Source: an uncultured Clostridia bacterium
Lineage (GTDB): Bacteria > Bacillota > Clostridia > Christensenellales > CAG-138
DNA length: 64,000 nt
Assembly (NCBI GenBank): GCA_946625575.1
Contig: CAMOTD010000005.1
Coordinates: forward strand, 34,000 to 97,999
Direction: 5' to 3'
Below, one piece after another: positions 1 to 64,000 of this stretch. Each line of letters starts with the position of its first letter. Positions within the stretch are counted from its first letter, which is position 1. The notes beneath the pieces are model-generated. The model did no database searches. It saw nothing but the letters and a program-made list of their open reading frames with translations, and had not been told where the DNA came from. Position numbers and translations under genes: made by a program.

Positions 1-1395
1 CTGAATAAGTACAGCGGAGACGTTACAGATAATATTTCGACTGCCAAACGAAACGCCGGCATGAAAATATCGGCGCTCCGTTCCCAGGCTAGCAGGTACA
101 GTACGTATTCCGATAACTTGATCGGTCTAAGGGATGAATGCAAAAGCGTTGATAAAGCAGTCAAGAGCAAAGTTTCATCACTTACGGCGTCGTTTAAAAA
201 TGCCTACGGTATTCGCGACAGCAAGATCGAGAACGCTATCAACTATTTCTTTACTTCAATAGGCAATTCCACTGCGGTTGGCAGATGGATCAGTGGAGCA
301 AAGGATACTTTTAACAAGTATTCCAATTACATTAAGGACAGGATCAGGGAATGGTATAACTACGAAGGAGGGAAAGACCTGATAAAGGGAGTGCTTGTAG
401 GTTTTCTTGAGATCGCTATAGGTATTCTGTCTATCGTTGCCGCAGTTATAAGCGGCGCAGCGCTTATTGTGATAATTGCAGGAGTAATAGCCGGCGTTAT
501 CGCAGTCGCCAATGGTATTGTAAATATGTATAACGAGGGGAGAGCATATAATGCAACTCAACATGATGATCCTGCGACCGGCAAACGACTGAGCGCGGAG
601 AATACGATGCAGGATTTCCTGCGTGACGGAGATATTACGGACGAAAATGGCAGTGGGTTATTCGGCGTTAATGACCATGTCAAACTATCTCGCGGGATAG
701 CGAATACAATTGACGTTGTCAATTTTTGCTGTACTGTAATAACGGTAGTTAGCAGTGCCGGAAAGCTGCTTAAAAATGGATACAAATGGGCGACCGGAAG
801 CTCTGCTGCTCTTAAAGATATAACCATGAAAGACATTTTCTCTAAGGAATTCTTTAAGGGTATAGGATCCAAGTTCAGTAGTGGATTTAAGGATATTAAA
901 CTTGCGCTCAAGTTTAAAGATTGGTCGATAGTAAAAGACTTTGGGATTAGGCTTTTCAGTGATTTTAAATTCAACCTTAACAACAGATTCGCTAACTTTT
1001 CAGAATTTAAAAAGGGGGTTGGCACTGTAAAAAACATTTTAAGCGTTTCGAAGGATTTAATTAACGGCGGCTTTAACTTAAAGAATATAGCAAAAACGGG
1101 CTTTGAAAAGGTTGTAATACCTTGTGTGACTGTTTTTACGGTAACAAAGGATACGCCCGGTATAATTACCGGCAAAGACGGACAGTTATCATTTGATTTC
1201 TTTGATCGTGTTACCATTGATGATTTCTACGGGATCGCAGACAAGATCGGATCAAAAATAATAGGTTCGCCGGTATTTCAAAGCGAAAGCACCTTGAACG
1301 GGGGCGTGATGACCAAACTGGCTTCCTCGAGTAATATCAGCATTTCGATTCCTGAAATAACGATACCCGAGATACATGTTGAGTACGCGGTTTAG
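1..1395 (+). CDS. T7SS-associated polymorphic-toxin-like membrane protein, C-terminal part (5' end lies outside the window)
   Basis: Frame 1 is open from nt 1 (LNKYSGDV... precedes the Met at 61). A helical N-part is followed by a ~45-aa small-residue hairpin, GVLVGFLEIAIGILSIVAAVISGAALIVIIAGVIAGVIAVANGIV, with GxxxG/A spacing. Same strand and tight spacing with two WXG100 genes. Confidence 0.55.
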   Translation: MNKYSGDVTDNISTAKRNAGMKISALRSQASRYSTYSDNLIGLRDECKSVDKAVKSKVSSLTASFKNAYGIRDSKIENAINYFFTSIGNSTAVGRWISGAKDTFNKYSNYIKDRIREWYNYEGGKDLIKGVLVGFLEIAIGILSIVAAVISGAALIVIIAGVIAGVIAVANGIVNMYNEGRAYNATQHDDPATGKRLSAENTMQDFLRDGDITDENGSGLFGVNDHVKLSRGIANTIDVVNFCCTVITVVSSAGKLLKNGYKWATGSSAALKDITMKDIFSKEFFKGIGSKFSSGFKDIKLALKFKDWSIVKDFGIRLFSDFKFNLNNRFANFSEFKKGVGTVKNILSVSKDLINGGFNLKNIAKTGFEKVVIPCVTVFTVTKDTPGIITGKDGQLSFDFFDRVTIDDFYGIADKIGSKIIGSPVFQSESTLNGGVMTKLASSSNISISIPEITIPEIHVEYAV

Positions 1396-1405
1396 TTACA
1401 TAAGT

Positions 1406-1978
1406 ATGGAGCCGAACTATGTATTAAAAACGAATGAAGCGGTATTGATGCCACAAAAAGACAATAGCAAAATTCATAGAATAAAAGTAGCTGTATGGGT
1501 CATTGTCGCAGTAATTGTTATCGCCTCATTCGTGCTGGGAATAAGCGTTTTTTCTGAAATCAGCTGGACGGCACGCTGCTTGCTCATTGCTTTGGCAATT
1601 GGCACCTGCTTTATCGGCCCCAAAAGGGTTAACGTTCCATCGCCGATAGAACTGCAGTTTTTCGATGATTATCTGATACTATATCGTCCAAAACGCTACT
1701 ACAATGCCAGAGTAACAAGACGAGAGATAAACAGGATGTACTATTCAGAGATCTCAAAATGCTTGTTCAAGTCAGAGTCTCAAAGGCTGCATATTTACGG
1801 AACCGTTCATGCAAAATGGTTTAACTATAAAAAGGACGGGTCAATATGTGAAACCCCAACATATGATCGCGACGTAAAAGACACTTTGCTTTATATTAGC
1901 ACTCGATGTTCAGATGCAGATTTTGTTTCTGAGATCGAAAAACACAGTCCATTAACAGTATTAACTGAAAAAAACTAG
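1406..1978 (+). CDS. small 2-TM membrane protein, candidate immunity protein for the upstream ORF
   Basis: ORF-track 1376..1978; the Met at 1406 lies just past the upstream stop. Two hydrophobic helices (VAVWVIVAVIVIASFVLGISVF, CLLIALAIGTCFIG). Position directly after the toxin candidate. Confidence 0.45.
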   Translation: MEPNYVLKTNEAVLMPQKDNSKIHRIKVAVWVIVAVIVIASFVLGISVFSEISWTARCLLIALAIGTCFIGPKRVNVPSPIELQFFDDYLILYRPKRYYNARVTRREINRMYYSEISKCLFKSESQRLHIYGTVHAKWFNYKKDGSICETPTYDRDVKDTLLYISTRCSDADFVSEIEKHSPLTVLTEKN

Positions 1979-1989
1979 GAGGAAGAAAA

Positions 1990-3315
1990 ATGGAAATGAG
2001 CGAAACAAGGATCAATGCGCTTGATCTGAACCAGCAGGCAGCCATGCTGATTAAAACCGGTAATATTGAAGCTGCCAGAAAAAAACTCGATAGTGCTATT
2101 GAACTTGATCCCATGTTAAAGGATAGTTACAAAAACTATGGTGACCTTAATATGGCGATCAATGATTACCAGGAGGCAAAAAACAACTATAAAAAGGCTT
2201 TTCTAATTGAAAAAGATGGATTGCTGTATTTTCTGTATGGAAATGCTTGTTTCATGAAGGATGAGGTTCATGAGGGACTTGAGTATTATAATTTGGCAAT
2301 TGCCAATGGGTATGATGGCGAGGAAATGATGTTCTTCATGGGCATGGCATACGAGCACTTGAATGATGAACATATGGCACTGAGGTATTATCAGAAAGCA
2401 TGCCTAAAGAACCCCTCCAGGCCGGATTATATTGTTAAGAAGATATCGACTGAACTTCGTCTGGACATGATAGATTCCGCAGAACAGGACACAGATGAAC
2501 TGTTGAAGACGGCTCCGGAATTATACGATGGATACCATATAAAAACGCAGATCCTTATTCATAAAGGAGAGTATGATAAAGCAGCTTCCTTTGCAAAGGA
2601 GGCTTCCGATAGGTTTGCGGAGGACGCGGATCTACGGTACGATTATATTAAAGCTCTTGCTATGAAAAAGGACTTTAATACAGCGCTCACTCTAATTGAT
2701 CAAGCTGCACAGATGAAGTATTATGAGGATTCGAAGCTTCAATTCCTTATGTTAAAGGCAGAAATTCTGGCTGAGGATAATAAGTATGATGAAGCCATGG
2801 ATGTATGCAATAAGTGCATCGAATTGGAAACTGACGGTGAGATCAATAGCGAAGCCCGTTTTATGGCAATGAATTTGCACCTTGCAAAACCTGATTATGA
2901 GGAGTCTCTAAAGCAAGCGATTACATTGGTGAAGAATAATAAAGAGGATCTGTATTATTATGCCGCGTTGTATTATAAGGCATTCTGTTTAAAACAGCTT
3001 GAAAAAACTGAAGAAGCTGGTAAGGCATATAAGGAAGCTAACTCTATATATAGATTGCATACTTTAAGTAATCCCGCCGCTATCGATGTTTATCTCTACA
3101 GGGCAATGTGCCTGAAGGACCTTGAGGAATACGACAAATCTCTGGAGATACTCGACTTCATCCTTAATCTCGGCGTTGATATCGCCGAAGTTCATACTTT
3201 GAAGGCTGACGTATACGATTTGACCGGAAAGCATGGCGCAGCCGCACAGGAAAGGGAAAAAGCATATGCGCTTAAGCCCGAACTCAGGCCTGACGAGCAG
3301 AAAGCAGGTGAGTAA
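1990..3315 (+). CDS. tetratricopeptide (TPR) repeat protein
   Basis: GGAGG RBS. Repeated ~34-aa A/Y/L-patterned helices (e.g. YKNYGDLNMAINDYQEAKNNYKKAFLIE, GMAYEHLNDEHMALRYYQKACLKNP). Confidence 0.8.
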   Translation: MEMSETRINALDLNQQAAMLIKTGNIEAARKKLDSAIELDPMLKDSYKNYGDLNMAINDYQEAKNNYKKAFLIEKDGLLYFLYGNACFMKDEVHEGLEYYNLAIANGYDGEEMMFFMGMAYEHLNDEHMALRYYQKACLKNPSRPDYIVKKISTELRLDMIDSAEQDTDELLKTAPELYDGYHIKTQILIHKGEYDKAASFAKEASDRFAEDADLRYDYIKALAMKKDFNTALTLIDQAAQMKYYEDSKLQFLMLKAEILAEDNKYDEAMDVCNKCIELETDGEINSEARFMAMNLHLAKPDYEESLKQAITLVKNNKEDLYYYAALYYKAFCLKQLEKTEEAGKAYKEANSIYRLHTLSNPAAIDVYLYRAMCLKDLEEYDKSLEILDFILNLGVDIAEVHTLKADVYDLTGKHGAAAQEREKAYALKPELRPDEQKAGE

Positions 3316-3630
3316 ATGTCTCTCGCAACACAGGGAAACACAGATTTAGCGTTTAATACGGTCGATTTCAGGCAGCAGGGAGCTAAGTACGGCAATATTG
3401 CCGTATCGCTCAGAGATTTGGCAAAGCAGCTGGATGATTGCCTTACCGAATTAAAAAACAGCGGGTGGACAACTCCTGCCGGTACTGCATTCCAGAAGAT
3501 GGCTGAAACGAACTGGAAGGACAATATAAACAAGTATGCGGATTTGCTGGATACGTTAAAAGCTATTTTAGACGACGCGGCAACCAAATACGATGGTCTT
3601 AACACCAGTATTGAAGAAACAAAACTGTGA
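3316..3630 (+). CDS. WXG100-like small helical protein (EsxB or chaperone-like)
   Basis: 104 aa. ATG directly follows the TPR stop. Helix-turn-helix hairpin size with a central SGWTTPAG turn. Adjacent to an EsxA-like gene. Confidence 0.6.
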   Translation: MSLATQGNTDLAFNTVDFRQQGAKYGNIAVSLRDLAKQLDDCLTELKNSGWTTPAGTAFQKMAETNWKDNINKYADLLDTLKAILDDAATKYDGLNTSIEETKL

Positions 3631-3693
3631 ACAGGGCATTACAGCAATAGCTGATGCTATATAAAAAACAAAAAAAGAAAAGGAGAAAAAAAC

Positions 3694-3990
3694 ATGGCAA
3701 GCATTCGTGTAACCCCCGAAACTCTGAACGCTCAGGGAACTGATCTGATCGGTTATTCCAGCGATCTCGCAGACATCTTGAGCAGCATCGATTCCAAGAT
3801 CAATGAGATCATTGATGGTTGGGATGGCCTCGCTCAGGACGCATATTATGAGATGTATACCAACATGAAGCAGAGCTTGGATAAGTTCCCCGAGTTGGTA
3901 GACGCCCTTGGTCAGGCTACCGTTTCCTCTGCTGAGGCCTTCAGCAGCGTTGATGAGCAGCTCCAGAGCAGCTTCAAGTCGGCTCAGTAA
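3694..3990 (+). CDS. esxA: WXG100 family type VII secretion target (EsxA-like)
   Basis: 98 aa with a central W-D-G (WxG) motif in IIDGWDGLAQDAY and a C-terminal ...EQLQSSFKSAQ tail, as in firmicute EsxA. Strong AAGGAG RBS. Confidence 0.85.
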   Translation: MASIRVTPETLNAQGTDLIGYSSDLADILSSIDSKINEIIDGWDGLAQDAYYEMYTNMKQSLDKFPELVDALGQATVSSAEAFSSVDEQLQSSFKSAQ

Positions 3991-3998
3991 CCGATAAG

Positions 3999-4027
3999 AA
4001 AAAGGGTCCCAAGGGGCCCTTTTTTTG
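3999..4027 (+). terminator. intrinsic terminator after esxA
   Basis: AAAAAGGGTCC-CAAG-GGGCCCTTTTTTT: a GC stem flanked by an A-run and a T-run. Confidence 0.7.
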
Positions 4028-4230
4028 TTCTCCGTTTTTGATTTGTCCGGACGATGAACGCCCGGATGATGCAAATGTTATATCATGTATTACATGGGCG
4101 TGCAGCAATAATTATACGAAACACGTAGCGCTTGTTGATTAATCTGCAAAAAGGCATGGTCCCGGAAAAGGGAGAATAAGACGTATTTATACGCTTCATA
4201 AATATATTATCGATAATCGTTAATTTATGC

Positions 4231-4259
4231 TTGACAAACATAAATCAGCTGTGTATAAT
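4231..4259 (+). promoter_or_regulatory. consensus sigma-A type promoter
   Basis: TTGACA (4231-4236), 17-nt spacer, TGTG-extended TATAAT (4254-4259). About 60 nt upstream of the DUF2975 gene. Confidence 0.7.
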
Positions 4260-4270
4260 GGGTCCAACAG

Positions 4271-4287
4271 TTAACGATAAACGTTAA
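4271..4287. promoter_or_regulatory. palindromic operator candidate
   Basis: TTAACG-ATAAA-CGTTAA just downstream of the -10. A related ATCGTTAA sequence lies at 4215-4223. Confidence 0.45.
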
Positions 4288-4320
4288 CAAATTATCGAAA
4301 TCGGAAAGGAAAACAAAACC

Positions 4321-4926
4321 ATGGAAAGAACAAAGATAATGAAAACCGCAAAGATCGTCGACAGGATAATGAAGATCCTTCAGGGCTTTGCGATCGCCGG
4401 GATGATCGTCGCAGCCGTGCTTGCCGTATGCACCGCCTTCCTGGGAGATAAGATGATAGCGGACGCGTCTGTACTAAAGCTCGGTCCCGCAAAGCTGACC
4501 CTTGCCGGGGATATGGCGGAATACCTTGACAGGCCATGGGCGATCGGCAGCGTATTCGCCGATCTTGCCGCGCTGTTCACAGTATCCCTCGCGGCATGGT
4601 TCATCATGAGGGCGCTGCGCGGGATCCTCGCTCCCATGAAGGAGGGCGGGGTCTTTGCGGAGGGCGCCTCGAAGAACGTAAGGAAGCTCGCTCTCGCAGT
4701 GCTCATCGGCGGCGGGGCCGCGGAGTTCGTTTCCCGGATCGCCTACGTAATCGAGTTCAAGGCGTACAATGCGGACGTTATATTCAACCGCGCGATCGTT
4801 TCCGCGGTCGACGCCGGCAGCCGCTTGAGCCCCTGGTTCCTGATCACGGCGGGCATACTCTTCTTCCTGTCCTACGTATTCCGCTGCGGCGAAAAGCTGC
4901 AGAAGGAATCGGACGAGACACTGTGA
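4321..4926 (+). CDS. DUF2975-family membrane protein
   Basis: Four or more hydrophobic helices and the typical C-terminal ...GEKLQKESDETL ending. Followed 8 nt later by a YozG-type HTH gene, the usual pairing. Confidence 0.7.
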   Translation: MERTKIMKTAKIVDRIMKILQGFAIAGMIVAAVLAVCTAFLGDKMIADASVLKLGPAKLTLAGDMAEYLDRPWAIGSVFADLAALFTVSLAAWFIMRALRGILAPMKEGGVFAEGASKNVRKLALAVLIGGGAAEFVSRIAYVIEFKAYNADVIFNRAIVSAVDAGSRLSPWFLITAGILFFLSYVFRCGEKLQKESDETL

Positions 4927-4933
4927 GGCGGCT

Positions 4934-5167
4934 ATGGGAAAGATAATATTAAGGCTCGACCGCGTAATGGCGGACCGCAAGATCAGCTTGAAGGAGCTTT
5001 CGGAAAGGGTCGGCGTGTCGAACGTCAACCTTTCCAAGATGAAGACCGGCAGGATCAGCGCGATACGCTTCTCCACACTCGAAGCTATCTGCGAGGCGCT
5101 ATCCTGCCAGCCGGGCGACATACTGGAGTACGATCCGACCCTCGAAAGCGACGGGGAAGAGGACTAA
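4934..5167 (+). CDS. XRE/Cro-type HTH transcriptional regulator (YozG-like)
   Basis: LDRVMADRKISLKELSERVGVSNVNLSKMKTGRISAIRFSTLEAICEALSCQPGDILEY is the canonical short HTH_26-type sequence. Confidence 0.85.
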   Translation: MGKIILRLDRVMADRKISLKELSERVGVSNVNLSKMKTGRISAIRFSTLEAICEALSCQPGDILEYDPTLESDGEED

Positions 5168-5178
5168 CGCAGCGCAAC

Positions 5179-5212
5179 AAAAAAGCACTTGCCTGTAAAG
5201 CAAGTGCTTTTC
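5179..5212. terminator. bidirectional intrinsic terminator
   Basis: AAAAAGCACTTGC-ctgtaaa-GCAAGTGCTTTT between convergent genes. Confidence 0.75.
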
Positions 5213-5225
5213 GCGTTCTTACAGC

Positions 5226-5522
5226 TTATTCGATCGTGAGGATATCCGTAAACCCGGTGACCTCGAAGATCTCCATTATGGTATCGTTTGCATTGACGAC
5301 CCTCATTCCGCCGAGGCGGGACATTATCTTCTGGGCGAGGAGCATCACGCGGAGCCCCGCGGAGGAGATGTATTCGAGCTTTTCAAAATCGAACACCAGC
5401 TTTTCGACGCCGGTCAGCCCGTTTCTGATCTCATTCTCAAGCTCGGGAGCGGTAAGGGTATCGAGCCTTCCCTCAATGGAGAGGGTGAGCTCGTCTTCGT
5501 TAAGTGTGCGGTAAATATTCAT
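5226..5522 (-). CDS. STAS-domain anti-sigma-factor antagonist (SpoIIAA family)
   Basis: LTLSIEGRLDTLTAPELENEI...LEYISSAGLRVML is a STAS signature with a conserved phosphorylatable Ser context. Start chosen at MNIYRT because of the GGAAAGG RBS; the ORF track allows 5555. Confidence 0.85.
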   Translation of the reverse strand: MNIYRTLNEDELTLSIEGRLDTLTAPELENEIRNGLTGVEKLVFDFEKLEYISSAGLRVMLLAQKIMSRLGGMRVVNANDTIMEIFEVTGFTDILTIE

Positions 5523-5551
5523 TTCAATTTGCCTTTCCGACAGGTGTTCTG

Positions 5552-6163
5552 TCAAAAGTTCTTATCAACTTCGAGTTCGACCGAATTCCCGCGGATGAAT
5601 ACCTTAACTTCGTCCGCAAGATTTGCCATGATCGAGCGTTCAAGCTCATCCCACTCTTCGGGAGATTCCTGCTTATGCGCCTCAACCTTTTCACGGTAAG
5701 CCTTCATTGACCATCCCTCGAACATGGCGGCGGAGGTGTAGATCATTTCGGGATCGCAGCCGCCCGCTTCAACATAGGCGTAGCCGTATTCCGTAGGCAG
5801 TATAGCGCCGCTGGAATCGCGCAGCTTGAGTACGACGTCGCGGATCCTGCCCATAAAGCCCTTTGCGGCGTCGTTTTTTCCGGATGAGGAGGACTTCACG
5901 AGCTCGTTATAAGCCTCTTTGCCGACGCGCACGTCCGTTGCAAGGTGCAGGCTGAACGCCTTACCCTTGCTTTCGATCCAATAACGGTAATCGCCGCCGG
6001 TCACAATCGTGCGAAGCATACCGGTCATCTCCTCTGCGAGGAGCCTGAGCCTCAGCGCCTGCTTGGGTTCAAGTCCGCAGTAAACGGCGGCTTTCTCGGT
6101 TTCGGCAAGCGCCTCGCTTATGCCGTCGCCCGTTCCGAAAATCGTAATAACATCGGTTCTCAT
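5552..6163 (-). CDS. hypothetical protein co-transcribed with the STAS gene
   Basis: Start at MRTDV (GAAAGGAAA RBS); the stop abuts the STAS gene. The N-part (LRLRLLAEEMTGMLRTI...FSLHLATDVRVG) loosely resembles a degenerate GHKL anti-sigma kinase core, but N and G boxes are not evident. Confidence 0.55.
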   Translation of the reverse strand: MRTDVITIFGTGDGISEALAETEKAAVYCGLEPKQALRLRLLAEEMTGMLRTIVTGGDYRYWIESKGKAFSLHLATDVRVGKEAYNELVKSSSSGKNDAAKGFMGRIRDVVLKLRDSSGAILPTEYGYAYVEAGGCDPEMIYTSAAMFEGWSMKAYREKVEAHKQESPEEWDELERSIMANLADEVKVFIRGNSVELEVDKNF

Positions 6164-6434
6164 ACATTTCCTTTCTGCCGGGGATTGCCGCTGATAAAGC
6201 GCCAAGGTACCGCGTAGCTCCGGCTTGACGACCGCCCCGCCTGGGGGACGGATCACGATACGCTTGTTTTCAAATAATATAACACAGCTTTGTGAAAAAG
6301 TCCAGAAAAACATAAAACAAGAAATAACGCTGCTGCTCGCGTTATATTGACTTAAGCTGCGCGAAAGGTTAAAATGGATCGGGATATCATAAAAGAGCGG
6401 CTTCGTCAGCGCCGCTTAAAAACGGAGGTTCAGT

Positions 6435-7472
6435 ATGAATAAGGAGTTTTTGTTCGAGCTGTTGAAGACGGGTTCCGTATCCGGTAACGAGGCGGAGATC
6501 GAAAAAAAGATCTACGATTACATGCAGGATAAGGCGGACGAGGTCACCGTCGACGAAATGGGCAACGTGACCGCCGCGGTTAATCCCGGAGCCTCCTTCA
6601 AGGTGCTGCTCGCCGGTCACGCGGACGAGATAGGACTCATGGTGAGCGCAGTCGGCAGCGACGGCATGCTCATGGTAAGGAGGATAGGCGGTATTTATAC
6701 CACCGCATACCCGGGTCACAAGGTCAGGATCTATACGAAGAACGGCGTCATTTACGGCGCGGTAGCCAACTCGAGGGATATCGCCAAGAACAAGGACCTG
6801 GAGCCCTCCGCGCTGAGGATCGATATCGGAGCAAAGGATAAGGAGGACGCGCTCAAATACGTTGAGCTCGGAGATACCGTTTCTTTCGATACGGACTATC
6901 GCGAGCTGCTGAACGGGCTGATCACGGCAAGAGCGCTGGACGACCGCCTCGGCGCTTTCATAGTTATGGAAGCGGTCGCAAAGGCGAAGGAAAAGGGCGC
7001 ATCCGTCGGCTGCTATGCGGTGACCACCACCGGCGAGGAGACCACCGGCAGCGGCGGATATTTTGCGGGTTCCCGGGTGAGGCCCAATATCGCGATAGCT
7101 GTCGACGTGACCTATACCTCGGATAACTGCGGCATAAGCGACGCCGAAACGGGAGACGTCGCGGTCGGCAGGGGACCGGTCCTCTGCAACAATCCGTCGA
7201 TACATAAAAAGGTCAACGCATACCTTCGCGATGCGGCGGCAAAGCTTGATATGCAGGTCCAGACCGAGGCGGCAAGCGGACACACCGGCACCGACGGCGA
7301 TATCATGCACCGGACCGGCATGGGCGTGCCCTTCGCGCTCGTTTCCATCCCGCTCCGCTACATGCATAATCCCGCCGAGGTCGGCTCCTTAAACGACGTC
7401 CGTGACTGCATCGACCTTCTCGCCGAATTCCTTGTGAACTGCACGGAAAATATGGAACTGAAACCGTTCTGA
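6435..7472 (+). CDS. M42 family metallopeptidase (glutamyl aminopeptidase / FrvX-CelM type)
   Basis: SVSGNEAEI...VLLAGHADEIGLMV...ARALDDRLG...TTGEETT motifs typical of M42 peptidases. GGAGG RBS. Confidence 0.85.
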   Translation: MNKEFLFELLKTGSVSGNEAEIEKKIYDYMQDKADEVTVDEMGNVTAAVNPGASFKVLLAGHADEIGLMVSAVGSDGMLMVRRIGGIYTTAYPGHKVRIYTKNGVIYGAVANSRDIAKNKDLEPSALRIDIGAKDKEDALKYVELGDTVSFDTDYRELLNGLITARALDDRLGAFIVMEAVAKAKEKGASVGCYAVTTTGEETTGSGGYFAGSRVRPNIAIAVDVTYTSDNCGISDAETGDVAVGRGPVLCNNPSIHKKVNAYLRDAAAKLDMQVQTEAASGHTGTDGDIMHRTGMGVPFALVSIPLRYMHNPAEVGSLNDVRDCIDLLAEFLVNCTENMELKPF

Positions 7473-7474
7473 AA

Positions 7475-8037
7475 TGTCCTGTGACGGATAAAACACTGAC
7501 TTTTGGGAGTCCACAAAACTGTCCGGACGGTTCATTGTGTCCCTGTTTCCGGCTATATGTGAATTAAGCGGATTTATCGGACCAGCGGAGGAGGCGTTTG
7601 GCTTCCTCCGCCTTTTCACGCAGTATGAAATCGGTGAGTGTCTCGCCGGTCTCCTGCTTGAATTTCGCGGAAAGATACGGACGGCTCAGATAGAATTCTT
7701 CCGCCATTTTCTCCGTACTGATCGGTTCGCTTAAATGATGACGCACATAGCTCGCAATGTCGGCGGCAAGCCCGGTTGGCTGATGACCGAGATGCAGCTT
7801 TTCGACCTGTTCGGTGAATTCGAGTATCATGTTGTACTGCAGATTCATTATCTTGCCGTGCTCGGAAAGGAGCTCGACGCGCTGAATGTAGCCGTCGGAA
7901 AGCGTAAAGGCGTCCTCCTCCCTCATGCCGCCGACCTGCCGCCCGTTCTCCGCCTTTTTGCCGAAAAAGCAGTTGTTTGTTGACTCCGGGGCGCAAATGT
8001 GATAAATTACTATCGCAGGTTTATACGTAAAGCCGAT
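7475..8037 (-). pseudogene. decayed AraC-family regulator (N-terminally truncated, in-frame stop)
   Basis: ORF 7564..7926 carries the first AraC HTH (ISTEKMAEEFYLSRPYLSAKFKQETGETLTDFILREKAEEAKRLL). It ends at TAA 7564-7566. The same frame continues as ...GHNEPSGQFCGLPK..., a recognisable relic of the second HTH (GFNEPSYFCRLFK type). Upstream the frame is open only to ~8037, so most of the sensor domain is missing. Confidence 0.65.
7980..8008 (+). promoter_or_regulatory. putative promoter of the oxidoreductase-hyp operon
   Basis: TTGACT (7980-7985), 17 nt, TGa-extended TAAATT (8003-8008). Lies inside the AraC relic. Confidence 0.5.
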
Positions 8038-8065
8038 TATTTACAAAGAAAGATGGGGTACCGAT

Positions 8066-10888
8066 ATGGGCAGGAGCTTTGATGAATGGAAGATAGGCGA
8101 TCCTATGATAAACGAGCGGGACTACTGGCAGGACCCGAACTACGTTCCCGAGGATCCCGAGAAGGAAAAGCTTGTTAAAAAGCTTGCGGAGATGATAACC
8201 GACAGGGTAAAGAAAAAGCTGCTCCGCAAAATCAACAACCGCGACCCCGAATACTGGATACTTGACATGATCCTTTCCAAGGAACAGGTCAAGTTCCTTT
8301 TGAATTTCAAAAAGACGAGAGTGCCCTATTCCGTGCCCGAGCTTGCCGAGATGAACGGCATGAGCCTTGAGGACACGCAGAAAATGGTAGAGCGCCTGCG
8401 CTGGATCGGCGTCATAGAGCAGAACAGGGCCAAGACGCCCGATAAGCACCTGCAGTACGAGCTGCCGATATTCGTTCCCGGCAGCGCCGAGTTCATGATG
8501 ATGCAGGACAGGCTGACGGACGAGTTCCCGCAGCTTGCGACCTTCTTCAACCTGATGACGCAGATACCCCTCGCGGGGATCACACAGCTCGTGCCGCCCG
8601 GCGGCGCGGGCATAGGCATGCACGTTATCCCCGTTGAAAAGGCCATTTCCGCCGAGAGCAAAAGCGTGCCCGTCGAGCATATCTCCCGCTGGCTCGATAT
8701 GTACGATAAATTCGGCATTTCGGAATGCTCCTGCCGCAAGCAGCAGACCATGCGCGGTGAAGGCTCCGGCGAGATACGCGGCGATTACTGCATAGGCGTG
8801 GGCGACATGGCGGAGTACATGGACGACCGCGGCATCGGGCATTACGTAACCAAGGAAGAGGTGCTTGAGATACTCGAACGCGCCGAGCGCCACGGCTACG
8901 TGCATCAGATAACGAACATCGACGGCGAGGATAAGATCGTCGCGATCTGCAACTGCGCTCCGGGAGTGTGCAACGCGCTCCGCACGAGCCAGCTCTTCAA
9001 CACTCCCAACATGTCCGCCTCCGCCTACCGTGCGCACGTCGAAAAGGAAAAGTGCGTCGCCTGCGGAAAGTGCGTGGAGGTCTGTCCCGTTGGCGCGGCA
9101 AAGCTCGGCCGGAAGCTCTGCAAAAAGGACGGCAGCGAGGTAAAGTACCCCAAAACGCAGCTTCCGAACGGCCGCAAATGGGGCGCCGACAAATGGAATT
9201 ACAATTACCGCGAGGACGCGAAGATCAACTGCTATGAAACGGGCACCGCGCCCTGCAAGACCGCGTGCCCCGTGCATCTTTCCGTGCAGGGCTATATCAA
9301 GATGGCGTCTGAGGGCAGGTTTGACGAGGCGCTGAAGCTCATCAAACAGGATAACCCCCTGCCCATGATCTGCGGCGCTGTCTGTAACCGCCGCTGCGAG
9401 GACGCGTGCACCAGGGGCACCGTCGATCAGCCGCTCGCGATAGACGAGATAAAAAAGTTCATCGCTTCGCTCGATCTTAACAGGAAGGATCGCTACTTGC
9501 CGCTCTGCGAGAAGCACGACGGCGGTATGTGGGGCGACGAGTACAAGGTTGCCGTCATCGGCTCTGGCCCTGCGGGCCTTTCCTGCGCGTATTTCTTAAG
9601 GCGGGACGGCTATCCCGTGACCGTGTTCGAGAAGGAGCGGAGAGCGGGCGGCATGCTGGAGCACGGCATACCCTCCTACCGGCTTGAAAAGGACGTTATG
9701 CAGGCCGAGATAGACGTCATCCGCGATATGGGCGTTGAGTTCAGATTCGGCGTCGAGGTCGGTAAGGACGTGACGATAGACGATCTCCGCAAGCAGGGCT
9801 ATAAGGCGTTCTTCATTGCGATAGGCATGCAGGGCGGCCGTCTTGCCGGCGTGCCCGGCGAGGACGCGGAGGGCGTCGAAACGGGAGTGAGCTTCTTAAG
9901 GCGCATCAATAACGATCATTCCGTAAGGCTCAACGGCAGGACGGTGGTCGTGGGCGGCGGCAACGTCGCGATAGACGTTGCGGGCAGCGCTCTGCGCGCG
10001 GGCTCCGACGAGGTGACCATGTTCTGCCTCGAACAGCGGGACGAGATGCCCGCGGCGAAGGACGAGGTCGAGGAAGCCCTTGCGGACGGCGTGAAGCTCG
10101 AAAACGGCTGGGGACCCAAGGAGGTCATAAAGGAGAACGGGCGTGTCAGCGCCGTAGTATTCAAGCGATGCACAAAGGTGTATGACGAAGATCGCCGCTT
10201 CGCTCCCGAATACGACGAGAACGATACCATCACCGTCCCCTGCGATAACCTGCTGCTTTCCATAGGCCAGAGCGTGATCTGGGGCGACCTGTTAAAGGGC
10301 ACCAAGGTGGAGCTCCGCCCCAACGGAGGCGTTATTGCCGACCCCGTCACCCGCCAGACCGCCGAGCCCGATATCTTTGTCGGCGGCGACGTGTTCACGG
10401 GCGCCAGGTTCGCGATCGACGCGATAGCCGGCGGCAGAGAGGGCGCGGTATCGATCAACCGTTTTGTCCATCCCGGCAACTCACTGACCATCGCCCGCGA
10501 CCTGAGGGAATTCACGGAGCTTGACAAGAACGATATCGCCGATCCCGCCTCACAGGAGAGCTTTGACAATTCTCCCCGTCAGATACCCGGCAAAAAGGCG
10601 GGCAGAGCTTCCGCCACGTTTGAGGATCTCAGGCTCACATTTACCGAGGAGCAGGTAAAGAAGGAAGCCAAACGCTGTTTGGGCTGCGGCGCGACCACCG
10701 TGGATACCAACCGCTGCGTCGGCTGCGGCCTCTGCACCACCAAGTGCGAGTTCGACGCCATACACCTGACGCGCGACGTCCCGGCGGCGAGCAATATGTA
10801 TAAGTCCGAAGATAAGGTCAAGGCGCTGCTGCCGTACGCGGCAAAACGCGCCGTGAAGATAGTGTTCAAAAAAACCGAAGATGAATAA
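8066..10888 (+). CDS. multidomain Fe-S / FAD-NAD(P) oxidoreductase (GltD-like core with N- and C-terminal 4Fe-4S ferredoxin modules)
   Basis: CVACGKCVEVCP and CVGCGLCTTKCEFDA ferredoxin motifs. GltD/DPD-type CKTACPVHLSVQGYI...CGAVCNRRCEDACTR. Two Rossmann motifs: VAVIGSGPAGLSCAYFL and VVVGGGNVAIDVA. Confidence 0.85.
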   Translation: MGRSFDEWKIGDPMINERDYWQDPNYVPEDPEKEKLVKKLAEMITDRVKKKLLRKINNRDPEYWILDMILSKEQVKFLLNFKKTRVPYSVPELAEMNGMSLEDTQKMVERLRWIGVIEQNRAKTPDKHLQYELPIFVPGSAEFMMMQDRLTDEFPQLATFFNLMTQIPLAGITQLVPPGGAGIGMHVIPVEKAISAESKSVPVEHISRWLDMYDKFGISECSCRKQQTMRGEGSGEIRGDYCIGVGDMAEYMDDRGIGHYVTKEEVLEILERAERHGYVHQITNIDGEDKIVAICNCAPGVCNALRTSQLFNTPNMSASAYRAHVEKEKCVACGKCVEVCPVGAAKLGRKLCKKDGSEVKYPKTQLPNGRKWGADKWNYNYREDAKINCYETGTAPCKTACPVHLSVQGYIKMASEGRFDEALKLIKQDNPLPMICGAVCNRRCEDACTRGTVDQPLAIDEIKKFIASLDLNRKDRYLPLCEKHDGGMWGDEYKVAVIGSGPAGLSCAYFLRRDGYPVTVFEKERRAGGMLEHGIPSYRLEKDVMQAEIDVIRDMGVEFRFGVEVGKDVTIDDLRKQGYKAFFIAIGMQGGRLAGVPGEDAEGVETGVSFLRRINNDHSVRLNGRTVVVGGGNVAIDVAGSALRAGSDEVTMFCLEQRDEMPAAKDEVEEALADGVKLENGWGPKEVIKENGRVSAVVFKRCTKVYDEDRRFAPEYDENDTITVPCDNLLLSIGQSVIWGDLLKGTKVELRPNGGVIADPVTRQTAEPDIFVGGDVFTGARFAIDAIAGGREGAVSINRFVHPGNSLTIARDLREFTELDKNDIADPASQESFDNSPRQIPGKKAGRASATFEDLRLTFTEEQVKKEAKRCLGCGATTVDTNRCVGCGLCTTKCEFDAIHLTRDVPAASNMYKSEDKVKALLPYAAKRAVKIVFKKTEDE

Positions 10889-11579
10889 GAACGGCTTTGA
10901 TATCATAGAAGTGAGAGCTGGAATAGAGGCCGAGAACGGCCGCTTTGCCGCTCTCGTGCGCGAGTTGACGGATCGTGAGGGCGTGTTCCTTATAAACCTC
11001 ATGGCATCTCCCGGCGCCGGCAAGACGAGCGTGCTCTGCCGCGTTATCGACGCGCTGTCCGAAAGGTTCGGCGTCGGCGTGATGGAGGCGGATATGGACG
11101 CGGACGTGGACGCGCGAACAGTTGCGGAACACGGCGCCCGGGTCGTGCAGCTGCACACGGGAACCTCCTGCCACATGGACGCGAAGATGACTCTGAAAGG
11201 GCTTGAGTCCTTCAAAAAGCCCCTGCCGCAGGTGATAATACTGGAGAACGTGGGCAATCTCGTCTGCCCCGCGGAGTTTGACGTCGGCGCCGATATGCGG
11301 CTGATGATTTTGAGCGTGCCGGAGGGCGACGACAAGCCTTTAAAATATCCGCTCATGTTCACCGTGTCCGACTGGATGCTTATAAACAAGACAGATACCG
11401 CGCCCGTATTCGATTTTGATTTTACAAGATGCGAAGATAACGTCCGCACGCTCAATCCCGATATGGTCATATTCCGCGTTTCCGCCAAGACGTGCGAGGG
11501 GATCGGGGCGTTCACAAACAGGCTCGCCGAGGTCGTCTCCTCCGCGCTTTCAAAAAAGCGAAAGGGGGCGGGCGTATGA
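10881..11579 (+). CDS. hypB: HypB-type nickel-insertion GTPase, copy 1
   Basis: P-loop LMASPGAGKTS, CHMDA metal site, ENVGNLVCPAEFDVG, SVPEGDDKPLKYP, NKTD. The ATG overlaps the upstream stop (ATGAATAA). Confidence 0.85.
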   Translation: MNKNGFDIIEVRAGIEAENGRFAALVRELTDREGVFLINLMASPGAGKTSVLCRVIDALSERFGVGVMEADMDADVDARTVAEHGARVVQLHTGTSCHMDAKMTLKGLESFKKPLPQVIILENVGNLVCPAEFDVGADMRLMILSVPEGDDKPLKYPLMFTVSDWMLINKTDTAPVFDFDFTRCEDNVRTLNPDMVIFRVSAKTCEGIGAFTNRLAEVVSSALSKKRKGAGV

Positions 11580-12232
11580 AGGTGATAGAGCTTAAAATGA
11601 CTGTGACCGACTCCAACGACCGCGATGCCCAAGCCCTGCGCCGCGAGCTTTCGGAGCGGGGGATATTCCTTATCAACCTGATGAGCGCGCCCGGCAGCGG
11701 CAAGACCACCCTGCTTTCACGCACCATAACCGACCTTGCGGGCAGAGCCGATATCGCCGTTATGGAGGCAGACATCGCCTCTGACGTGGACGCGCAAAGG
11801 ATAAGCGCGCTCGGAGCGGAGAGCGTGCAGGTACACACCGACGGAATGTGCCACATGGACGCGGGAATGACCCGCATGGGGCTTGCCGGCATGGAAGGCG
11901 CAAACGGGATAGTGTTCCTCGAAAACGTGGGCAACCTCATCTGCCCTGCAGAATTCGATACCGGCGCTCACAAAAACGTGATGATACTAAGCGTGCCCGA
12001 AGGCGACGACAAGCCTTTGAAATACCCGCTGATGTTTTCCCGGAGCGACGCGCTCGTCATCACCAAAATGGACGCTTCTCCTTATTTCGATTTCGATATC
12101 GAGACCGTTGAGCGCAGGGTAAAGAAGCTCAATCCCGATATACTCATATTCCCGGTTTCCGCCAAGACGGGCGAAGGAATGGAGGCATGGGAGAGCTATA
12201 TCCTTTCGGAATGGGAAAAAAGCCATGCATGA
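11576..12232 (+). CDS. hypB: HypB-type nickel-insertion GTPase, copy 2
   Basis: LMSAPGSGKTT, CHMDA, ENVGNLICPAEFDTG, SVPEGDDKPLKYP, TKMD. The start (MKVIEL) overlaps the copy-1 stop by ATGA. Confidence 0.85.
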   Translation: MKVIELKMTVTDSNDRDAQALRRELSERGIFLINLMSAPGSGKTTLLSRTITDLAGRADIAVMEADIASDVDAQRISALGAESVQVHTDGMCHMDAGMTRMGLAGMEGANGIVFLENVGNLICPAEFDTGAHKNVMILSVPEGDDKPLKYPLMFSRSDALVITKMDASPYFDFDIETVERRVKKLNPDILIFPVSAKTGEGMEAWESYILSEWEKSHA

Positions 12233-12569
12233 GCTGAGCATAGTCAAGCACGTTATAAAAACGCTCCGCGAGGTAGCGGAGGATAATAAAGTCAGCCGCA
12301 TCGGCTCCGTCACGCTCGAGATCGGCGAGGTCTCCGGCGTGGTGATCGAGCAGCTGACCGACTGCTGGAATTATTTCCGCGATAAGGACGAGCTGGTGCG
12401 CGGCGCGCCGCTTTACGTTGAAACCGTCGAGGCCGTTACGTTCTGCACCGCCTGCGAAAAAACGTACGAAACAGTCAGGTTTGGCAGGATCTGCCCGCAC
12501 TGCGGCAGCCCTGAAACGTATTTGCTGCGGGGAAATGAGTTTTCAATAAAGCAGATCGAGGCGGAGTAA
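12225..12569 (+). CDS. hypA: HypA nickel metallochaperone
   Basis: MHELSI N-terminus (Ni site) and a CTAC...CPHC zinc-ribbon pair. 114 aa. Overlaps the hypB stop by 8 nt. Confidence 0.85.
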   Translation: MHELSIVKHVIKTLREVAEDNKVSRIGSVTLEIGEVSGVVIEQLTDCWNYFRDKDELVRGAPLYVETVEAVTFCTACEKTYETVRFGRICPHCGSPETYLLRGNEFSIKQIEAE

Positions 12570-12721
12570 TCGTTTATATGATAAACAAATGATGGGCCGG
12601 TACGGAATTGAATAAGAGGGTAAAAGCAGTATCGTAGGCATTCAGCAAAAAGGAAGGCGCGGAACGCGATAAACCAAGCAGCTAAGGCCGCTCCTGCGAG
12701 ACATATCCGAATAACTGTATG

Positions 12722-12770
12722 AAAAAAGCCGCTGTGGAGTTGAAAGATACTCCATAACGGCTTTCGTTTT
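12722..12770. terminator. bidirectional intrinsic terminator
   Basis: AAAAAAGCCGCTGTGGAGT-tgaaagat-ACTCCATAACGGCTTTCGTTTT. Confidence 0.6.
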
Positions 12771-12909
12771 AGTGTTACCTGCGCTCGACGGGTGATGAAA
12801 CTTCCTCACTGGGATGCCGGAATCGGCTGCTTGTTTATTAGTGGGTAATACAGTAACCGTATGCTGAATGTGTTATTTTGGAGCATTAAGCGGTGGGCTG
12901 TTTCATATA

Positions 12910-12942
12910 AGCGCCTCCGGACCATATCGGCTCGGAGGCGCT
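12910..12942 (-). terminator. hairpin downstream of the protease gene
   Basis: AGCGCCTCCG-13 nt-CGGAGGCGCT. The following T tract on the minus strand is weak. Confidence 0.35.
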
Positions 12943-13039
12943 GTTATATATGCTTTCGCTTCAGGTCGATCAACTCGCACGGCGTTCCCGCCTTTGGGCA
13001 AAAGACTTGCAGAACCGTTCTTCACGGCATGTAAGCGGT

Positions 13040-15967
13040 TTAAAGCTCCGGTAAAATACCGAGCGCAAAGCGCAATATCAACAGCGCGTCATTGCCGCTG
13101 ATAACGCCGTTGCCGTCGACGTCTCCGGCGAGCAGCGCCTCACCCTCGAGCGTGATAAGGCCGAGCGCGTGCCGCAGGGCGAGCAGCGCGTCGCTGCCGG
13201 TGACGACGCCGTTGAGATCGCAGTCGCCCTTGAGGAACGTTGCCCTGTCAACTTCAATTATATCGGCATTGCCGGCGTAATCGCCGACCTTTACCCAGAC
13301 CTTGTCGCGGCTGCCTACTGAAACGCTCATGCTCGTGACCGCTCCGCGGGAGTCTTCCTCGACCGCCGTCTCGGTAATCGCTGCGGTGCAGGCGGCATTG
13401 GAATACACGCCAATGAACGCGGTGTAATGGTTATCGCGGACGGAAAGCGAGAGCGTACTGCCGTCGAAAACGGAAGAGACAAGCTCGGGAGCGGTCCTGT
13501 CGACGGTGATGGGGACCTCCCACACGGCGTTCTCGTTTTCATACGGATCGAAGGGATCGAAGCTCTGCATATAACCCGTCATGCGGAGTACGCAGTGGGT
13601 GCCGTCGGGAAGGTCGTTCCCGCCCCAATGCTCGATCGCACTCCACTCTTCCGCCCCGACGGGCTGATAGAAGGAGACGAAGGTGTTCTGCACGGCCTTC
13701 GGGATGAAACGGATATCCTGCACGAAGTACTGTTCGCCGGTCTCCGCGTCGACCACCTCGTAGCGGAAGGTCTCCGCGTTGCGGAGCATATAGGTGTGCA
13801 CGAAGCCTATGCTGTCCATATTGCCGTCGCCGTTGGGGCTGAGGGAGGAACGGTCAAGCAGGAAGTTCGTTGTGGAGGCGAAGGGGTTCATGCCGAAAAG
13901 CACGTTGCTTTCGCCCATATAGGCGACTGCGCTGTTTGTGCCCCATTCGTTGGGGTAAGCATGAGTTATGCCCAGGTATTGATCGTAGTAGTTCTTGCGG
14001 TCAAACAGCGCGCCGTACTCCCAATCGCCGTAAAAGCCGAGAAAGGGCACGCTGAGATCGGTCTCGCCGTGAAGCCTCACGAAGCCGTCTATATACATGC
14101 CGAGAGGGCAGGTGGAATCTATCGTGTCCTTATAACCCGCGATATCGACAGTGACGTTTACGGTGCTTCTTCCGCCGGCGGGCACTGTCACGGAGGCGGG
14201 CGCTGTTACACTGCAGAAGGAGGTTATGTCCTCCGAGGCGTGATCCATTATGTCGACGAGGTTATAGCCTATAAGCCACATATTCACGCGCTCGGTCAGC
14301 ACCCTTGTATCGACAGTATACGTGAGCGTATGATCGCCGAAATTGACTACGTCGAAGCTGAATGAGAAGACGCCGCTCTTTGCATCGTCGTCGCCGAGCT
14401 CCAGCTTGGGGCGAAGCTCGCCGGGCACGTCGATATAGGCCTCGGTCGAGACCGCGGCGGTGAGATCCGCCTGGCCTGCGCCCTGTTGTCTGGGGCTGCA
14501 TAGCACGCCGTTCAATGCCGAGGGGCGCGCCGTGCACATGAGCAGGGTATTGACCATTTCCATGGTCTCCTGAGCGGTAAGACCGGGGAAATTCGCCTTT
14601 ACGTACTGCTTGACGAGCGCCATGCCGCCGGCAATATGCGGAGTCGCCATGCTGGTGCCGCTCTTTACGTCGTAATAACCGCCGGAATAATCGGGATCGA
14701 CCGCGGCGCTGATGCTGTCGCCCGGGGCCATTATCTCAGGCTTGATGCGAAGATCGGATGTCGTTCCCCAGCTCGAATAGCTTGCCGGGACGCAGTCTGC
14801 CTCCTTGAGGCTTGCCGCGACGGACATCGCCCCGCGAAGGCATGCGGGAGTGGAGGTGGTGCCGTTGTCGTAGTTGAAGGTGGGCGTGGTGCCGTTGAAT
14901 ATGTTGCCTCCGCCCGCAGTGCCGGCGTTGCCCGAGGCAGCGGCGACGTTCACTCCGTTTGCGGCAAGCAGCGCGAATACGTCTTCAAGATCCTCGTCGT
15001 CGGTGAAGCCGCAGTCAGCCCCGAAGCTCATATTGACGGAATCGACCTGAAGATAAGCGCAGTCCTCCAGCGCGGCGACTATATCTATCCAGTCCGCGTT
15101 GCCGCCGTTGAAGACCTGCATGGCGATCAGCTGCGCGTTGTATGCGACGCCCTTTGCGCCGGGCGCATTACCCGCGGCAATCGAGCTGACGTGAGTGCCG
15201 TGGTCGTTATAAGCATATGAATGGGAAACGTCGGTGTTGGCGGCGTAATAATTGAACGCGAAGGGTATTTTGCTGCTGCGGAAAAGGTCTTCTCCTGTCA
15301 GCGTGCCGGGATAGCGCTGCTCGGCGCAGAGCTCGTTTTCGGAAAGCACCGCGTCAATATCGGCGGCGTCAAAATGCGGCTGCTCGGGGGCGGAAGCAAA
15401 CGCCGGATGCGAGGCCAGTATTCCGGTATCTATGACGGCAATGGTCATGCCCTGGCCGGAATAGCCCAGCGCCCACATGTCGTCCGCGTTGATGAAGCCC
15501 ACGGAAGAGGCAAGCCGCTCGGCTTCGCCCTCCGCGTCGACCTCCTCCGGCAGGGTAAAGACGGGGCTGACATAGCAGTCGGCAACGCCGGGGAGCGCCT
15601 TTATGGCGTTGACGAGCCTGTATTCGCCTCTTAATGCAAAGCCGTTGAAAAGCTGAGTATAGCGGTACAGCACCTCGGCGCCTCCACGCTTCCCGTGGTC
15701 GCTCATAATGGCGTTGATGACGGAATCCTGTTCTTCAAGCAGACGGCGGCTGAGCTCGGCCGCGCGAATATCCCCGGCGGGATAATACGCAAGCGCCGGA
15801 GCGCCCTCCAGCTTGACAACGATGTTGACCTCCTCGTTAGGATCCGCCGTTAAGGCTTCCTCCGCACGGACTTCCTTCCGGGCTGCGGCAGACAGCGGAG
15901 TCACGAAGGACAGTAGAATTGCTGCCGCAAGAAGCGCAGCGGCAATACCCTTTATGCTCTTTTTCAT
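13040..15967 (-). CDS. secreted S8 (subtilisin-family) serine peptidase with C-terminal type-I dockerin
   Basis: Signal peptide MKKSIKGIAAALLAAAILLSFVTPLSAAA. Catalytic D (VIDTGILASHPAF), H (HGTHVSSIAAG) and S (GTSMATPHIAGG). The C-terminus has duplicated Ca-binding dockerin segments: GDCDLNGVVTGSDALLALR and GDVDGNGVISGNDALLILR. Confidence 0.9.
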   Translation of the reverse strand: MKKSIKGIAAALLAAAILLSFVTPLSAAARKEVRAEEALTADPNEEVNIVVKLEGAPALAYYPAGDIRAAELSRRLLEEQDSVINAIMSDHGKRGGAEVLYRYTQLFNGFALRGEYRLVNAIKALPGVADCYVSPVFTLPEEVDAEGEAERLASSVGFINADDMWALGYSGQGMTIAVIDTGILASHPAFASAPEQPHFDAADIDAVLSENELCAEQRYPGTLTGEDLFRSSKIPFAFNYYAANTDVSHSYAYNDHGTHVSSIAAGNAPGAKGVAYNAQLIAMQVFNGGNADWIDIVAALEDCAYLQVDSVNMSFGADCGFTDDEDLEDVFALLAANGVNVAAASGNAGTAGGGNIFNGTTPTFNYDNGTTSTPACLRGAMSVAASLKEADCVPASYSSWGTTSDLRIKPEIMAPGDSISAAVDPDYSGGYYDVKSGTSMATPHIAGGMALVKQYVKANFPGLTAQETMEMVNTLLMCTARPSALNGVLCSPRQQGAGQADLTAAVSTEAYIDVPGELRPKLELGDDDAKSGVFSFSFDVVNFGDHTLTYTVDTRVLTERVNMWLIGYNLVDIMDHASEDITSFCSVTAPASVTVPAGGRSTVNVTVDIAGYKDTIDSTCPLGMYIDGFVRLHGETDLSVPFLGFYGDWEYGALFDRKNYYDQYLGITHAYPNEWGTNSAVAYMGESNVLFGMNPFASTTNFLLDRSSLSPNGDGNMDSIGFVHTYMLRNAETFRYEVVDAETGEQYFVQDIRFIPKAVQNTFVSFYQPVGAEEWSAIEHWGGNDLPDGTHCVLRMTGYMQSFDPFDPYENENAVWEVPITVDRTAPELVSSVFDGSTLSLSVRDNHYTAFIGVYSNAACTAAITETAVEEDSRGAVTSMSVSVGSRDKVWVKVGDYAGNADIIEVDRATFLKGDCDLNGVVTGSDALLALRHALGLITLEGEALLAGDVDGNGVISGNDALLILRFALGILPEL

Positions 15968-16174
15968 ATCGATCCCCTCTGTGCAATAAGTTCTGATCAG
16001 GCGGCGAACCGCCTGAAATGATTATAGCATTTACCCCTGCGGAACTCAATACACGTTCGATTGCTTTTCAAAACGGCACGAGGATAACAGTACTCCGAGA
16101 GGAGCGGCGCCATATGGCCCGAGCGGCCGTGAAGTATTGAAAATTCAGTAAGCAAAATATATTGCCGCAGAGTA

Positions 16175-16225
16175 TTGACGCCGTGTCAGGAAGCGTGTAC
16201 AATGAAGATACTGACACGGTGTCAG
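16175..16225 (+). promoter_or_regulatory. promoter plus two TetR-type operators
   Basis: TTGACG (16175-16180), 17 nt, TGT-extended TACAAT (16198-16203). Perfect palindrome CTGACAC-G-GTGTCAG at 16211-16225 and an imperfect copy TTGACGC-C-GTGTCAG over the -35. Confidence 0.7.
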
Positions 16226-16254
16226 CCGATTCGGACAGAAAGTAGGAAGCGTTT

Positions 16255-16884
16255 ATGATCAAGGGAACGCCCGAGTTTATTGCCGAAAGGCGCGAGGAGA
16301 TAATCAACGCCTGCGAGAAGCTTTACAGGACCATGAGCTTCAAGGAGATTACCCTCAAGGAGATCGGGAGCGAAACGTCCTTTTCCCGCCCCAGCATCTA
16401 CAACTATTTCGAATCCAAGGAGGAGATATTCCTCGCCCTATTCGAGCGGGAATACGTTCTCTGGACGGATGAGCTGCGCTCATTGCAGAGCGGCGCGGCG
16501 GGAATGAGCAGGGACGCTCTTGCGGAGGCGATCGCGGAGTCGCTTGAAAAGAGGAAGCTCATGCTGAAGCTCCTTTCGGTCAACCTTTACGATATGGAGG
16601 AAAACAGCCGCATGGAGAGGCTCGTAAGCTTCAAGCTCGCGTACGGAGCTTCAAGGGAAGCTTTGAAGAAGCTTGTTTCCGCCTGTTATCCCGAAATGAA
16701 AGAGCGCGCGCTCCGTACTTTCATATTCACCTTTCTTCCCTTCCTGCACGGCGTTTACCCCTATGCGTTCGCCACGAAGAAGCAGATCGGGGCGATGGAT
16801 GAAGCCGGGATCGCACATCCGGAGCTGACGGTCGGAGGGCTTGTCAAAGAGGCGCTTCTTTCGATGCTCCCCGAAAAAGAATAA
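16255..16884 (+). CDS. TetR/AcrR family transcriptional regulator
   Basis: N-terminal [34 protein letters not shown]. About 200 aa. Confidence 0.85.
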
Positions 16885-16904
16885 TTAAACGGAGGATAGA
16901 TATT

Positions 16905-17381
16905 ATGAGTAAAACACTGGTCGCCTATTTCAGCGCAAGCGGAGTTACGAAAAAGCTTGCCGAAAACCTTGCGTCCGCCATCGGCGCGGACATTTACGAG
17001 ATCGAGCCTCAGGTCAAATACACCCGCGCGGATCTCAACTGGATGGATAAAAAGAGCCGTTCGACCATTGAGATGAACGACCTAAGCGCCCGCCCCGCCA
17101 TCGGCACTCGGGTTGAGAACATGGAACAATACGACGTTGTTTTCGTCGGCTTCCCTATCTGGTGGTACCGCGAGCCCTCCATAATCGACACGTTCATGGA
17201 GGCCTACGACTTTACGGGCAAGACGGTGATCCCGTTCGCCACCTCCGGCGGCAGCGGCATGGGCGATTCCTCGCGGAATATGCAGAAGCTCGCCGGCGGC
17301 GCAAAGGTCGCGGAAGGCCGTCGCTTCACTGCGAGAGCCTCGGCGGAAGAGCTCAGGAGCTGGGCGGCCAAGTGGCTGTAA
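16905..17381 (+). CDS. flavodoxin family protein
   Basis: [17 protein letters not shown]...[14 protein letters not shown]...[12 protein letters not shown]. Confidence 0.8.
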
Positions 17382-17416
17382 GCGGGAAAAGACTCTTATG
17401 AACATGAGAGGAAAAA

Positions 17417-18103
17417 ATGGAAAGAAGCAAAGTGATATGTCACATGTACGTTTCCATCGACGGTAAGATCGACGGGAGATATATGGATGGGGACGACCGC
17501 TCGGATTCGGGCGAATTCTACGACGTCGCCATTTGGGAAATGGGCAACGCCAACGCCAACGGCAGAAACACCGCCGAGATGTATTTCGCGCACGAGGATA
17601 TCGACTATTCAAAATACGATACGGCGGGCATAGAGTATGAGGATCACGTTATCCGTTCCGATTACTACTGGGTGATATTCGACCGCAGGGGCTCCTGCAA
17701 CTGGGGCGTAAACGAAGTGGAATACGGCGGCAAGACCGCGAAAGTCGTCATGGTGCTGACAAAGCAGGTGAAAAAAGAGTATCTCGCGCACCTTCGCTCT
17801 CTGGGTATCGCGTACGTATTCGCGGGCGAGACCGATATGGATCTTGAGCTCGCACTCCATAAGCTCAAAACCTGTTTCGGCATAGACAACCTGATTCTCT
17901 GTGGAGGCGCGACGATAAACGGCGCATTCCACGAGGCCGGGCTGATCGACGAAATATCGCTCGTGATGGCTCCCTACATCGAAGGCGATCATGCCGAAAA
18001 GGGCTTTGCTGAGCTTGGCGGCTATCTCGGCAGAAAGTACATATTCAAGTCTGTAAAGCCGTTCGAGGACGGCGGGATACAGCTTATTTTCAAAGCAATA
18101 TAA
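17417..18103 (+). CDS. RibD C-terminal / dihydrofolate-reductase-like family protein
   Basis: VICHMYVSIDGKIDG N-terminus and ...LILCGGATINGAFHEAGLIDEISLVMAP. Confidence 0.7.
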   Translation: MERSKVICHMYVSIDGKIDGRYMDGDDRSDSGEFYDVAIWEMGNANANGRNTAEMYFAHEDIDYSKYDTAGIEYEDHVIRSDYYWVIFDRRGSCNWGVNEVEYGGKTAKVVMVLTKQVKKEYLAHLRSLGIAYVFAGETDMDLELALHKLKTCFGIDNLILCGGATINGAFHEAGLIDEISLVMAPYIEGDHAEKGFAELGGYLGRKYIFKSVKPFEDGGIQLIFKAI

Positions 18104-18121
18104 AACCGGAGGTATAACAAA

Positions 18122-18685
18122 ATGAAACACGAGATCAAAACCACCGAGGCCATCTTCCCTATGCCCGTACTGCTCATTTCGACCTTTAACGAAGACGGCA
18201 CGGTCGACGTGATGAACGCCGCGTGGGGCACAATGCTCAGCCGCGATATGGTCGCGCTGAACCTCACAGAAACGCACAGGACTGTGCAGAACATCAAGGC
18301 GAGGAAGGGCTTCGTCGTGCATATCGCGGACGCGAAGCATGTCGTTGAGGCGGACTGGTTCGGCGTCGTCAGCGGCAAGAAGGATCCTGATAAGTTCAAA
18401 AAGTCCGGCATGACCTATGAAAGATCCGCTCTTGTCGACGCTCCGATAATCAACGAGCTGCCTATCGCGCTCGAGTGCGAGTTCATCGAGTATCAGTCCG
18501 ACGCGACTGGCCTCGGCGTCATCGGAAAGGTTCTTCGCACCTCCGTTGAGGAAGCCAACATGAAGGACGGCAAGGTCGATATCGACTCCCTCGAGGCGAT
18601 CGCCTTCGATCCCTACACGCACGGCTATTACAAGGTCGCCGGCAGAGTCGGCGACGCGTTTAAGGACGGATTAAAGCTTAAATAA
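18122..18685 (+). CDS. flavin reductase-like (FMN-binding split-barrel) protein
   Basis: FPMPVLLISTFNEDGTVDVMNAAWGTM...GFVVHI. Confidence 0.75.
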   Translation: MKHEIKTTEAIFPMPVLLISTFNEDGTVDVMNAAWGTMLSRDMVALNLTETHRTVQNIKARKGFVVHIADAKHVVEADWFGVVSGKKDPDKFKKSGMTYERSALVDAPIINELPIALECEFIEYQSDATGLGVIGKVLRTSVEEANMKDGKVDIDSLEAIAFDPYTHGYYKVAGRVGDAFKDGLKLK

Positions 18686-18724
18686 TTGCCGAATCAAAAT
18701 ACAGGAATCGGGAGGACAGAGGTC

Positions 18725-19414
18725 ATGAAACGCCGGATCTGCGTGGTTTTACTGATTCTGATGGCCACAGCCCTGTGCGCGTGCAGAGGGACCGGCGGCA
18801 CTGTCGAGCCGCAGAATACCGAAGCTCCGGAGCAGACGACTGATGCTCCGGATACTGCGGAGCCTTCCGCAACCGAACAGCCCGAAACCGGGTCAAGAGT
18901 TCTCGTCGTGTATTTTTCAAGGACGGGTGAGCAGTACGGGGTAGGCGTGATCGACAAGGGGAATACCGCTGTCGTCGCCGGGATGATCGCGGAGAAGACC
19001 GGCGCGGATATGTTCGAGATCCTGCCGGAGACCGACTATTATCCCTATACCTATAATGAGCTGACCGATATCGCAAAGAAGGAACAGAGCGAGAACGCTC
19101 GCCCTGCGATCCGCGGCGAGCTGCCCGATCTTTCGCAGTATGACACTATCTTTATCGGCGCTCCGGTGTGGTGGGGAGACTGGCCTATGATAATGTACAG
19201 CTTCTTTGAAAACGCCGATCTTTCCGGCAAAAAGCTCGTGCCGTTCTCCACGCATGAGGGCAGCGGACTTTCGGGCTTTGATAAAAAGCTCGCCTCTGCA
19301 GTTCCCGGGGCTGAGGTGCTGACAGGTCAGGCTTTCCGCGGAAGCGACTGCCAAAACAATAAATCAAAGGTCGAGAGCTCTGTGAGCGATTGGCTTAATG
19401 GACTCGGATACTAA
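18725..19414 (+). CDS. lipoprotein with flavodoxin-like domain
   Basis: Start at MKRRICVV (GGGAGGA RBS). Lipobox LCAC. VVYFSRTGEQYG...IFIGAPVWWGDWP...VPFSTHEGSG. Confidence 0.7.
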   Translation: MKRRICVVLLILMATALCACRGTGGTVEPQNTEAPEQTTDAPDTAEPSATEQPETGSRVLVVYFSRTGEQYGVGVIDKGNTAVVAGMIAEKTGADMFEILPETDYYPYTYNELTDIAKKEQSENARPAIRGELPDLSQYDTIFIGAPVWWGDWPMIMYSFFENADLSGKKLVPFSTHEGSGLSGFDKKLASAVPGAEVLTGQAFRGSDCQNNKSKVESSVSDWLNGLGY

Positions 19415-19430
19415 TAGAAAGGGAAACAAA

Positions 19431-20189
19431 ATGAGCAAAAAGATAGTACAGACCGCAGGGCGTGATCAGCTTGGCGAATTCGCGCCTATGTTCGCTCACC
19501 TCAACGACGACGTGCTTTTCGGCGAGGTATGGAACGAGACCGCGATAGACGTCAAAACGAAATGCATCGTCACGGTGGTTTCACTTATGGCGTCGGGGAT
19601 CACCGATTCGTCGCTTGTCTATCACCTGCAAAACGCCAAGAACAACGGCGTTACCAAGGATGAGATTGCCGCGATAATCACCCACGCGACGATGTACGTC
19701 GGCTGGCCGAAGGGTTGGGCGGTGTTCCGCATGGCAAAGGAGATCTGGAACGAAGAGACGCCCGCGCTGACAGAAAAGGAAAGGTATCAGAATGAGATCT
19801 TCTTCCCGTTAGGCGATCCGAACGACGCGTACGCACAATATTTTAAGGGACAAAGCTATCTCGCGCCGCTCACTTTTTCACAGGTCCCTACGTTCAACGT
19901 GACCTTTGAGCCCGGGTGCCGCAACAACTGGCATATCCACCACGCCAAATCGGGCGGCGGACAGATGCTCATCTGCGTCGGCGGCAGGGGCTGGTACTGC
20001 GAGGAAGGCAAAGAAGCCGTAGAAATGATGCCCGGTACCGTTATCAACATTCCCGCTAACGTCAAGCACTGGCACGGCGCCGCAGCGGACAGCTGGTTCT
20101 CCCATCTTGCAATGGAGATACCCGGAGAGGGAACTTCGGCCGAATGGTGCGAGCCCGTAACGGACGAGGAGTACGGCAAGCTGAAATGA
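19431..20189 (+). CDS. carboxymuconolactone decarboxylase (CMD)-family / cupin fusion protein
   Basis: Start at MSKKIVQ with its RBS. CMD-like LFGEVWNETAIDVKTKCIVTVVSLMASG. Cupin NNWHIHHAKSGGGQMLICVGGRGWY...HWHGA. Confidence 0.7.
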   Translation: MSKKIVQTAGRDQLGEFAPMFAHLNDDVLFGEVWNETAIDVKTKCIVTVVSLMASGITDSSLVYHLQNAKNNGVTKDEIAAIITHATMYVGWPKGWAVFRMAKEIWNEETPALTEKERYQNEIFFPLGDPNDAYAQYFKGQSYLAPLTFSQVPTFNVTFEPGCRNNWHIHHAKSGGGQMLICVGGRGWYCEEGKEAVEMMPGTVINIPANVKHWHGAAADSWFSHLAMEIPGEGTSAEWCEPVTDEEYGKLK

Positions 20190-20512
20190 TCACGATCAAC
20201 ATCTACTACAAAGGCAAAAACGGCAGCGCGCGCAGATTTGCCGAAGAAATGGAGAACCGAGGGACAGCCGAAGCGATCCGCGCGGAAGAGGGCAATATCC
20301 GCTACGAGTACTTCTATCCCAGGAACGACTGCGAAACGGTCCTTCTGATCGACGCATGGGAGGATCAGGCTGCTCTTGATGCTCATCATGCCTCGCCTAT
20401 GATGCAGACTATATCCGTTTTGCGTGAAAAGTACGATCTTCACATGACGGTCGAACGCTATGTTTCGTCAGACTGCAAACAGCCGGATGAGGAGCGATTT
20501 ATCCGGGAATAG
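20186..20512 (+). CDS. antibiotic-biosynthesis-monooxygenase (ABM) domain protein
   Basis: About 108 aa. ITINIYYKGKNG...LLIDAWEDQAALDAHHASPMM pattern. ATGA overlap with the upstream stop. Confidence 0.6.
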   Translation: MITINIYYKGKNGSARRFAEEMENRGTAEAIRAEEGNIRYEYFYPRNDCETVLLIDAWEDQAALDAHHASPMMQTISVLREKYDLHMTVERYVSSDCKQPDEERFIRE

Positions 20513-20515
20513 GGC

Positions 20516-21181
20516 ATGAAAAAGAAAACCGTAAAAACGATCCTCGATATCCTGATGATCGCTGCGCTGCCTGTGCTGATGGCGTATTCGCTCGCAGGGG
20601 AGACTCTGCATGAGATCGTCGGCACGGCAATGCTCGTGCTGTTCATACTGCACCATATCCTGAACCGCAGATCGACTGCGGCGATGTTCAGAGGAAAGCA
20701 GTCCGCGGTCAGGATCGTCAATACGGTACTCAATATCATTCTTTTCGCCGTGATGATACTTCTCCCGGTCAGCGGGATCGTGATGTCGAAGCATCTCTAC
20801 ACGTTCCTGCCGACCGCAGGCCTCTCCGCGATCGCGCGCACGGCGCATCTCATACTGTCCTACTGGGGCTTCGCGCTGATGAGCGTTCACCTCGGTTTTC
20901 ACGCGGACGTATGGCTTGGCAGGCTGAAAAAGTATAAGGCGGCGTTCGTCATTCTCGCCGCTGCCGTCACGCTTATCGCAGCGTACGGCGCGTATGCGTT
21001 CATCGCAAACCGCATCTATGAGTACATGTTCCTCAAAACGCGGTTCGTCTTCTTCGATTTCGACAAGCCGCTGACTTTGGTTTTCGCGGAGTACCTTTCG
21101 ATGATCGTCCTGTTCGCGTGGATAGGGTATTGGGTGAAGGAACTTCTTAAAATCTTTAAAAAGAGTAAAACAATGGTATAA
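20516..21181 (+). CDS. DUF4405-like (cytochrome-b-like) membrane protein
   Basis: Multi-pass membrane protein with conserved His (LHEIVG...LFILHHILNRR...MSKHLY...AHLILSYWGFALMSVHLGFH). Confidence 0.6.
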   Translation: MKKKTVKTILDILMIAALPVLMAYSLAGETLHEIVGTAMLVLFILHHILNRRSTAAMFRGKQSAVRIVNTVLNIILFAVMILLPVSGIVMSKHLYTFLPTAGLSAIARTAHLILSYWGFALMSVHLGFHADVWLGRLKKYKAAFVILAAAVTLIAAYGAYAFIANRIYEYMFLKTRFVFFDFDKPLTLVFAEYLSMIVLFAWIGYWVKELLKIFKKSKTMV

Positions 21182-21293
21182 AACCAACAGGAGCCGGTTT
21201 ACGCTGCTGTAGAGTTTGAAATCTCATTGCTCTCAAATGATGAACAGCCCGCGGTCGCATGACCACGGGCTGTCATTTGCTTTGTGTCCGTTA

Positions 21294-21497
21294 TTATTTC
21301 ATCTCGAGCCCGTCCTTGAAGGCGCTGCCGACCCTGCCGCCGACCTTGTAATAGCCGAGGGTATAGGGATCGAAGGCGATCGCCTCGAGAGCGTCGATAT
21401 CGACCTTGCCGTCCTTCATTACAGCTTCCTCAACGGAGGTGCGCAGCACCTTGCCGATAACGCCTGTTCCGGTCTCGTCGTTCTGATAATCCTGCTC
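21294..21497 (-). pseudogene. 3' relic of a flavin reductase paralogue
   Basis: My translation gives EQDYQNDETGTGVIGKVLRTSVEEAVMKDGKVDIDALEAIAFDPYTLGYYKVGGRVGSAFKDGLEMK*, preceded by an in-frame TGA (21498-21500). 54 of 67 residues are identical to the C-terminus of the 18122..18685 product. Confidence 0.75.
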
Positions 21498-21516
21498 TCA
21501 AGCCTGAAAACCAAAC

Positions 21517-21999
21517 TCATTTCTCATGCACGAGCTTGCCGCTCATGTGCTCGACAGCGATCTCCATAATTCGGACACGATCGAGATCGCGCGCGAGCTC
21601 TGCGTCGAGCTCATCCATGCTCGGGTAATACTTCATGCCGAACGCCCGGGCCTTTTCGTATTTGACGGCGTTGTCCCCGACCTGCTTGGCGCGTCCGAAC
21701 ACGATCACGCTCTTTACGTAATACGACCAGTCGCCGCGCTGCTCACCCGCGTCGTGCGCGGTAAAGCAGACCTTGTCGCAATTGCTCATCGCGTCGGCCT
21801 TGTGTCCCTCGCGCGAGCAATGGAAATAGATCCTGTTTTCGGCTTCATCATAAAGATAATTGATGGGCAGCGCGTAGGGATAGCCGCCGTCGCCTATGAC
21901 GGCAAGCGTGCCCCGCTTTTCGGTTTTGAGAAGGCTTTTGCATTCCTCTTCGGAAAGCGCCTGCTTAAAGCGGCGCATGGGCCTGAAAGACTGTTCCAT
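21517..21999 (-). CDS. pyridoxamine 5'-phosphate oxidase family (FMN-binding) protein
   Basis: RGTLAVIGDGGYPYALPINYLYDEAENRIYFHCSREGHK. Confidence 0.8.
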   Translation of the reverse strand: MEQSFRPMRRFKQALSEEECKSLLKTEKRGTLAVIGDGGYPYALPINYLYDEAENRIYFHCSREGHKADAMSNCDKVCFTAHDAGEQRGDWSYYVKSVIVFGRAKQVGDNAVKYEKARAFGMKYYPSMDELDAELARDLDRVRIMEIAVEHMSGKLVHEK

Positions 22000-22005
22000 A
22001 TTATT

Positions 22006-22394
22006 TTACTCCATATCGTTAAGTTTGATCTCGATCCTGTTGAGGGTGTTGAAGAATCGCTCTGTCGCTATCATCGGCCCGAAGCATAGGCAGCCGAGCA
22101 TATTCCACCAAAACATGTGCCGCCGCGAGGTGTGCGGGCCTTCGACGCCCATTTCGACGGCTTTGGCTTCAGCTCCTCCGCGATCCGCGCCATCCATACG
22201 AGGGTGTAGATGAACAGCGTCGGGATGCCTAAAAGATACGCCTGCCAATATGGACGCACCTTATGGCCTAGGGCTTCCTCAAGCTCGCCCTGCAGACCTC
22301 CGAACGGCATATAGAACAGGAAGAACAGCCCCGCGGTAAAGAAATCTATATAACCGAGCCAGAAGCCCTTTCGTTTTGTGTGAGTGAATCTCAT
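22006..22394 (-). pseudogene. DUF4234-like membrane protein with apparent 1-nt frameshift
   Basis: It starts at MRFTHTKRKGFW (GGAG RBS). The reading frame switches near 22166: ...WMARIAEELK continues sensibly only in the frame of ORF 22006..22248 (AKAVEMGVEGP...FWWNMLG...). A missing G in AAG(G)CC would restore it. Confidence 0.5.
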
Positions 22395-22595
22395 GCGCGC
22401 TCCGAATACACAAATATAACTTTCTACAGCAATTATACCACAGATAACAGCGGGAGGAAACAATGTGTTATGAGATCGTGCGGGACCCATCAACAAAGAG
22501 ATTTGGCGCCCGATGATACGCGCTTCAAGGTGCCGAATTTGGCCGAAAACAAAAGAGCGCAAAAGAGAAAAGTCCTTGATTTACAAGGACTTTTC

Positions 22596-22768
22596 TGGCC
22601 TCCCCGGCAGGCGATTATGCGTTCGAATCCACACTCAAGAGTGTGAAAAAGAACACCCCACCGGGTGGTGGAGTGTTCTTTTTGGCCTCCCCGGCAGCGA
22701 TTTCGCGTTCGAATCCACACTCAAGAGTGTGAAAAAGAACACCCCACGGGGTGGTGGAGTGTTCTTTT
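22596..22768 (-). repeat. two tandem 86-88 bp units, each holding a terminator hairpin, a CACACTCTTGAGTGTG hairpin and a copy of the tRNA-Arg 3' end
   Basis: Units span 22596-22683 and 22684-22768/9. Each begins (plus strand) with TGGCCTCCCCGGC, identical to the last 13 nt of the adjacent tRNA including CCA, then GCGATT...GTTCGAATCC. Confidence 0.85.
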
Positions 22769-22845
22769 TGGCCTCCCCGGCGCGATTCGAACGCGCGACC
22801 TTTCGCTTAGGAGGCGAACGCTCTATCCTGCTGAGCTACGGAGAG
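22769..22845 (-). tRNA. tRNA-Arg (anticodon CCT), CCA encoded
   Basis: Hand-folded cloverleaf. Acceptor CTCTCCG/CGGGGAG, D arm GCTC-AGCAGGATA-GAGC, anticodon arm TTCGC-CTCCTAA-GCGAA, variable AGGTC, T arm GCGCG-TTCGAAT-CGCGC, G-CCA. 77 nt. Confidence 0.9.
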
Positions 22846-22872
22846 AAGGCTCTTTCATAAGGACCGTCTATT

Positions 22873-22901
22873 ATCATATCAAATAGGTCGGGGGTTGTCA
22901 A
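22873..22901 (-). promoter_or_regulatory. putative tRNA promoter
   Basis: Minus strand TTGACA (22896-22901), 17 nt, TATGAT (22873-22878). About 27 nt upstream of the tRNA 5' end. Confidence 0.55.
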
Positions 22902-22968
22902 CAAGAAAAAGCCTGGAGCGGCAAAATATATGCGGGCATATATGCCGGCGCGGCGTGTATGGTCGGGA

Positions 22969-23499
22969 TCAGGGGAGTGTATGATCGTGAAAACGATCCT
23001 CGGTTAGTTCATAATCGACGGACGACTGCAGATTGCCGATCTGATCCCTCCACGAGTTTTCGTTCACGCGGAGCTTTTTGAAGCCGAGGAGCTCGTAAAC
23101 GTGCTGCGCCCTTTCGTTCGTTTTGTTGGTGTCGAGGACTATCTTCCGGTATCCTCTGCCGAACAGCTCCTTAATGAGCAGGCTCAGTATGACTCTGCCG
23201 AGCCCCCTTTCCCGGTATTCCGGTCTGCAGATCTTTATGCCGATCTCCGCGGAGAGGTCCGTACGGATGCGGAAGCTCATCTCGCCGATCGGCAAGCCGC
23301 GGTACTCAATGATAAGCCGGCGGCGCGTTTCATCTGTGTCGGTCGAGATGCTCGCGGCGATCTCGTCTGCGGTTATGCCAAGCCCGTTGGGGAACCCGGC
23401 GTGCGCCATCACGCTGCCGTCGTTCCACCATTCGGCGAGCAGGGCGCAGTCGCCTGCTTCGGCGTTTCGTATGCGGATGTCGTTATAATGTATGTCCAT
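22969..23499 (-). CDS. GNAT family N-acetyltransferase
   Basis: IRIRNAEAGDCALLAEWWNDGSVMAHAGF..., acetyl-CoA site RERGLGRVILSLLIKELF, ...NERAQHVYELLGF. GAGGA RBS 5 nt before the ATG at 23499. Confidence 0.8.
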   Translation of the reverse strand: MDIHYNDIRIRNAEAGDCALLAEWWNDGSVMAHAGFPNGLGITADEIAASISTDTDETRRRLIIEYRGLPIGEMSFRIRTDLSAEIGIKICRPEYRERGLGRVILSLLIKELFGRGYRKIVLDTNKTNERAQHVYELLGFKKLRVNENSWRDQIGNLQSSVDYELTEDRFHDHTLP

Positions 23500-24736
23500 T
23501 TTCATCCTCACTTGCCGCGGCGCGCCGCCTTGAGCGCTCCTCCTCCGAGCGGTCGTAATAGGCGTGAACGAGGCTCCTTAACCCCAGCGCCTTCATGTCC
23601 TCATAGCGGGCGCTGAAGCGCGCCTTTGTGCGTTTGCCCGTCAGCAGGAACCGCACGCAGTCCTGCGAGTAGCGGTCGATGATTCGCAGGCTCTCCGAGG
23701 TGGTGATAACGGGGAAGAACCAATACGTCCAGGTCAGCTCGTCCGCGGCGGGGTTCTCGAACAGCTTGCGGTTGAATACGCGTATGAACGCCTTTGCCGC
23801 CTTTTCGCCGTCAAGATCGTTTCGGTCGCGCCATCGGGCGAGGGCGCGGGCTTTCCTTCGCATCTTCGCCTTGATCTTTTTGACGGAAGCCGGCGCAACG
23901 TCTACCGTGCCGCCGCGGCATATGAAGCCGAGGAACGTGAAACCCTCACCGGGGCTTAGGAACTCCTCCTTCGAGGGATTCACGCTGAGCCCGCATTCGC
24001 TGAGGAAGCGGCGCACGGCGTCGGCGTGGGCGCGGACCTCCGCCTCCGTCGGGGCGAAGAGTATGATATCGTCGGAATACCTTGCGTAAGGCACGCCCGC
24101 CTCGAAAAACAGGAGGTCGAGCCCCGAAAGATACAGGTTCGCGCAGAACGAGGCGAGCGGCGTGCCCGCCATGATGCCCTTCTTCACACGCACGGGACGC
24201 CCGTTTTCGAGCGCATCGGGCTCGGACAGAAGGCGCGAGAGGAATTCGTAAAGCGGCTTATCGTCCGCTGTGACCTCCCGCAGCATCGGAAGGAGCCGCT
24301 CGACGGGTATCGAATTGAAATAGTCGCTCACGTCGACTTTATAGGAATACATTCGGGTAACGCCGGGCGTACGCAGCAGCGAAACGAGCGCGTCCTTCGC
24401 GGTGCGCCCGGGCCGGAACGAGAAGAGCACCGGCGCGAATATCCCGTCGTAACGGCGAAGGAGCAGGTAGGTAAGGAGCTTGAGCACCGTATTTTCACGC
24501 TCGGGATATGTGAAGACGATGCGCTTCTTCTGCGTGCTCATCTTGCTGATGACCGTCTTTTTGGGCAAGGGAAAAGCCCCGCCGCGCTTTATCGCTTCAA
24601 CGACGGGGAGCCAGCATTCGCCGTCTATGTAGTTGCGGAGCTTCCTTTTAAGCTCCTCCGGACAGACGAGCGAGGTCTTGTATTCGTAAAACCTCTCCCA
24701 GGCGCGCCGGTCGCCTAACAGATCGAGCATGCTCAT
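23483..24736 (-). CDS. free-standing reverse transcriptase (RNA-directed DNA polymerase) with thumb/X-like tail
   Basis: RT motifs 1-7 are in order, including GIMAGTPLASFCANLYLSGLD, YARYSDDIILF and FTFLGFI. Start taken at the first Met after the upstream gene (MSMLDLL); no obvious SD. The stop lies 17 nt inside the GNAT ORF. Confidence 0.85.
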   Translation of the reverse strand: MSMLDLLGDRRAWERFYEYKTSLVCPEELKRKLRNYIDGECWLPVVEAIKRGGAFPLPKKTVISKMSTQKKRIVFTYPERENTVLKLLTYLLLRRYDGIFAPVLFSFRPGRTAKDALVSLLRTPGVTRMYSYKVDVSDYFNSIPVERLLPMLREVTADDKPLYEFLSRLLSEPDALENGRPVRVKKGIMAGTPLASFCANLYLSGLDLLFFEAGVPYARYSDDIILFAPTEAEVRAHADAVRRFLSECGLSVNPSKEEFLSPGEGFTFLGFICRGGTVDVAPASVKKIKAKMRRKARALARWRDRNDLDGEKAAKAFIRVFNRKLFENPAADELTWTYWFFPVITTSESLRIIDRYSQDCVRFLLTGKRTKARFSARYEDMKALGLRSLVHAYYDRSEEERSRRRAAASEDENGHTL

Positions 24737-24915
24737 TTCAAAAGGCCGACCCGCGGGGCGGATCGGCAAAACAGCGGGGAAGTCTTTAAATTCAGGAAGT
24801 TCCTGAATGTACCGGGCCTTACACGGGCGGGCTGCCTGCGAAGCCGTATCAAAAGCCCGTGCCTTGTCCACAACAGGCGCGCAGTGCGTTCCCCGACCGC
24901 TTTCGGAGTTTGGGC

Positions 24916-25467
24916 TTACAGACCGAGCGCCTCGGACACGCGGGTGACGACGTACTCGCGCGTGTTCCACCAGCCCTTGTGGTCAAAGTAGAAGCGGACG
25001 TAGGGCATACCTGCCTTCCTGCAGTCGGAACGCAGCTTGTTCGCCTCGCTCTTTTCGGTCATAAGCTCGACCACGAGCTTATCCGCGCCGTCCTTTTTGA
25101 AGGTGTAGGTGAACCTTCTTCCGGGATCGACCGTATTCAAGACGGTCTCGTACCCGGGGAATTCCTCGGTAAAGACCTTCTTGAAATAATCAAGATAGCC
25201 GCCGCCGAAATTGTACTGACATTCCTCTGCGGGGACGTTCCTGTACCAATCGGGACTGGGACCGGCGGGCTGGGGCACGGAGCCGCCGCCGATGACGAAC
25301 CCGGTGTGACCTGGGATGACCGTGGCGGGCTTGGGCTCCTCCGCGGGCTTTGCCTCGGGCGCTTCCCCGGGCTTTGCCGCGGCGGCATTCTCCTCCTTAA
25401 CGGCGTCGACCACCTTGTCGACGACTTCCTTCTTGAATTTATCCACAAGACCGTTCAGAAAACTCAT
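24916..25467 (-). CDS. hypothetical protein (coiled N-terminus, Pro/Ala/Glu-rich linker, ~110-aa C-terminal domain)
   Basis: GGAGG RBS. Linker AAAAKPGEAPEAKPAEEPKPATV. C-domain ...FTYTFKKDGADKLVVELMTEKSE...PYVRFYFDHKGWWNTREYV. No family recognised. Confidence 0.6.
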   Translation of the reverse strand: MSFLNGLVDKFKKEVVDKVVDAVKEENAAAAKPGEAPEAKPAEEPKPATVIPGHTGFVIGGGSVPQPAGPSPDWYRNVPAEECQYNFGGGYLDYFKKVFTEEFPGYETVLNTVDPGRRFTYTFKKDGADKLVVELMTEKSEANKLRSDCRKAGMPYVRFYFDHKGWWNTREYVVTRVSEALGL

Positions 25468-25534
25468 ATTAAGCGCCTCCGTGGTGAGATTTTATATTAT
25501 TATATCAGCAAAAAGCGGCATTTGCAAGGACCAT

Positions 25535-26437
25535 TTACGCGCCGTTCCGGGCGGTCTTCTGCACGCCGTATATGCCTGCAAGGATAAGGATGCAGCAAAT
25601 GAGACCGATCCAGCTGAACGGCTCGTGCATGAAAACCACTCCTGCGAAGACGGAAACGGCGGTCGTGAGATTTGCGAACACCGTCTCCCTGGCGACGGAC
25701 ATATAGGTTATTGCGAAGCTTGACGTGAAGTAGCAGATGACCGAGCAGCAGACCGAAAGGTAGATCACCGAAAGGAGATATTTCGTATCGCCGAACGGGA
25801 GGAAATAACTCCTCGGCGAGAAGCCGCATTTAACCGCCGCACAGACGGTGAAAACGACGGCTCCGACTGCGATCATCATATAGGTGCGCTCGAAGGGACT
25901 GAACTCCTTCGATATTTTCCTCGAAAGCAGGGTGTAGCCCGTCGCCCCTATGACTGCGACGATCAGCGCCAGCACGCCGATCAGCTCCACCGTGCCGGAG
26001 CTTTTGCCCATAAGCCCTATGCCGATCACGCCTCCGACGGATATCACGCTGAAAATGAGCTGCCCCGCGGTGGGCTTTTCCTTCAGTATGAGCGCCGCGG
26101 CGAGGGTGCAGAAAACGGGGATCATGGCGATCATTACGCCGGAGAACACCGTTCCGGAATGGATTATGCCGTACTGCTCGCCGAAAAAGTAAACGACCGG
26201 CTCCAGCGCGCCGAGTATGACAAGGACCCAAGCCCGCTTGCCCTTGAGCTCAAGCTTTGCGATACGCAGCAGTACGAGCAGGCTCATCACCGCGAACGCC
26301 AGGAGGAACCTGTGCGAAAGCAGCAGGAACACGTTCGCCTTTGAAAGCGCATAGTCCGAGACCATAAAGCTGAATCCCCAGAAGATATGGCAGATCAGCG
26401 CGGCGATTATTACTTTTACGGCAAGCTTTTTATCCAT
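25535..26437 (-). CDS. EamA/DMT family transporter
   Basis: Ten hydrophobic helices in two EamA-like halves. 300 aa. Confidence 0.8.
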   Translation of the reverse strand: MDKKLAVKVIIAALICHIFWGFSFMVSDYALSKANVFLLLSHRFLLAFAVMSLLVLLRIAKLELKGKRAWVLVILGALEPVVYFFGEQYGIIHSGTVFSGVMIAMIPVFCTLAAALILKEKPTAGQLIFSVISVGGVIGIGLMGKSSGTVELIGVLALIVAVIGATGYTLLSRKISKEFSPFERTYMMIAVGAVVFTVCAAVKCGFSPRSYFLPFGDTKYLLSVIYLSVCCSVICYFTSSFAITYMSVARETVFANLTTAVSVFAGVVFMHEPFSWIGLICCILILAGIYGVQKTARNGA

Positions 26438-26691
26438 GCCAACAGTATAATTCGGGAGGATCGTAAATGCAAGGGTTCATTATCGCCAAACGGACCTCCG
26501 GCGAGTGAAAAAAGGCGGCCGCGCTTCGACCGCTTTGAAGGAGGAAAAGCCCCTCTGCTTCCAATACGGTCGAAACCGTCCCCCGGGGACGGGGAAATCA
26601 TTCACCGCATAATAAAAAAGACGGTCCTAAAAGGGTACATATCATTAAGTGAATGCGCCCAACCGTCTTTCTCGTTTTTTGCAATATGTTT

Positions 26692-27498
26692 TTACCCTTC
26701 CGCTTTTTCGTACCGCACGAAATCGTAATCGCTGTGCGCCTCTGTGGTTTTTTTGAGCCATTCATATACCTCGTCCCGGAGCTTCTGCTTGGCTTCGAGA
26801 GCGGGGAGGGAGGCGTCGGGATAGAAGGGCTCGGAGATATAGACGTGCCTTTTCGCGGTCTTCATCCATTTAAGGAGCCCCCTGTGGCGCGTATAGGTCA
26901 CGCAGACGGCGCACACGGGCACGCCGAGCTTTACCGGGTAGCGGAACGAGCCCGATTTGAAATTGCGGATGAACGTGCAGTAGGGCCAGATATGCGCCTC
27001 CGGGAATATCATAACGGAGCGCCCGGAGCAGATGCGCTTTTCGATCGCCTCGACGAAGGGGGGCACGGCGTCCCTTGCGGTGGGGACGGGGATCGCGCCG
27101 AGCATCTGCACTATCACGCGGAGCCCCTTTATCGAAACGGTGTCGGGGCTGACGAGCACCTGCGCCTTTGTGGGGAAGGAGACGAGCGGCCCCGCGAACG
27201 CGTCGAGCCAGTGGGTATGGTTGGCGTAGAGGAAAAAGCCCTTCCCGCCGCGGAGTTTTCGCTCCCTGCGCAGCTTCCGTATGTTCTTCCTGCCGTGTAT
27301 CGTAAAGCCTGAAAAGAGCCAGCAGAGCGCAACGAGCGGCAGCGCGATAAGGTAGTATGCGATGAACTCCGCTATCCGGAACAAGAAGCCGCGGGGGTAA
27401 AACGGGAAGTCCTTTTCGACCGTGCAGGCGGTGATCCCGTTGTTCGCGAAATCGTCGTTCAGCTCGTCCTTATAATAAATGACGTCACCGCGCTTCAT
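26692..27498 (-). CDS. lysophospholipid (1-acyl-glycerol-3-phosphate type) acyltransferase
   Basis: HX4D motif in FLYANHTHWLDAF and downstream FPEAHIWPY (FPEG-type). N-terminal membrane helix. Confidence 0.75.
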   Translation of the reverse strand: MKRGDVIYYKDELNDDFANNGITACTVEKDFPFYPRGFLFRIAEFIAYYLIALPLVALCWLFSGFTIHGRKNIRKLRRERKLRGGKGFFLYANHTHWLDAFAGPLVSFPTKAQVLVSPDTVSIKGLRVIVQMLGAIPVPTARDAVPPFVEAIEKRICSGRSVMIFPEAHIWPYCTFIRNFKSGSFRYPVKLGVPVCAVCVTYTRHRGLLKWMKTAKRHVYISEPFYPDASLPALEAKQKLRDEVYEWLKKTTEAHSDYDFVRYEKAEG

Positions 27499-28630
27499 CG
27501 ACGGCCTCCTTCGTTTCGATGATCATGCGCTCCATCTCGTCCATGCAGTGGTCGAAATTGAAGCGTGCGGAGTAGCCGCGGTAGCTTTGACTGCAAAGCG
27601 CCTTTTCTCTGGGATGCTCTATCCACCAGTCGATCTTCTCGGAAAGATCCTTCGGATCGTTGAATTTGAAGAGGTTTTTCTCGCTCTGGGCGAAATATCG
27701 CGTCGCGGCGCGCGGGGAGTCGTTGATCACGGGCACGAGCCCGCAGGAGATCGCCTCAAGGCAGGCTATCGCCTCGAGCTCTATCTCGGCGGGGTGCACG
27801 TAAAGATCGGCGTAATGCAGCACGTTCACCATTTCCGCGCGGCTGAAGAAACGGAACGCGGGCGGGTTGGGAAGTCCCGAGGAGAGCTTTTTGAGCTTCT
27901 TCTCCTGCGGACCGCAGCCCGCGAAAATGAGCTGTATCCTGTCGCGGTATCTGGAGAGCCCCGCCGCCTTTATGAGCAGCTTGTGGGATTTTTCCTTGCT
28001 GTATCTGCCCGTGAAGAGTATGACGTATTTATCCTTGAATTCCTCGGGCTTTTCCGCCTCGCCCGGTATGAATACGCGGTTCACGCCGTTCGATATAACG
28101 CGCCCCGGCACGCTGTGCCCACAGCCCTTTTCAAAGGTGTCCTTTATGAACTCGGTGGGGTAATGCACGCAGTCGGTATAGCGGTAGACCCGCCTGTAAA
28201 AGAAACGGTAAAGAAGCTTGTTGGCAAGCCCGGCGTTCATCAAAAAGATGTGATTGGTAAAGTTTTCCGCCTGGCAATGGAAGCTTGCGGTGACGGGCAG
28301 CCCCTTTCGCCGTGCGAGCTTCAGCGCGCTGATCGAAACGGGGAAGGGCAGGAGGAGGTGCACCGCGTCCGCCCCGTCAAGCGCCTCGGCAAGGACGCGC
28401 TTGTCCGGCTTTGCCGCCTCGACCCGGTTCTTTTTAAGATACGCGTTAAGCGGACCGAGGTTTAGCTTCGGGACGACGTAAAAGTCCTTCTCTCCCCGGC
28501 GGGATGCATCCGGACAGACCACGCGCACGGTGTGCCCCTTCGCCCGCATGGAGCGGATGAGGTTCATCGCGGCGATCGTCGTGCCGTTGTTTTCCTCTCC
28601 GAGCACGTCGCAGACAATTGTAAGTATCAT
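27485..28630 (-). CDS. GT4-family glycosyltransferase (glycolipid synthase-like)
   Basis: MILTIVCDVLGEENNGTTIAAMNLIRSMRAKGHTVRVV N-domain. C-domain ...ADLYVHPAEIELEAIACLEAISCGLVPV (E-x7-E). Overlaps the acyltransferase gene by 14 nt. Confidence 0.8.
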   Translation of the reverse strand: MILTIVCDVLGEENNGTTIAAMNLIRSMRAKGHTVRVVCPDASRRGEKDFYVVPKLNLGPLNAYLKKNRVEAAKPDKRVLAEALDGADAVHLLLPFPVSISALKLARRKGLPVTASFHCQAENFTNHIFLMNAGLANKLLYRFFYRRVYRYTDCVHYPTEFIKDTFEKGCGHSVPGRVISNGVNRVFIPGEAEKPEEFKDKYVILFTGRYSKEKSHKLLIKAAGLSRYRDRIQLIFAGCGPQEKKLKKLSSGLPNPPAFRFFSRAEMVNVLHYADLYVHPAEIELEAIACLEAISCGLVPVINDSPRAATRYFAQSEKNLFKFNDPKDLSEKIDWWIEHPREKALCSQSYRGYSARFNFDHCMDEMERMIIETKEAVDEAR

Positions 28631-28992
28631 GTTGACAGAGCCTTAAAAAACAGGCGTCCTTTCCCGGCTTCAAATAACCGTAATGCACTTCCGATTTCCC
28701 CTCGGACAACCTCAAAAAGCCCTGCGGGTACGTTGGTTTTTCGCACGACAAAAAGGCCTCCGGAGGCGGCAAACGAAACAATGGGGCATTACTATGGGTT
28801 TTTTATCGGGAATTAATAATAAAAATGCCTGTATGACCGACCGAAAAAAACCTTTGAATCCCCCCGGATCGGGACGCGGCCAAAAAACAATAAACCGGCG
28901 GCGCTTCCCGTGTAAATAATACGATTTTACAGCTGAAAAGTCAAATAAAAAAAGAAATGAAACGTATGCGCCGAAGCTTTATCACATCGGGC

Positions 28993-29853
28993 TTACTGCA
29001 GCATGTGCTTCCTGACGAGCTTCTGCGTGACCTTGTTCAGATTGGATGCGATAACGTCGACGCTCAGGCGGGTCTTCCTTTTGCCCAGATTCCGGTTCAT
29101 GCTGCCTATGGCGGCATAGACCGAATCGACGTCCTCGTATCCGCCGGAAAGGGCGTTCTTCAATATGAAAGACGCCCTGTCATAGCCCGCCGAAACGGAG
29201 GAAACGACGCTGTCGTTATGCAGGAACAGCGACTCCCTGAACGCGGAAGCATTGGGGAAGGTGATCTTAATGACCTTTTCGTCGAAGACCGTGTTCTCGA
29301 ATTGGATCGTGCTGTCGTCATAATACATGCAGATCACGTAATCGAGGCTGTGCTTCGTAAGCGGCCAGACGGGGATATTGTCGATGACTCCGCCGTCGTA
29401 AAAGCTTGTCCCGCTGACGGATACGGGCTTGTTGACGGACGGCATGGCGATGCTCGCCTTGAGATAATCGGCGTGGGTCTCCTTTTCGACGGACCTGAGA
29501 TCGCGGTAGACGATCTTCTTGTTCCCGTGATCGTACAGCGCGCAGTAAAGCTTGGAAGATGCGGGCTCGCTCCTCTCCACGAGCTTGTCTATGAATGCGG
29601 GCAGGACCTTGCCCTTCATAAGGCGCACGACGTTTACCCTCTCCTCGCCGCAGCAGGCGTTCTGCCACATCTTTTTGACGAGATCGAGGTTGCCGGACGC
29701 GTATGCGTAGCCGTTCAGCGCGCCGATGGAGGCAAAGCTTATGTATTTTATATGCTCCGGCGGAATAAACTCGTTGAGCGCATACAGCGCCCCGAGCTGA
29801 TACGTGCCCTTTGCGAGCCCGCCGGATAATACCAAGCCGATGTCCAAGCCCAT
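28993..29853 (-). CDS. patatin-like phospholipase
   Basis: Start at MGLDIG (GAAGGAG RBS). Oxyanion LVLSGGLAKGTYQLG, nucleophile elbow FASIGALNG, catalytic Asp in FYDGGVIDNIP. Confidence 0.75.
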   Translation of the reverse strand: MGLDIGLVLSGGLAKGTYQLGALYALNEFIPPEHIKYISFASIGALNGYAYASGNLDLVKKMWQNACCGEERVNVVRLMKGKVLPAFIDKLVERSEPASSKLYCALYDHGNKKIVYRDLRSVEKETHADYLKASIAMPSVNKPVSVSGTSFYDGGVIDNIPVWPLTKHSLDYVICMYYDDSTIQFENTVFDEKVIKITFPNASAFRESLFLHNDSVVSSVSAGYDRASFILKNALSGGYEDVDSVYAAIGSMNRNLGKRKTRLSVDVIASNLNKVTQKLVRKHMLQ

Positions 29854-29978
29854 TGCTCCTTCGTTGGTGTTCTGTAAAATAAAAGTATAATATTTATGTG
29901 CTCCAATGTCAAGTTTTTGAAAAAAAAGGCGGCGATAACAAGTATCGCCGTCCATGCTCAAATGCCGGTCGAGGGGTG

Positions 29979-30290
29979 TCACTCCCATTCGAGCAGACCC
30001 TCGTCCACGAGGAACTGCTCCATAAAGTCCATATAGTCTTCGACCAAACGCATGAGGTAGGTCTTGTACTGGGGCGCGGTCTCGTTCGCGGCGGCGATGA
30101 GGCGGTCGTATATGACGTCCTCGTCGTAGGTGTCGTCGCCGATCTCGACCATGTAGGCGTGGTCGACGTCGACGAGCCTGCCGATCACCAGCGCGAGCTC
30201 CTCCGGCTTCATGAAGGAGAAATCCCCCTCGTTGTCGAAGTTTTCCTGTATCTTCGCCTTTGCGGCGGCAATGTCAAAAAGCTCTTCCAT
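29979..30290 (-). CDS. hypothetical acidic protein
   Basis: 103-aa ORF with an AAAGGAA RBS. Highly acidic, no recognised motif. Confidence 0.5.
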   Translation of the reverse strand: MEELFDIAAAKAKIQENFDNEGDFSFMKPEELALVIGRLVDVDHAYMVEIGDDTYDEDVIYDRLIAAANETAPQYKTYLMRLVEDYMDFMEQFLVDEGLLEWE

Positions 30291-30317
30291 TTCAGTATTC
30301 CTTTCTTTTTTTATGAT

Positions 30318-30719
30318 TCAGCGGACGTCGAATTCAAGCTCGGGCAGAAGCTCCTGAAGGCTGCGGGCGAATTTTCCGTTGTGCTCGCCCTGTTCGCCGG
30401 GAGCGCCGAGTATCACGACGCCGACGTCATGCTCGTGTGCAAAATCCGCAAGCGATTGCTGTACGTTGTCCGTGCGGAGGATGGTAAGCTCCGCGCCCGC
30501 GTATTGAGCGCAGGTGAACAGATAGTCGATAGCGTCCGCCTCGTCGGGCGAGTTCATGAATTTCTGCCCGTTAAGGACGCTGTGAACGATATAGAGGGGC
30601 GGACGGACGCCGTTCTCGTCCGGCTGACTGCGCTTTACGCCGTGCATTATCAAACGCTCGCACGAGCGCTGCCCCGTCACGCATACCATTATTCCGTTTT
30701 TGATATTCTCATTATCCAT
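30318..30719 (-). CDS. universal-stress-protein-like (Usp/KdpD-N type) domain protein
   Basis: IMVCVTGQRSCERLI...VGVVILGAPGE pattern. Weak assignment. Confidence 0.45.
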   Translation of the reverse strand: MDNENIKNGIMVCVTGQRSCERLIMHGVKRSQPDENGVRPPLYIVHSVLNGQKFMNSPDEADAIDYLFTCAQYAGAELTILRTDNVQQSLADFAHEHDVGVVILGAPGEQGEHNGKFARSLQELLPELEFDVR

Positions 30720-30722
30720 TGT

Positions 30723-31334
30723 TCAGTCACCGTTTTTTGCCGGGGCGAGCGCGTCGATCAGCTTATCCCTTACCGCGCCTCCCCTGTATGACAGGCAGTA
30801 TTCGACCGCGGACTTCGGATCCTCCGCCTCATACCAGAGGTTCAGGTAATCGGGAGCGGCGAAGCCCTCGCTCACGCATTTTTCAAGCTGACGGATGAGC
30901 GGATCGAAATATCCGTTCGTGTTGAGTATCACTATCGCGGGATCCGTGTAGCCGAGCTGCTTCAGCGTCAGCACCTCCATAAGCTCCTCTATCGTGCCAA
31001 AGCCCCCCGCAAGGGCTATGAAGGCCGACGACATGCTCTCCATCGCCGCCTTGCGCTCGTGCATTGTGGGGGTGACGAGCTTTTCGGTGCAGTTCTCATA
31101 ATAGATGCCGGGCTTGTTGAGCTTCTCGGGGATCACGCCGATGATCCTGCCGCCCTCGGAAAAGCAGCCGCGCGCCGCGGCGCCCATAAGACCGGACGTG
31201 CCCGCGCCGAACACCATGCTCCGCCCGGAGAGGGCTATCAGCCTGCCCGTCTCGAACGCGGCGTCGGTATATACGCGGTCGATTTTATTGGACGACGCGC
31301 CGAATATGCAAATGCTGCAGTTCTTCATACTCAT
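30723..31334 (-). CDS. LOG family (TIGR00730) nucleotide phosphoribohydrolase
   Basis: VFGAGTSGLMGAAARG...ALAGGFGTIEELMEV (PGGxGTxxE-type motif). Confidence 0.85.
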   Translation of the reverse strand: MSMKNCSICIFGASSNKIDRVYTDAAFETGRLIALSGRSMVFGAGTSGLMGAAARGCFSEGGRIIGVIPEKLNKPGIYYENCTEKLVTPTMHERKAAMESMSSAFIALAGGFGTIEELMEVLTLKQLGYTDPAIVILNTNGYFDPLIRQLEKCVSEGFAAPDYLNLWYEAEDPKSAVEYCLSYRGGAVRDKLIDALAPAKNGD

Positions 31335-31407
31335 ATCATATCATGCCATAGCGGCGGAAAAAACCTTTTTTGTGTCAAGCTTTTGTAAAACGTTTGTAAA
31401 TGACGGT

Positions 31408-32367
31408 TCAGACGTATTCGGCGATCAGCCTTTCAAGAGAGCCGTTCTCCTGCATCTCGTAGATCAGCATATCGGCAAGCTGGGCGAGCGCCGGTTCGTC
31501 CGACGAGGCGATGATGCAGTAGCGCAGTCTGCCTATCTCGGTCTCAGAGAGATAGTATTCCGTTATCTCCGTTTTGTCGGCAAGCACGCGGCAGTACTTA
31601 TTGACGTAAACGCCGGACATCACCGCGGCGTCTATATCGCCCTTTTTGAGCGCGGCGAGCAGATCGTCGTACGAGCCGAGCTTAACGGATTCCACCGTCG
31701 GCGCGTTGGGATCGGGCGTGGGCTTGGGCTTCTTCAAAAGCCTGTCGATAAGCCCCTGCTCCGGCGTTTTGTTTATGCCGGCGGCGTATGAGGCGAACAC
31801 GTTCCCCGCGGGGGTATCCGGTATGTAGCCTATCTTCAGCTCCGTCGGCGCCTTTTCGGAAGCCTCCTTTGTGAGCGTCATCAGATAGACCGTGTCGGTG
31901 TAATACGGGTAGGAATACGAATACGCGCTTCCGAGCGTGGCGGGCTGCATGGCGATCGCTATATCCGCGCTGCCGTCCTTAAGCTTTGCCGTAAGGGTCT
32001 TTGAAGAGCAGGGGACGAGCTTCACCGGCTCCTCCGAATCGGGGAGTATCTTCTCCGCCAAAAGCCTCGCAAGCTCCGCCTCGAGCCCCTTGCCGTCCTC
32101 GCAGAAGCCGGGCATATCGTCCCGCACCGCAACGGAGAGCACGCCCTTCGATTCTATGCGCTTTATCTCAACGGAGCTCATGAGCCGCGTCTCGGGCTTC
32201 AGAAGCACCGCGGCGATAACGCCCAAAAGGATCACGCCGAGCGCGATAAGGACGATCCTAAGCCAGCGCCCCTCCTTTCCCTTCAGGGAAGGAAGGTCGT
32301 TCAGCCTGTTCTTCAAGCGCGGGGAAAGCCCCTTCGACTTGCCTATTTTGTACGGATTCGTCCTCAT
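31408..32367 (-). CDS. membrane-anchored family-3 solute-binding domain protein
   Basis: N-terminal basic tail and one TM helix (IVLIALGVILLGVIAAVLL), then an SBP_bac_3-like domain (GVLSVAVRDDMPGF...DIAIA...DAAVMSG). Confidence 0.7.
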   Translation of the reverse strand: MRTNPYKIGKSKGLSPRLKNRLNDLPSLKGKEGRWLRIVLIALGVILLGVIAAVLLKPETRLMSSVEIKRIESKGVLSVAVRDDMPGFCEDGKGLEAELARLLAEKILPDSEEPVKLVPCSSKTLTAKLKDGSADIAIAMQPATLGSAYSYSYPYYTDTVYLMTLTKEASEKAPTELKIGYIPDTPAGNVFASYAAGINKTPEQGLIDRLLKKPKPTPDPNAPTVESVKLGSYDDLLAALKKGDIDAAVMSGVYVNKYCRVLADKTEITEYYLSETEIGRLRYCIIASSDEPALAQLADMLIYEMQENGSLERLIAEYV

Positions 32368-32497
32368 ATCATATCATTATAACATGAAAAAAGAGACTTT
32401 ACAACTCAATAAAAGTTCGGGGATCACAAACCGGGAGCTGCTGTTTCGGAGTATTATCTGCGTATCGGATGGTACGGCGCAAAAAACCTCCTTTTTT

Positions 32498-32888
32498 GAG
32501 ACGCTTCGCGGTTTTCAGCCGATATAAAAAAGAAAATCCGGGGACATGAGCTATCCCCGGATATCTTTTTATACGTTGACTTTTTTCAGGCTGAAAACCT
32601 GCATCTCCTTAAGTGCATGCGCCCTTGGGCGCATTCACTTAATGATATGCAGCCTCAAAAGGTATCTTTTTAGCGCCCTGCTGCGTTGAAAATGCTCGAA
32701 AGACTCTCCGAGTATTACTGCGCTTTTCGCCTTGCATGGCGCAAAAATCTCCTCTTTTGAGACGCTTCGCGGTTTTCAGCCGATATAAAAAAGAAAATCC
32801 GGGGATATGAGCTATCCCCGGATATCTTTTTATACGTTGACTTTTTTCAGGCTGAAAACCTGCATCTCCTTAAGTGCATGCGCCCTTG
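32498..32888 (+). repeat. direct duplication: 130-nt core present twice, 261 nt apart
   Basis: 32498-32627 and 32759-32888 differ at one position by my alignment. Each holds GGTTTTCAGCC/GGCTGAAAACC arms around a terminator-like hairpin, ATCCGGGGA-N9-TCCCCGGAT followed by a T-run. Looser similarity extends ~50 nt further upstream. Confidence 0.85.
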
Positions 32889-33059
32889 CGCCCACCGTCG
32901 TTTTTTATCCCGCGATCTTTAGCAATATATTAAAAATTTGGCGTTTGGGCTTGAAAAATCGGCAAAAAGTGGTACTATATAATTTGGGCTGTTATAAGCG
33001 CGGGAACGCGTTTTTCGGTCCGAATACAGCAGCACAATAAACGGGAGGAGTATTTCGAC

Positions 33060-33359
33060 ATGGAAATCAAGAAAACGGGCGTCGCCGGGACCATGGAGTC
33101 CAGCGATATCATCGTCAGGATCGAACCCAAGGAGACCGAGGGCGTCGAGCTTGAGCTGGAAAGCGCCGTTATGCAGCAGTACGGCAAGCAGATCGAGAAG
33201 GTCATCCGCGAGACCCTTTCGGAGCTTGGCGTGACAAAGGCGTACGTCAACGCCGTCGATAAGGGCGCGCTTGACTGCACCGTCGCCGCAAGGACCTCCG
33301 CCGCGGCTTACAGGGCGGCAGAGAGCACCGACTATGTTTGGAACGAGGTGCGCATATAA
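33060..33359 (+). CDS. citD: citrate lyase acyl carrier protein (gamma subunit)
   Basis: MEIKKTGVAGTMESSDIIVRIEP with the prosthetic-group Ser context. 99 aa. Confidence 0.9.
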   Translation: MEIKKTGVAGTMESSDIIVRIEPKETEGVELELESAVMQQYGKQIEKVIRETLSELGVTKAYVNAVDKGALDCTVAARTSAAAYRAAESTDYVWNEVRI

Positions 33360-34249
33360 TGAGCAGATTAAGAAGGAGTATGCTTTTCGTTCCGGGCAAT
33401 AACCCCGGAATGATCAGGGACGCGCATATCTACGGTTCCGATTCCATCATGTTCGACCTTGAGGATTCCGTCGCCATAACCGAGAAGGACGCGGCGCGTT
33501 TCCTTGTCTACAACGCTCTGACGAAGCTGCATTACGGCTCCAAGGAGCTCGTCGTCCGCATCAACGATCTGTCCTCCGGTTTGGGTGTAGCCGACCTTGA
33601 AGCGATCGTAAGGGCGCAGCCCGACGTTATAAGGCTCCCCAAGACCGACAGCGCCAAGGACGTTATCGAGTGTGAGCGCGAGATCGAAAGGATCGAGCGC
33701 GAGGCGGGCATCCCCGTCGGCAAGACCGGCATGATGGCGGCTATCGAGAGCGCGAACGGCGTTCTCAATGCAAAGGAGATCGCTTTCGCGTCCAAGCGAC
33801 TCATCGGCATCGCTCTCGGCGCGGAGGATTACGTTACCGACCTCAAGACCACCAGGAGCCCCGAGGGGATCGAGCTCATGTTCGCCCGCGGCATGATCGT
33901 CAACGCCGCTAAGGCGGCGGGCATTATGGCGCTCGACACCGTTTATTCCGACGTAAATAATGAGGAAGGCTTCATCAACGAGGCTACCATGATCAGGAAG
34001 ATGGGCTTCGACGGCAAATCCGTCATCAACCCCCGCCAGATCGCTCCTCTTCACGCGGTATTCACTCCTTCCGAGAAGGATCTCATGAAGGCGCGCGCGA
34101 TAATGGACGCGATCGCCGAGGCCAACGCAAGGGGCTCGGGCGTCGCTTCCTTAAAGGGCAAGATGATCGACAAGCCCGTCGTCGCAAGGGCGCAGTATCT
34201 GCTTGAAATGGCGGAGCGCGCCAAGACCATGACCGTTGAAGATATCTGA
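33359..34249 (+). CDS. citE: citrate lyase beta subunit (citryl-CoA lyase)
   Basis: MSRLRRSMLFVPGNNPGMI...IMFDLEDSVA...GFDGKSVINPRQI. TAATG overlap with citD. Confidence 0.9.
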   Translation: MSRLRRSMLFVPGNNPGMIRDAHIYGSDSIMFDLEDSVAITEKDAARFLVYNALTKLHYGSKELVVRINDLSSGLGVADLEAIVRAQPDVIRLPKTDSAKDVIECEREIERIEREAGIPVGKTGMMAAIESANGVLNAKEIAFASKRLIGIALGAEDYVTDLKTTRSPEGIELMFARGMIVNAAKAAGIMALDTVYSDVNNEEGFINEATMIRKMGFDGKSVINPRQIAPLHAVFTPSEKDLMKARAIMDAIAEANARGSGVASLKGKMIDKPVVARAQYLLEMAERAKTMTVEDI

Positions 34250-34259
34250 GGTGAACGAT

Positions 34260-35801
34260 ATGAGCAATTTTGATTTTGAGAAGATACCTCACATAAACGA
34301 AGTTTCCGCCTGCCACGGCTCCTATGACGAGACTAACCTCTGGGTAAAGGATCCCGTCAGCTTCGACGAGCGTCAGCAGCATTCCAAAAAGGTGCTCCCC
34401 TCTCTTGAAGAGGCGATAAGGCGCGTCGGCCTGAAGGACGGCATGACGATCTCCTTCCACCATCATTTCAGGAACGGCGACTACGTCGTCAACATGGTCA
34501 TGGACGTCATCGCAAAGATGGGCATCAAGGACCTGACCCTTGCTGCGAGCAGCCTTACCGACTGCCATTGGCCCCTTATCGAGCACATCAAGAACGGCGT
34601 TATAAAGCATATAGAAACGAGCGGTCTTCGCGGCAAGCTCGGCGACGCCGTATCTCACGGACTCATGGATTTCCCCGTTATATTCCGTTCCCACGGCGGA
34701 CGCGCCGCGGCTATCGAAACGGGCGAGCTCCATATCGACGTCGCGTTCCTCGGCGCTCCCTCCTGCGATCCCTACGGCAACGCCAACGGCTATAACAGGG
34801 ATTCCGAAGAGGGCTCCTGCTGCGGCTCGCTGGGCTATGCAAAGCTCGACGCGCTCTACGCGGATAAGTGCATCATAATCACCGACCATCTCGTTTCCTT
34901 CCCGAACACTCCCTTCGGCATTCCCGAGAGCCAGGTCGATTACGTTGTCAAGGTTGACAATATCGGCGATCCCAACGGCATCATGTCCGGCGCCACCCGC
35001 TTCACCAAGAACCCCAAGGAGCTGCTTATCGCCCAGTACGCGACCAACGCCATCGTCGCATCCGGCTATTTCAAGAACAACTTCTCCATGCAGATGGGCT
35101 CCGGCGGCGCGTCGCTCGCCGTTGCGAGGTACCTCAGGGAGAAGATGATCGAGCAGGATATCAAGTGCCGTTTCGCGCTTGGCGGCATCACCGGTCAGAT
35201 CGTGCAGATGCATGAGGAAGGTCTTGTAAAGAAGATCCTCGACGTGCAGAGCTTCGATCTCATCGCGGCGAATTCCGTTAAGAACAACCGCTTCCATCAG
35301 CAGATCGACGCTTCCTATTACGCAAGCTACGTGAACAAGGGCGCCGCCGTCAATCAGCTCGACTTCGTCATACTCTCCGCGCTTGAGGTCGATACCGACT
35401 TCAACGTTAACGTCATGACGGGTTCCGACGGCGTTATCCGCGGCGCGGTCGGCGGACATCCCGATACCGCCGCCGGCGCGAGCATGACCATCGTCGTCTG
35501 CCCGCTGCTCCGCGGACGCATCCCCACCGTCTGCTCGAAGGTCAACACCATCTGCACCCCCGGCAAGACGGTCGACGTCGTCGTCACCGATCAGGGCATG
35601 GCGGTCAATCCCGCCCGTCCCGAGCTGCGTGAAAGGTTCATCGCCGCGGGTCTCCCCGTTACCACCATCGAGAAGCTCCGCGACCGCGCCGAGCGCATCG
35701 CCGGCACGCCCGAGCCCATCAAGTACGGCGAGAAGATCGTCGGCGTGCTGATGTACAGGGATAACTCCGTTATCGACGTCATCAGGGAAGTCATAGACTG
35801 A
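34260..35801 (+). CDS. citF: citrate lyase alpha subunit (citrate CoA-transferase)
   Basis: About 513 aa. ...GMTISFHHHFRNGD...ETSGLRGKLG...QMGSGGASLA. GAGGTGA RBS before the Met at 34260. Confidence 0.9.
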   Translation: MSNFDFEKIPHINEVSACHGSYDETNLWVKDPVSFDERQQHSKKVLPSLEEAIRRVGLKDGMTISFHHHFRNGDYVVNMVMDVIAKMGIKDLTLAASSLTDCHWPLIEHIKNGVIKHIETSGLRGKLGDAVSHGLMDFPVIFRSHGGRAAAIETGELHIDVAFLGAPSCDPYGNANGYNRDSEEGSCCGSLGYAKLDALYADKCIIITDHLVSFPNTPFGIPESQVDYVVKVDNIGDPNGIMSGATRFTKNPKELLIAQYATNAIVASGYFKNNFSMQMGSGGASLAVARYLREKMIEQDIKCRFALGGITGQIVQMHEEGLVKKILDVQSFDLIAANSVKNNRFHQQIDASYYASYVNKGAAVNQLDFVILSALEVDTDFNVNVMTGSDGVIRGAVGGHPDTAAGASMTIVVCPLLRGRIPTVCSKVNTICTPGKTVDVVVTDQGMAVNPARPELRERFIAAGLPVTTIEKLRDRAERIAGTPEPIKYGEKIVGVLMYRDNSVIDVIREVID

Positions 35802-35857
35802 TAATCAGTGATCCGGAAACTCCCCCGGGGGCGCTTGCTTCCGGGGGAGGAAACGAT

Positions 35858-36232
35858 ATGATAAAGAGGGAAGACCCAAAGCTTATCAATAACGCCCGCG
35901 CATTGAGAAGGAGAATGACAAGGCAGGAACGCCGCCTCTGGTATGACTTCCTGCGCGGTCATCGGCTCCATTTTTATAAGCAGCGCGTCATAGGAAGATA
36001 CATAGCGGATTTCTACTGTGCGGCTGCAGGTCTCGTCATAGAGCTTGACGGCTCCGGACATTATAAGCCGGAAAAGAAGGAGGAGGATAAGCTTCGGGAT
36101 GAGGAAATGGAAAAGCTCGGCTTGACCGTATTAAGGATCCCCAATTGCGAAGTTGACGCCAATTTCGAGGGCGTTTGCCTTTATATCGACAGAATGGTCG
36201 GGGAACTGATCGCCGCGAAGAACAAAGAGTAA
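35858..36232 (+). CDS. DUF559 (Vsr-like) endonuclease-domain protein
   Basis: ARALRRRMTRQERRLWYDFLRGH...FYKQRVIGRYIADFYCAAAGLVIELDGSGH...D..RDEEMEKLGLTVLRI. Confidence 0.85.
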   Translation: MIKREDPKLINNARALRRRMTRQERRLWYDFLRGHRLHFYKQRVIGRYIADFYCAAAGLVIELDGSGHYKPEKKEEDKLRDEEMEKLGLTVLRIPNCEVDANFEGVCLYIDRMVGELIAAKNKE

Positions 36233-36401
36233 AAGCCGGATCGAGCGAATCGAACCCTCAAAAGCTTCGGACCCATCCGCCGCTTCGCAAAGATACGAAA
36301 CTGCGTAAGCGCCTCCTGCCTCCCATTTTAAGGGGAGGTGGCATTTCGACCGAAGGGAGAAATGACGGAGAGGTAAGAAGATAGGGAGAACGGGACAAAC
36401 G

Positions 36402-36581
36402 GATCGACCTCTCAGCCGCATACGCGGCAGCTCCCCTTACGAAGGGGAGCCAAAAAGGAAGGTGATCGCATCAGCCGCATACGCGGCAGCTCCCCTTACG
36501 AAGGGGAGCCAAAAATGAAGATGATCGCATCAGCCGCATACGCGGCAGCTCCCCTTACGAAGGGGAGCCGAAAAGGAATAG
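36402..36581 (+). repeat. three tandem 59-62 bp two-hairpin units in the citC leader
   Basis: Unit: GATCGCA-TCAG-CCGCATACGCGG-CAG-CTCCCCTtacgaAGGGGAG-CCAAAAAGGAAGGT. Unit starts at 36402, 36464 and 36523. Confidence 0.85.
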
Positions 36582-36586
36582 CGCAT

Positions 36587-37561
36587 ATGGATTTTTACCC
36601 GCAGTCGGGCGTGATCCTCACGCCGGAGAGACTTGAAAAAACCGTGGAGTTCCTGAAGAAAATGGGGCTCCGTTACGAGGGCGGCGCCGATTATACGGTG
36701 CAGCTTCTTTCGGAATACGGCGAAATAGTCGGCAACGGCTGTCTCTGCGGGAACGTACTCAAATACATCGCGATAGACGAGCGCCTTCAGGGCGAGGGCG
36801 CGGCGCTCACGCTCGTTTCCGAGCTCGTATCGGAAAGCTACCGAAGGGGCATAACGAAGCTCTTCCTGTTCACCAAGGCGTCGAACGAGATGCTTTTCAG
36901 GGGCGTCGGCTTTTACACCGTCGCCGCCACGCGGGAGGTCTGCTTTATGGAGAACACCCGAAACGGCTTCAATTCGTGGCTTAACTCGCTCGAAAAGCAT
37001 GAGGGCGTCGTCGGCGCGGCGGTGATGAACTGCAACCCCTTCACCCTGGGGCACAGGTATCTTGTGGAGGAGGCGGCAAAGCGCGTCGATCACCTCGACG
37101 TGTTCGTTGTGAGCGAGGACAGATCCCGCTTCACTTTTTCCGACAGGTTCGAGATGGTTCGCCGCGGTACGGAGGATATTGCCAACGTCACCGTGCAGCC
37201 GAGCGGCGATTACATGATCTCGCACGCCACCTTCCCGACCTATTTCATGAAGGACGACGTTGACGCAGAAAAGGTCAACGCGTCCCTGGACCTTGTTATT
37301 TTTGCCGAAAAAATAGCTCCTGCGCTCAATATCACGCGGCGTTTCGTGGGTACTGAGCCCTATTGCCCCGTTACCAACAAGTATAACGAGCTTATGAAGG
37401 AGCTTTTGCCCCAAAGGGGCATAGAGGTCGTGGAGCTCGAGAGGCTTCGCGGCATAAGCGCGAGCCGCGTCCGCGCGGCTATGGATGCGGGCGACCTCGA
37501 GACGGTCTCGGGGCTCGTCCCGGAAAGCACATTCGAAATGATCCGTGAAAGGTATATGTGA
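36587..37561 (+). CDS. citC: [citrate (pro-3S)-lyase] ligase
   Basis: Start at MDFYPQ; the longer ORF-track N-terminus runs through the repeats. NPFTLGHRYLVEEAA...VFVVSEDRSRFTF...ISASRVR. Confidence 0.85.
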   Translation: MDFYPQSGVILTPERLEKTVEFLKKMGLRYEGGADYTVQLLSEYGEIVGNGCLCGNVLKYIAIDERLQGEGAALTLVSELVSESYRRGITKLFLFTKASNEMLFRGVGFYTVAATREVCFMENTRNGFNSWLNSLEKHEGVVGAAVMNCNPFTLGHRYLVEEAAKRVDHLDVFVVSEDRSRFTFSDRFEMVRRGTEDIANVTVQPSGDYMISHATFPTYFMKDDVDAEKVNASLDLVIFAEKIAPALNITRRFVGTEPYCPVTNKYNELMKELLPQRGIEVVELERLRGISASRVRAAMDAGDLETVSGLVPESTFEMIRERYM

Positions 37562-38304
37562 TGAGAAAGCTGTTCATTGCATTGATAATAACGGGCGCCG
37601 TGCTGCTTGCTCTGGCGGCGGTGTTCGTGTTCTGGGGCTATCCCGAAAAGGTGCGCCCCTTAAAGGCGTACAACAGCGCCGCAAGGCTTTATGAGGAGGG
37701 GGATTTCGTCGCCTCCGCCCTTCAGTTCGAGGCGATGGGCGATTACAAGGACGCTCCTTCGTTTGCGAAGCGCGCGTGGATAGCCGCGGGCGACAAGGGC
37801 TTTGAAAGCGGCGATCTTGCCCAGGCAAGGACTTATTATTTGAAGGGCGGCGCGGACAGCTCCGTTTATGACAAGCTCGATTCCGCCTATTACGAGAAGG
37901 GCGTCAGGGCGTATGCCGCCGGCGAAAGGATCGAGGCGGAGAACTGCTTCTCCTGCATCTCCCGCGGATCACGCTTCCAGGATCTTCTCGATCCGGTGCG
38001 GTTAAGCTGCGCCGAAAGGTTCATGGAAGAGGGCGACCTCGACTCAGCCGAAAAGGTCATAACGCTTTGCAGCGGTTCCGCGGCGGAGGATATCGCCCGG
38101 CTGTGGATGAAGTGCGGCAGGGCGCGCATCGATTCAAACGATCTCGACGGCGCCTCGTACTGCTTCGCAAAGGCGATGGCTTTTGCCGCCGATGAAAAGG
38201 AAATGCTCAAAAGCATCAATTCCATCTGGCAGGATCTCGGAAGACGCGCCGCCGCGCGCGGCGACAGCGAGCTTGCCGAGAAGTACTATGCAAGGGTGCA
38301 TTGA
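37558..38304 (+). CDS. membrane-anchored TPR/Sel1-like repeat protein, function unknown
   Basis: N-terminal TM helix LFIALIITGAVLLALAAVFVFW, then repeated A/Y/G helical pairs. ATGA overlap with the citC stop; its own stop lies inside the annotated citXG ORF-track start. Confidence 0.6.
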   Translation: MMRKLFIALIITGAVLLALAAVFVFWGYPEKVRPLKAYNSAARLYEEGDFVASALQFEAMGDYKDAPSFAKRAWIAAGDKGFESGDLAQARTYYLKGGADSSVYDKLDSAYYEKGVRAYAAGERIEAENCFSCISRGSRFQDLLDPVRLSCAERFMEEGDLDSAEKVITLCSGSAAEDIARLWMKCGRARIDSNDLDGASYCFAKAMAFAADEKEMLKSINSIWQDLGRRAAARGDSELAEKYYARVH

Positions 38305-38327
38305 ATCACGTAAAGGACAGGACAGAA

Positions 38328-39869
38328 ATGGAAGAAATAAAATGCGATGAAAGGCTCTGCGCGGTCTGCGGTCACGCCTGCGCGCACAGTCATACGGTGC
38401 AGAAGATAGACGAAAAGCCCGTTTCCGTTGAGGAAATGGCGAAAAGGAGGGAGGAGCGCGCCTCCCGCATAAGCGAGCTCGTGAAGGAGCATTCGCTTCC
38501 CGTGATATCGTTCACGATGAATATAGCAGGGCCGATCAAGTATTCCCAGGCGGCGGAGACAGCTTTCAACGTCGGCGTCAAGGAGCTTGAGGACGGCCTT
38601 TCCCGTTTCAACGCCGTGCGCGTGCATGAGGAATACCACATCGCCCACACCGGGTGCGAGGCGATATTCGTTTATAAGGGCCTAAACGCGAGGCTCATAA
38701 AAGCCGTCGCCGTCAAAAAGGAGGAGGAGCTCGGCTTCGGCCGCCTCTTTGATATCGACGTGATCGACAAAAACGGCGTTAAGCTTGAGAGACAGAAGCC
38801 GAGGAAATGCCTTATCTGCGGTAAAAACGCTGTGGAGTGCGCGAGGAGCCGCGCCCATTCTTTGGAGGAGCTCGCCTCCGCGACGGAGAAGCTCACGCGC
38901 GATGCTATCGCATATTCCGCGTCCGTTGCGGCATTTCAGGCGCTCTGCGCCGAGGTGTCCGCCACTCCCAAGGCGGGACTCGTCGATATGAACAACAACG
39001 GCGCGAACAAGGACATGGACGTTCCGCTCTTTGAGAAAAGCGCCCGGACCCTTGCACCCTATTATTATTCGATGGCGTACACCGCCGCCGATACCTCCGA
39101 GCCCGCATCCGGACACGGCGAGGGCTGCGATAAGGACGACGGAGTGAACTGCGCCGACTGCCCCTCACATGAGAGCTGTACGCTCGACCACGGGGCGAGC
39201 CTTATGACCAAGCTCACGATCCTGGGAGTTGAGGCGGAGGCGAAAATGAAGCAGGCGACGGGCGGCGTCAACACTCACAAGGGCGCGATATTCTGCCTGG
39301 GACTCATCGCTTCGGCATACGCGAAGCTCGTCGCGGAGGGAAACGCCCACGCCGTTCCAGATATACTTGAAGAGGCGAAGCGGATGGCGCTCACCCGTCC
39401 GGATCCCGGCAGGGGCACCAACGGCGCGCTCGTCAGGGAACGCTATTCGGTCGGCGCGGAGGGCGCGCTCGGCGCCGATGCAGAGGCGCGGCTCGGCTTC
39501 CCCGCGGCGGCGAACGCGTACCGCCGCATACTCGGCTTCAAGCTGATGGGGCTCGATGAAAACGATTGCTATGCGCTTGCGCTGATAGGCGTTATGGCGG
39601 AGCTTTACGATACCAACGCCTACAAGCGCGGCGGCGCGGAAGGCGCAGAGTTCGTTCGCACCCGCGCGAAGGAGATACTCTCGCTGCCGCTCTCGAAGCG
39701 GCTTAACGAGGTCGTATCGTTCGATAAGGAGCTTATCGAAAGGAACATCAACTGCGGCGGCGCGGCTGATATGCTCGCGGCGGCGATATTCCTTGACAAG
39801 ATAGGCGTATACAACGACAGAAGGAGGACCGAGGAGGAGCTTCACGGCTCCCACACGCACGAGGAATGA
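38328..39869 (+). CDS. citXG: fused CitX (holo-ACP synthase) / CitG (triphosphoribosyl-dephospho-CoA synthase)
   Basis: N-part SFTMNIAGPIKY...GRLFDIDVID (CitX). C-part PKAGLVDMNNNGANKDM...GGVNTHKGAIFCLGLI (CitG). The start could be 38301 or 38328. Confidence 0.8.
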   Translation: MEEIKCDERLCAVCGHACAHSHTVQKIDEKPVSVEEMAKRREERASRISELVKEHSLPVISFTMNIAGPIKYSQAAETAFNVGVKELEDGLSRFNAVRVHEEYHIAHTGCEAIFVYKGLNARLIKAVAVKKEEELGFGRLFDIDVIDKNGVKLERQKPRKCLICGKNAVECARSRAHSLEELASATEKLTRDAIAYSASVAAFQALCAEVSATPKAGLVDMNNNGANKDMDVPLFEKSARTLAPYYYSMAYTAADTSEPASGHGEGCDKDDGVNCADCPSHESCTLDHGASLMTKLTILGVEAEAKMKQATGGVNTHKGAIFCLGLIASAYAKLVAEGNAHAVPDILEEAKRMALTRPDPGRGTNGALVRERYSVGAEGALGADAEARLGFPAAANAYRRILGFKLMGLDENDCYALALIGVMAELYDTNAYKRGGAEGAEFVRTRAKEILSLPLSKRLNEVVSFDKELIERNINCGGAADMLAAAIFLDKIGVYNDRRRTEEELHGSHTHEE

Positions 39870-40687
39870 CCGATCGCTCACCCAAACCCGAATATGACGA
39901 TCGCCCGATAGGCGTGTTCGATTCCGGCTTCGGCGGCGCAAGCACGCTCCGGAACCTGCTTTTGGAGCTGCCGGACGAAAGGTTCATCTATTTCGGCGAC
40001 AATCTCAACGCCCCCTACGGCGATAAATCGGAGGAGGAGATACTCCTGCTTGCCGAAAACGCGGCGGATATGCTCGTCCACAGGGGCGTAAAGGCGCTGG
40101 TGGTCGCCTGCAACACGGCGACGAGCGCGGCGATAAAGGCGCTTCGAGAAAGGCTCGACGTGCCGGTCGTATCCGTTGAACCCGCCATAAAGCCCGCCTG
40201 CGAGGCGGAGGGCGACGGCAAGGTGCTCATGCTCGCCACCGTTGCGACGACCGGGCTCGCCCGGTACCGCGCCCTTCAGGCAAGGATGCCCGATCCAGAC
40301 CGCGTGATAAACGTTGGCTGCTCCGGCATAGTCGACAGGATAGAGAAGGGCGTCGTCGGCGAAACGGATTTCGACGACATTCTATCCGAAAAGCTCGCCC
40401 CCTACGAGGGGATGAAAATAGACGGGATAGTGCTGGGCTGCACCCATTACCCGTTCATCGCGCCCGCGATAAAGCGCTACGCCGCGGCGCATTTTACCGG
40501 CGAACGCCGCCTTTACGACGGGAACGCCGGCACCGCAAGGCAGCTCAAAAGGGTGATCGATTCAAGGCGTCTTAACGCCCGCCCGGGCTGCGCGGGGGAG
40601 GACCGCGTCACTTTTTTGACGAGCGGCGATCACGAAGAATGCGAAACGATATTCAGGAGGCTCCTCGAAATACCGATCCATGATTGA
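39866..40687 (+). CDS. murI: glutamate racemase
   Basis: IGVFDSGFGGAS...YFGDNLNAPYG...VVACNTATSAAI...VLGCTHYPF. Confidence 0.9.
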   Translation: MTDRSPKPEYDDRPIGVFDSGFGGASTLRNLLLELPDERFIYFGDNLNAPYGDKSEEEILLLAENAADMLVHRGVKALVVACNTATSAAIKALRERLDVPVVSVEPAIKPACEAEGDGKVLMLATVATTGLARYRALQARMPDPDRVINVGCSGIVDRIEKGVVGETDFDDILSEKLAPYEGMKIDGIVLGCTHYPFIAPAIKRYAAAHFTGERRLYDGNAGTARQLKRVIDSRRLNARPGCAGEDRVTFLTSGDHEECETIFRRLLEIPIHD

Positions 40688-41261
40688 GAAAAGGGACGAA
40701 AAAGGCCGCACTCTCGCGGAATTCTTAAAGGAATACGATATCACGAAATACGACCGTCCCAGCGTGACGGTCGATAACGTCATATTCGCCCGGCAGGAGG
40801 GCAGGCTCGCGGTGCTGCTTATAAAGCGAGGCGGGCATCCGTTCATTTACGATTGGGCTTTCCCCGGCGGCTTCCTCGAAATGGACGAGGATCTTGCCGA
40901 GGGCGCGAAGCGCGAGCTTCTCGAGGAGACCGGCGTTACAGGCGTTGCGCCCGTACAGCTCGGCGCTTACGGACGTCCCGGAAGGGATCCGCGCGGCAGG
41001 ATAATCACCGTCGCGTTCGTTTCGGAGCTTCCCGACGGCGCAGTTCCGAAGGCGGCGGACGACGCGAAGGAGGCAGACCTCTTCTTCATCGATACAGAGC
41101 CCGGAATCATCCACCTGACCCGAAGGGGCGGGGGCGCGGCGCTGACCGTTCCGTATGAGTTTGAAAACGGCTTTGCGAAGTTCATCCCGGCGGAGGGCGT
41201 CGCGGGGGATCACAGCCAGATTCTCGCCGACGCGCTGAAAAGGATGGGGGAGATAATGTAA
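40680..41261 (+). CDS. NUDIX hydrolase
   Basis: Nudix box FPGGFLEMDEDLAEGAKRELLEETGV. Overlaps the murI stop by 8 nt. Confidence 0.85.
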   Translation: MIEKRDEKGRTLAEFLKEYDITKYDRPSVTVDNVIFARQEGRLAVLLIKRGGHPFIYDWAFPGGFLEMDEDLAEGAKRELLEETGVTGVAPVQLGAYGRPGRDPRGRIITVAFVSELPDGAVPKAADDAKEADLFFIDTEPGIIHLTRRGGGAALTVPYEFENGFAKFIPAEGVAGDHSQILADALKRMGEIM

Positions 41262-41265
41262 AACG

Positions 41266-41301
41266 AAAGGGCTTGGGGCGATACGCCTCAAAGCCCTTTT
41301 T
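41266..41301. terminator. bidirectional intrinsic terminator
   Basis: AAAGGGCTTGGGGCG-ata-CGCCTCAAAGCCCTTTTT between convergent genes. Confidence 0.7.
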
Positions 41302-41328
41302 CTGTATTCATTTTCCCGATACGCGTGC

Positions 41329-41631
41329 TTACTCCTCCGTTTTCTTCGCAAGCTCCGATATCCGCGGGAAGTTCTGTATAACGTAATCGTAGCCACCGCG
41401 CCCGTGGGTCTTGAGACAGTTTGAGCAATCCTTTATGCCGCCCTCGATATAGCGGAAATTGCCGCCGCATTTATCGCCCAGCGCGTAGAGCGGGCAGTAG
41501 CAGAACAGACAGTTGAAGAAATCCGGATCCGCGCCCTTGTGGCAGGGGAAATATTCGCAGTCCGTGTTCTGGTAGTAGCGGCAGGAGTTCTTCTCCTTCA
41601 TATCGAGCTTTTTCTTGATATCCTCGTTCAT
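41329..41631 (-). CDS. cysteine-rich small domain protein (PF04071-like)
   Basis: CEYFPCHKGADPDFFNCLFCYCPLYALGDKCGGNF. Confidence 0.75.
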   Translation of the reverse strand: MNEDIKKKLDMKEKNSCRYYQNTDCEYFPCHKGADPDFFNCLFCYCPLYALGDKCGGNFRYIEGGIKDCSNCLKTHGRGGYDYVIQNFPRISELAKKTEE

Positions 41632-41643
41632 GGTGGTCTCCTT

Positions 41644-42549
41644 TCATAATCCGTCGATGTATTTCGCTGCGGCAAGCCCTGCGGCGGCGCCGTCCGCGGC
41701 GGCGGTGGTCAGCTGACGGACCGCCTTTTGGCGGCAGTCCCCTGCGACGAAAACGCCGGGGGTGCGCGTCAGACAGCTTTCGTCCGAAGCGGCAAAGCCG
41801 TATTCGTCAATGTTGATGAGAGCGGCGAACGCGCTGTTCTGCGGGATGTGCCCGAGCGCGACGAAGACACCGTCGACGGCGAGCTTCTCATCCGCTTCGC
41901 CGACCGTGCTCGCAAGCGTGAGCGAAACGCCTCCGTCCGCCTTTTCGGCTTCGGAAACGACGCGGTTCTCGAGCCGCACGATATTCGCCTTCGAATAAAG
42001 CCTCTCCATTACCGCCTTTTCCGCGCGGTAGCCCGTGCGGCGGTGTATGAGATATACCTTCTCGCAGATATCCGCAAGATAGATCGCCTCGGAAACGGCG
42101 GTGTTGCCCCCGCCCACTACGGCAACGGTCTTTCCCTTGTAGAACATGCCGTCGCATACCGCGCAGTACGAAACGCCCTGTCCCTCGAGCTTCGTTACGG
42201 GATCGAGCTTCCTGTGCTTCAGACCGGTCGCGATGACGACCGCCTTCGCGTCGTGCGCGCCGTAATTCGATACGATGCGGAAGAAGCCCTCCGCCCGCTC
42301 GATGCTCTTCACTTCGTCGACCTCGAGCTCGGCTCCCAGAGCCATCGCCTGCTCAAACACGTTGTTGGCAAGGTCAAGCCCCGAAATATCCTTGAAGCCG
42401 GGGTAATTCTCCACCTTCGGCGAAAGCGCGATCTGCCCGCCGATGCTCTCTTTTTCAAACAGTATGACCGTTTTCCCGGCGCGCCGCGCGTATATCGCGG
42501 CGGTCATGCCGGCGATCCCCGCGCCTATAACAGCAACATCGTAGACCAT
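41644..42549 (-). CDS. trxB: thioredoxin-disulfide reductase
   Basis: YDVAVIGAGIAGMTAAIYA, redox CAVCDG, second Rossmann VAVVGGGNTAVSEA. 301 aa. Confidence 0.9.
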   Translation of the reverse strand: MVYDVAVIGAGIAGMTAAIYARRAGKTVILFEKESIGGQIALSPKVENYPGFKDISGLDLANNVFEQAMALGAELEVDEVKSIERAEGFFRIVSNYGAHDAKAVVIATGLKHRKLDPVTKLEGQGVSYCAVCDGMFYKGKTVAVVGGGNTAVSEAIYLADICEKVYLIHRRTGYRAEKAVMERLYSKANIVRLENRVVSEAEKADGGVSLTLASTVGEADEKLAVDGVFVALGHIPQNSAFAALINIDEYGFAASDESCLTRTPGVFVAGDCRQKAVRQLTTAAADGAAAGLAAAKYIDGL

Positions 42550-42663
42550 GTGTTTTCCCTTTCTTACTCGTTTGTTCTTATTATATCACAAAAACGCGGT
42601 GAATCAAGGATGGAATAATGCGGAACACGACGGCGCCGCATATTGAATAGCAATAAATTTATA

Positions 42664-42692
42664 TTGACAAACATGATAAAGCGTGCTATAAT
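42664..42692 (+). promoter_or_regulatory. consensus promoter
   Basis: TTGACA (42664-42669), 17 nt, TGc-extended TATAAT (42687-42692). Confidence 0.65.
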
Positions 42693-42722
42693 AGCGTCCA
42701 CGATACCAAGGAGTTTACCGTT

Positions 42723-43163
42723 ATGAAAAAACATCTTATTATTATAGCGCTGCTTTTGGTCATGGCGGCGTTCGCCGGCTGCGTGCAAAGGATAGATCTC
42801 TCCCTGCCGGAGAGCCCGCGCGCATTTGACACGGGGACTTACGTCAACCCTGACGATCCGGACGATACCTATGCGACGATCCGGCTGGACGGCAGGGTCT
42901 ACGCAGTCTGCGGGACGACCGCGTCGCGCATGACCGGAAAGGACGTGGGCAAATGCCTCGGCTATATCGTGCAGGACGGCGAGGAGCGCATGGACGACCG
43001 CGTGTTTCCGCTTTCCGCCGATCCGGAGAGGAATTATCTCGTCGTGATCACCGTAAACGGCTTCATGGATCAGCCTATCTTTTACCGCGCGCTCGACACC
43101 GCGGGAAAGGATATCGAAACGCCCGCCTTCGTGCAGAGTCTTGATTACGGGATATGGAACTGA
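42723..43163 (+). CDS. hypothetical lipoprotein
   Basis: Signal peptide plus lipobox MKKHLIIIALLLVMAAFAGC. GGAG RBS. Confidence 0.7.
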   Translation: MKKHLIIIALLLVMAAFAGCVQRIDLSLPESPRAFDTGTYVNPDDPDDTYATIRLDGRVYAVCGTTASRMTGKDVGKCLGYIVQDGEERMDDRVFPLSADPERNYLVVITVNGFMDQPIFYRALDTAGKDIETPAFVQSLDYGIWN

Positions 43164-43173
43164 ACTGAATACG

Positions 43174-43209
43174 AAAACGTCCCGGAGCATACCGCTCCGG
43201 GACGTTTTT
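43174..43209. terminator. bidirectional intrinsic terminator
   Basis: AAAACGTCCCGGAGC-atacc-GCTCCGGGACGTTTTT. Confidence 0.85.
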
Positions 43210-43220
43210 CCTTTATTTCG

Positions 43221-45797
43221 TCAGACGATCTTAAGTCCCTTCTCGTCCGCGTCCACGGTGAGCGTGGAGTAGGGCGCGGGATCGTCGGCGAGTATCTTCC
43301 TCGCGAGCATGGTCTCGACGTTCTGTGCGATGAACCGCTTTAAGGGTCTTGCGCCAAACTGCGCGTCGGAGCCGTTCCTCACGATATAGGCGAGCGCGTT
43401 CTCGGTGATGTCAAGGTTCAGCGTGCGCTCCTTCATGCGGGAGGCGAGCTTCTTTACCATAAGCTTTACGATCTCGGTCATGTCTGCGGTGGAGAGCGGC
43501 TTGAACATGACGGTCTCGTCGAGACGGTTCAAAAACTCGGGGCGGAAATGCGACCGCAGGAGCCTCGTCACAGCCGCCTTCGTTTCGTCGGTGATCGAGC
43601 CGGAGCCCAGATCCTCAAGCAGAAGATCGCTGCCCAAATTGCTCGTCATTATTATGATCGTGTTCTTGAAGTCGACCGTCCTGCCCTGACCGTCCGTGGC
43701 TCTGCCGTCGTCCAGCACCTGCAGGAGCACGTTAAGAACGTCCGGGTGCGCCTTTTCGATCTCGTCGAAGAGCACCACGGCGTAGGGCTTCCTCCTTACC
43801 GCCTCGGTAAGCTGACCGCCCTCGTCGTAACCCACGTATCCCGGAGGGGCGCCGAGGAGCCTCGACACGGAGTATTTCTCCATATACTCGCTCATGTCGA
43901 TGCGGACGATGCTTCTTTCATCGTCGAAGAGCGCCTCGGCAAGCGCCTTCGCAAGCTCCGTCTTGCCGACGCCCGTGGGACCCAGGAACAGGAACGAGCC
44001 GACCGGTCTGTTGGGGTCCTGAATGCCCGCGCGGGAGCGGAGTATCGCGTCCGCTACCGCCTCGACCGCCTCGTTCTGACCGATGACCCTTTCGTGGAGC
44101 TTGTCGTCGAGCTTCAACAGCTTCTCGCGCTCCGACTCCATCAGCTTCGTCACGGGGATGCCGGTCCAGCGGGCGACTATGCGCGCGATCTCATCCTCGG
44201 TCACGCGGTCGCGCAGGAGCGTATCGTCACTGTCGGCAAGGGCTTTTTCCTTCTCCTCGAGCTCCGCCTTCAATCTGGGCAGCTCGCCGTAGCGGATCTC
44301 GGCGACTTTGTTGAGGTCGTACTCGTTCTCCGCCTTCTGCATCCTCGCGTTGGCGGCGTCGATCTGGGCGCGCACCTTCTGCACCGCCTCTATCTCGGAC
44401 TTCTCCTCGTCGAATTTCGCCTTCATCACGTTGAACTTGTCGCGCTCCTCCGCAAGCTCCTTCTGCAGAGCTTCGAGCCTGTCCTGAGAGATGCGGTCGG
44501 TCTCCTTCTTCAATGCCGCCTCCTCGATCTCGAGCTGCATCACGTGACGCCTTACGTCGTCTATCTCGGAGGGCATCGAGTTGATCTCGGTCTTAATGAG
44601 CGCACACGCCTCGTCCACAAGGTCGATCGCCTTGTCGGGCAGGAACCTGTCGGAGATATAGCGGCTCGAAAGCTCCGCCGCTGCAATGAGCGCCGCGTCG
44701 TTTATCTTGACGCCGTGGAACACCTCATATCTCTCCTTCAGTCCGCGGAGTATCGAAACGGTATCCTCCACGCTCGGCTCGTCGACCATCACGGGCTGGA
44801 AACGCCTCTCGAGCGCTGCGTCCTTCTCGATGTACTTGCGGTACTCGTCAAGCGTCGTCGCGCCTATGCAGTGGAGCTCGCCGCGCGCCAGCATGGGCTT
44901 CAATATGTTGCCCGCGTCCATCGCGCCGTCGGTCTTGCCCGCGCCGACTATTGTGTGGAGCTCGTCGATGAAGAGGATTATCCTGCCGTTGCTCTCCTTG
45001 ATCTCGGAGAGCACCGCCTTGAGCCGTTCCTCGAACTCGCCGCGGTATTTGGCTCCCGCGACCAGCGCGCCCATATCAAGGCTGAAAACGCTCCTGTCCT
45101 TAAGGTTCTCGGGCACGTCGCCGCGGACGATGCGCAGTGCAAGCCCCTCCGCAATAGCCGTTTTGCCGACGCCCGGCTCGCCGATGAGGCAGGGGTTGTT
45201 CTTGGTCTTTCGGGAGAGGATGCGGATCACGTTGCGGATCTCGTCGTCGCGCCCGATGACGGGATCGAGCTTCTGCTCGCGGGCAAGCTCAACAAGATCC
45301 TGCCCGTATTTTTTCAGCGCATCGTAGGTCGATTCGGGATCGTCTCCCGTCACGGGGCGGTTCTTCCGGACCTCCTTCAATACGGCGAGGAAGCCCGCCT
45401 CGGTTATGCCGTAACGCTTCAGTATGGGCTTCACCGTCTGATCCGCCTTGTCCATTATGCCGAGGAACAGATGCTCCACGCTCGTGTACTCGTCGTGCAT
45501 CTGGGCGGCGCGCTTTTCGGCGGCGTCGAGCGCGGCGGCAAGCTGCGGCGAAGCGTAGCTCTCCTGTGCGGAGGAGCCCCTCGCAAGGGCGCCGATCGCG
45601 CTTTCGCATTCGTTGGAAACAAGGGCGGGATCCGCTCCCAGCTTCTTCAAAAGGGCGGGGATCAGCCCGTCGTTCTGCGAAACGAGCGCATACAGAAGAT
45701 GCACCTCGTCCACAGTCGTATTGCTGTTGGAGGCGGCGACGCTCTGCGCGCGCTGTATCGCCTCGATCGATTTCTGTGTCAGTTTGTTGGCGTTCAT
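43221..45797 (-). CDS. clpB: ATP-dependent chaperone ClpB
   Basis: 858 aa. Clp N domain, two AAA+ modules ([24 protein letters not shown]) and a long coiled-coil M domain between them. GAGGTGAT RBS. Confidence 0.95.
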
Positions 45798-45815
45798 ATT
45801 ATCACCTCACTATAA

Positions 45816-46020
45816 TTCTTCCTATTTGGCTCCCCTATTTATAGGGGAGCTGTCAGCCGGGCGCAGCCCGAGCTGACTGAGAGGTTCTTCCTATTGTTTC
45901 CCCTATTCATAGGGGAGCTGTCAGCCGGGCGAAGCCCGTGCTGACTGAGAGGTCTTTCCTATTGTTTCACCTATTTATAGGGGAGTTGTCAGCCGGGCGC
46001 AGCCCGTGCAGACTGAGAGG
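45816..46020 (-). repeat. three tandem 68-69 bp two-hairpin units in the clpB leader (same family as 36402-36581)
   Basis: Minus-strand unit: CCTCTCAG-TCAGCTCGGGCtgcGCCCGGCTGA-CAG-CTCCCCTATaaATAGGGGAG-CCAAATAGGAAGAA. Unit starts (plus strand) at 45816, 45885 and 45953. Confidence 0.85.
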
Positions 46021-46023
46021 TCC

Positions 46024-46671
46024 TTACATTATAACTTCATTGTTCCTTACGTACTCCGCCATACGCTTCTCCGCGGCGGCGGCAGCGGAAGCGGGGTCGT
46101 TCACGCGGTCGAAAAACGCCTTCATCGCGCCGTCGAACGCGTTTATGTACGCGGCTATCGCGGAGCCGTCTGCCTGCTCGACTATCCTGCCGTCCTTCTT
46201 GAAATGCGGCACGAGCTTCCTCGTGAGCCTGCCCGGCTCGAAGGATACGTCCGTCTTGCCGATGTACGCCTCCTCGAGCTTCTGCCAAAGGCGGAAGAAC
46301 TGGAGGAGCATCAGCGTAAAGCCGTCGCTCCTGCTCCTGACCTGGGCGCGCAGCTCGCCGATGGAGGCGCCTTCCCGCCCGAGCGCCACGGTGTAGCGCA
46401 CCGTGGGATTGTACTTGTACGATATTGCGGAACGCAGCCGCATCGTCGAGTCGGTCGATTCGCCGAGCATGGGAAGCAGCGTTTCCTCAAGCATATCCTC
46501 CATACGGCGGAAAATATCGCGCGAGCGCATCTCGCGCGTGGTGCAGCCCACCTTTTCGGCAAGCAGCCTGTTGATGAGCGCCGATCTGCTCACGCCTTCG
46601 GCATACGCCATGCGGTCGAGGAGCGCGATCACTTCGTCATCAAGCAGAAGTGAATAGATGCTTTTGCTCAT
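46024..46671 (-). CDS. ribbon-helix-helix (CopG/Arc-type) domain protein with ~165-aa C-terminal extension
   Basis: N-terminus SLLLDDEVIALLDRMAYAEGVSRSALINRLLAEKV fits an RHH beta-alpha-alpha. The rest is unrecognised. Confidence 0.6.
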   Translation of the reverse strand: MSKSIYSLLLDDEVIALLDRMAYAEGVSRSALINRLLAEKVGCTTREMRSRDIFRRMEDMLEETLLPMLGESTDSTMRLRSAISYKYNPTVRYTVALGREGASIGELRAQVRSRSDGFTLMLLQFFRLWQKLEEAYIGKTDVSFEPGRLTRKLVPHFKKDGRIVEQADGSAIAAYINAFDGAMKAFFDRVNDPASAAAAAEKRMAEYVRNNEVIM

Positions 46672-46856
46672 ATTACCGATCCTTTCTCAAGTTTCTTACA
46701 ATAACATTATATCACCGAAATAATAATTTGCAACACAAACTAATAATATATTATGCACAAATGCAGGAAGGACGACCGTCCTTTGGGCACATCTCCTTAA
46801 GTGAATGCACCCATGGGCGTCGTCCTTCATTTTTATAGGTATCTGTTGTTAAGATC

Positions 46857-47114
46857 TCATTGCGCCCACTCCTCGGGGATTCCCTCGAACACCACCTTGA
46901 CGACTCCGTCCGACGGGGAGGGCTCCTGCGATCTTGATTTCGCCAGATCGAACGCGAGCTTGACCGCGCTCAATCTGTCCGACGCCTTGAGCGTGTCGTC
47001 GCAGAGCATCGCCTCAAGGCTGTCGAGCGCCGAGCACATGAGCTTTTCAAGCCTGCGCTCCGTCTTTTGAGCGCCGCGCTTCGAGGCGGGCGCTTTTTTG
47101 CTTTCGTCGGGCAT
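46857..47114 (-). CDS. hypothetical small protein (phage small-terminase-N-terminus-like helices?)
   Basis: Start at MPDESKK (AAAGGAGG RBS, 10-nt spacing). ...DRLSAVKLAFDLAKS... Assignment weak. Confidence 0.45.
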   Translation of the reverse strand: MPDESKKAPASKRGAQKTERRLEKLMCSALDSLEAMLCDDTLKASDRLSAVKLAFDLAKSRSQEPSPSDGVVKVVFEGIPEEWAQ

Positions 47115-47308
47115 TTTGATCATGCCTCCTTTCATTGTTGTCCCATATAATATTATAGCACAACTGTTCTTAAAAATCAAACCTCGGCAGGCGTATAACT
47201 ACAAAAAGTAATAATAAACCCCATAACGAGGCGCATTTTAGGTACTCAACCACCTGTAAAACATGTACGGGGCGACCGAGAAAATTAGAAAAAATGTTCT
47301 AAATACTA

Positions 47309-47338
47309 TTGACAATGGAACTAATGTTCTGATATAAT
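47309..47338 (+). promoter_or_regulatory. consensus promoter of the phage-like module
   Basis: TTGACA (47309-47314), 18 nt, TATAAT (47333-47338). Direct repeat AATGTTCT at 47293 and 47323. Confidence 0.65.
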
Positions 47339-47407
47339 GAATATGCAGGATAAAAACCCGCCCAAAAAACAATATAGTCAACGCTTCAAAAACGGGAGGT
47401 AAAAGAA

Positions 47408-47638
47408 ATGGAAAAGGATCTCAATTGCCTCACCGAGACGGTCCTGGCGGGTTCGCCCGCCGACCGTCCCTGGGAGGGGTGCATCAACTCCGTAAACTAT
47501 CGCGTGCCGAGGGGAGTAAAGGTAAGCCTGCCGCGCTTCCTCGCGGAGCATATCGAAAGGACGGAGGCGGAGAAAAGGACGGCGGAGGAAAACGCCGCGC
47601 GGCTCGCCTCGAAATCAAGGACGCCAATAATATTATAA
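47408..47638 (+). CDS. hypothetical protein
   Basis: GGGAGG RBS. 76 aa. No recognised motif. Confidence 0.55.
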   Translation: MEKDLNCLTETVLAGSPADRPWEGCINSVNYRVPRGVKVSLPRFLAEHIERTEAEKRTAEENAARLASKSRTPIIL

Positions 47639-47656
47639 AAAGGAGAAACAAACAGA

Positions 47657-48193
47657 ATGACACTTAACGACATACTCGTATCCGCGCTCGCGCAGCTCGA
47701 CAGAGGGCACGACGTACAGACGATGGAGGCATTCCGTGCAAGGCTCACGGATTTTGCAAACGACGCGCAGTCGGATCTGGCGAGGGCGATCGGCTTTACC
47801 AAGACGGAGACCGTCGTCCCCTCGAACGGAATAGTCGACATCTCGGAGCTTTCGAGAAACTGCATCAAGGTCGTGAAGACTTGTCAGATGGGGCACGAGG
47901 TAAAGTTTATGAGGGGCGACACCGGCGTGATCGCTCTGCCATATAACGAACCGGTCACGATCACGTACCGATGCGAGCCGAAACGTCTTGCCGTGCCGAC
48001 GGACGAAAGCGAGCTGCCCGAGCAAACGCACGGACTGATAGTGACTTACGTCGTGGGAAGGGAGCGCATGGCGGGCGACGCCTCCACACAGGGCGGCGCA
48101 AACATCTATCTTTCCATGTACGAGGCGGCGAAGGCGAGCTTAAGACCCCACCTCGGCGACAGCGGGAGCTACCGCATTATCAATCGCTGGTAA
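47657..48193 (+). CDS. hypothetical protein, possibly a phage head-tail adaptor-like structural protein
   Basis: AAGGAG RBS. 178 aa. Only general resemblance to phage adaptor proteins. Confidence 0.45.
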   Translation: MTLNDILVSALAQLDRGHDVQTMEAFRARLTDFANDAQSDLARAIGFTKTETVVPSNGIVDISELSRNCIKVVKTCQMGHEVKFMRGDTGVIALPYNEPVTITYRCEPKRLAVPTDESELPEQTHGLIVTYVVGRERMAGDASTQGGANIYLSMYEAAKASLRPHLGDSGSYRIINRW

Positions 48194-48202
48194 GGGGGAA
48201 GC

Positions 48203-49624
48203 ATGGCAGGATTCACATACAGGATAGAAAGCTTCCGCGGGCTCGACCAAAGCCGCGACGAAAGCCTTATTTCGCCCGCGTACTCGCCCGACGCAATGAA
48301 TATGGACGCCTCGGACGGCGATCTTGCCGTCACGAAGGGCTTTTCCAAGCTCCTTTCCGCGCCGGTGCCCGTGGTCGGCACGAGCGGCGTCGACCGGATC
48401 TGCTTCTTCCGCAACTCCTCGACGGAGATACCCCTCGCGCTCTCGGGCGGCTACATCTACCGCTATGACTCCGACGAGGACGAATGGGTGCACGCGTATT
48501 CGTACCCGCTCGTGCTGGAGCGCAGGCACTATTCCGTGCTTATGACCAGGATAGGCATGACGGATTACATGCTCATCGCAGACGGCGTAAACAGCATATT
48601 GAAGTTCGACGGCGAGACGTTCTCGCTCTTCGGCTCGGAGGAGGCGTGCTCGAATATCGAGGTGAGCTATATCGCCATGTTCCGCGGCAGGCTCTTCGCC
48701 GCCGGAAATTTCGATCACCCCAACAGGCTCTATTACTCAAAGCTGCCGGGCGGCGACAGGACCATCGAGGATTGGGGTCCCGATGAGGATTCGCCCGCTG
48801 TCGAGGGCGGACACGTGGAGATCGGCACGACCTCCGGCGATCCCATCACGGCGATCTGCGCGATATCCAATCAGCTGCTCATATTCAAGAAGAACAGCAT
48901 TTACAGGCTCATCGGCGACAGACCTTCGAATTATAATATAGAGCTCATCAAGACCGATTCGACTTTCGTTTCGGATACCGCGACCGCGGTCTGGCGCGAC
49001 GTAGTCTATTACGTTACGGAGGGCGGGCTCCACTGCTTCAACGGCGTGGACGCAGCGCCCATGCCCGATGCGCGCATGATAAAGCATATCATGCAAGGCG
49101 CCGATACGACCGACACGCGCATGGCGGTGGCGGGGGACAAGCTGTATTTCACGCTGACGACAGCCGGTGGACCGCGGCTCATAGAGTACGACCTGACCGA
49201 AAGGCGCTATATGCAGTACGGCGGCTTCAGGGCGACCGACGTTGCGGGCAGGGACGGCGGGCTGGTGCTTGCTTCGAGCGAACGCTTTATCGAGAAATGG
49301 GGCGAGGGCGATTCCTTCGACGGCACGCCCATCGAGGCGTATTGGAACACACCGCTGACGGACCTCGGCGACAAATCGGCGATAAAGACGCTCCGCGAGC
49401 TCTATCTTCGAGGCGAGGGCAGGGCTGCGGTCACCGCCGATATCGGCGCGGTCTCGGATGAGTATTCGCTCCTTCTGCCCGCCTCGAGGGCGGAGGTGCT
49501 CGAAACGCCGCTCAAAAACGAGGGAAGGACGCTTCGCCTCCGCTTTGCAAATGAGAACGGGTCGTTCTTCCGCCTGGTCGGAGGGGCGGAGCTCGAAATG
49601 GGAGTAAGAAGGAGGACCGAATAG
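48203..49624 (+). CDS. hypothetical 473-aa protein, possibly a phage structural (beta-rich) protein
   Basis: GGGGGAAG RBS. Repetitive beta-strand-like segments (LYYSK..., IYRLIGD..., VYYVTEGGLHCF..., KLYFTL...). No family recognised. Confidence 0.5.
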   Translation: MAGFTYRIESFRGLDQSRDESLISPAYSPDAMNMDASDGDLAVTKGFSKLLSAPVPVVGTSGVDRICFFRNSSTEIPLALSGGYIYRYDSDEDEWVHAYSYPLVLERRHYSVLMTRIGMTDYMLIADGVNSILKFDGETFSLFGSEEACSNIEVSYIAMFRGRLFAAGNFDHPNRLYYSKLPGGDRTIEDWGPDEDSPAVEGGHVEIGTTSGDPITAICAISNQLLIFKKNSIYRLIGDRPSNYNIELIKTDSTFVSDTATAVWRDVVYYVTEGGLHCFNGVDAAPMPDARMIKHIMQGADTTDTRMAVAGDKLYFTLTTAGGPRLIEYDLTERRYMQYGGFRATDVAGRDGGLVLASSERFIEKWGEGDSFDGTPIEAYWNTPLTDLGDKSAIKTLRELYLRGEGRAAVTADIGAVSDEYSLLLPASRAEVLETPLKNEGRTLRLRFANENGSFFRLVGGAELEMGVRRRTE

Positions 49625-49655
49625 TGCGTAAAAACGGAAAGGAATGTGAAACGAT

Positions 49656-49853
49656 ATGGAAATGAGGGCGCTTTACCCCGTGAACCTTCCCACCGAGCGC
49701 GATGGGGACGACAAAAAAGCCCACGAGGATTGGATAAAAAAGAACGAGAGCTGTCTTAACATAAACTTTTCGCTGATCGCCGAAAAGATCGCCGAGCTGG
49801 AGCTTCGCACGGCGATACTGGAGGAAGCCATGTCGGAGCGAAACCGAGGCTGA
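49656..49853 (+). CDS. hypothetical small coiled-coil protein
   Basis: 65-aa ORF ending in ...IAELELRTAILEEAMSERNRG. Confidence 0.45.
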   Translation: MEMRALYPVNLPTERDGDDKKAHEDWIKKNESCLNINFSLIAEKIAELELRTAILEEAMSERNRG

Positions 49854-49905
49854 TGGGCGGCATGGCGGACGGGGAAAAAGCGGCAAGCCGCCGTAAAATG
49901 CGTGC

Positions 49906-49950
49906 AAAAAGGGGAGGACTGTGTATGCGGCAGTCCTCCCCGTATTCATT
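49906..49950. terminator. bidirectional intrinsic terminator
   Basis: AAAAAGGGGAGGACTG-tgtatgcgg-CAGTCCTCCCC. The T-run sits on the minus strand, downstream of the ABC permease. Confidence 0.7.
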
Positions 49951-49968
49951 TCGTTCGCGTATCGCTCG

Positions 49969-52356
49969 TTATTCGACGTCCTTGAGCGCCTCGACCATAT
50001 CGATCTTCCTGTTCTTCCGCGCGACCATAACGCCCACCAGCAGCGATACCCCGAAGGTCAGCAGTATCGAGACGATGTACGTTACGGGGCCGAGCGTCAT
50101 CTTCAGCTCGTATTCGGATGCGAGCGCTTTCTGCAGCCAATAGAGCACGGCGACTCCCGCAGGCAGACCTATTATGACGCCTATGATCGTCAGCCAGATG
50201 TTCTGCGATATCAGCAGTCTGCCTATCTTGCCGCTCCTGAAGCCGAGAACCTTCAGCGTCGCAAGCTCCCTTGAACGCTCCACGTAGCTCATTATGCCGA
50301 GGTTGTAAAGCACCACTATGCCGAGTATCACCGCGGCGACTACGAGTATTATCACCATGCCGTCGAGTATCTTCACAAAGCTTGCGAAGCTGTCCATAAG
50401 CTGGCGCTTATCCTGTTTGCCGGAGATGAGCCCGGAAGCGGGTATGCTGCCGGAAGACCGGTTCGTATAGACGGCTGAAACGCTGTGGTCTATGCCCAGC
50501 TCATCCGCGAGCTTTTCGGTCATCGTGACCGTTTCGGTCATAATGGAGCGGTTGTAGCCGACCACCTTCACGCGGTACGTCTTCTCGCTCCCGTACGGCG
50601 AAAACTCGATCCAGTCGCCTATCTTCGCCTTGTTCGCAAGCCTGAGACAGAGATATACGCCGTCGTCGCTCAGCTCGATCGGGCGGTTGGATCTGTCGAC
50701 TATGTCGATGAGTCCCTTTTCGTTGCTGACAATATCGAGCGTCGCGGTATAGCCGTCTATCGAAATGCCGGAATAGCTTTCCCAGTCGCCGTCAAGCTCG
50801 TCTATGAGCTCCTTCACCGCTTCCGGGTCCGCCTGCTCGGCAAGATTGACCTTCGTCGCGTAGTGGGATACGCCGTTTTCGAGCAGATCGAGGAAGCTGC
50901 TCATAGTGTCCCGCATGCCGAGACCGCCGACAAGGAGTATCATGCAGCCGACGATGCCGAGGAGCGTCATTGCGAAACGGCTCTTGTGCCGCATGAGATC
51001 GCGCAGGTTCCATTTGACCGAAAAGCCCAGCTTGTCAAACCCCGGGAGCTTTTCTATAAAGGACTTCTTTATATTGCTCGGGATGTACGGACGGAGCGCG
51101 TCGGCGGCGGTGCCCTTGAGCTGCGCCCTTACCGAAAGGAAGCTGATCAGCGCGAGCAGCGCTGTCGTGCCGAAGAGTACCGGGTAACAGAACGCGGGAA
51201 CGACCGAAGTCCAGTCGGGCATGTCGAAATACGTGCCCATCATGCCGCCTTCGCTCATTATCGCCCTGCAGACGAAGTATCCCAGCACCGCTCCGAGAGC
51301 CGTACCGCAAATACCGATAAACAGACCGTACACCGAGTAGTGCAGGAGTATCGTCCTGTTCTTGAAGCCGAGCGCCTTGAGAATGCCTATCTGGGTCTTT
51401 TCCTTCGCGGCTATGCGGTGCATCGTCGTGACCATCGTCAGCACGGCGATGGCAAGGAAGAGCACGGGCAGTATCGAGCCCATCGTCTTGCCCTCCGTGG
51501 CTTCGCCCATAGCCTCCTTGTAAACGATATGGTCGCTCTTCGGGACCACCATCAGCGTCCGTCCGAGCTTTTCTTTTACCGCGTCCTCAAGCTCGGTCTT
51601 GTCCATTCCGGAACGCAGGTTTATCTGGGAGAAGACCTTGTCGGACGCCTGCTCGAGCATATCGTCCGTGTAAAGAGCCTTCGCCTGCTCCTCGGCGGCG
51701 TCCGGCGAAAGCCCGGCGCTCTGAAGCTCTTCCGCGATATCCGCCGTGATCCTTTCTTTAAGCGTCTCCCTGAGCTTCGCGGGGGAGATGTACGCGAATC
51801 CGAACACGCTGTAATCGGGCATGACCTGGTTGTCGTCCGCAACGCAGATCATATGCTCGCCGGATTTAATCAGACCGACCGTTTCGCCGGTCATCTCCGT
51901 CCCGTTGAATTCGAGAGTGACGACGTCGCCGAGCGAGATACCGTTTGCCGCGGCGAATTTGTCGGAAAGCCATATGCCGCCGCCGTTCTCGTCGTATGCG
52001 CTGCCGCTCATTACGGTAAATGTCGAGACCGTGTAGTTCTCCGAAACGTCGAGCGCGAGCGCCTTTTTGCTGTCGCCCCTCATCTCGAGGTTGACCGAAA
52101 GATACCTCGTCGCCGCGTCTACGCCGTCGATCGAGGCGATCTTCTCAAGCTCGTCCTTCGTGAAGCCCGTTTCGGAATACAGGCGGAAGTCGGCGTAATT
52201 CGTATCCTCGAAGAAGTTCAGCACGTCGTATTCGATCGTTTTCCACTCCATGTTGAAGCCGAGGAAAATGCCTATTCCGAGCGTCATCATCACGATCATG
52301 GAGATGAACTGCGCCTTGTAGCTCCACGCCGTGCGCAGCAGTTTGCGAAGAAGCAT
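49969..52356 (-). CDS. FtsX-family ABC transporter permease (MacB-like, two FtsX modules)
   Basis: Two 4-TM FtsX-type blocks separated by large extracytoplasmic domains. The ATG at 52356 overlaps the ATPase stop (TGATG); the ORF track starts at a GTG at 52362. Confidence 0.85.
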   Translation of the reverse strand: MLLRKLLRTAWSYKAQFISMIVMMTLGIGIFLGFNMEWKTIEYDVLNFFEDTNYADFRLYSETGFTKDELEKIASIDGVDAATRYLSVNLEMRGDSKKALALDVSENYTVSTFTVMSGSAYDENGGGIWLSDKFAAANGISLGDVVTLEFNGTEMTGETVGLIKSGEHMICVADDNQVMPDYSVFGFAYISPAKLRETLKERITADIAEELQSAGLSPDAAEEQAKALYTDDMLEQASDKVFSQINLRSGMDKTELEDAVKEKLGRTLMVVPKSDHIVYKEAMGEATEGKTMGSILPVLFLAIAVLTMVTTMHRIAAKEKTQIGILKALGFKNRTILLHYSVYGLFIGICGTALGAVLGYFVCRAIMSEGGMMGTYFDMPDWTSVVPAFCYPVLFGTTALLALISFLSVRAQLKGTAADALRPYIPSNIKKSFIEKLPGFDKLGFSVKWNLRDLMRHKSRFAMTLLGIVGCMILLVGGLGMRDTMSSFLDLLENGVSHYATKVNLAEQADPEAVKELIDELDGDWESYSGISIDGYTATLDIVSNEKGLIDIVDRSNRPIELSDDGVYLCLRLANKAKIGDWIEFSPYGSEKTYRVKVVGYNRSIMTETVTMTEKLADELGIDHSVSAVYTNRSSGSIPASGLISGKQDKRQLMDSFASFVKILDGMVIILVVAAVILGIVVLYNLGIMSYVERSRELATLKVLGFRSGKIGRLLISQNIWLTIIGVIIGLPAGVAVLYWLQKALASEYELKMTLGPVTYIVSILLTFGVSLLVGVMVARKNRKIDMVEALKDVE

Positions 52357-53060
52357 CACCACTCCACCTCGTCAGCGGAAAGCGGGTTTTCCTGCTCCTC
52401 TATCGAGCGGATCTTTCCGTTCTTGACGCGGATCACGACGTCCGCCATCTTTGCGATATTCTGGTTATGCGTGACGATAACGATCGTCTTGCCGTAATTC
52501 TTCGCCATATCCAGCAGCAGCTTCAGCACCATAACGCCCGTTTCGGAATCGAGCGCGCCGGTCGGCTCGTCGCAGAGCAGTATCTTCGGGTTTTTGCACA
52601 GCGCCCTCGCGATGGATATGCGCTGCTGCTCGCCGCCTGAAAGCTCGGAAGGGAAGTTGTTGAGATGGTCGAGGAGCCCGACCTTCGAGATAGTCTCCTT
52701 CGCGTCGAGCGCATCCCTCGAGATCTCCGAAACGAGCTTCACGTTCTCGTAAACGGTGAGCGTGGGTATCAGGTTGTAAAACTGGAAAACGAATCCGACC
52801 GTCGAGGCGCGGTAATCCGCAAGCTCGTTGTCGGTCAGCTTCGAGATATCGCCGCCGCATACGGTGATGGTCCCCTCGCTGGGGCTGTCGAGCCCGCCGA
52901 GCAGGTTCAAAAGCGTGCTTTTGCCCGCGCCGGAAGGGCCGAGTATGACTACGAATTTTCCCTCGTCGAGCGTGAAGCTCACGTTGTCGAGCGCGCGCAG
53001 CTCATGGTCGCCGCTCGTATAGATCCTTGAAACGTTCTTGAATTGTACTATGGACATCAT
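52356..53060 (-). CDS. ABC transporter ATP-binding protein (MacB/LolD type)
   Basis: Walker [10 protein letters not shown], signature LSGGEQQR, Walker [13 protein letters not shown]. The start may be the second ATG (53057). Confidence 0.9.
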
Positions 53061-53128
53061 TTCCTCCGATCATGATCAAGACCCGGGGCAAACGTCATGG
53101 CACGGCGCCTGCTCCCGGGTCTCTTCAA

Positions 53129-53308
53129 TTAGCTTTGTTTATCCTTGCAGTACGGGCAGCAGCCCCCGCATGAAGCGCAGTTTCCGGTGCATCCGCCCTT
53201 CTTGCTCTTTTTCTGCTTTATTAGGGCGAACACGGCGATACCAACAAGGATCAGTACTGCGGCTGCGGATATGATAGTCGCCGCGTTTTGCGCGATCCAT
53301 GCAAACAT
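53129..53308 (-). CDS. FeoB-associated Cys-rich membrane protein
   Basis: 59-aa ORF below the ORF-track cutoff: MFAWIAQNAATIISAAAVLILVGIAVFALIKQKKSKKGGCTGNCASCGGCCPYCKDKQS. One TM helix, a basic stretch and a Cys cluster, directly downstream of feoB. Confidence 0.75.
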   Translation of the reverse strand: MFAWIAQNAATIISAAAVLILVGIAVFALIKQKKSKKGGCTGNCASCGGCCPYCKDKQS

Positions 53309-53332
53309 TCGCCTCGAACTCCTTTCATGTTT

Positions 53333-55864
53333 TTATTTGATCTTTACTTCGTGAGTCAGCTTGGTGGCCTCGGAGTACTTCCTGAAGAACAGCATGTAGA
53401 TCATGAAGCCGAGCACCGCGAATGCGGCGACGAGGCTGACGATGTTCACGGCAAGTCCCGCGCCGGTGGCAAGGTTGCCCGTTACAAGGTTGCCGAACTG
53501 GTTGATCATCAGCGCTATCGCATAGGCGAAGCCGCACTCATACGCTATTGCGAACAATGTCCAGCCGGTGTTGTTCATCTCGCGCTTGATGGCGCCCATA
53601 GCCGCGAAGCAAGGCGCACAGAGCAGGTTGAATACCAGGAACGAGAAGCCCGCGATATGGGGCACGTCGAAGGAGGCGCGGATAGCGGCCCAGTCGCCGT
53701 AGAGTATGCCCATCGTGCCGACGATGTTCTCTTTCGCCACAAGTCCCGTGACGGACGCGACGGCGGCCTTCCAGTTGCCCCAGCCGAGAGGAGCGAATAT
53801 CCATGCGACGCCCCTGCCGATGAAGGCGAGTATGGAGTGCTCCATCTCCTCCTCGGCGAGCATGCGGAACGTGCCGTCGACCCAGCCGAAGAAGGAAGCG
53901 AACCAGACCACTATGGTGGAAAGGAGGATTATCGTGCCCGCCTTCTTGATGAACGACCAGCCGCGCTCCCAGGTGGAACGGAGCACGTTCTTAAGCGTGG
54001 GCATATGGTATGCGGGCAGCTCCATAACGAACGGAGCGGGTTCGCCCGCGAAGCGCCTGGTCTTCTTGAGCATCACGCCGGAGACGATTATCGCCGCCAT
54101 GCCGATGAAATAAGCGGATACCGCTACGAACGGGGATTTGCCGAACAGCGCGCCGGCGATCATGGCAATGAACGGGAGCTTTGCGCCGCAGGGGATGAAC
54201 GTGGTCGTCATTATCGTCATACGGCGGTCGCGCTCGTTTTCGATCGTTCGCGATGCCATTATGCCGGGTATGCCGCAGCCCGTGCCGACGAGCATGGGGA
54301 TGAACGATTTGCCGGAAAGACCGAACCTTCTGAATATGCGGTCGAGCACGAATGCGATACGCGCCATGTAGCCGCAGCCCTCAAGAACAGCCAGCAGGAA
54401 GAACAGCACCAGCATCTGGGGAACGAAGCCCAGCACAGCGCCGACGCCCGCTACGATACCGTCCATGATAAGTCCGTAGAGCCATTCGGGGATCCTGGGA
54501 TTGCCCTCGGAGTCGAGCAGCAGCTTATTGAGCAGCGCGGGTATGCTCGGCACCCAAATGCCGTCGTCGGCGGGATCGGGCTCCTCAAAGCCCTTCTCCT
54601 CAAAGTATGCGACGGCGTCCTTGAACGTCATCGCGTTGGTTTCGTCTTCGGGCGCGTTCTCGGGGATCTTGTCGTAGTAAACCGTGACCTCCGATACCTC
54701 AAGGGTCTCGTCGTCGGTCACTTCGGCGACGGCGGACGCCTTATCGCTCGTGAACCCCTTTATTTCGGAAAGGAGCGCGTCTGCGTCGAAGTCCTCCGCC
54801 TCGAGGTCAAGCTCGAAGCCGTAGGCCGCAAGCGCGTTCGCGGCGGCGGAATAATCGTCCGCTTTCTCTTCGGAGGCCTTGTCGCCTATGCCGAGGAGGT
54901 GGAAGCCGTCGCCGAATACGCCGTCGTTCATCCAGTCGGTCGCCTTTGTTCCGGGTGCGTTGGGAGCCATGGCGATAAAGTAAACGAGGAACATGACGAG
55001 CGCAAATATGGGAAGACCCAGCCAGCGGTTGGTGACGATCTTGTCGATCTTGTCGCTCTTCGTCAGTTTGTTGTCCCTCTTCTTTTTATAACAGGCCCTC
55101 GTGACCTCGGCGATATAGACGTATCGCTCGTTGGTGATTATCGATTCGGCGTCGTCGTCAAGCTCCTTCTCGGCAGCCTGAATGTCCTTCTCGATATGCG
55201 AAAGGGTCGCTTCCGGGATATTCATCGAAGCGAGCACCTTCTCGTCGCGCTCGAATATCTTTATCGCGTACCAGCGCTGCTGCTCCTCGGGCATATTGTG
55301 AACGACCGCCTCCTCTATGTGGGCGAGCGCGTGCTCGACCGTGCCGGAGAAGGTGTGGAGAGGGATCGTCCTGCCGTGATGCGCCGCGTCTATCGCGGCC
55401 TCGGCGGCCTCCTTGACGCCCGTTCCCTTCAGGGCGGAGATCTCGACCACCTTGCAGCCTATCTGACGGGAAAGCTCCGCGATGTTGATCTTGTCACCCT
55501 CTTTTTTGACTATGTCGATCATGTTGACGGCGACGACCACGGGTATGCCGAGCTCCGTCAGCTGCGTGGTCAGGTAAAGGTTCCTCTCAAGATTGGTGCC
55601 GTCGACGATGTTCAGTATCGCGTCGGGACGCTCCTTGATGAGATAATCCCTCGCCACGACCTCTTCGAGAGTGTAGGGGGAGAGGGAGTAGATGCCGGGA
55701 AGGTCGGTGATGGTAACTTCGTCATGCTTCTTGAGCTTGCCTTCCTTCTTTTCGACCGTGACGCCGGGCCAGTTTCCCACGAACTGGTTGGAGCCGGTCA
55801 GCGCGTTGAACAGCGTAGTCTTGCCGCTGTTGGGGTTGCCTGCGAGGGCGATCCTTATACCCAT
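53333..55864 (-). CDS. feoB: ferrous iron transporter FeoB (long form)
   Basis: G-domain IALAGNPNSGKTTLFNALTG...DLPGIYSL...NMID. Polytopic C-domain with LEGCGYMARIAFV gate motif. Extra acidic ~150-aa segment after the first TM helix. Confidence 0.95.
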   Translation of the reverse strand: MGIRIALAGNPNSGKTTLFNALTGSNQFVGNWPGVTVEKKEGKLKKHDEVTITDLPGIYSLSPYTLEEVVARDYLIKERPDAILNIVDGTNLERNLYLTTQLTELGIPVVVAVNMIDIVKKEGDKINIAELSRQIGCKVVEISALKGTGVKEAAEAAIDAAHHGRTIPLHTFSGTVEHALAHIEEAVVHNMPEEQQRWYAIKIFERDEKVLASMNIPEATLSHIEKDIQAAEKELDDDAESIITNERYVYIAEVTRACYKKKRDNKLTKSDKIDKIVTNRWLGLPIFALVMFLVYFIAMAPNAPGTKATDWMNDGVFGDGFHLLGIGDKASEEKADDYSAAANALAAYGFELDLEAEDFDADALLSEIKGFTSDKASAVAEVTDDETLEVSEVTVYYDKIPENAPEDETNAMTFKDAVAYFEEKGFEEPDPADDGIWVPSIPALLNKLLLDSEGNPRIPEWLYGLIMDGIVAGVGAVLGFVPQMLVLFFLLAVLEGCGYMARIAFVLDRIFRRFGLSGKSFIPMLVGTGCGIPGIMASRTIENERDRRMTIMTTTFIPCGAKLPFIAMIAGALFGKSPFVAVSAYFIGMAAIIVSGVMLKKTRRFAGEPAPFVMELPAYHMPTLKNVLRSTWERGWSFIKKAGTIILLSTIVVWFASFFGWVDGTFRMLAEEEMEHSILAFIGRGVAWIFAPLGWGNWKAAVASVTGLVAKENIVGTMGILYGDWAAIRASFDVPHIAGFSFLVFNLLCAPCFAAMGAIKREMNNTGWTLFAIAYECGFAYAIALMINQFGNLVTGNLATGAGLAVNIVSLVAAFAVLGFMIYMLFFRKYSEATKLTHEVKIK

Positions 55865-55914
55865 GATTTTACTCCTTTTCTGCTGTCAGCAAATGCCGAT
55901 ATTGTACTTGAATA

Positions 55915-56136
55915 TCATTCGACCTCGACCATTTCCGCGTCCGCCTTGCGGATGGAAAGCTCGTAGCCTCTTACGGTGACCTCGATGGGGTCGCCGAGGG
56001 GCGCCACCTTGCGTACGAATACGGGCGTGCGCTTCGTGATCCCCATGTCCATTATGCGGCGCTTTACCGCGCCTTCGCCGTGGAGCTTGACGACCGTCGC
56101 CGTCTCCCCGATCTTAACGTCCCTCAATGTTTTCAT
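55915..56136 (-). CDS. feoA: FeoA family protein
   Basis: 73 aa. LRDVKIGETATVVKLHGEGAVKRRIMDMGI...SIRKADAEMVEV. Confidence 0.9.
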   Translation of the reverse strand: MKTLRDVKIGETATVVKLHGEGAVKRRIMDMGITKRTPVFVRKVAPLGDPIEVTVRGYELSIRKADAEMVEVE

Positions 56137-56148
56137 ACTGTATCTCCT

Positions 56149-56361
56149 TTATACCATTATTTTTCTTGCAAGTTCGCTGCTAACGGCGATCCGGCTCTCC
56201 TTGACCTTCACGATCAGGTTCCCGCCGAGCTCCGATACGACGCTGACTTCGCCGCCGACGGTGAAGCCGAGATCCTCCAGATGCTTTTTGATCTCCGGAC
56301 TGCCGCCTATCCTTTTGATGATCTGGGGCTGACCCATTTCCGCGTAATTAAGAGGCATCAT
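56149..56361 (-). CDS. feoA: FeoA family protein (second copy)
   Basis: 70 aa. ...IIKRIGGSPEIKKHLEDLGFTVGGEVSVV...IAVSSELARKIMV. Confidence 0.85.
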   Translation of the reverse strand: MMPLNYAEMGQPQIIKRIGGSPEIKKHLEDLGFTVGGEVSVVSELGGNLIVKVKESRIAVSSELARKIMV

Positions 56362-56442
56362 TTTTTCCTCCTTTGCGGTAAGCTATTGCTAACCGAATGT
56401 CCGAAAAATTAGTCGGAAAATGCGCTCCGCATGCCAAAGCGG

Positions 56443-56497
56443 CGGTTAGCATCTTCTAACCGACACATATTATAATTAGCAATGGCTAACTTGTCAA
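56443..56497. promoter_or_regulatory. feoA promoter with overlapping DtxR-type palindromes
   Basis: Minus strand TTGACA (56492-56497), 17 nt, TATAAT (56469-56474). Palindrome TTAGC-AATG-GCTAA (56476-56489) fills the spacer. CGGTTAG-CATCTT-CTAACCG (56443-56462) lies just downstream of the -10. Confidence 0.6.
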
Positions 56498-56605
56498 TAG
56501 TATTTTTTGATATATTATGATCCGGCGGCGTTTATTATCTATTGAAAAAACGCTTGGAGTGCGCTAAAATAGCTCATAAGCAATCAACAGACAGGAGTAT
56601 TTATA

Positions 56606-56986
56606 ATGCCCGTACACGAATCCGGGGAGATGTACCTCGAAACAATCCTTATCCTTTCGGAGAAAATGCCGGACGTAAGAAGCATCGACGTCGGGGAATA
56701 CATGGGTTATTCCAAGCCTTCCGTCAGCCGCGCCGTGGGGCTTCTCAAAAAGGAAGGCATGATAAATATCGACGGCGCAGGTCATATCACGCTGACCGAA
56801 CAGGGCAGGGATAAGGCAAAAAGCATCTATGAAAGGCATACGCTTTTAAGCCGTCTGCTCATGGATCTCGGCGTTGACGAGGCGACCGCCACGGAGGACG
56901 CCTGCCGCATAGAGCATTACATCAGCGATACGACCTTCGACGCCATCAAAAGGCACGCTAAGGAGTACGGCAGGGAAAAGGAATAA
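56606..56986 (+). CDS. DtxR/MntR-family metal-dependent transcriptional regulator
   Basis: ESGEMYLETILILSEK...IDVGEYMGYSKPSVSRAVGLLKKEGMI...ERHTLLSRLLMDLGVDEATATEDACRIEHYIS. Confidence 0.85.
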   Translation: MPVHESGEMYLETILILSEKMPDVRSIDVGEYMGYSKPSVSRAVGLLKKEGMINIDGAGHITLTEQGRDKAKSIYERHTLLSRLLMDLGVDEATATEDACRIEHYISDTTFDAIKRHAKEYGREKE

Positions 56987-57162
56987 CGATCCGAAAACAG
57001 AATGGATACGCACACAGGCGACGGGGCAAACGATGACGCCCCCCGCCTTTTTTTGCGGAGAGCCGCCGGAGGGGAAGGGGAAACGCCCGGGATGCCCCCG
57101 CTGAGCATTGACACCCGGCGTTTCACGGTGATAAAATCAAAAAAAGGCTTAAGGAGGCTTCT

Positions 57163-58206
57163 ATGCCGTTCATAATCGAAAGAAACGATATAACGCGAAT
57201 GAACGTCGACGCGATAGTAAACGCGGCGAACAGCACGCTGCTCGGCGGCGGGGGAGTCGACGGCGCGATCCACCGCGCGGCAGGGCCGGGGCTCGTTGAG
57301 GAATGCCGCGGTCTCGGCGGCTGCGAAACGGGCAAAGCCAAGGCGACCGGCGCTTATCGGCTCAACGCGCGATACGTTATCCACACGGTAGGTCCGGTGT
57401 GGCTCGGCGGCGCTTACGGCGAGGAGAATTACCTCAGGTCGTGCTACTTCAACTCGCTCTCGCTCGCGGATAAGCTCGGCTGCGGGAGCGTCGCTTTCCC
57501 GCTGATCTCCGCCGGCGCGTACGGCTATCCGAGAAGGGAGGCGCTCTCGATCGCCACCGAAACGATCAAAGCCTTCCTTGAGGATCACGATATGACGGTG
57601 TACCTCGTCATATTCGACAAGAGGAGCTTTGAGCTCGGCGGGGAGCTCCTGGGCGAGATACGCACCTACGTGGATGATAATTACGTCGGCATGCATTCGG
57701 AAAAACAGACGTATCTGAAAGCCCGACGCAAACACGCTCTCGGCAGCATGGCCTGTGATTACAGCGTGCCGAACGCCATCCCCGCCGCGGCGCTCTGCGA
57801 AAGCGAGGCGATCTGCGCCGACGCCGCCTATAAGGACGAGGATATCGGCGATATTATAAAGGGGCTTGACGAGGGCTTCTCCAAAACGCTCCTCAAGCTG
57901 ATCGACGCCTCGGGCATGACCGACGCCCAGTGCTATAAAAGGGCGAATATCGATCGTAAGCTCTTCTCGAAGATAAGGAGCGACCCCGACTACCGCCCGT
58001 CGAAGCCGACGGTCATAGCGTTCGCCGTGGCGCTCCGGCTCGATCTGGAGCAGACGGAGGACCTTTTGAAAAGGGCGGGCTTTGCACTCTCGCATTCGTA
58101 TAAATTCGACGTGATCATCGAATACTTCATATCGAAGCGGATATTCGATATCTATAAGATCAACGAGGCGCTGTTCGAGCTGGATCAGCAGCTTCTGGGA
58201 AGCTGA
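57163..58206 (+). CDS. macro-domain (ADP-ribose-binding / O-acetyl-ADP-ribose deacetylase-like) protein fused to a C-terminal HTH-like domain
   Basis: [33 protein letters not shown]...VIHTVGPVW...[14 protein letters not shown]-part ...[28 protein letters not shown]... Confidence 0.8.
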
Positions 58207-58227
58207 GAAAAGCAGAATCCCCATTAA

Positions 58228-58267
58228 AACACTCGGATTTTCGGCAGGAAAGTCCGGGTGTTATTTT
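58228..58267 (+). terminator. intrinsic terminator after the macro-domain gene
   Basis: AACACTCGGA-15 nt-TCCGGGTGTTATTTT. Confidence 0.6.
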
Positions 58268-58477
58268 GTCTCAAATCATACAAAAAATGCCCGTTTTTGC
58301 GAAATATACAATAAAAAGAAGCAATTACTTATAGAATAAAGCGATCGGATGTGTTATACTCTGCTTTGGCTGATGATAGATTTCCCGAGGTATGCCCTTA
58401 TCGGCAGAAATCGGGCGGTCTGGCTCGGCCGAATGCTAACCAATAATTCCGCGAAAAGCGGTATAAGGAGGACTGTC

Positions 58478-58972
58478 ATGGCAAAACAAATCACGGCAAT
58501 TCCCTTTAAGGGCACTCCTGAGCAGGAAAAAGAGCTCAAGGAATTCATCGCCTCTTGGAAGGGTAAGGACGGCGCAACTATGCCCGTTCTTCAGAAGGCG
58601 CAGGAGATCTATGGGTATCTTCCCATAGAGGTCCAGAAGATGGTCGCGGACGGGCTTGGCCGTTCACTGGAGGAGATCTACGGTGTTTCCACCTTCTACT
58701 CCATGTTCAACCTCGAGCCCAGGGGCGAGCACCTCATCAGGGTATGTCTCGGCACCGCCTGCTACGTTAAGGGTTCCCAGAAGATCCTGGACGAGCTTTC
58801 CCGCGTGCTGGGCGTAGAACCCGGTCACACCACTCCGGACGGCAAGTTCACTCTCGAGCCCACAAGGTGTCTCGGCTGCTGCGGTCTTGCTCCCGTTATG
58901 ACGATCGACGGCGAGGTTTACGGCCGTCTCGTTCCCGCTGACGTAAGGGATATCCTTGCAAAGTATCAGTAA
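58478..58972 (+). CDS. NuoE-like [2Fe-2S] subunit of a bifurcating [FeFe]-hydrogenase (HydC-type)
   Basis: Start at MAKQIT (AAGGAGG RBS). Cys motif RVCLGTACYVKG...CLGCCGLAPV. Confidence 0.85.
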   Translation: MAKQITAIPFKGTPEQEKELKEFIASWKGKDGATMPVLQKAQEIYGYLPIEVQKMVADGLGRSLEEIYGVSTFYSMFNLEPRGEHLIRVCLGTACYVKGSQKILDELSRVLGVEPGHTTPDGKFTLEPTRCLGCCGLAPVMTIDGEVYGRLVPADVRDILAKYQ

Positions 58973-59011
58973 GATCCCAAAAACCGTTTTTCTAAGGAGG
59001 ATCGCTTCACT

Positions 59012-59410
59012 ATGAAGATCAAACAGGTGGCGGAGATTTTGAACGCCAACGTTCTTACCGGGTCGGACCTTTTAGAGCATGAGGTCAATTCCGCCTGCGG
59101 CAGCGACATGATGAGCGACGTGCTCGCGTACGTCAAGGATCAGGGCGTGCTGCTTACGGGGCTGATGAACGTGCAGGTCATAAGGACCCTGCTCATGATG
59201 GACATGAACTGCGTGGTTTTCGTGCGGGGCAAGATTCCGCCTGCCGGCATAATCGATTTTGCCGAGGAAAACGGCGTTGCAGTACTTCAGACCGATCTGC
59301 CCATGTTTGAATCCTGCGGCAGGCTTTACGCCGCGGGTCTCGGAAGGGCGGATGATACCGGTTCGTGCTCCGATCCGGGGGAAGGCGTGAACGGTGCTGA
59401 GAATGGGTGA
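59012..59410 (+). CDS. DRTGG-domain protein
   Basis: ...GSDMMSDVLAYVKDQGVLLTGLMNVQVIRTLLMMD...VVFVRGK. AAGGAGG RBS. Confidence 0.7.
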   Translation: MKIKQVAEILNANVLTGSDLLEHEVNSACGSDMMSDVLAYVKDQGVLLTGLMNVQVIRTLLMMDMNCVVFVRGKIPPAGIIDFAEENGVAVLQTDLPMFESCGRLYAAGLGRADDTGSCSDPGEGVNGAENG

Positions 59411-59834
59411 GGCTCTGCATTATCATTTCGACGTTGACGGAGCGAGCTTCGCAAACGCGGGCCGCGCTTCTGTCGAAACGAAAAAGCTCCTAAGGCAGCT
59501 CGGCGTCGCACCCGAAATAATCCGCAGCATCTCCGTCGCCATGTACGAGGGGGAGATCAATATGGTCATCCACGCGCACGGCGGCGATGCGGACGTCTAC
59601 ATCACCGAGGAGACCATCATTATAATCCTCAAGGACGTCGGTCCCGGGATCCGTAATGTGGAGGAGGCAATGAAGGAGGGGTTCTCCACCGCTCCCGAAA
59701 ACATTCGCGCGCTGGGCTTCGGCGCGGGCATGGGGCTTCCCAATATGAAGCGGTATTCTGACGAAATGCACATCGATACCAAGGTCGGCGTCGGCACGAC
59801 GATAGAGCTCTGGTATCATCTTAACAAGCATTGA
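59394..59834 (+). CDS. small GHKL ATPase (anti-sigma-factor / Ser-kinase-like, HATPase_c)
   Basis: ...AMYEGEINMVIHA...IILKDVGPGI...GFGAGMGLPNMKRY...GTTIELW. GTG start with a GGGGAAGG RBS; an alternative ATG lies at 59403. Confidence 0.75.
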   Translation: MLRMGEALHYHFDVDGASFANAGRASVETKKLLRQLGVAPEIIRSISVAMYEGEINMVIHAHGGDADVYITEETIIIILKDVGPGIRNVEEAMKEGFSTAPENIRALGFGAGMGLPNMKRYSDEMHIDTKVGVGTTIELWYHLNKH

Positions 59835-59877
59835 GCTTCTGGCTCTCTGCAAACGAATGAGATAGGGAGGGCCTTAT

Positions 59878-61149
59878 ATGGCAAAATACACCCACGCAGT
59901 CACGATCGAGCCCGAAAAATGCACGGGCTGTACGACGTGCCTCCGCCGCTGTCCCACGGAAGCCATCCGCATCAGGAACAACAAGGCGGAGATCAACGCC
60001 GTCCAGTGTATCGACTGCGGCGAATGTATCAGGGTATGCAAGCATTCCGCGAAGCACGCCTCCTACGATAAGCTCTCCGACCTGGATTTCTCCAAGTATC
60101 TCATCGCGCTGCCCGCGCCTTCGCTGTTCGGGCAATTCAATCATCTGACAGAGGCGGATTTCGTTATCCAGGGTCTTAAGGACATGGGCTTCTCCGAAGT
60201 CTATGAGGTCGCCAAAGCAGCCGAGTACGTTACGGATCTCACAAGGATCTATCTTAACGGCGACAAGGCGATCAAGCCCGCGATCAGCTCCGCCTGCCCC
60301 GTCGTGGTAAGGCTCATAAAGCTCAGGTATCCCACCCTGTGCGAACAGCTCGTTCCCATAATGCCGCCGTACGAACTTGCGGGCAAGCTCGCAAGGGAGA
60401 AGGCGATAAAGGAGCATCCCGAGATCGATCCCGAAAACATCAAAACGGTGTTCATCTCCCCGTGCCCCGCAAAGGTGAGCTGGGCGAAGAGCGTTATGGA
60501 GGGGCAAACCGTCTACGTCGACTACATCACCTCAATGAACGACGTCTATATGGAGCTTCTCGCAAGGATGAAGCGCGACAACGTTCCCGGGGCGGATTCC
60601 GCATCGGAGGCGGGCGTCGTCGGCATAGGCTGGGCAACCACCGGAGGAGAGGCGGCCTCCCTTATGAACGAAGGGTACCTTTCCGCGGACGGTATAGACA
60701 ACGTTATAAAAGTGCTTGACGATCTTGAGAGCGGCACCGTCAGCGATATCAGCTTCGTTGAGCTGAACGCGTGCAGCCCCGGCTGCGTCGGCGGCGTGCT
60801 TGCGCCGACGAACGGCTACATTGCAAGGGTGCGGCTCCAGAACCTCAGGAAGATCGGCGGTCTTGTCGTCAAACCCAACAATATCGGCGACATAGACGAG
60901 AACGTGGGCAAGGGCGATATTCCCGCCGAATACACCGAGGCGGAAGCCTTCACCTATATGCCCGAGGGCGCGCCGAACATGCTCGCCATGATGCTCGCGA
61001 TGAAGAAAGCCGAAGCGCTGGCAGACAAGCTCCCCAAAAAGGACTGCGGCGCCTGCGGCTCGCCCACTTGCAGGGCGTTCGCGCTGGACGTCGTAAACGG
61101 CGAAGCAAAGCTTGAGGACTGCAAGATCAGACCTCAGATGGAGGGGTAA
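59878..61149 (+). CDS. [FeFe]-hydrogenase-like (HydS-type, putative sensory) protein with N-terminal 2x[4Fe-4S] and C-terminal Cys motif
   Basis: CTGCTTCLRRCP and CIDCGECIRVC. H-cluster-like motifs SSACPVV, SPCPAKV and ACSPGCVGG. C-terminal CGACGSPTCRAF. Confidence 0.75.
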   Translation: MAKYTHAVTIEPEKCTGCTTCLRRCPTEAIRIRNNKAEINAVQCIDCGECIRVCKHSAKHASYDKLSDLDFSKYLIALPAPSLFGQFNHLTEADFVIQGLKDMGFSEVYEVAKAAEYVTDLTRIYLNGDKAIKPAISSACPVVVRLIKLRYPTLCEQLVPIMPPYELAGKLAREKAIKEHPEIDPENIKTVFISPCPAKVSWAKSVMEGQTVYVDYITSMNDVYMELLARMKRDNVPGADSASEAGVVGIGWATTGGEAASLMNEGYLSADGIDNVIKVLDDLESGTVSDISFVELNACSPGCVGGVLAPTNGYIARVRLQNLRKIGGLVVKPNNIGDIDENVGKGDIPAEYTEAEAFTYMPEGAPNMLAMMLAMKKAEALADKLPKKDCGACGSPTCRAFALDVVNGEAKLEDCKIRPQMEG

Positions 61150-61183
61150 TACCCGCCGATACCAACACAAAGGGAGAAGAAAA

Positions 61184-61570
61184 ATGCTTACTGTGGAACA
61201 GCTTGCAGAAAGGCTCGGCCTTGACGTTATAGAGCTTCCCGAGCCCGACCGTGAGATCACGGGCGGCTATGCCGGGGATCTATTAAGCTGGGTAATGGGC
61301 CGCGCGCAGGCGGGGGACGCATGGGTGACTATAATGTCCAACATGAACGTTTCCGCCGTCGCACAGCTTACGGACGTCGCCTGCGTCGTATTCGCGGAGG
61401 GCGTCGCCCCCGATAAGGAGGCGCTCAATAAAGCGAGGATGCACGGCATCAACATGCTGGGAAGCAAAAAGGGCATTTTCGAGCTCTGCGGTCAGATCGC
61501 GTTTTTGATGCGCGGCAACGAGGCTTCCGCTGAAGAAGTCTTTGAGGCAAGCCCCGAGGCAAGCGACTGA
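61184..61570 (+). CDS. DRTGG-domain protein (second copy)
   Basis: Start at MLTVEQ (GGGAGAAG RBS). ...GGYAGDLLSWVMGRAQAGDAWVTIMSNMNVSAVAQL... Confidence 0.7.
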   Translation: MLTVEQLAERLGLDVIELPEPDREITGGYAGDLLSWVMGRAQAGDAWVTIMSNMNVSAVAQLTDVACVVFAEGVAPDKEALNKARMHGINMLGSKKGIFELCGQIAFLMRGNEASAEEVFEASPEASD

Positions 61571-61585
61571 AAGGAAAAGGAAGGC

Positions 61586-62317
61586 ATGGCACTCTTTACC
61601 TACGATCTGCACGTTCATTCCTGTCTGTCCCCCTGCGGCGACGACGAGATGACTCCATGCAATATCGCGGGTATGGCGTTCCTTGCGGGAGTCAGGATCG
61701 TAGCTCTTACGGATCATAACTCCTGCAAAAACTGCGGCGCCTTCTTCGCCGCCTGCGAGGAATACGGGGTCGTCCCCGTCGCGGGATGCGAATTGACCAC
61801 TTCCGAAGAAATACACATGGTCTGCCTGTTTGAAGGCCTGAAACAGGCGATGGATTTCGACGAGGCTATACAGCCCTATCGGATGAAGCTCAAGAACCGT
61901 GTGGAAATATTCGGCAATCAATTCATAATGGCGAAGGATGACGAGATCACGGGTCAGGACCCATGGTTCCTGCCCGCGGCGACCGGGCTTTCGCTCCTTG
62001 AAGCGGCCGAGCTTGTAAGAAGTATGGGCGGCGTCGCCTACCCTGCGCATATAGACAGGGAGTCGAACGGGATGCTCGCCATACTCGGCATGTTCCCCGA
62101 TGAGCCGGTATTCGAACTTTGTGAGGTAAGGGATAAGGAAAACGCCGAAAAGCTTTCCGGCGGAAGGCGGGTGGTGGTCTCCTCCGACGCCCACAGGCTG
62201 GAGGATTTCGCCGTAACGCTCAACCATATGGAGCTTGACTGCGATCCCGAAGCTTCTCCCGATGAGATCAGGCACGCACTTTTTGAAAAGCTTAATATGA
62301 AGGAGGCAGGGAAATGA
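61586..62317 (+). CDS. PHP-domain phosphoesterase
   Basis: YDLHVHSCLSPCGDDEMTP...IVALTDHNS...AYPAHIDRE...SSDAH. Confidence 0.8.
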   Translation: MALFTYDLHVHSCLSPCGDDEMTPCNIAGMAFLAGVRIVALTDHNSCKNCGAFFAACEEYGVVPVAGCELTTSEEIHMVCLFEGLKQAMDFDEAIQPYRMKLKNRVEIFGNQFIMAKDDEITGQDPWFLPAATGLSLLEAAELVRSMGGVAYPAHIDRESNGMLAILGMFPDEPVFELCEVRDKENAEKLSGGRRVVVSSDAHRLEDFAVTLNHMELDCDPEASPDEIRHALFEKLNMKEAGK

Positions 62318-62868
62318 AGGAATTGTCCTTGAATATCCTCGATATCGCTCAGAATTCCATACACGCCGAAGCGACCCTCGTCGAGATACTCCTTTACGAG
62401 ACGGAGGAGAGCCTTAAGCTTTCCATAATCGACGATGGCAGGGGCATGAGCGAGGAATTCCTCCAAAGGGTCACCGACCCGTTCTCCACCACCCGCACGA
62501 CGAGGAAAGTCGGCATGGGGCTCCCGCTTTTGAAGCTCGCCGCCGAACAGACCGGCGGGTACATGGAGATCACCTCGAAGGAGCGCGCGCTCTGGCCGGA
62601 TGACCACGGCACCTGCGTCACCGCCTTCTTCTACAAAAACCACCTTGATTTCACCCCCCTCGGGGACGTCATATCGACGGTGGTATCGCTCGTGCAGGGC
62701 AGTCCCGACGTGGACTTCCGCTTTGTGCATGAGCTGCCCGACCGCACAGTCGAGCTCGATACGCGCGAGCTTCGCGAGGTGCTGGGGGACGATATCCCCC
62801 TATCCTCTCCCGAGATACTCGTGTGGATCCGCTCCTCGCTCATGGAGCAGTACGGAGAGGGCGAATGA
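62314..62868 (+). CDS. GHKL ATPase-domain protein (HATPase_c)
   Basis: LNILDIAQNSIHA (N box), IIDDGRGM (G1), TRKVGMGLPLLK (G2). ATGA overlap with the PHP gene. Confidence 0.75.
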   Translation: MKELSLNILDIAQNSIHAEATLVEILLYETEESLKLSIIDDGRGMSEEFLQRVTDPFSTTRTTRKVGMGLPLLKLAAEQTGGYMEITSKERALWPDDHGTCVTAFFYKNHLDFTPLGDVISTVVSLVQGSPDVDFRFVHELPDRTVELDTRELREVLGDDIPLSSPEILVWIRSSLMEQYGEGE

Positions 62869-62947
62869 ATCTCTTTATGACCCGGGGGATCTCCCCTCGG
62901 TTAAACATTTAACAAAATCAAAATCACCCGAGAAAGGAAAAGTGATT

Positions 62948-63316
62948 ATGAAATCTTTGGAAGAACTCAAAGCAATCCGCGAAAGGATGCAGAACAAGGT
63001 CATCCTTCGTGAGGGCAGTGCCGAGAAGCGCATAGTCGTCGGCATGGCTACCTGCGGTATCGCCGCGGGCGCCCGTCCCGTCCTCAACACCTTCGTTGAG
63101 GAGATCGCAAACCGCAACCTCACCGGTAAGGTAGAGGTCGGTCAGACCGGCTGCATCGGCATGTGCCGTTTCGAGCCGATCGTCGAAGTCTTCGAGGGCG
63201 ACCAGCGCGTTACCTACGTTCACGTCGATCCCGCCAAGGCTAAGGAGATCGTCGAGAAGCACATCGTGGGCGGTCAGCCCATCGTCGAGTACACCATCGG
63301 CGCTGCGGAAAAATAA
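62948..63316 (+). CDS. thioredoxin-like [2Fe-2S] ferredoxin domain protein
   Basis: Start at MKSLEEL (GAAAGGAAAAG RBS). VVGMATCGIAAGA...TGCIGMCRFEPIV. Confidence 0.8.
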   Translation: MKSLEELKAIRERMQNKVILREGSAEKRIVVGMATCGIAAGARPVLNTFVEEIANRNLTGKVEVGQTGCIGMCRFEPIVEVFEGDQRVTYVHVDPAKAKEIVEKHIVGGQPIVEYTIGAAEK

Positions 63317-63331
63317 CGGAGGTATAAATAA

Positions 63332-64000
63332 ATGATTCGTACACACGTTTTGATTTGCGGCGGCACCGGCTGCACCAGCGGCGGCTCCCAGGCGATCGCC
63401 GACGGTCTCAAAGTCGAGCTTGAGAGGCTCGGTCTTCAGGACGAAGTCCAGGTCATCCGCACCGGCTGCTTCGGTCTCTGCGCCATGGGTCCCATCATGA
63501 TCGTTTATCCCGAGGGCACCTATTACAGCCGTGTAAAGCCCGAGGACGTTAAGGAGATCGCAGAGGAGCACTTCCTCAAGGGCCGTATCGTTGAGCGTCT
63601 CGTCCATAAGGAAAAAGAGGGTCAGAAGCTTGCCGACGTTCCCGCTCTCGGCGAGACCAACTTCTATAAGACCCAGATGCGCGTCGCGCTCCGCAACTGC
63701 GGCGTCATCAATCCCGAGAACATCGAAGAGTACATCGCCATGGACGGCTACGCCGCTCTGGGCAAGGTGCTTACCGAGATGACCCCCGCTGAGGTCATCG
63801 ACGTTATGAAGAAGTCCGGCCTCAGGGGCCGCGGCGGCGCAGGCTTCCCCACCGGCATGAAGTGGCAGTTCGCCGCTGCGAACCAGGCCGATCAGAAGTA
63901 CGTCGTATGTAACGCTGACGAGGGCGACCCCGGCGCGTTCATGGACCGTTCCGTTCTTGAGGGCGACCCCCACGCCGTTCTCGAGGCTATGGCGATCGCC
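63332..64000 (+). CDS. NuoF-like NADH-binding FMN/Fe-S subunit of the bifurcating hydrogenase (HydB-type), 3' end outside the window
   Basis: Not in the ORF track because no stop occurs before the window end. My translation: MIRTHVLICGGTGCTSGG...CFGLCAMGP...SGLRGRGGAGFPTGMKW...VVCNADEGDPGAFMDR. GGAGG RBS. Confidence 0.85.
   Translation, partial: MIRTHVLICGGTGCTSGGSQAIADGLKVELERLGLQDEVQVIRTGCFGLCAMGPIMIVYPEGTYYSRVKPEDVKEIAEEHFLKGRIVERLVHKEKEGQKLADVPALGETNFYKTQMRVALRNCGVINPENIEEYIAMDGYAALGKVLTEMTPAEVIDVMKKSGLRGRGGAGFPTGMKWQFAAANQADQKYVVCNADEGDPGAFMDRSVLEGDPHAVLEAMAIA

Follow-up and report, generated by a model that had tools for sequence, protein, structure and literature searches.

What do nickel chaperones serve in a rumen bacterium without a known nickel enzyme? 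The window, which is the whole 64-kb stretch of DNA analysed here (64,000 nucleotides), holds a four-gene operon of such a bacterium. The gene for an Fe-S flavoprotein (8066-10888) is followed by, and coupled to, the chaperone genes hypB1, hypB2, and hypA (10881-12569). An earlier note on this DNA offered two readings: the chaperones are either general nickel chaperones of the genome that happen to lie here, or they mature a metal site in the adjoining oxidoreductase. The tests described below favour the second reading, and it is the better supported of the two options. The remark that it would be new does not stand, since the association of HypA/HypB with such enzymes in hydrogenase-free genomes and the proposal of nickel at the Cys6 site were published by Kronen et al. 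2023 (PMC10134865). The features of the locus are as follows.

7980..8008, + strand: promoter-like site, TTGACT-17 nt spacer-TAAATT (consensus scan; pattern match only)
8066..10888, + strand: Fe-S flavoprotein of 940 aa, assigned by sequence to the IsrA family (translation; Pfam Fer4, Fer4_20, and Pyr_redox_2; AF2 model)
8264..8473, + strand: winged-helix subdomain of the N-terminal domain, aa 67-136 (VIA-align)
8726..8971, + strand: Cys6 site, a candidate nickel or unusual Fe-S site, aa 221-302 (Cys positions; homologue conservation)
9053..9085, + strand: canonical ferredoxin motif CxxCxxCxxxC, aa 330-340 (Pfam Fer4 at aa 325-344)
9227..10471, + strand: NfnB/GltD-like core, aa 388-802 (Pfam; PDB sequence matches; Foldseek)
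10676..10747, + strand: C-terminal ferredoxin-type cysteine motifs, aa 871-894 (Cys positions)
10881..11579, + strand: hypB1, G3E GTPase of clade B1 with NKxD (TIGR00073; tree; motifs)
11576..12232, + strand: hypB2, G3E GTPase of clade B2 with TKxD (TIGR00073; tree; motifs)
12225..12569, + strand: hypA, a nickel metallochaperone that begins with MHE and has a CxxC...CxxC zinc site (Pfam HypA; invariant residues)
12727..12770, + strand: intrinsic-terminator-like hairpin followed by a U-rich tract (sequence; RNA fold)

The four ORFs lie where the earlier note had placed them, and the overlaps that it described were all found in the sequence. The stop codon of the oxidoreductase gene overlaps with the start of hypB1 by 8 nt (ATGAATAA, 10881-10888), hypB1 and hypB2 share an ATGA (11576-11579), and hypB2 overlaps with hypA by 8 nt (ATGCATGA, 12225-12232). 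For hypB2, the ORF lister gives a GTG start at 11492; the alignment of orthologues fits the ATG at 11576, which is the start that had been assumed. The promoter-like site, with a TG before the -10 element, lies 58 nt upstream of the oxidoreductase start. This site falls within an AraC relic on the opposite strand. The terminator-like hairpin lies about 160 nt past hypA and is stable in RNA folding (-22.5 kcal/mol, z -5.0, with 0 of 200 shuffles as stable). It was missed by the consensus scan because its stem has a mismatch. Nothing in the 64-kb window ties the oxidoreductase gene to lipids.

Are the chaperones authentic? Against the NCBIfam hypB equivalog TIGR00073 (cut-off 121.2), hypB1 scores 221.7 bits and hypB2 234.0 bits. 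Both copies have the P-loop, the CH metal motif, and ENVGNL(V/I)CPAEFD, and neither shows a His-rich or high-affinity site at its N-terminus. Copy 2 has TKMD, and TKxD replaces NKxD throughout clade B2. HypA scores 107.6 bits with Pfam PF01155 (cut-off 28.9) and 79.8 bits with TIGR00100, under the cut-off of 88.1; it is thus a divergent HypA. Its MHE and two CxxC pairs are invariant in 19 orthologues, and all of the HypB and HypA motifs that had been read from this DNA before were seen again. In the phylogeny that the earlier note had proposed, the HypB copies fall into two old, well-supported clades, B1 and B2, which rules out a recent duplication. The main groupings are common to the HypB1 and HypB2 trees. 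The pair goes back to an old duplication and perhaps forms a heterodimer. A basal HypB1/HypB2 pair lies inside an ech-hypD-hypE hydrogenase cluster in one genome (G039). The pair is thus not confined to the IsrA-type enzyme; it is ordinary hydrogenase-type machinery which could in principle serve another client. Judged by sequence, the chaperones are authentic HypB, as two old paralogues, and HypA.

Is there another nickel enzyme for them? The source genome is a 2.02-Mb MAG that is 79% complete. It was found by profile search to have one HypA and two HypBs, all in the operon. The same search of this 79% complete genome gave no NiFeSe_Hases (PF00374), Complex1_49kDa (PF00346), Prismane/CODH, urease alpha, LarA, HypC (PF01455), or HypD (PF01924). 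The absence of [NiFe]-hydrogenase, CODH, urease, LarA, hypC, and hypD, noted before for the window, extends to the genome as assembled. No NicO or CbiM nickel transporter was found in it, which is uninformative at 79% completeness. The hydrogenase at 58-64 kb is indeed of the [FeFe] type, as the gene at 59878-61149 encodes a [FeFe]-hydrogenase large-subunit domain. A weak HypA-like match in a 938-aa frame on contig C16 was rejected. Its HMGH motif is that of the start of a class I aminoacyl-tRNA synthetase, and the frame looks like a valyl-tRNA synthetase with no significant similarity to the operon proteins.

The oxidoreductase itself yielded an AF2 model with pLDDT 88 and pTM 0.90. The core has two [4Fe-4S] sites (Fer4_20) and FAD and NAD(P)H Rossmann folds. 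It matches the PDB sequences 9bov_A, 8oh5_C, 9n5u_A, and 5jca_L, and Foldseek matched it to NfnB, NfnC, and StnC with E values from 5e-42 to 1e-31. An equivalog identity of GltD, YgfK, or AegA was rejected, every NCBIfam score being far under its cut-off (425 vs 516 bits for PRK12771, 284 vs 472 for gltA, and 301 vs 835 for YgfK). The canonical ferredoxin motif follows the Cys6 site, ahead of the flavoprotein core, and is conserved in homologues, and the C-terminal cysteine motifs align to FwdF-type polyferredoxin repeats. For the N-terminal domain, a Pfam search of aa 1-320, winged helix included, gave no match, and Foldseek gave no match at E <= 0.001. VIA-align recognised residues 67-136 only: over 60-66 residues, at an rmsd of about 2 A and Z 8-9.3, they match winged helices of the MarR/ArsR type. 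These two structural searches say little about the Cys6 subdomain (about 180-320).

The Cys6 site consists of C221-x-C223, C242, C295-x-C297, and C302. Across sets of 28 and 31 homologues that reach down to 27-29% identity, each of the six residues is either invariant or at least 90% conserved. The two CxC motifs are 74 residues apart, a spacing equal to that of Cys180/182 and Cys254/256 in IsrA (PMC10134865). Kronen et al. proposed that the N-terminal Cys6 site of IsrA binds nickel, and likened it to double-cubane clusters, P-type clusters, and the ACS A-cluster (PMC10134865). One genome (G108) has a stand-alone 365-aa N-domain protein with its own hypA-hypB, while a second hypB lies near a hydrogenase. 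This stand-alone case points to the N-domain as the chaperone client. The complex prediction for oxidoreductase residues 1-400 with HypA scored 0.00, which the tool reports as 'no answer' and which speaks neither way on binding.

IsrA (VUZ27132.1, 901 aa) represents a "putative isoprene reductase" family among the 'clade 9' oxidoreductases (Kronen et al. 2023, PMC10134865). The isr operon contains two HypA, one HypB, and a 350-aa ferredoxin, and its joint transcription and translation were shown by RT-PCR and proteomics (PMC10134865). Among 988 IsrA homologues, co-occurrence was 73% with HypA and 56% with HypB, and the host is hydrogenase-free (PMC10134865). No Butyrivibrio or rumen taxa are listed in the available supplementary files of that paper (PMC10134865). 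A literature search found no bench test or metal analysis for any IsrA-family member, nor isoprene/diene reduction by purified IsrA. Biohydrogenation is chemically akin to the reaction ascribed to IsrA, in which an unfunctionalised diene is reduced. The operon oxidoreductase has an unannotated N-terminal domain (about 270-320 aa) with Cys6 including two CxC motifs, an NfnB/GltD-like FAD and NAD(P)H module with [4Fe-4S] clusters, and further ferredoxin-type clusters. Moreover, hypA and hypB lie within a few genes, in a genome without a [NiFe]-hydrogenase match. Set against the published description of IsrA, it is by these features another member of the family.

Is the arrangement peculiar to one strain? 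The oxidoreductase-hypB-hypB-hypA order was found in 25 loci of Bacillota and Chloroflexota with differing flanking genes, the groups being Clostridia, Oscillospiraceae, Lachnospiraceae, Anaerovoracaceae, and Chloroflexota. Since it is found again in 25 independent loci, the arrangement is not due to chance. I compared 42 genomes, including a hydrogenase-free subset of 24 (G000-G022 and G041). All 24, which lack the [NiFe] large subunit and HypD, keep hypB, always adjoining an IsrA-type gene. In the 23 genomes that have the hyp-IsrA-type linkage besides the source genome, there was no PF00374 or PF01924 match above cut-off. A Prismane-family match occurs in three of the 24 hydrogenase-free genomes, and none has a convincing urease; two borderline partial matches (24-26 bits, in G002 and G004) look like other amidohydrolases. 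The inventory and the synteny test suggested by the earlier note favour the second reading: neither the source genome nor most of the 23 linked genomes yielded a [NiFe]-hydrogenase, CODH, or urease, and the synteny is conserved across phyla. An independent sample covered 151 genomes of the same order, 24 of which carry HypB. Sixteen of these have no [NiFe] match, and their HypB has a full-length IsrA-like gene at a distance of about 1 kb or less; the remaining eight all have a [NiFe]-hydrogenase match. Among the genomes sampled, the chaperones without a [NiFe]-hydrogenase are retained only beside an IsrA-type enzyme.

In Butyrivibrio, a classic biohydrogenating genus, a close homologue of the oxidoreductase stands alone without adjoining hyp genes, and the sole hypB is in a DUF5692-hypB-hypA-IsrA-paralogue cluster. 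The homologues in rumen genomes form a subclade that is 77-100% identical across Bacillota and Chloroflexota, and the gene is present in every Butyrivibrio genome examined. In the oxidoreductase tree, the hyp-linked copies are one derived clade inside unlinked Lachnospiraceae copies. The IsrA-type gene seems to carry its own chaperones in hosts lacking them.

Taken together, the operon probably encodes an IsrA-family Fe-S flavoprotein and its own metal-insertion chaperones. In the 24 hydrogenase-free genomes, elimination points to the IsrA-type enzyme as the client. Two findings could have spoken against the earlier note's idea, and neither was made: no [NiFe]-hydrogenase or CODH lacking its own chaperones was found, and the synteny is not unique to the strain. 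In the mechanism that I propose, HypB1 and HypB2 would pair up, dependent on GTP, as a heterodimer with nickel held at the interface by the CH motifs, and would hand this nickel to the MHE site of HypA. HypA would then load the Cys6 site of the flavoprotein, or a place beside it, with the metal. Electrons would run from NAD(P)H via FAD and a chain of [4Fe-4S] clusters to the Ni/Fe-S site, which would hydrogenate a hard-to-reduce substrate. By analogy with isoprene, this would most likely be an unactivated or conjugated C=C bond.

Must the metal be nickel? The chaperones might serve the flavoprotein with another metal, such as zinc, cobalt, or iron, or have a part in assembling an unusual Fe-S cluster at Cys6. 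HypA is known to hold zinc at a structural site and HypB to bind it, and the search for NicO or CbiM in the 79% complete genome was negative. Moreover, the site is all-cysteine, like Fe-S sites, and double-cubane and P-type clusters are among the likenesses drawn by Kronen et al. (PMC10134865). This explanation is nevertheless unlikely, given that the nickel-bridging CH motif in both HypBs and the MHE nickel site in HypA are invariant in orthologues and that the basal pair of G039 belongs to a genuine [NiFe]-hydrogenase maturation cluster.

If the hyp genes were instead general chaperones for another, unrecognised nickel enzyme, their place beside the flavoprotein gene would be incidental. Such coincidence fits poorly with the overlapping start and stop codons, with the adjacency seen in all 16 genomes of the order sample that carry HypB but no hydrogenase, and with the 25 loci, whose flanking genes are unrelated and which span phyla. 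In a genome that is 79% complete, a client could have escaped assembly, the Prismane-family gene in three of the 24 comparison genomes might be a CODH, and G039 has the same HypB pair in a hydrogenase cluster. CODH, ACS, and lactate racemase, however, have chaperones of their own (CooC, AcsF, and LarC/LarE, respectively). Kronen et al. also argued for such separate chaperones (PMC10134865). I therefore regard an incidental adjacency as quite improbable. It is still harder to see in the hyp genes a decaying, functionless remnant of a lost [NiFe]-hydrogenase system, even though hypCDEF and hydrogenase structural genes were not found in the host. Three intact genes keep all catalytic and metal motifs across dozens of genomes at 50-60% identity, and overlapping, coupled frames across phyla are not expected of remnants. 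On the conservation of the motifs, this idea was rejected as very improbable.

If HypA and HypB do deliver nickel to the IsrA family, the nickel enzymes would gain a new class, and the Hyp chaperones a second client other than hydrogenase, Helicobacter urease being the first. The locus adds comparative evidence, since every HypB-carrying genome of the order-wide sample either has a [NiFe]-hydrogenase match or keeps HypB next to an IsrA-type gene. It is also a compact four-gene cassette usable for expression. Given how widespread and how strongly conserved the rumen subclade is, its substrate is probably abundant in the rumen. A bolder and rather doubtful extension, drawn by analogy, is that this subclade might be a nickel-dependent enzyme that hydrogenates unactivated or conjugated C=C bonds of plant lipids or terpenes, matured by an obligate HypB1/HypB2 heterodimer and HypA. 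An example of such a role may be the long-sought reductase of ruminal fatty-acid biohydrogenation.

How does the operon compare with known systems? HypA and HypB are of the same families as those of [NiFe]-hydrogenase (Escherichia coli and Thermococcus) and urease (Helicobacter pylori), with the same metal and GTPase motifs. In H. pylori, HypAB can serve a non-hydrogenase client, urease. In contrast to those systems, no hydrogenase of that type, urease, HypC, HypD, HypE, or HypF was found here, and two diverged HypB paralogues take the place of a homodimer. NfnB and NfnC/StnC (of NfnABC/StnABC; 9bov, 8oh5, 9n5u, 5jca, and 4ylf) are 32-38% identical over residues about 331-877 and have the same FAD/NAD(P)H and [4Fe-4S] layout. 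They have neither the winged-helix/Cys6 N-terminal domain nor nickel chaperones, while the formate-dehydrogenase-like C-terminal part of StnC/NfnC is missing in the operon oxidoreductase. CODH/ACS is alike in concept and by analogy only, as a nucleotide-hydrolysing chaperone (the ATPase CooC or AcsF) puts nickel in or beside a Cys-held Fe-S cluster, but the folds are unrelated and the chaperones are of the MinD/ParA class rather than the G3E class of HypB. The closest likeness is to IsrA. The operon protein differs in its length of 940 rather than 901 aa and in having two HypB and one HypA, all encoded downstream, instead of two HypA, one HypB, and a 350-aa ferredoxin. The hypB-adjoining homologues of IsrA length (about 900 aa), which stand in for the IsrA sequence, are only about 30-36% identical in the N-domain. 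Both systems share a protein of roughly 900 aa, an unannotated N-terminal domain whose Cys6 has CxC motifs 74 residues apart, an NfnB/GltD-like core, extra ferredoxin clusters, a host without [NiFe]-hydrogenase or hypCDEF, and hypA and hypB in the operon.

The four ORFs of the oxidoreductase locus lie on the same strand, between a promoter-like site and a hairpin:

7980-8008, + strand: promoter-like site, consensus pattern match
8066-10888, + strand: ORF, oxidoreductase (940 aa)
10881-11579, + strand: ORF, HypB-like (hypB1)
11576-12232, + strand: ORF, HypB-like (hypB2)
12225-12569, + strand: ORF, HypA-like (hypA)
12727-12770, + strand: stable hairpin with a U-rich tail (RNA fold -22.5 kcal/mol, z -5.0)

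The three overlaps described in the earlier note were re-read in the sequence and are as it gave them: the oxidoreductase and hypB1 ORFs meet at ATGAATAA, hypB1 and hypB2 at ATGA, and hypB2 and hypA at the 8-nt ATGCATGA. Since the promoter-like site lies on the 5′ side and the hairpin on the 3′ side, the four genes look like one transcription unit. The neighbouring genes, for an M42 peptidase, an AraC fragment, and a subtilase with a dockerin, are unrelated. The AraC-family fragment (120 aa, 7564-7926, - strand) has part of the HTH region only, and the promoter-like site sits just beyond it. The subtilase gene (975 aa, 13040-15967, - strand), encoding an Fn3-like domain and a type I dockerin, is convergent with the operon. 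Elsewhere in the window, the G+C content changes sharply from 0.41-0.43 in the first 4 kb (1-4000) to 0.53-0.60 after it. In the stretch 59878-62868, the [FeFe]-hydrogenase-like gene is short (423 aa, with Fe_hyd_lg_C and a PF04060 Fe-S domain); PHP-domain and HATPase_c genes come after it, with NuoE/NuoF-like genes on the flanks. Its product may have a sensory or regulatory role and not be the catalytic hydrogenase.

In the 940-aa protein, Pfam detects a ferredoxin motif (aa 325-344), Fer4_20 (aa 388-470), and Pyr_redox_2 (aa 493-789), and has no match in aa 1-320. Every score against the NCBIfam glutamate-synthase-like equivalogs is far under its cut-off. In both sequence and fold, residues 331-877 match NfnB as well as the NfnB-like part of NfnC/StnC. 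In the predicted model (pLDDT 88, pTM 0.90), aa 67-136 of the N-terminal domain form a winged helix (fold search, Z about 9), while the remainder of this domain has no clear solved relative in the fold searches run. Six cysteines of the domain (C221xC223, C242, C295xC297, and C302) show little or no variation across two sets of homologues, 28 full-length and 31 N-domain, that reach down to 27-29% identity. Three more residues, H280, N296, and R306, are conserved alongside them in both sets. R224 does not vary in the full-length set and is kept in at least 90% of the N-domains. The nickel content of the protein, the role of this Cys6 site, and the substrate are inferred.

Are the hyp genes generic nickel chaperones that happen to be parked here, or do they mature the co-translated oxidoreductase? 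Both readings were raised in the earlier note, which would have called the second one new. In the 2.02-Mb genome of the window (79% complete), searches for [NiFe] large subunits of every group, Prismane/CODH, urease alpha, HypC, HypD, and LarA found none; hypB1, hypB2, and hypA of the operon are the only hyp genes found. I searched 42 genomes carrying the oxidoreductase, 18 of Butyrivibrio type and 24 without that arrangement. All 24 of the latter have HypB, while a [NiFe] large subunit or HypD is found in none, a convincing urease in none, and a Prismane-family gene in three. HypD and an Ech-like large subunit are both present in the 18 Butyrivibrio-type genomes. In Butyrivibrio hungatei (G031:C7), the one such hypB locus opened, the sole hypB belongs to a DUF5692-hypB-hypA cluster (L084:2912-8103) that lies about 54 kb away from ech and hypD. 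After this cluster comes the second of the genome's two IsrA-type paralogues, a 961-aa protein sharing 55% identity with that of the window. Thus, both flavoproteins and the Ech hydrogenase may draw on one HypAB set. Each of the other Butyrivibrio genomes has a single HypB too, and these group tightly with the B. hungatei HypB in the tree.

An independent sample of 151 genomes was drawn evenly from the order of the window; since these genomes share ancestry, the counts describe the sample and do not serve as a statistical test. HypB is above the cut-off in 24 genomes. A full-length IsrA-like gene is present in 16 of these, always with hypB within about 1 kb and never with a [NiFe] match, while the remaining eight all have a [NiFe] match. 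One genome (G108:C1, L120:310-3377) encodes a 365-aa protein with only the IsrA-like N-terminal domain and ferredoxin (26% identity), adjoining its own hypB and hypA; a [NiFe]-hydrogenase is also present, with a separate second hypB near it. This stand-alone gene suggests that the chaperones recognise the N-terminal domain. In the five other sampled genomes from the window's own family, neither the oxidoreductase nor hypB was found. More distant families do carry them, and in Chloroflexota the protein is more than 80% identical. Thus, the cassette has a patchy distribution and is probably passed horizontally between rumen bacteria.

Oxidoreductase homologues of 77-100% identity were found in rumen and gut genomes of Clostridia, Oscillospiraceae, Lachnospiraceae/Butyrivibrio, Anaerovoracaceae, Erysipelotrichaceae, and Chloroflexota. 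By tblastn, 25 of 83 loci have the full oxidoreductase-hypB-hypB-hypA order (three near-identical to the window) with flanking genes that vary from locus to locus, so the synteny that the earlier note wished to see checked is conserved. Variant loci have a single hypB, or hypB-hypA upstream of the oxidoreductase, and in about 50 Butyrivibrio/Lachnospiraceae loci the oxidoreductase has no hyp neighbour. Between Clostridia and Chloroflexota, the oxidoreductase is far better conserved than its chaperones: identity is 82-83% for the oxidoreductase, about 57% for HypB1, about 71% for HypB2, and about 61% for HypA. In a FastTree phylogeny rooted on paralogues and read by its topology, unlinked Lachnospiraceae copies are at the base and the hyp-linked oxidoreductases form one derived clade spanning Clostridia and Chloroflexota, which fits a gene travelling with its chaperones into hosts without them. 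Three copies in this clade have no adjacent hyp gene; two are at contig ends, and the third is in a genome (G041) that also has a paralogue cluster in the order hypB, IsrA paralogue, hypA, DUF5692.

Both HypB copies exceed the cut-off of the NCBIfam equivalog for hypB. As the earlier note had read, both have the P-loop, the CH motif, and ENVGNL(V/I)CPAEFD, and HypA has MHE and both CxxC pairs. In a quick IQ-TREE analysis of 97 HypB sequences (SH-aLRT support), one clade (98) takes in all IsrA-linked and Butyrivibrio HypBs, and copies from the order's hydrogenase-bearing genomes fall outside it. First-position copies form clade B1 (95) and second-position copies clade B2 (98), with the same main groups recurring inside each. 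Thus, the duplication is old by this phylogeny, and the option of a recent one is set aside. Every catalytic and metal motif is kept in both clades, with TKxD throughout B2. A tandem pair basal to both was found in Lachnospiraceae XBD2001 (G039, L085:6337-9856), after hypD and hypE and beside an Ech-type [NiFe] large subunit, with a GGDEF gene then following; hypA was not detected in the 12-kb stretch around it. The pair therefore probably originated among hydrogenase maturation genes, and its recruitment came later. Because HypB functions as a dimer that holds nickel at its interface, a HypB1/HypB2 heterodimer is a reasonable expectation.

IsrA of Acetobacterium wieringae, a putative isoprene reductase of 901 aa, has about 270 unannotated N-terminal residues, an Nfn-like core, two pairs of canonical [4Fe-4S] clusters, and a hypothesised Cys6 "cluster V" with two CxC motifs, Cys180/182 and Cys254/256 (Kronen et al. 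2023, PMC10134865). The isr operon contains two hypA, one hypB, and one ferredoxin gene in a genome without [NiFe]-hydrogenase, and among 988 IsrA homologues HypA lies within five genes in 73% and HypB in 56%; the authors proposed IsrA as the nickel client and cluster V as the nickel site (PMC10134865). Two 2026 preprints on Pelotomaculum still handle IsrA as biochemically uncharacterised. Service of the chaperones to the oxidoreductase is well supported by comparative genomics, but the idea is not new, having been published in 2023 (PMC10134865). The window protein, set beside IsrA by the published description, has the same architecture and the same CxC-to-CxC spacing (74 residues), and is filed in the IsrA family on these grounds. 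The 365-aa N-domain protein of G108 is similar to the 350-aa "ferredoxin" encoded in the isr operon. Specific to the present locus are the hypB1-hypB2-hypA order downstream of the oxidoreductase, the pair of HypB paralogues from an old duplication, the rumen subclade with its high conservation, and the complementary Butyrivibrio arrangement.

What the first reader, a model, noticed from the sequence alone, without database searches (positions are those of the whole stretch)
22969..25467. Free-standing reverse transcriptase overlapping a GNAT acetyltransferase: candidate RT-based defence or repair module
**Seen.**
- A ~417-aa RT has motifs 1-7 in order: KKRIVFTYP, FSFRPGRTAKDA, YKVDVSDYFNSI, GIMAGTPLASFCANLYLSGLD, YARYSDDIILF, GLSVNPSKEEF, FTFLGFI. 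It also has a thumb/X-like tail (TWTYWFFPV...RIIDRYSQDCVRFLL).
- There is no endonuclease domain, no intron-like RNA on either side and no cas genes.
- None of the retron-typical VTG or NAxxH signatures is present.
- Its stop codon lies 17 nt inside a 176-aa GNAT gene that has its own SD.
- A 183-aa unknown protein precedes on the same strand, and the tRNA-Arg follows.

**Established.** Free-standing bacterial RTs (UG/Abi/DRT families, group-II-intron-like G2L RTs) act in phage defence or DNA repair, typically with a partner effector and/or an ncRNA.

**Inference.** This is an RT-GNAT two-gene module, possibly three genes with the upstream ORF. I cannot name a described system with this pairing. 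The GNAT looks RimL/AAC-like, so the link may equally be accidental.
Basis: partly seen in the sequence, partly recalled or inferred. Interest (0 to 1): 0.7.

Follow-up and report, generated by a model that had tools for sequence, protein, structure and literature searches.

The report
UG26 reverse transcriptase with RT-5 RNA
The reverse transcriptase is real, but its conserved partners are the small upstream protein and a structured RNA (Rfam RT-5) lying between them, which makes this one more copy of the known, functionally uncharacterised UG26 system; the acetyltransferase is a recent chance insertion.

Summary
A 417-aa RT (23483-24736, minus strand) has all motifs, and its stop lies 17 nt inside a GNAT gene. 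A 183-aa ORF lies upstream and tRNA-Arg(CCT) downstream.

The RT-GNAT interpretation does not hold.
- The RT is a full-length match to PADLOC RT_UG26 (E 2.5e-167), a Class 2 UG/Abi RT.
- The upstream ORF is that group's described accessory (RTasCOG2852, E 1.2e-44).
- In 80 related genomes the accessory sits upstream in 77, the RNA in 78 and a GNAT in none.
- Relatives with 82% and 75% RT identity have RT then tRNA-Arg directly. The GNAT is a ~0.6-kb insertion and the overlap is its scar.

I extended RT-5 with a covarying outer stem and a pseudoknot.

By analogy with DRT2, DRT9 and DRT10, the RT probably copies part of this RNA into DNA, with the nuclease-fold accessory as partner. This is inferred, not shown.

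A defence role is unproven. I found no defence-island signal and no phage or plasmid copies, and the locus is syntenic, consistent with vertical inheritance, in this clade.

Verdict: a new member of a known but functionally uncharacterised kind.

The parts
25499..25527 (-). Promoter-like site (TTGCAA-17-TATAAT, TG-extended) about 30 nt upstream of the accessory gene. It is the probable operon promoter.
   Evidence: Consensus scan: 10 of 12 hexamer matches. This is a consensus match only. It is supported indirectly by metatranscriptome contigs of the R. flavefaciens-like orthologue, which begin at the accessory gene start.
24916..25467 (-). Accessory protein ('ACC', 183 aa). [quoted passage not shown]
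   Evidence: - PADLOC RTasCOG2852, E 1.2e-44, full length.
- No Pfam or NCBIfam hit.
- A homologue lies directly upstream on the same strand in 77 of 80 loci.
- AlphaFold2 gives pLDDT >90 for roughly residues 80-183.
- Foldseek best hit is EcoT38I (E 6e-3), with EndoMS also listed.
- Invariant residues are listed.
24761..24902 (-). RT-5 ncRNA, extended form of about 142 nt. It comprises outer stem P0, a 5' strand that forms a pseudoknot with the P3 loop, helices P1, P2 and P3, hairpin P4, an invariant UUUAA, and a 3' U-run.
   Evidence: - Rfam RF03026 at 24778..24882: 79.6 bits against a gathering score of 45.7, model positions 1-104 of 104.
- My own covariance model R1 scores 123 bits here and hits once, upstream of the RT, in 78 of 80 loci.
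- 95.2% of cells are paired, against 31-47% in the slid controls.
- 33 of 44 pairs carry compensatory changes, including 10 of 13 in P0 and 3 of 7 in the pseudoknot.
24745..24767 (-). Extra GC-rich hairpin (10-bp stem, 3-nt loop) followed by C-UUUU, ending 8 nt before the RT ATG. It is specific to this clade and may be a terminator or attenuator.
   Evidence: MFE fold of the spacer and the sequence itself. Comparable hairpins occur in L002, L003, L004 and L006 but not in most loci.
23483..24736 (-). UG26 reverse transcriptase (417 aa, catalytic YSDD). The fold is that of a compact group II intron-like RT.
   Evidence: - PADLOC RT_UG26: E 2.5e-167, 554.7 bits, residues 1-398 against profile positions 1-397 of 398. 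The next best family is UG27 at 8e-26.
- Pfam RVT_1.
- Homologues run 60-99% identical, and YSDD is invariant.
- AlphaFold2 mean pLDDT is 88.9. Foldseek TM-scores are 0.74 to GsI-IIC RT, 0.68 to G2L4, 0.61 to DRT9 and 0.54 to DRT2.
22934..23537 (-). Lineage-specific insertion of about 0.6 kb carrying the GNAT acetyltransferase gene (22969..23499). It is NOT part of the conserved module. It supplies the last ~12-17 codons and the stop codon of the RT.
   Evidence: - blastn of the window against L082 and L085: homology ends at about 23534-23538 and resumes at about 22933.
- Those relatives have the RT stop and then tRNA-Arg 88-175 nt downstream, with no gene between.
- No GNAT hit in any of 80 loci.
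22769..22845 (-). tRNA-Arg(CCT). It is a syntenic neighbour in this clade only and is not a component of the system.
   Evidence: ARAGORN. The same tRNA lies downstream of the RT in L002, L003, L005, L082 and L085. Most other loci have no tRNA there, or a different one.

Best explanation
**Shown: what it is**
- The locus is a UG26-type Class 2 UG/Abi reverse-transcriptase system with three conserved parts in fixed order on one strand.
- The parts are a small accessory protein, a ~140-nt structured ncRNA (Rfam RT-5) that fills the spacer, and a 417-aa RT with an intact YSDD active site.
- The GNAT gene is a bystander. It was inserted between the RT and tRNA-Arg in this lineage, and the 17-nt overlap is the scar of that insertion.

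**Inferred: how it works**
- The three parts are transcribed from a promoter upstream of the accessory gene.
- The accessory-plus-RNA part of the transcript is more abundant than the RT mRNA.
- The RT binds the RT-5 RNA and uses a short internal segment as template for DNA synthesis, probably iterative and possibly protein-primed. This is what the characterised Class 2 relatives DRT2, DRT9 and DRT10 do.
- The accessory protein has a restriction-endonuclease-like fold tethered by a disordered linker to a variable N-terminal module. It acts either on the DNA product or as the effector.
- The most likely biological role is phage defence by abortive infection. That role is less certain than the molecular mechanism.
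For: **Identity**
- Full-length profile matches to RT_UG26 and RTasCOG2852.
- Mestre et al. 2022 describe UG26 as Class 2, sometimes with a COG2852-like cluster 1531 (PMC9226505).
- RT-5 RNA scores above Rfam's gathering score.

**Conservation of the trio**
- The accessory is upstream in 77 of 80 loci.
- RT-5 is present in 19 of 20 loci by Rfam and in 78 of 80 by my own model. It occurs once per locus, on the same strand.
- The gaps are tight: a median 19 nt from accessory stop to RNA, and 18.5 nt from RNA to RT start.
- No other gene family is shared by more than 5 of the 80 loci.

**RNA structure**
- 95.2% of cells are paired, against 31-47% in slid controls.
- 33 of 44 pairs carry compensatory changes.

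**GNAT as an insertion**
-.

**Expression**
- In four rumen metatranscriptomes, contigs of the R. flavefaciens-like orthologue cover the accessory gene plus the RNA at depth 7-15.5 and stop inside the RNA.
- The RT ORF is covered at depth 2-6.

**Mechanistic analogy**
- DRT2, DRT9 and DRT10 all use an ncRNA, encoded with the RT, as template for repetitive cDNA. The sources are bioRxiv 10.1101/2025.10.16.682844 and the abstracts listed.
- For UG2 (DRT2) and UG28 (DRT9) the RNA lies 5' of the RT gene (PMC9226505).
- The RT model superposes on DRT9 at TM 0.61 and on the templated GsI-IIC RT at TM 0.74.
Against: - No cDNA product, template segment or phenotype has been observed for UG26, here or in the literature I could search.
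- Mestre et al. called the defence prediction for UG26 inconclusive.
- I found few strong PADLOC hits among 137 flanking proteins. The window's neighbours are metabolic genes.
- No orthologue turned up in GenBank phages, PLSDB plasmids or IMG/VR.
- In the window's clade the locus is syntenic. The RT (71-75% identical) is as conserved as the flanking housekeeping enzymes (67-80%). That is atypical for a fast-turning defence gene.
- The accessory's nuclease assignment is weak. It has no Pfam or PDB sequence hit, its best fold hit has TM 0.31, and no canonical PD-(D/E)xK motif is evident.
- The RNA-seq evidence comes from assembled contigs, not raw stranded reads.
Confidence: 0.6

Rival explanations
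1. The same three-part UG26 ribonucleoprotein serves a non-defence, housekeeping-like function in rumen Clostridia. Examples would be DNA repair or gap filling, as for the free-standing G2L4 RT, or synthesis of a specific cellular DNA.
For: - The locus is syntenic in the window's clade, consistent with vertical inheritance. The RT there is as conserved as the neighbouring enzymes.
- The family is tight across at least 574 species representatives: median 61% and minimum 52% pairwise identity among the 81 RTs compared.
- No defence-island signal appears.
- It is absent from phage, plasmid and viral-contig collections.
- The fold is nearest to GsI-IIC and G2L4 RTs.
Against: - Flanks differ in nearly every locus outside the close clade. 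That fits a mobile cassette better than a core gene.
- The system is present in only a small fraction of the 185,579 species representatives scanned.
- Every characterised UG/Abi Class 2 system so far is antiviral.
- One locus has lost the accessory (L064) and one has lost both accessory and RNA (L073).
Confidence: 0.25
2. RT-5 is not a template. It is a 5'-UTR operator that the RT binds to control its own translation or transcription read-through, as group II intron maturases bind domain IVa over their own start codon.
For: - The RNA ends a median of 18.5 nt before the RT start codon, next to the Shine-Dalgarno sequence.
- Its outer stem plus U-run looks terminator-like.
- Transcript contigs drop about 3-fold at its 3' end.
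- The RT is structurally closest to a group II intron RT.
Against: - In L014, L020, L042 and L068 the RNA lies 140-572 nt from the RT start, in L014 with an ORF in between. It is still fully conserved, which argues against a purely cis translational operator.
- Near-invariant single-stranded stretches and a pseudoknot conserved across 79 sequences exceed what an operator needs.
- Relatives in Class 2 use such RNAs as templates.
- The two roles are not mutually exclusive.
Confidence: 0.1
3. One reading: RT and GNAT form a functional two-gene defence or repair module, coupled through their 17-nt overlap.
For: The overlap is real and no terminator is seen between the two genes. The GNAT is therefore probably co-transcribed with the RT in this organism.
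Against: - None of 80 related loci has a GNAT homologue within 6 kb.
- Relatives at 82% and 75% RT identity have tRNA-Arg directly after the RT.
- DNA homology breaks exactly around the GNAT.
- The GNAT has no PADLOC match.
- Another locus, L014, carries a different unrelated ORF inserted into the module. Such insertions therefore recur.
Confidence: 0.03
4. The RT is a mobile group II intron maturase, or the remnant of one, or a retron RT.
For: - NCBIfam group_II_RT_mat gives E 4e-28.
- Some database records name homologues 'group II intron reverse transcriptase domain-containing protein'.
- The best structural match is GsI-IIC RT.
Against: - The TIGR04416 score of 98.5 bits is far below its cut-off of 300, and the retron_St85 score of 42 bits is below 235.
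- No Intron_gpII or retron RNA appears in Rfam scans of the window or of 20 loci.
- The only RNA is about 140 nt, lies on one side only, and belongs to the RT-5 family.
- There is no endonuclease domain.
Confidence: 0.02

Closest known systems
UG26 group of Class 2 UG/Abi reverse transcriptases, with accessory 'cluster 1531' (Mestre et al., NAR 2022, PMC9226505)
   Same: The RT matches the UG26 profile over its full length (554.7 bits) and the upstream protein matches the RT-associated COG2852 profile. There is no fused domain, as Class 2 requires.
   Different: - The paper had 35 members and found the accessory in 9 of them. It described no ncRNA and left the defence prediction 'inconclusive'.
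- Here the accessory is next to the RT in 77 of 80 loci and a specific ncRNA in 78 of 80.
- The family reaches at least 574 species representatives.
RT-5 RNA motif (Rfam RF03026; Weinberg et al., NAR 2017, PMC5737381)
   Same: Full-length match above the gathering score, with the same nested helices. The motif was described only as lying 'nearby to reverse transcriptase genes'.
   Different: - The real element appears to be longer, about 142 nt.
- It has an 11-13-bp covarying outer stem followed by a U-run.
- It also has a 7-bp pseudoknot between the 5' GCGCCUGCG strand and the P3 loop.
- It is tied here to one RT group, UG26. No paper I could search makes that link.
DRT9 (UG28), DRT2 (UG2) and DRT10 (UG17): characterised Class 2 systems
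   Same: - Each is a single RT without extra domains that works with an ncRNA encoded alongside it.
- For UG2 and UG28 the RNA lies 5' of the RT gene.
- The folds are similar, with TM 0.61 to DRT9 and 0.54 to DRT2.
- They copy a segment of their RNA repeatedly into DNA.
   Different: - Sequence similarity is only distant (Drt9 E 2.5e-21, Drt2 7e-16, UG17 1e-24, against 2.5e-167 for UG26).
- The RNA belongs to a different family.
- The partner is a nuclease-fold protein encoded upstream of the RNA, rather than none (DRT2, DRT9) or a SLATT protein (DRT10).
- The product and the trigger are unknown.
Group II intron RT GsI-IIC and free-standing G2L4 RT
   Same: These are the best structural matches over the whole length (TM 0.74 and 0.68). 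Size and domain order are similar.
   Different: There is no intron RNA, and the score is below the maturase family cut-off. G2L4 is not known to me to have a dedicated ncRNA or this accessory; that point rests on my own knowledge and was not tested.

Membership tests
UG26 (Class 2 UG/Abi RT) | The RT sequence matches the UG26 profile better than any other RT class | tested here: met
   PADLOC RT_UG26: E 2.5e-167, 554.7 bits, residues 1-398 against profile positions 1-397 of 398. The runner-up is UG27 at 88.9 bits.
UG26 (Class 2 UG/Abi RT) | No additional known domain fused to the RT (the Class 2 criterion) | tested here: met
   Pfam finds RVT_1 only, and the protein is 417 aa. The AlphaFold2 model is a compact RT with a helical C-terminal region.
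UG26 (Class 2 UG/Abi RT) | Co-location with the COG2852-like accessory (cluster 1531) | tested here: met
   PADLOC RTasCOG2852, E 1.2e-44, for the ORF at 24916..25467. A homologue is present in 77 of 80 related loci.
Defence-associated RT (DRT) as a functional class | Experimentally shown protection against phage | not testable with these tools
   No experiment on UG26 turned up in the library. Mestre et al. did not test it.
Defence-associated RT (DRT) as a functional class | Enrichment next to known defence genes, or carriage on mobile elements | tested here: inconclusive
   - Only a few of 137 flanking proteins hit PADLOC strongly, and some of those hits are generic helicases.
- The window's neighbours are metabolic genes.
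- No phage, plasmid or IMG/VR orthologues were found.
- No background rate was computed.
RT-5 RNA (RF03026) | Score at or above Rfam's gathering score over the whole model | tested here: met
   79.6 bits against 45.7, model positions 1-104 of 104.
RT-5 RNA (RF03026) | Helices supported by compensatory changes | tested here: met
   33 of 44 pairs carry changes on both sides. 95.2% of cells are paired, against 31-47% in slid controls. An independent MAFFT alignment gave 92.9%. Caveat: alignment A3 is fitted to the model.
Class 2 ncRNA-templated RT mechanism (DRT2, DRT9, DRT10-like) | RT-dependent cDNA complementary to a segment of the cognate ncRNA | not testable with these tools
   Only contig-level metatranscriptome data were available. 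No cDNA data exist.
Group II intron maturase | Intron RNA domains on both sides of the ORF, and a score at or above the TIGR04416 cut-off | tested here: not met
   The score is 98.5 bits against a cut-off of 300. No Intron_gpII match at E<=1 in 22000-26500, nor at gathering score in the whole window or in 20 loci.
Retron | Retron RT profile match and an msr/msd RNA | tested here: not met
   retron_St85_RT scores 42.3 bits against a cut-off of 235. No retron RNA family was found by Rfam.
PD-(D/E)xK / Vsr-like endonuclease (COG2852, DUF559) for the accessory protein | Sequence-profile match to the family | tested here: not met
   - No Pfam or NCBIfam hit at E<=0.1.
- No PDB sequence hit at E<=10.
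- A profile search of 1.84 billion representatives returns only 243 clusters, the best 150 of which match mostly over the full length or the C-terminal domain. None was checked for DUF559/Vsr, so no link to that family was tested or found.
PD-(D/E)xK / Vsr-like endonuclease (COG2852, DUF559) for the accessory protein | Restriction-endonuclease-like fold with catalytic acidic and lysine residues | tested here: inconclusive
   - The alpha-beta-beta-beta-alpha-beta-alpha core has pLDDT >90.
- The best fold hits are EcoT38I (E 6e-3, TM 0.31) and EndoMS.
- E81, E134, D162 and H163 are conserved, but no canonical D...(D/E)xK motif is present.
   0 of 80 loci and 0 of 5 closer contigs. The insertion boundaries were mapped.

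The most novel reading that the evidence does not exclude
UG26 + RT-5 + accessory may be a vertically maintained ribonucleoprotein of rumen and gut Clostridia. On this reading its RT writes a defined, possibly repetitive, DNA from a short segment of RT-5 held next to a pseudoknot, a telomerase-like layout. It would serve either a cellular function or a new kind of defence whose effector is a nuclease-fold protein tethered by a variable N-terminal module. Either outcome would add a new product type to the Class 2 'DNA-writing' RTs.
Probability: 0.25. Interest if true: 0.8.

Novelty: new member of a known kind. Interest (0 to 1): 0.45.

Why it matters
**Background**
- Class 2 UG/Abi RTs have recently yielded three unexpected DNA-synthesis mechanisms. 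These are gene synthesis by DRT2, poly-dA by DRT9 and telomerase-like repeats by DRT10.
- UG26 is one of the groups still without any mechanism or phenotype.

**What this work adds**
- This locus is not itself special. Working through it shows that UG26 is a fixed three-part system.
- Its RNA component already sits in Rfam as the orphan motif RT-5. I found no paper in the searchable library that makes this link.
- The accessory protein is near-universal rather than occasional.
- The family is abundant in rumen Clostridia, including cultured strains such as Ruminococcus flavefaciens MA2007.
- The system is therefore directly testable.

**Correction for annotation pipelines**
- Gene overlap with the GNAT is not evidence of a functional pair.

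Tried and rejected
- **RT-GNAT pairing.** Rejected.
- **tRNA-Arg as a component or primer.** Rejected as a general feature. The same tRNA follows the RT only in the window's clade. Other loci have Asn, Val or Gly tRNAs, or none.
- **Long 495-aa RT ORF from GTG 24970.** Rejected. Homologues start at MSMLDLL and the extension runs through the ncRNA.
- **Metatranscriptome reads on the window itself.** Only low-depth contigs cover the RT, accessory and GNAT. None covers the window's own RNA at 93% identity or better. At 80% only the conserved core of other species' RT-5 was recovered. Not decisive.
- **Template hunting in RT-5.** I considered the variable, G-poor J2/3 loop (median 8 nt), the invariant UUUAA, the 3' U-run and the duplicated GUAC. 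None can be chosen from sequence alone.
- **N-terminal amphipathic helix of the accessory as a membrane anchor.** The hydrophobic moment is only modestly above shuffles (0.55 against 0.40), so this remains a low-confidence idea.
- **Taxonomic congruence of the RT tree.** It is partly coherent, but MAG labels are too coarse to separate vertical from horizontal spread.
- **Not done.** I did not run a homologue or context search for the GNAT, judging it unnecessary once the insertion was mapped. I did not run a profile-profile comparison of the accessory with Vsr/DUF559, because no trusted family alignment was at hand.


Full report
**1. What is in the sequence**

All features lie on the minus strand.
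- A 183-aa ORF, called ACC here, is at 24916..25467.
- A 179-nt spacer follows it.
- The reverse transcriptase (RT) ORF is at 23483..24736 (417 aa).
- A GNAT ORF has its ATG at 23499, 17 nt before the end of the RT. It ends at 22969.
- tRNA-Arg(CCT) is at 22769..22845.

Pfam finds only RVT_1 in the RT and GNAT families in the downstream ORF. It finds nothing in ACC. The RT start at MSMLDLL is fixed by 26 homologues that begin at the same position. The 495-aa ORF reaching back to GTG 24970 is an open frame running through the spacer.

**2. What the RT and the upstream ORF are**

Against PADLOC-DB the RT matches RT_UG26 over its full length (E 2.5e-167, 554.7 bits). The next family, UG27, scores 88.9 bits. 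ACC matches 'RTasCOG2852' (E 1.2e-44), and the GNAT matches nothing. Group II maturase, retron and Drt2-5 models in NCBIfam all score far below their cut-offs.

Mestre et al. 2022 (PMC9226505) define UG26 as follows:
- It is a Class 2 UG/Abi group with 35 members.
- Nine of those members sit next to 'cluster 1531', a COG2852/YcjD-like protein.
- The defence prediction was 'inconclusive'.
- No ncRNA was described.

**3.

An Rfam scan of 22000-26500 finds RF03026 'RT-5 RNA' at 24778..24882 on the minus strand. It scores 79.6 bits against a gathering score of 45.7 and covers the whole model. RT-5 and the tRNA are the only Rfam families in the 64-kb window.

RT-5 is one of 19 'RT' motifs that Weinberg et al. 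2017 found near RT genes without assigning a function (PMC5737381). Full-text searches found no paper that mentions RT-5 RNA or RF03026, or that links the RT-n motifs to UG groups.

**4. Conservation across genomes**

The RT family is large and tight.
- More than 2,000 proteins match, and the best 120 are 60-99% identical.
- At least 574 species representatives in the genome collection encode it.
- The best 80 are rumen or gut Clostridia, including the isolates Ruminococcus flavefaciens MA2007 and Ruminococcaceae bacterium YRB3002.

Within these 80 loci:
- An ACC homologue lies directly upstream on the same strand in 77. L058 has no upstream DNA, and L064 and L073 lack ACC.
- A GNAT homologue is present in none.
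- Rfam finds RT-5 in 19 of 20 loci scanned.
- A covariance model I built from these (R1) hits exactly once, on the RT strand and just upstream of the RT, in 78 of 80 loci and in the window. The two misses are L058 and L073.
- Spacing is tight. The median is 19 nt from the ACC stop to the RNA and 18.5 nt from the RNA to the RT start, usually with a Shine-Dalgarno sequence there.
- Apart from RT and ACC, no gene family is shared by more than 5 of the 80 loci.

The conserved unit is therefore ACC, then RT-5, then RT, and nothing else.

**5. The RNA**

An alignment with 18-nt flanks revealed two features beyond the nested Rfam consensus shown by cmscan.
- An outer stem pairs 5' CAGAAAGAGAA with 3' UUCUCUUUCUG and is followed by a U-run. 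In the window the strands are GGGGAA and UUCCCC.
- A 7-bp pseudoknot forms between the 5' GCGCCUGCG strand and the invariant P3 loop UUCGCAGGC.

On 79 sequences 95.2% of cells are paired, against 31-47% when partners are slid. Of the 44 pairs, 33 carry compensatory changes. That includes 10 of 13 in the outer stem and 3 of 7 in the pseudoknot, for example U-A to C-G in six sequences. That alignment is fitted to the model, but an independent MAFFT alignment of 20 sequences gives 92.9% pairing and 23 covarying pairs.

The unpaired invariant stretches are UUUAA between P4 and the outer stem, and GUAC twice. The loop between P2 and P3 is variable, G-poor and a median of 8 nt long.

In the window and a few relatives an extra GC hairpin plus U4 sits between the RNA and the RT ATG.

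**6. The GNAT is an insertion**

- Contigs with RTs 82% (L082) and 75% (L085) identical carry ACC, RT and then tRNA-Arg(CCT) 88-175 nt after the RT stop, with no gene between.
- blastn shows window homology to them running through the RT 3' end to about 23534-23538. It resumes at about 22933 and continues through the tRNA.
- About 0.6 kb is thus extra in the window: the GNAT gene plus some 35 nt on each side.
- The last 12-17 RT codons (AAASEDENGHTL and the stop) lie in the inserted DNA.
- The 17-nt overlap is therefore a scar of the insertion, not evolved coupling.
- L014 has a different ORF inserted between the RNA and the RT, so such hitch-hikers recur.

**7. The proteins**

RT:
- The AlphaFold2 model has mean pLDDT 88.9.
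- The best full-length structural matches are GsI-IIC group II intron RT (TM 0.74), G2L4 (0.68), DRT9 (0.61) and DRT2 (0.54).
- It is a compact, group-II-intron-like templated polymerase with an invariant YSDD.

ACC:
- An N-terminal helix with a conserved M[SG][LIM][LF]xKL[FL]G motif is followed by a disordered linker of about 45 residues.
- The C-terminal alpha-beta-beta-beta-alpha-beta-alpha domain has pLDDT >90.
- Fold matches are weak but point to restriction-endonuclease-like enzymes. They are EcoT38I at E 6e-3 and TM 0.31, and EndoMS.
- There is no Pfam or PDB sequence hit.
- Conserved residues include P79, E81, Q84, E134, R146, Y156, R158, Y160, D162 and H163 (both nearly invariant), GWWNTR 165-170 and R176. 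No canonical PD-(D/E)xK motif is evident.
- A profile search of 1.84 billion representatives returns only 243 clusters. A few have 2-3 tandem domains, or an N-terminal zinc ribbon or bacterial PH-like region in place of the helix.
- The C-terminal domain is the constant functional core. The N-terminus looks like an exchangeable localisation or interaction module. That last point is inference.

**8. Context and expression**

- The window's neighbours are metabolic or envelope genes. They include a flavin reductase, a flavodoxin, a CMD/cupin protein, a PNPOx-family protein, an EamA transporter, an acyltransferase, a glycosyltransferase, a patatin and a dockerin-bearing subtilase.
- Among 137 flanking proteins from 37 loci only a handful hit PADLOC strongly.
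- No orthologue is found in GenBank phages, PLSDB plasmids or IMG/VR.
- In the window's clade the locus is syntenic. Flanking enzymes are 67-80% identical, the RT 71-75% and ACC 55-58%. This indicates vertical inheritance there.
- A promoter-like site lies about 30 nt upstream of ACC.
- In four rumen metatranscriptomes, contigs of an R. flavefaciens-like strain start at the ACC start. They cover ACC plus most of the RNA at depth 7-15.5 and end inside the RNA. The RT ORF is covered at depth 2-6, after a gap.
- This suggests co-transcription of ACC and the RNA, with attenuated read-through into the RT. It is contig-level evidence only.

**9. How it most likely works**

Shown: the identity of the three parts, their fixed order and conservation, the RNA structure, and the intact catalytic motif.

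Inferred:
- The characterised Class 2 relatives DRT2, DRT9 and DRT10 all bind an ncRNA encoded with the RT and copy a segment of it iteratively into DNA.
- For UG2 and UG28 that RNA lies 5' of the RT gene.
- By analogy the UG26 RT most likely uses RT-5 the same way.
- ACC would then process or sense the product, or act as the effector.
- Which segment is the template cannot be read from the sequence.
- Phage defence is the default expectation for UG/Abi RTs. The stable, non-island and non-mobile context keeps a cellular role open (rival, 0.25).
- A purely regulatory role for the RNA is less likely, because the RNA stays conserved when it is displaced 140-572 nt from the RT.

**10. Verdict**

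- The RT-GNAT interpretation is not supported.
- The locus is a new member of a known but functionally uncharacterised kind, UG26.
- The useful by-products are the UG26 to RT-5 assignment, the extended RNA model, and the near-universal accessory.

Noticed in passing
window 22611-22781: An 85-nt tandem direct repeat (22611-22695 and 22697-22781, 96% identical). The second copy overlaps the last ~13 nt of tRNA-Arg, and each copy contains a terminator-like hairpin. It may be a remnant of an integration or excision at the tRNA, or a simple duplication.
   Followed up: partly
window 1-4000: GC content is 0.40-0.46 here, against 0.51-0.62 in the rest of the window. This may be foreign DNA or a differently composed gene cluster. 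The ORFs were listed but not annotated.
   Followed up: no
L013 7198-7345 (Ruminococcus flavefaciens MA2007, just downstream of the RT): A short stretch reaches depth 74-327 in four rumen metatranscriptomes, against 2-15 for the neighbouring genes. Several sequence variants are present. There is no tRNA and no Rfam family above threshold. It may be an abundant unannotated small RNA or leader.
   Followed up: partly
proteins P0241-P0246, P0337, P0343, P0355, P0357, P0359: The accessory family has variant architectures. Some members carry two or three tandem copies of the C-terminal domain. Others have an N-terminal zinc ribbon or a bacterial PH-like region, joined by very long low-complexity linkers (up to 854 aa). 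Their genomic contexts were not examined.
   Followed up: partly
L014 2082-2653: An unrelated ORF of about 180 aa is inserted between the RT-5 RNA and the RT (a 572-nt gap). This parallels the GNAT insertion in the window.
   Followed up: no
L064 and L073: Two reduced versions of the system. L064 (the isolate YRB3002) has RNA plus RT but no accessory, and a 563-aa membrane protein gene ends 8 nt before the RNA. L073 has the RT alone, next to a divergently transcribed 159-aa ORF that was not annotated.
   Followed up: partly
window 13040-15967 (minus strand): A 975-aa subtilase with an Fn3-like domain and a C-terminal type I dockerin. It points to a cellulosome-bearing rumen Clostridia host. 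That fits the bovine gut metagenome runs that hold this sequence.
   Followed up: no
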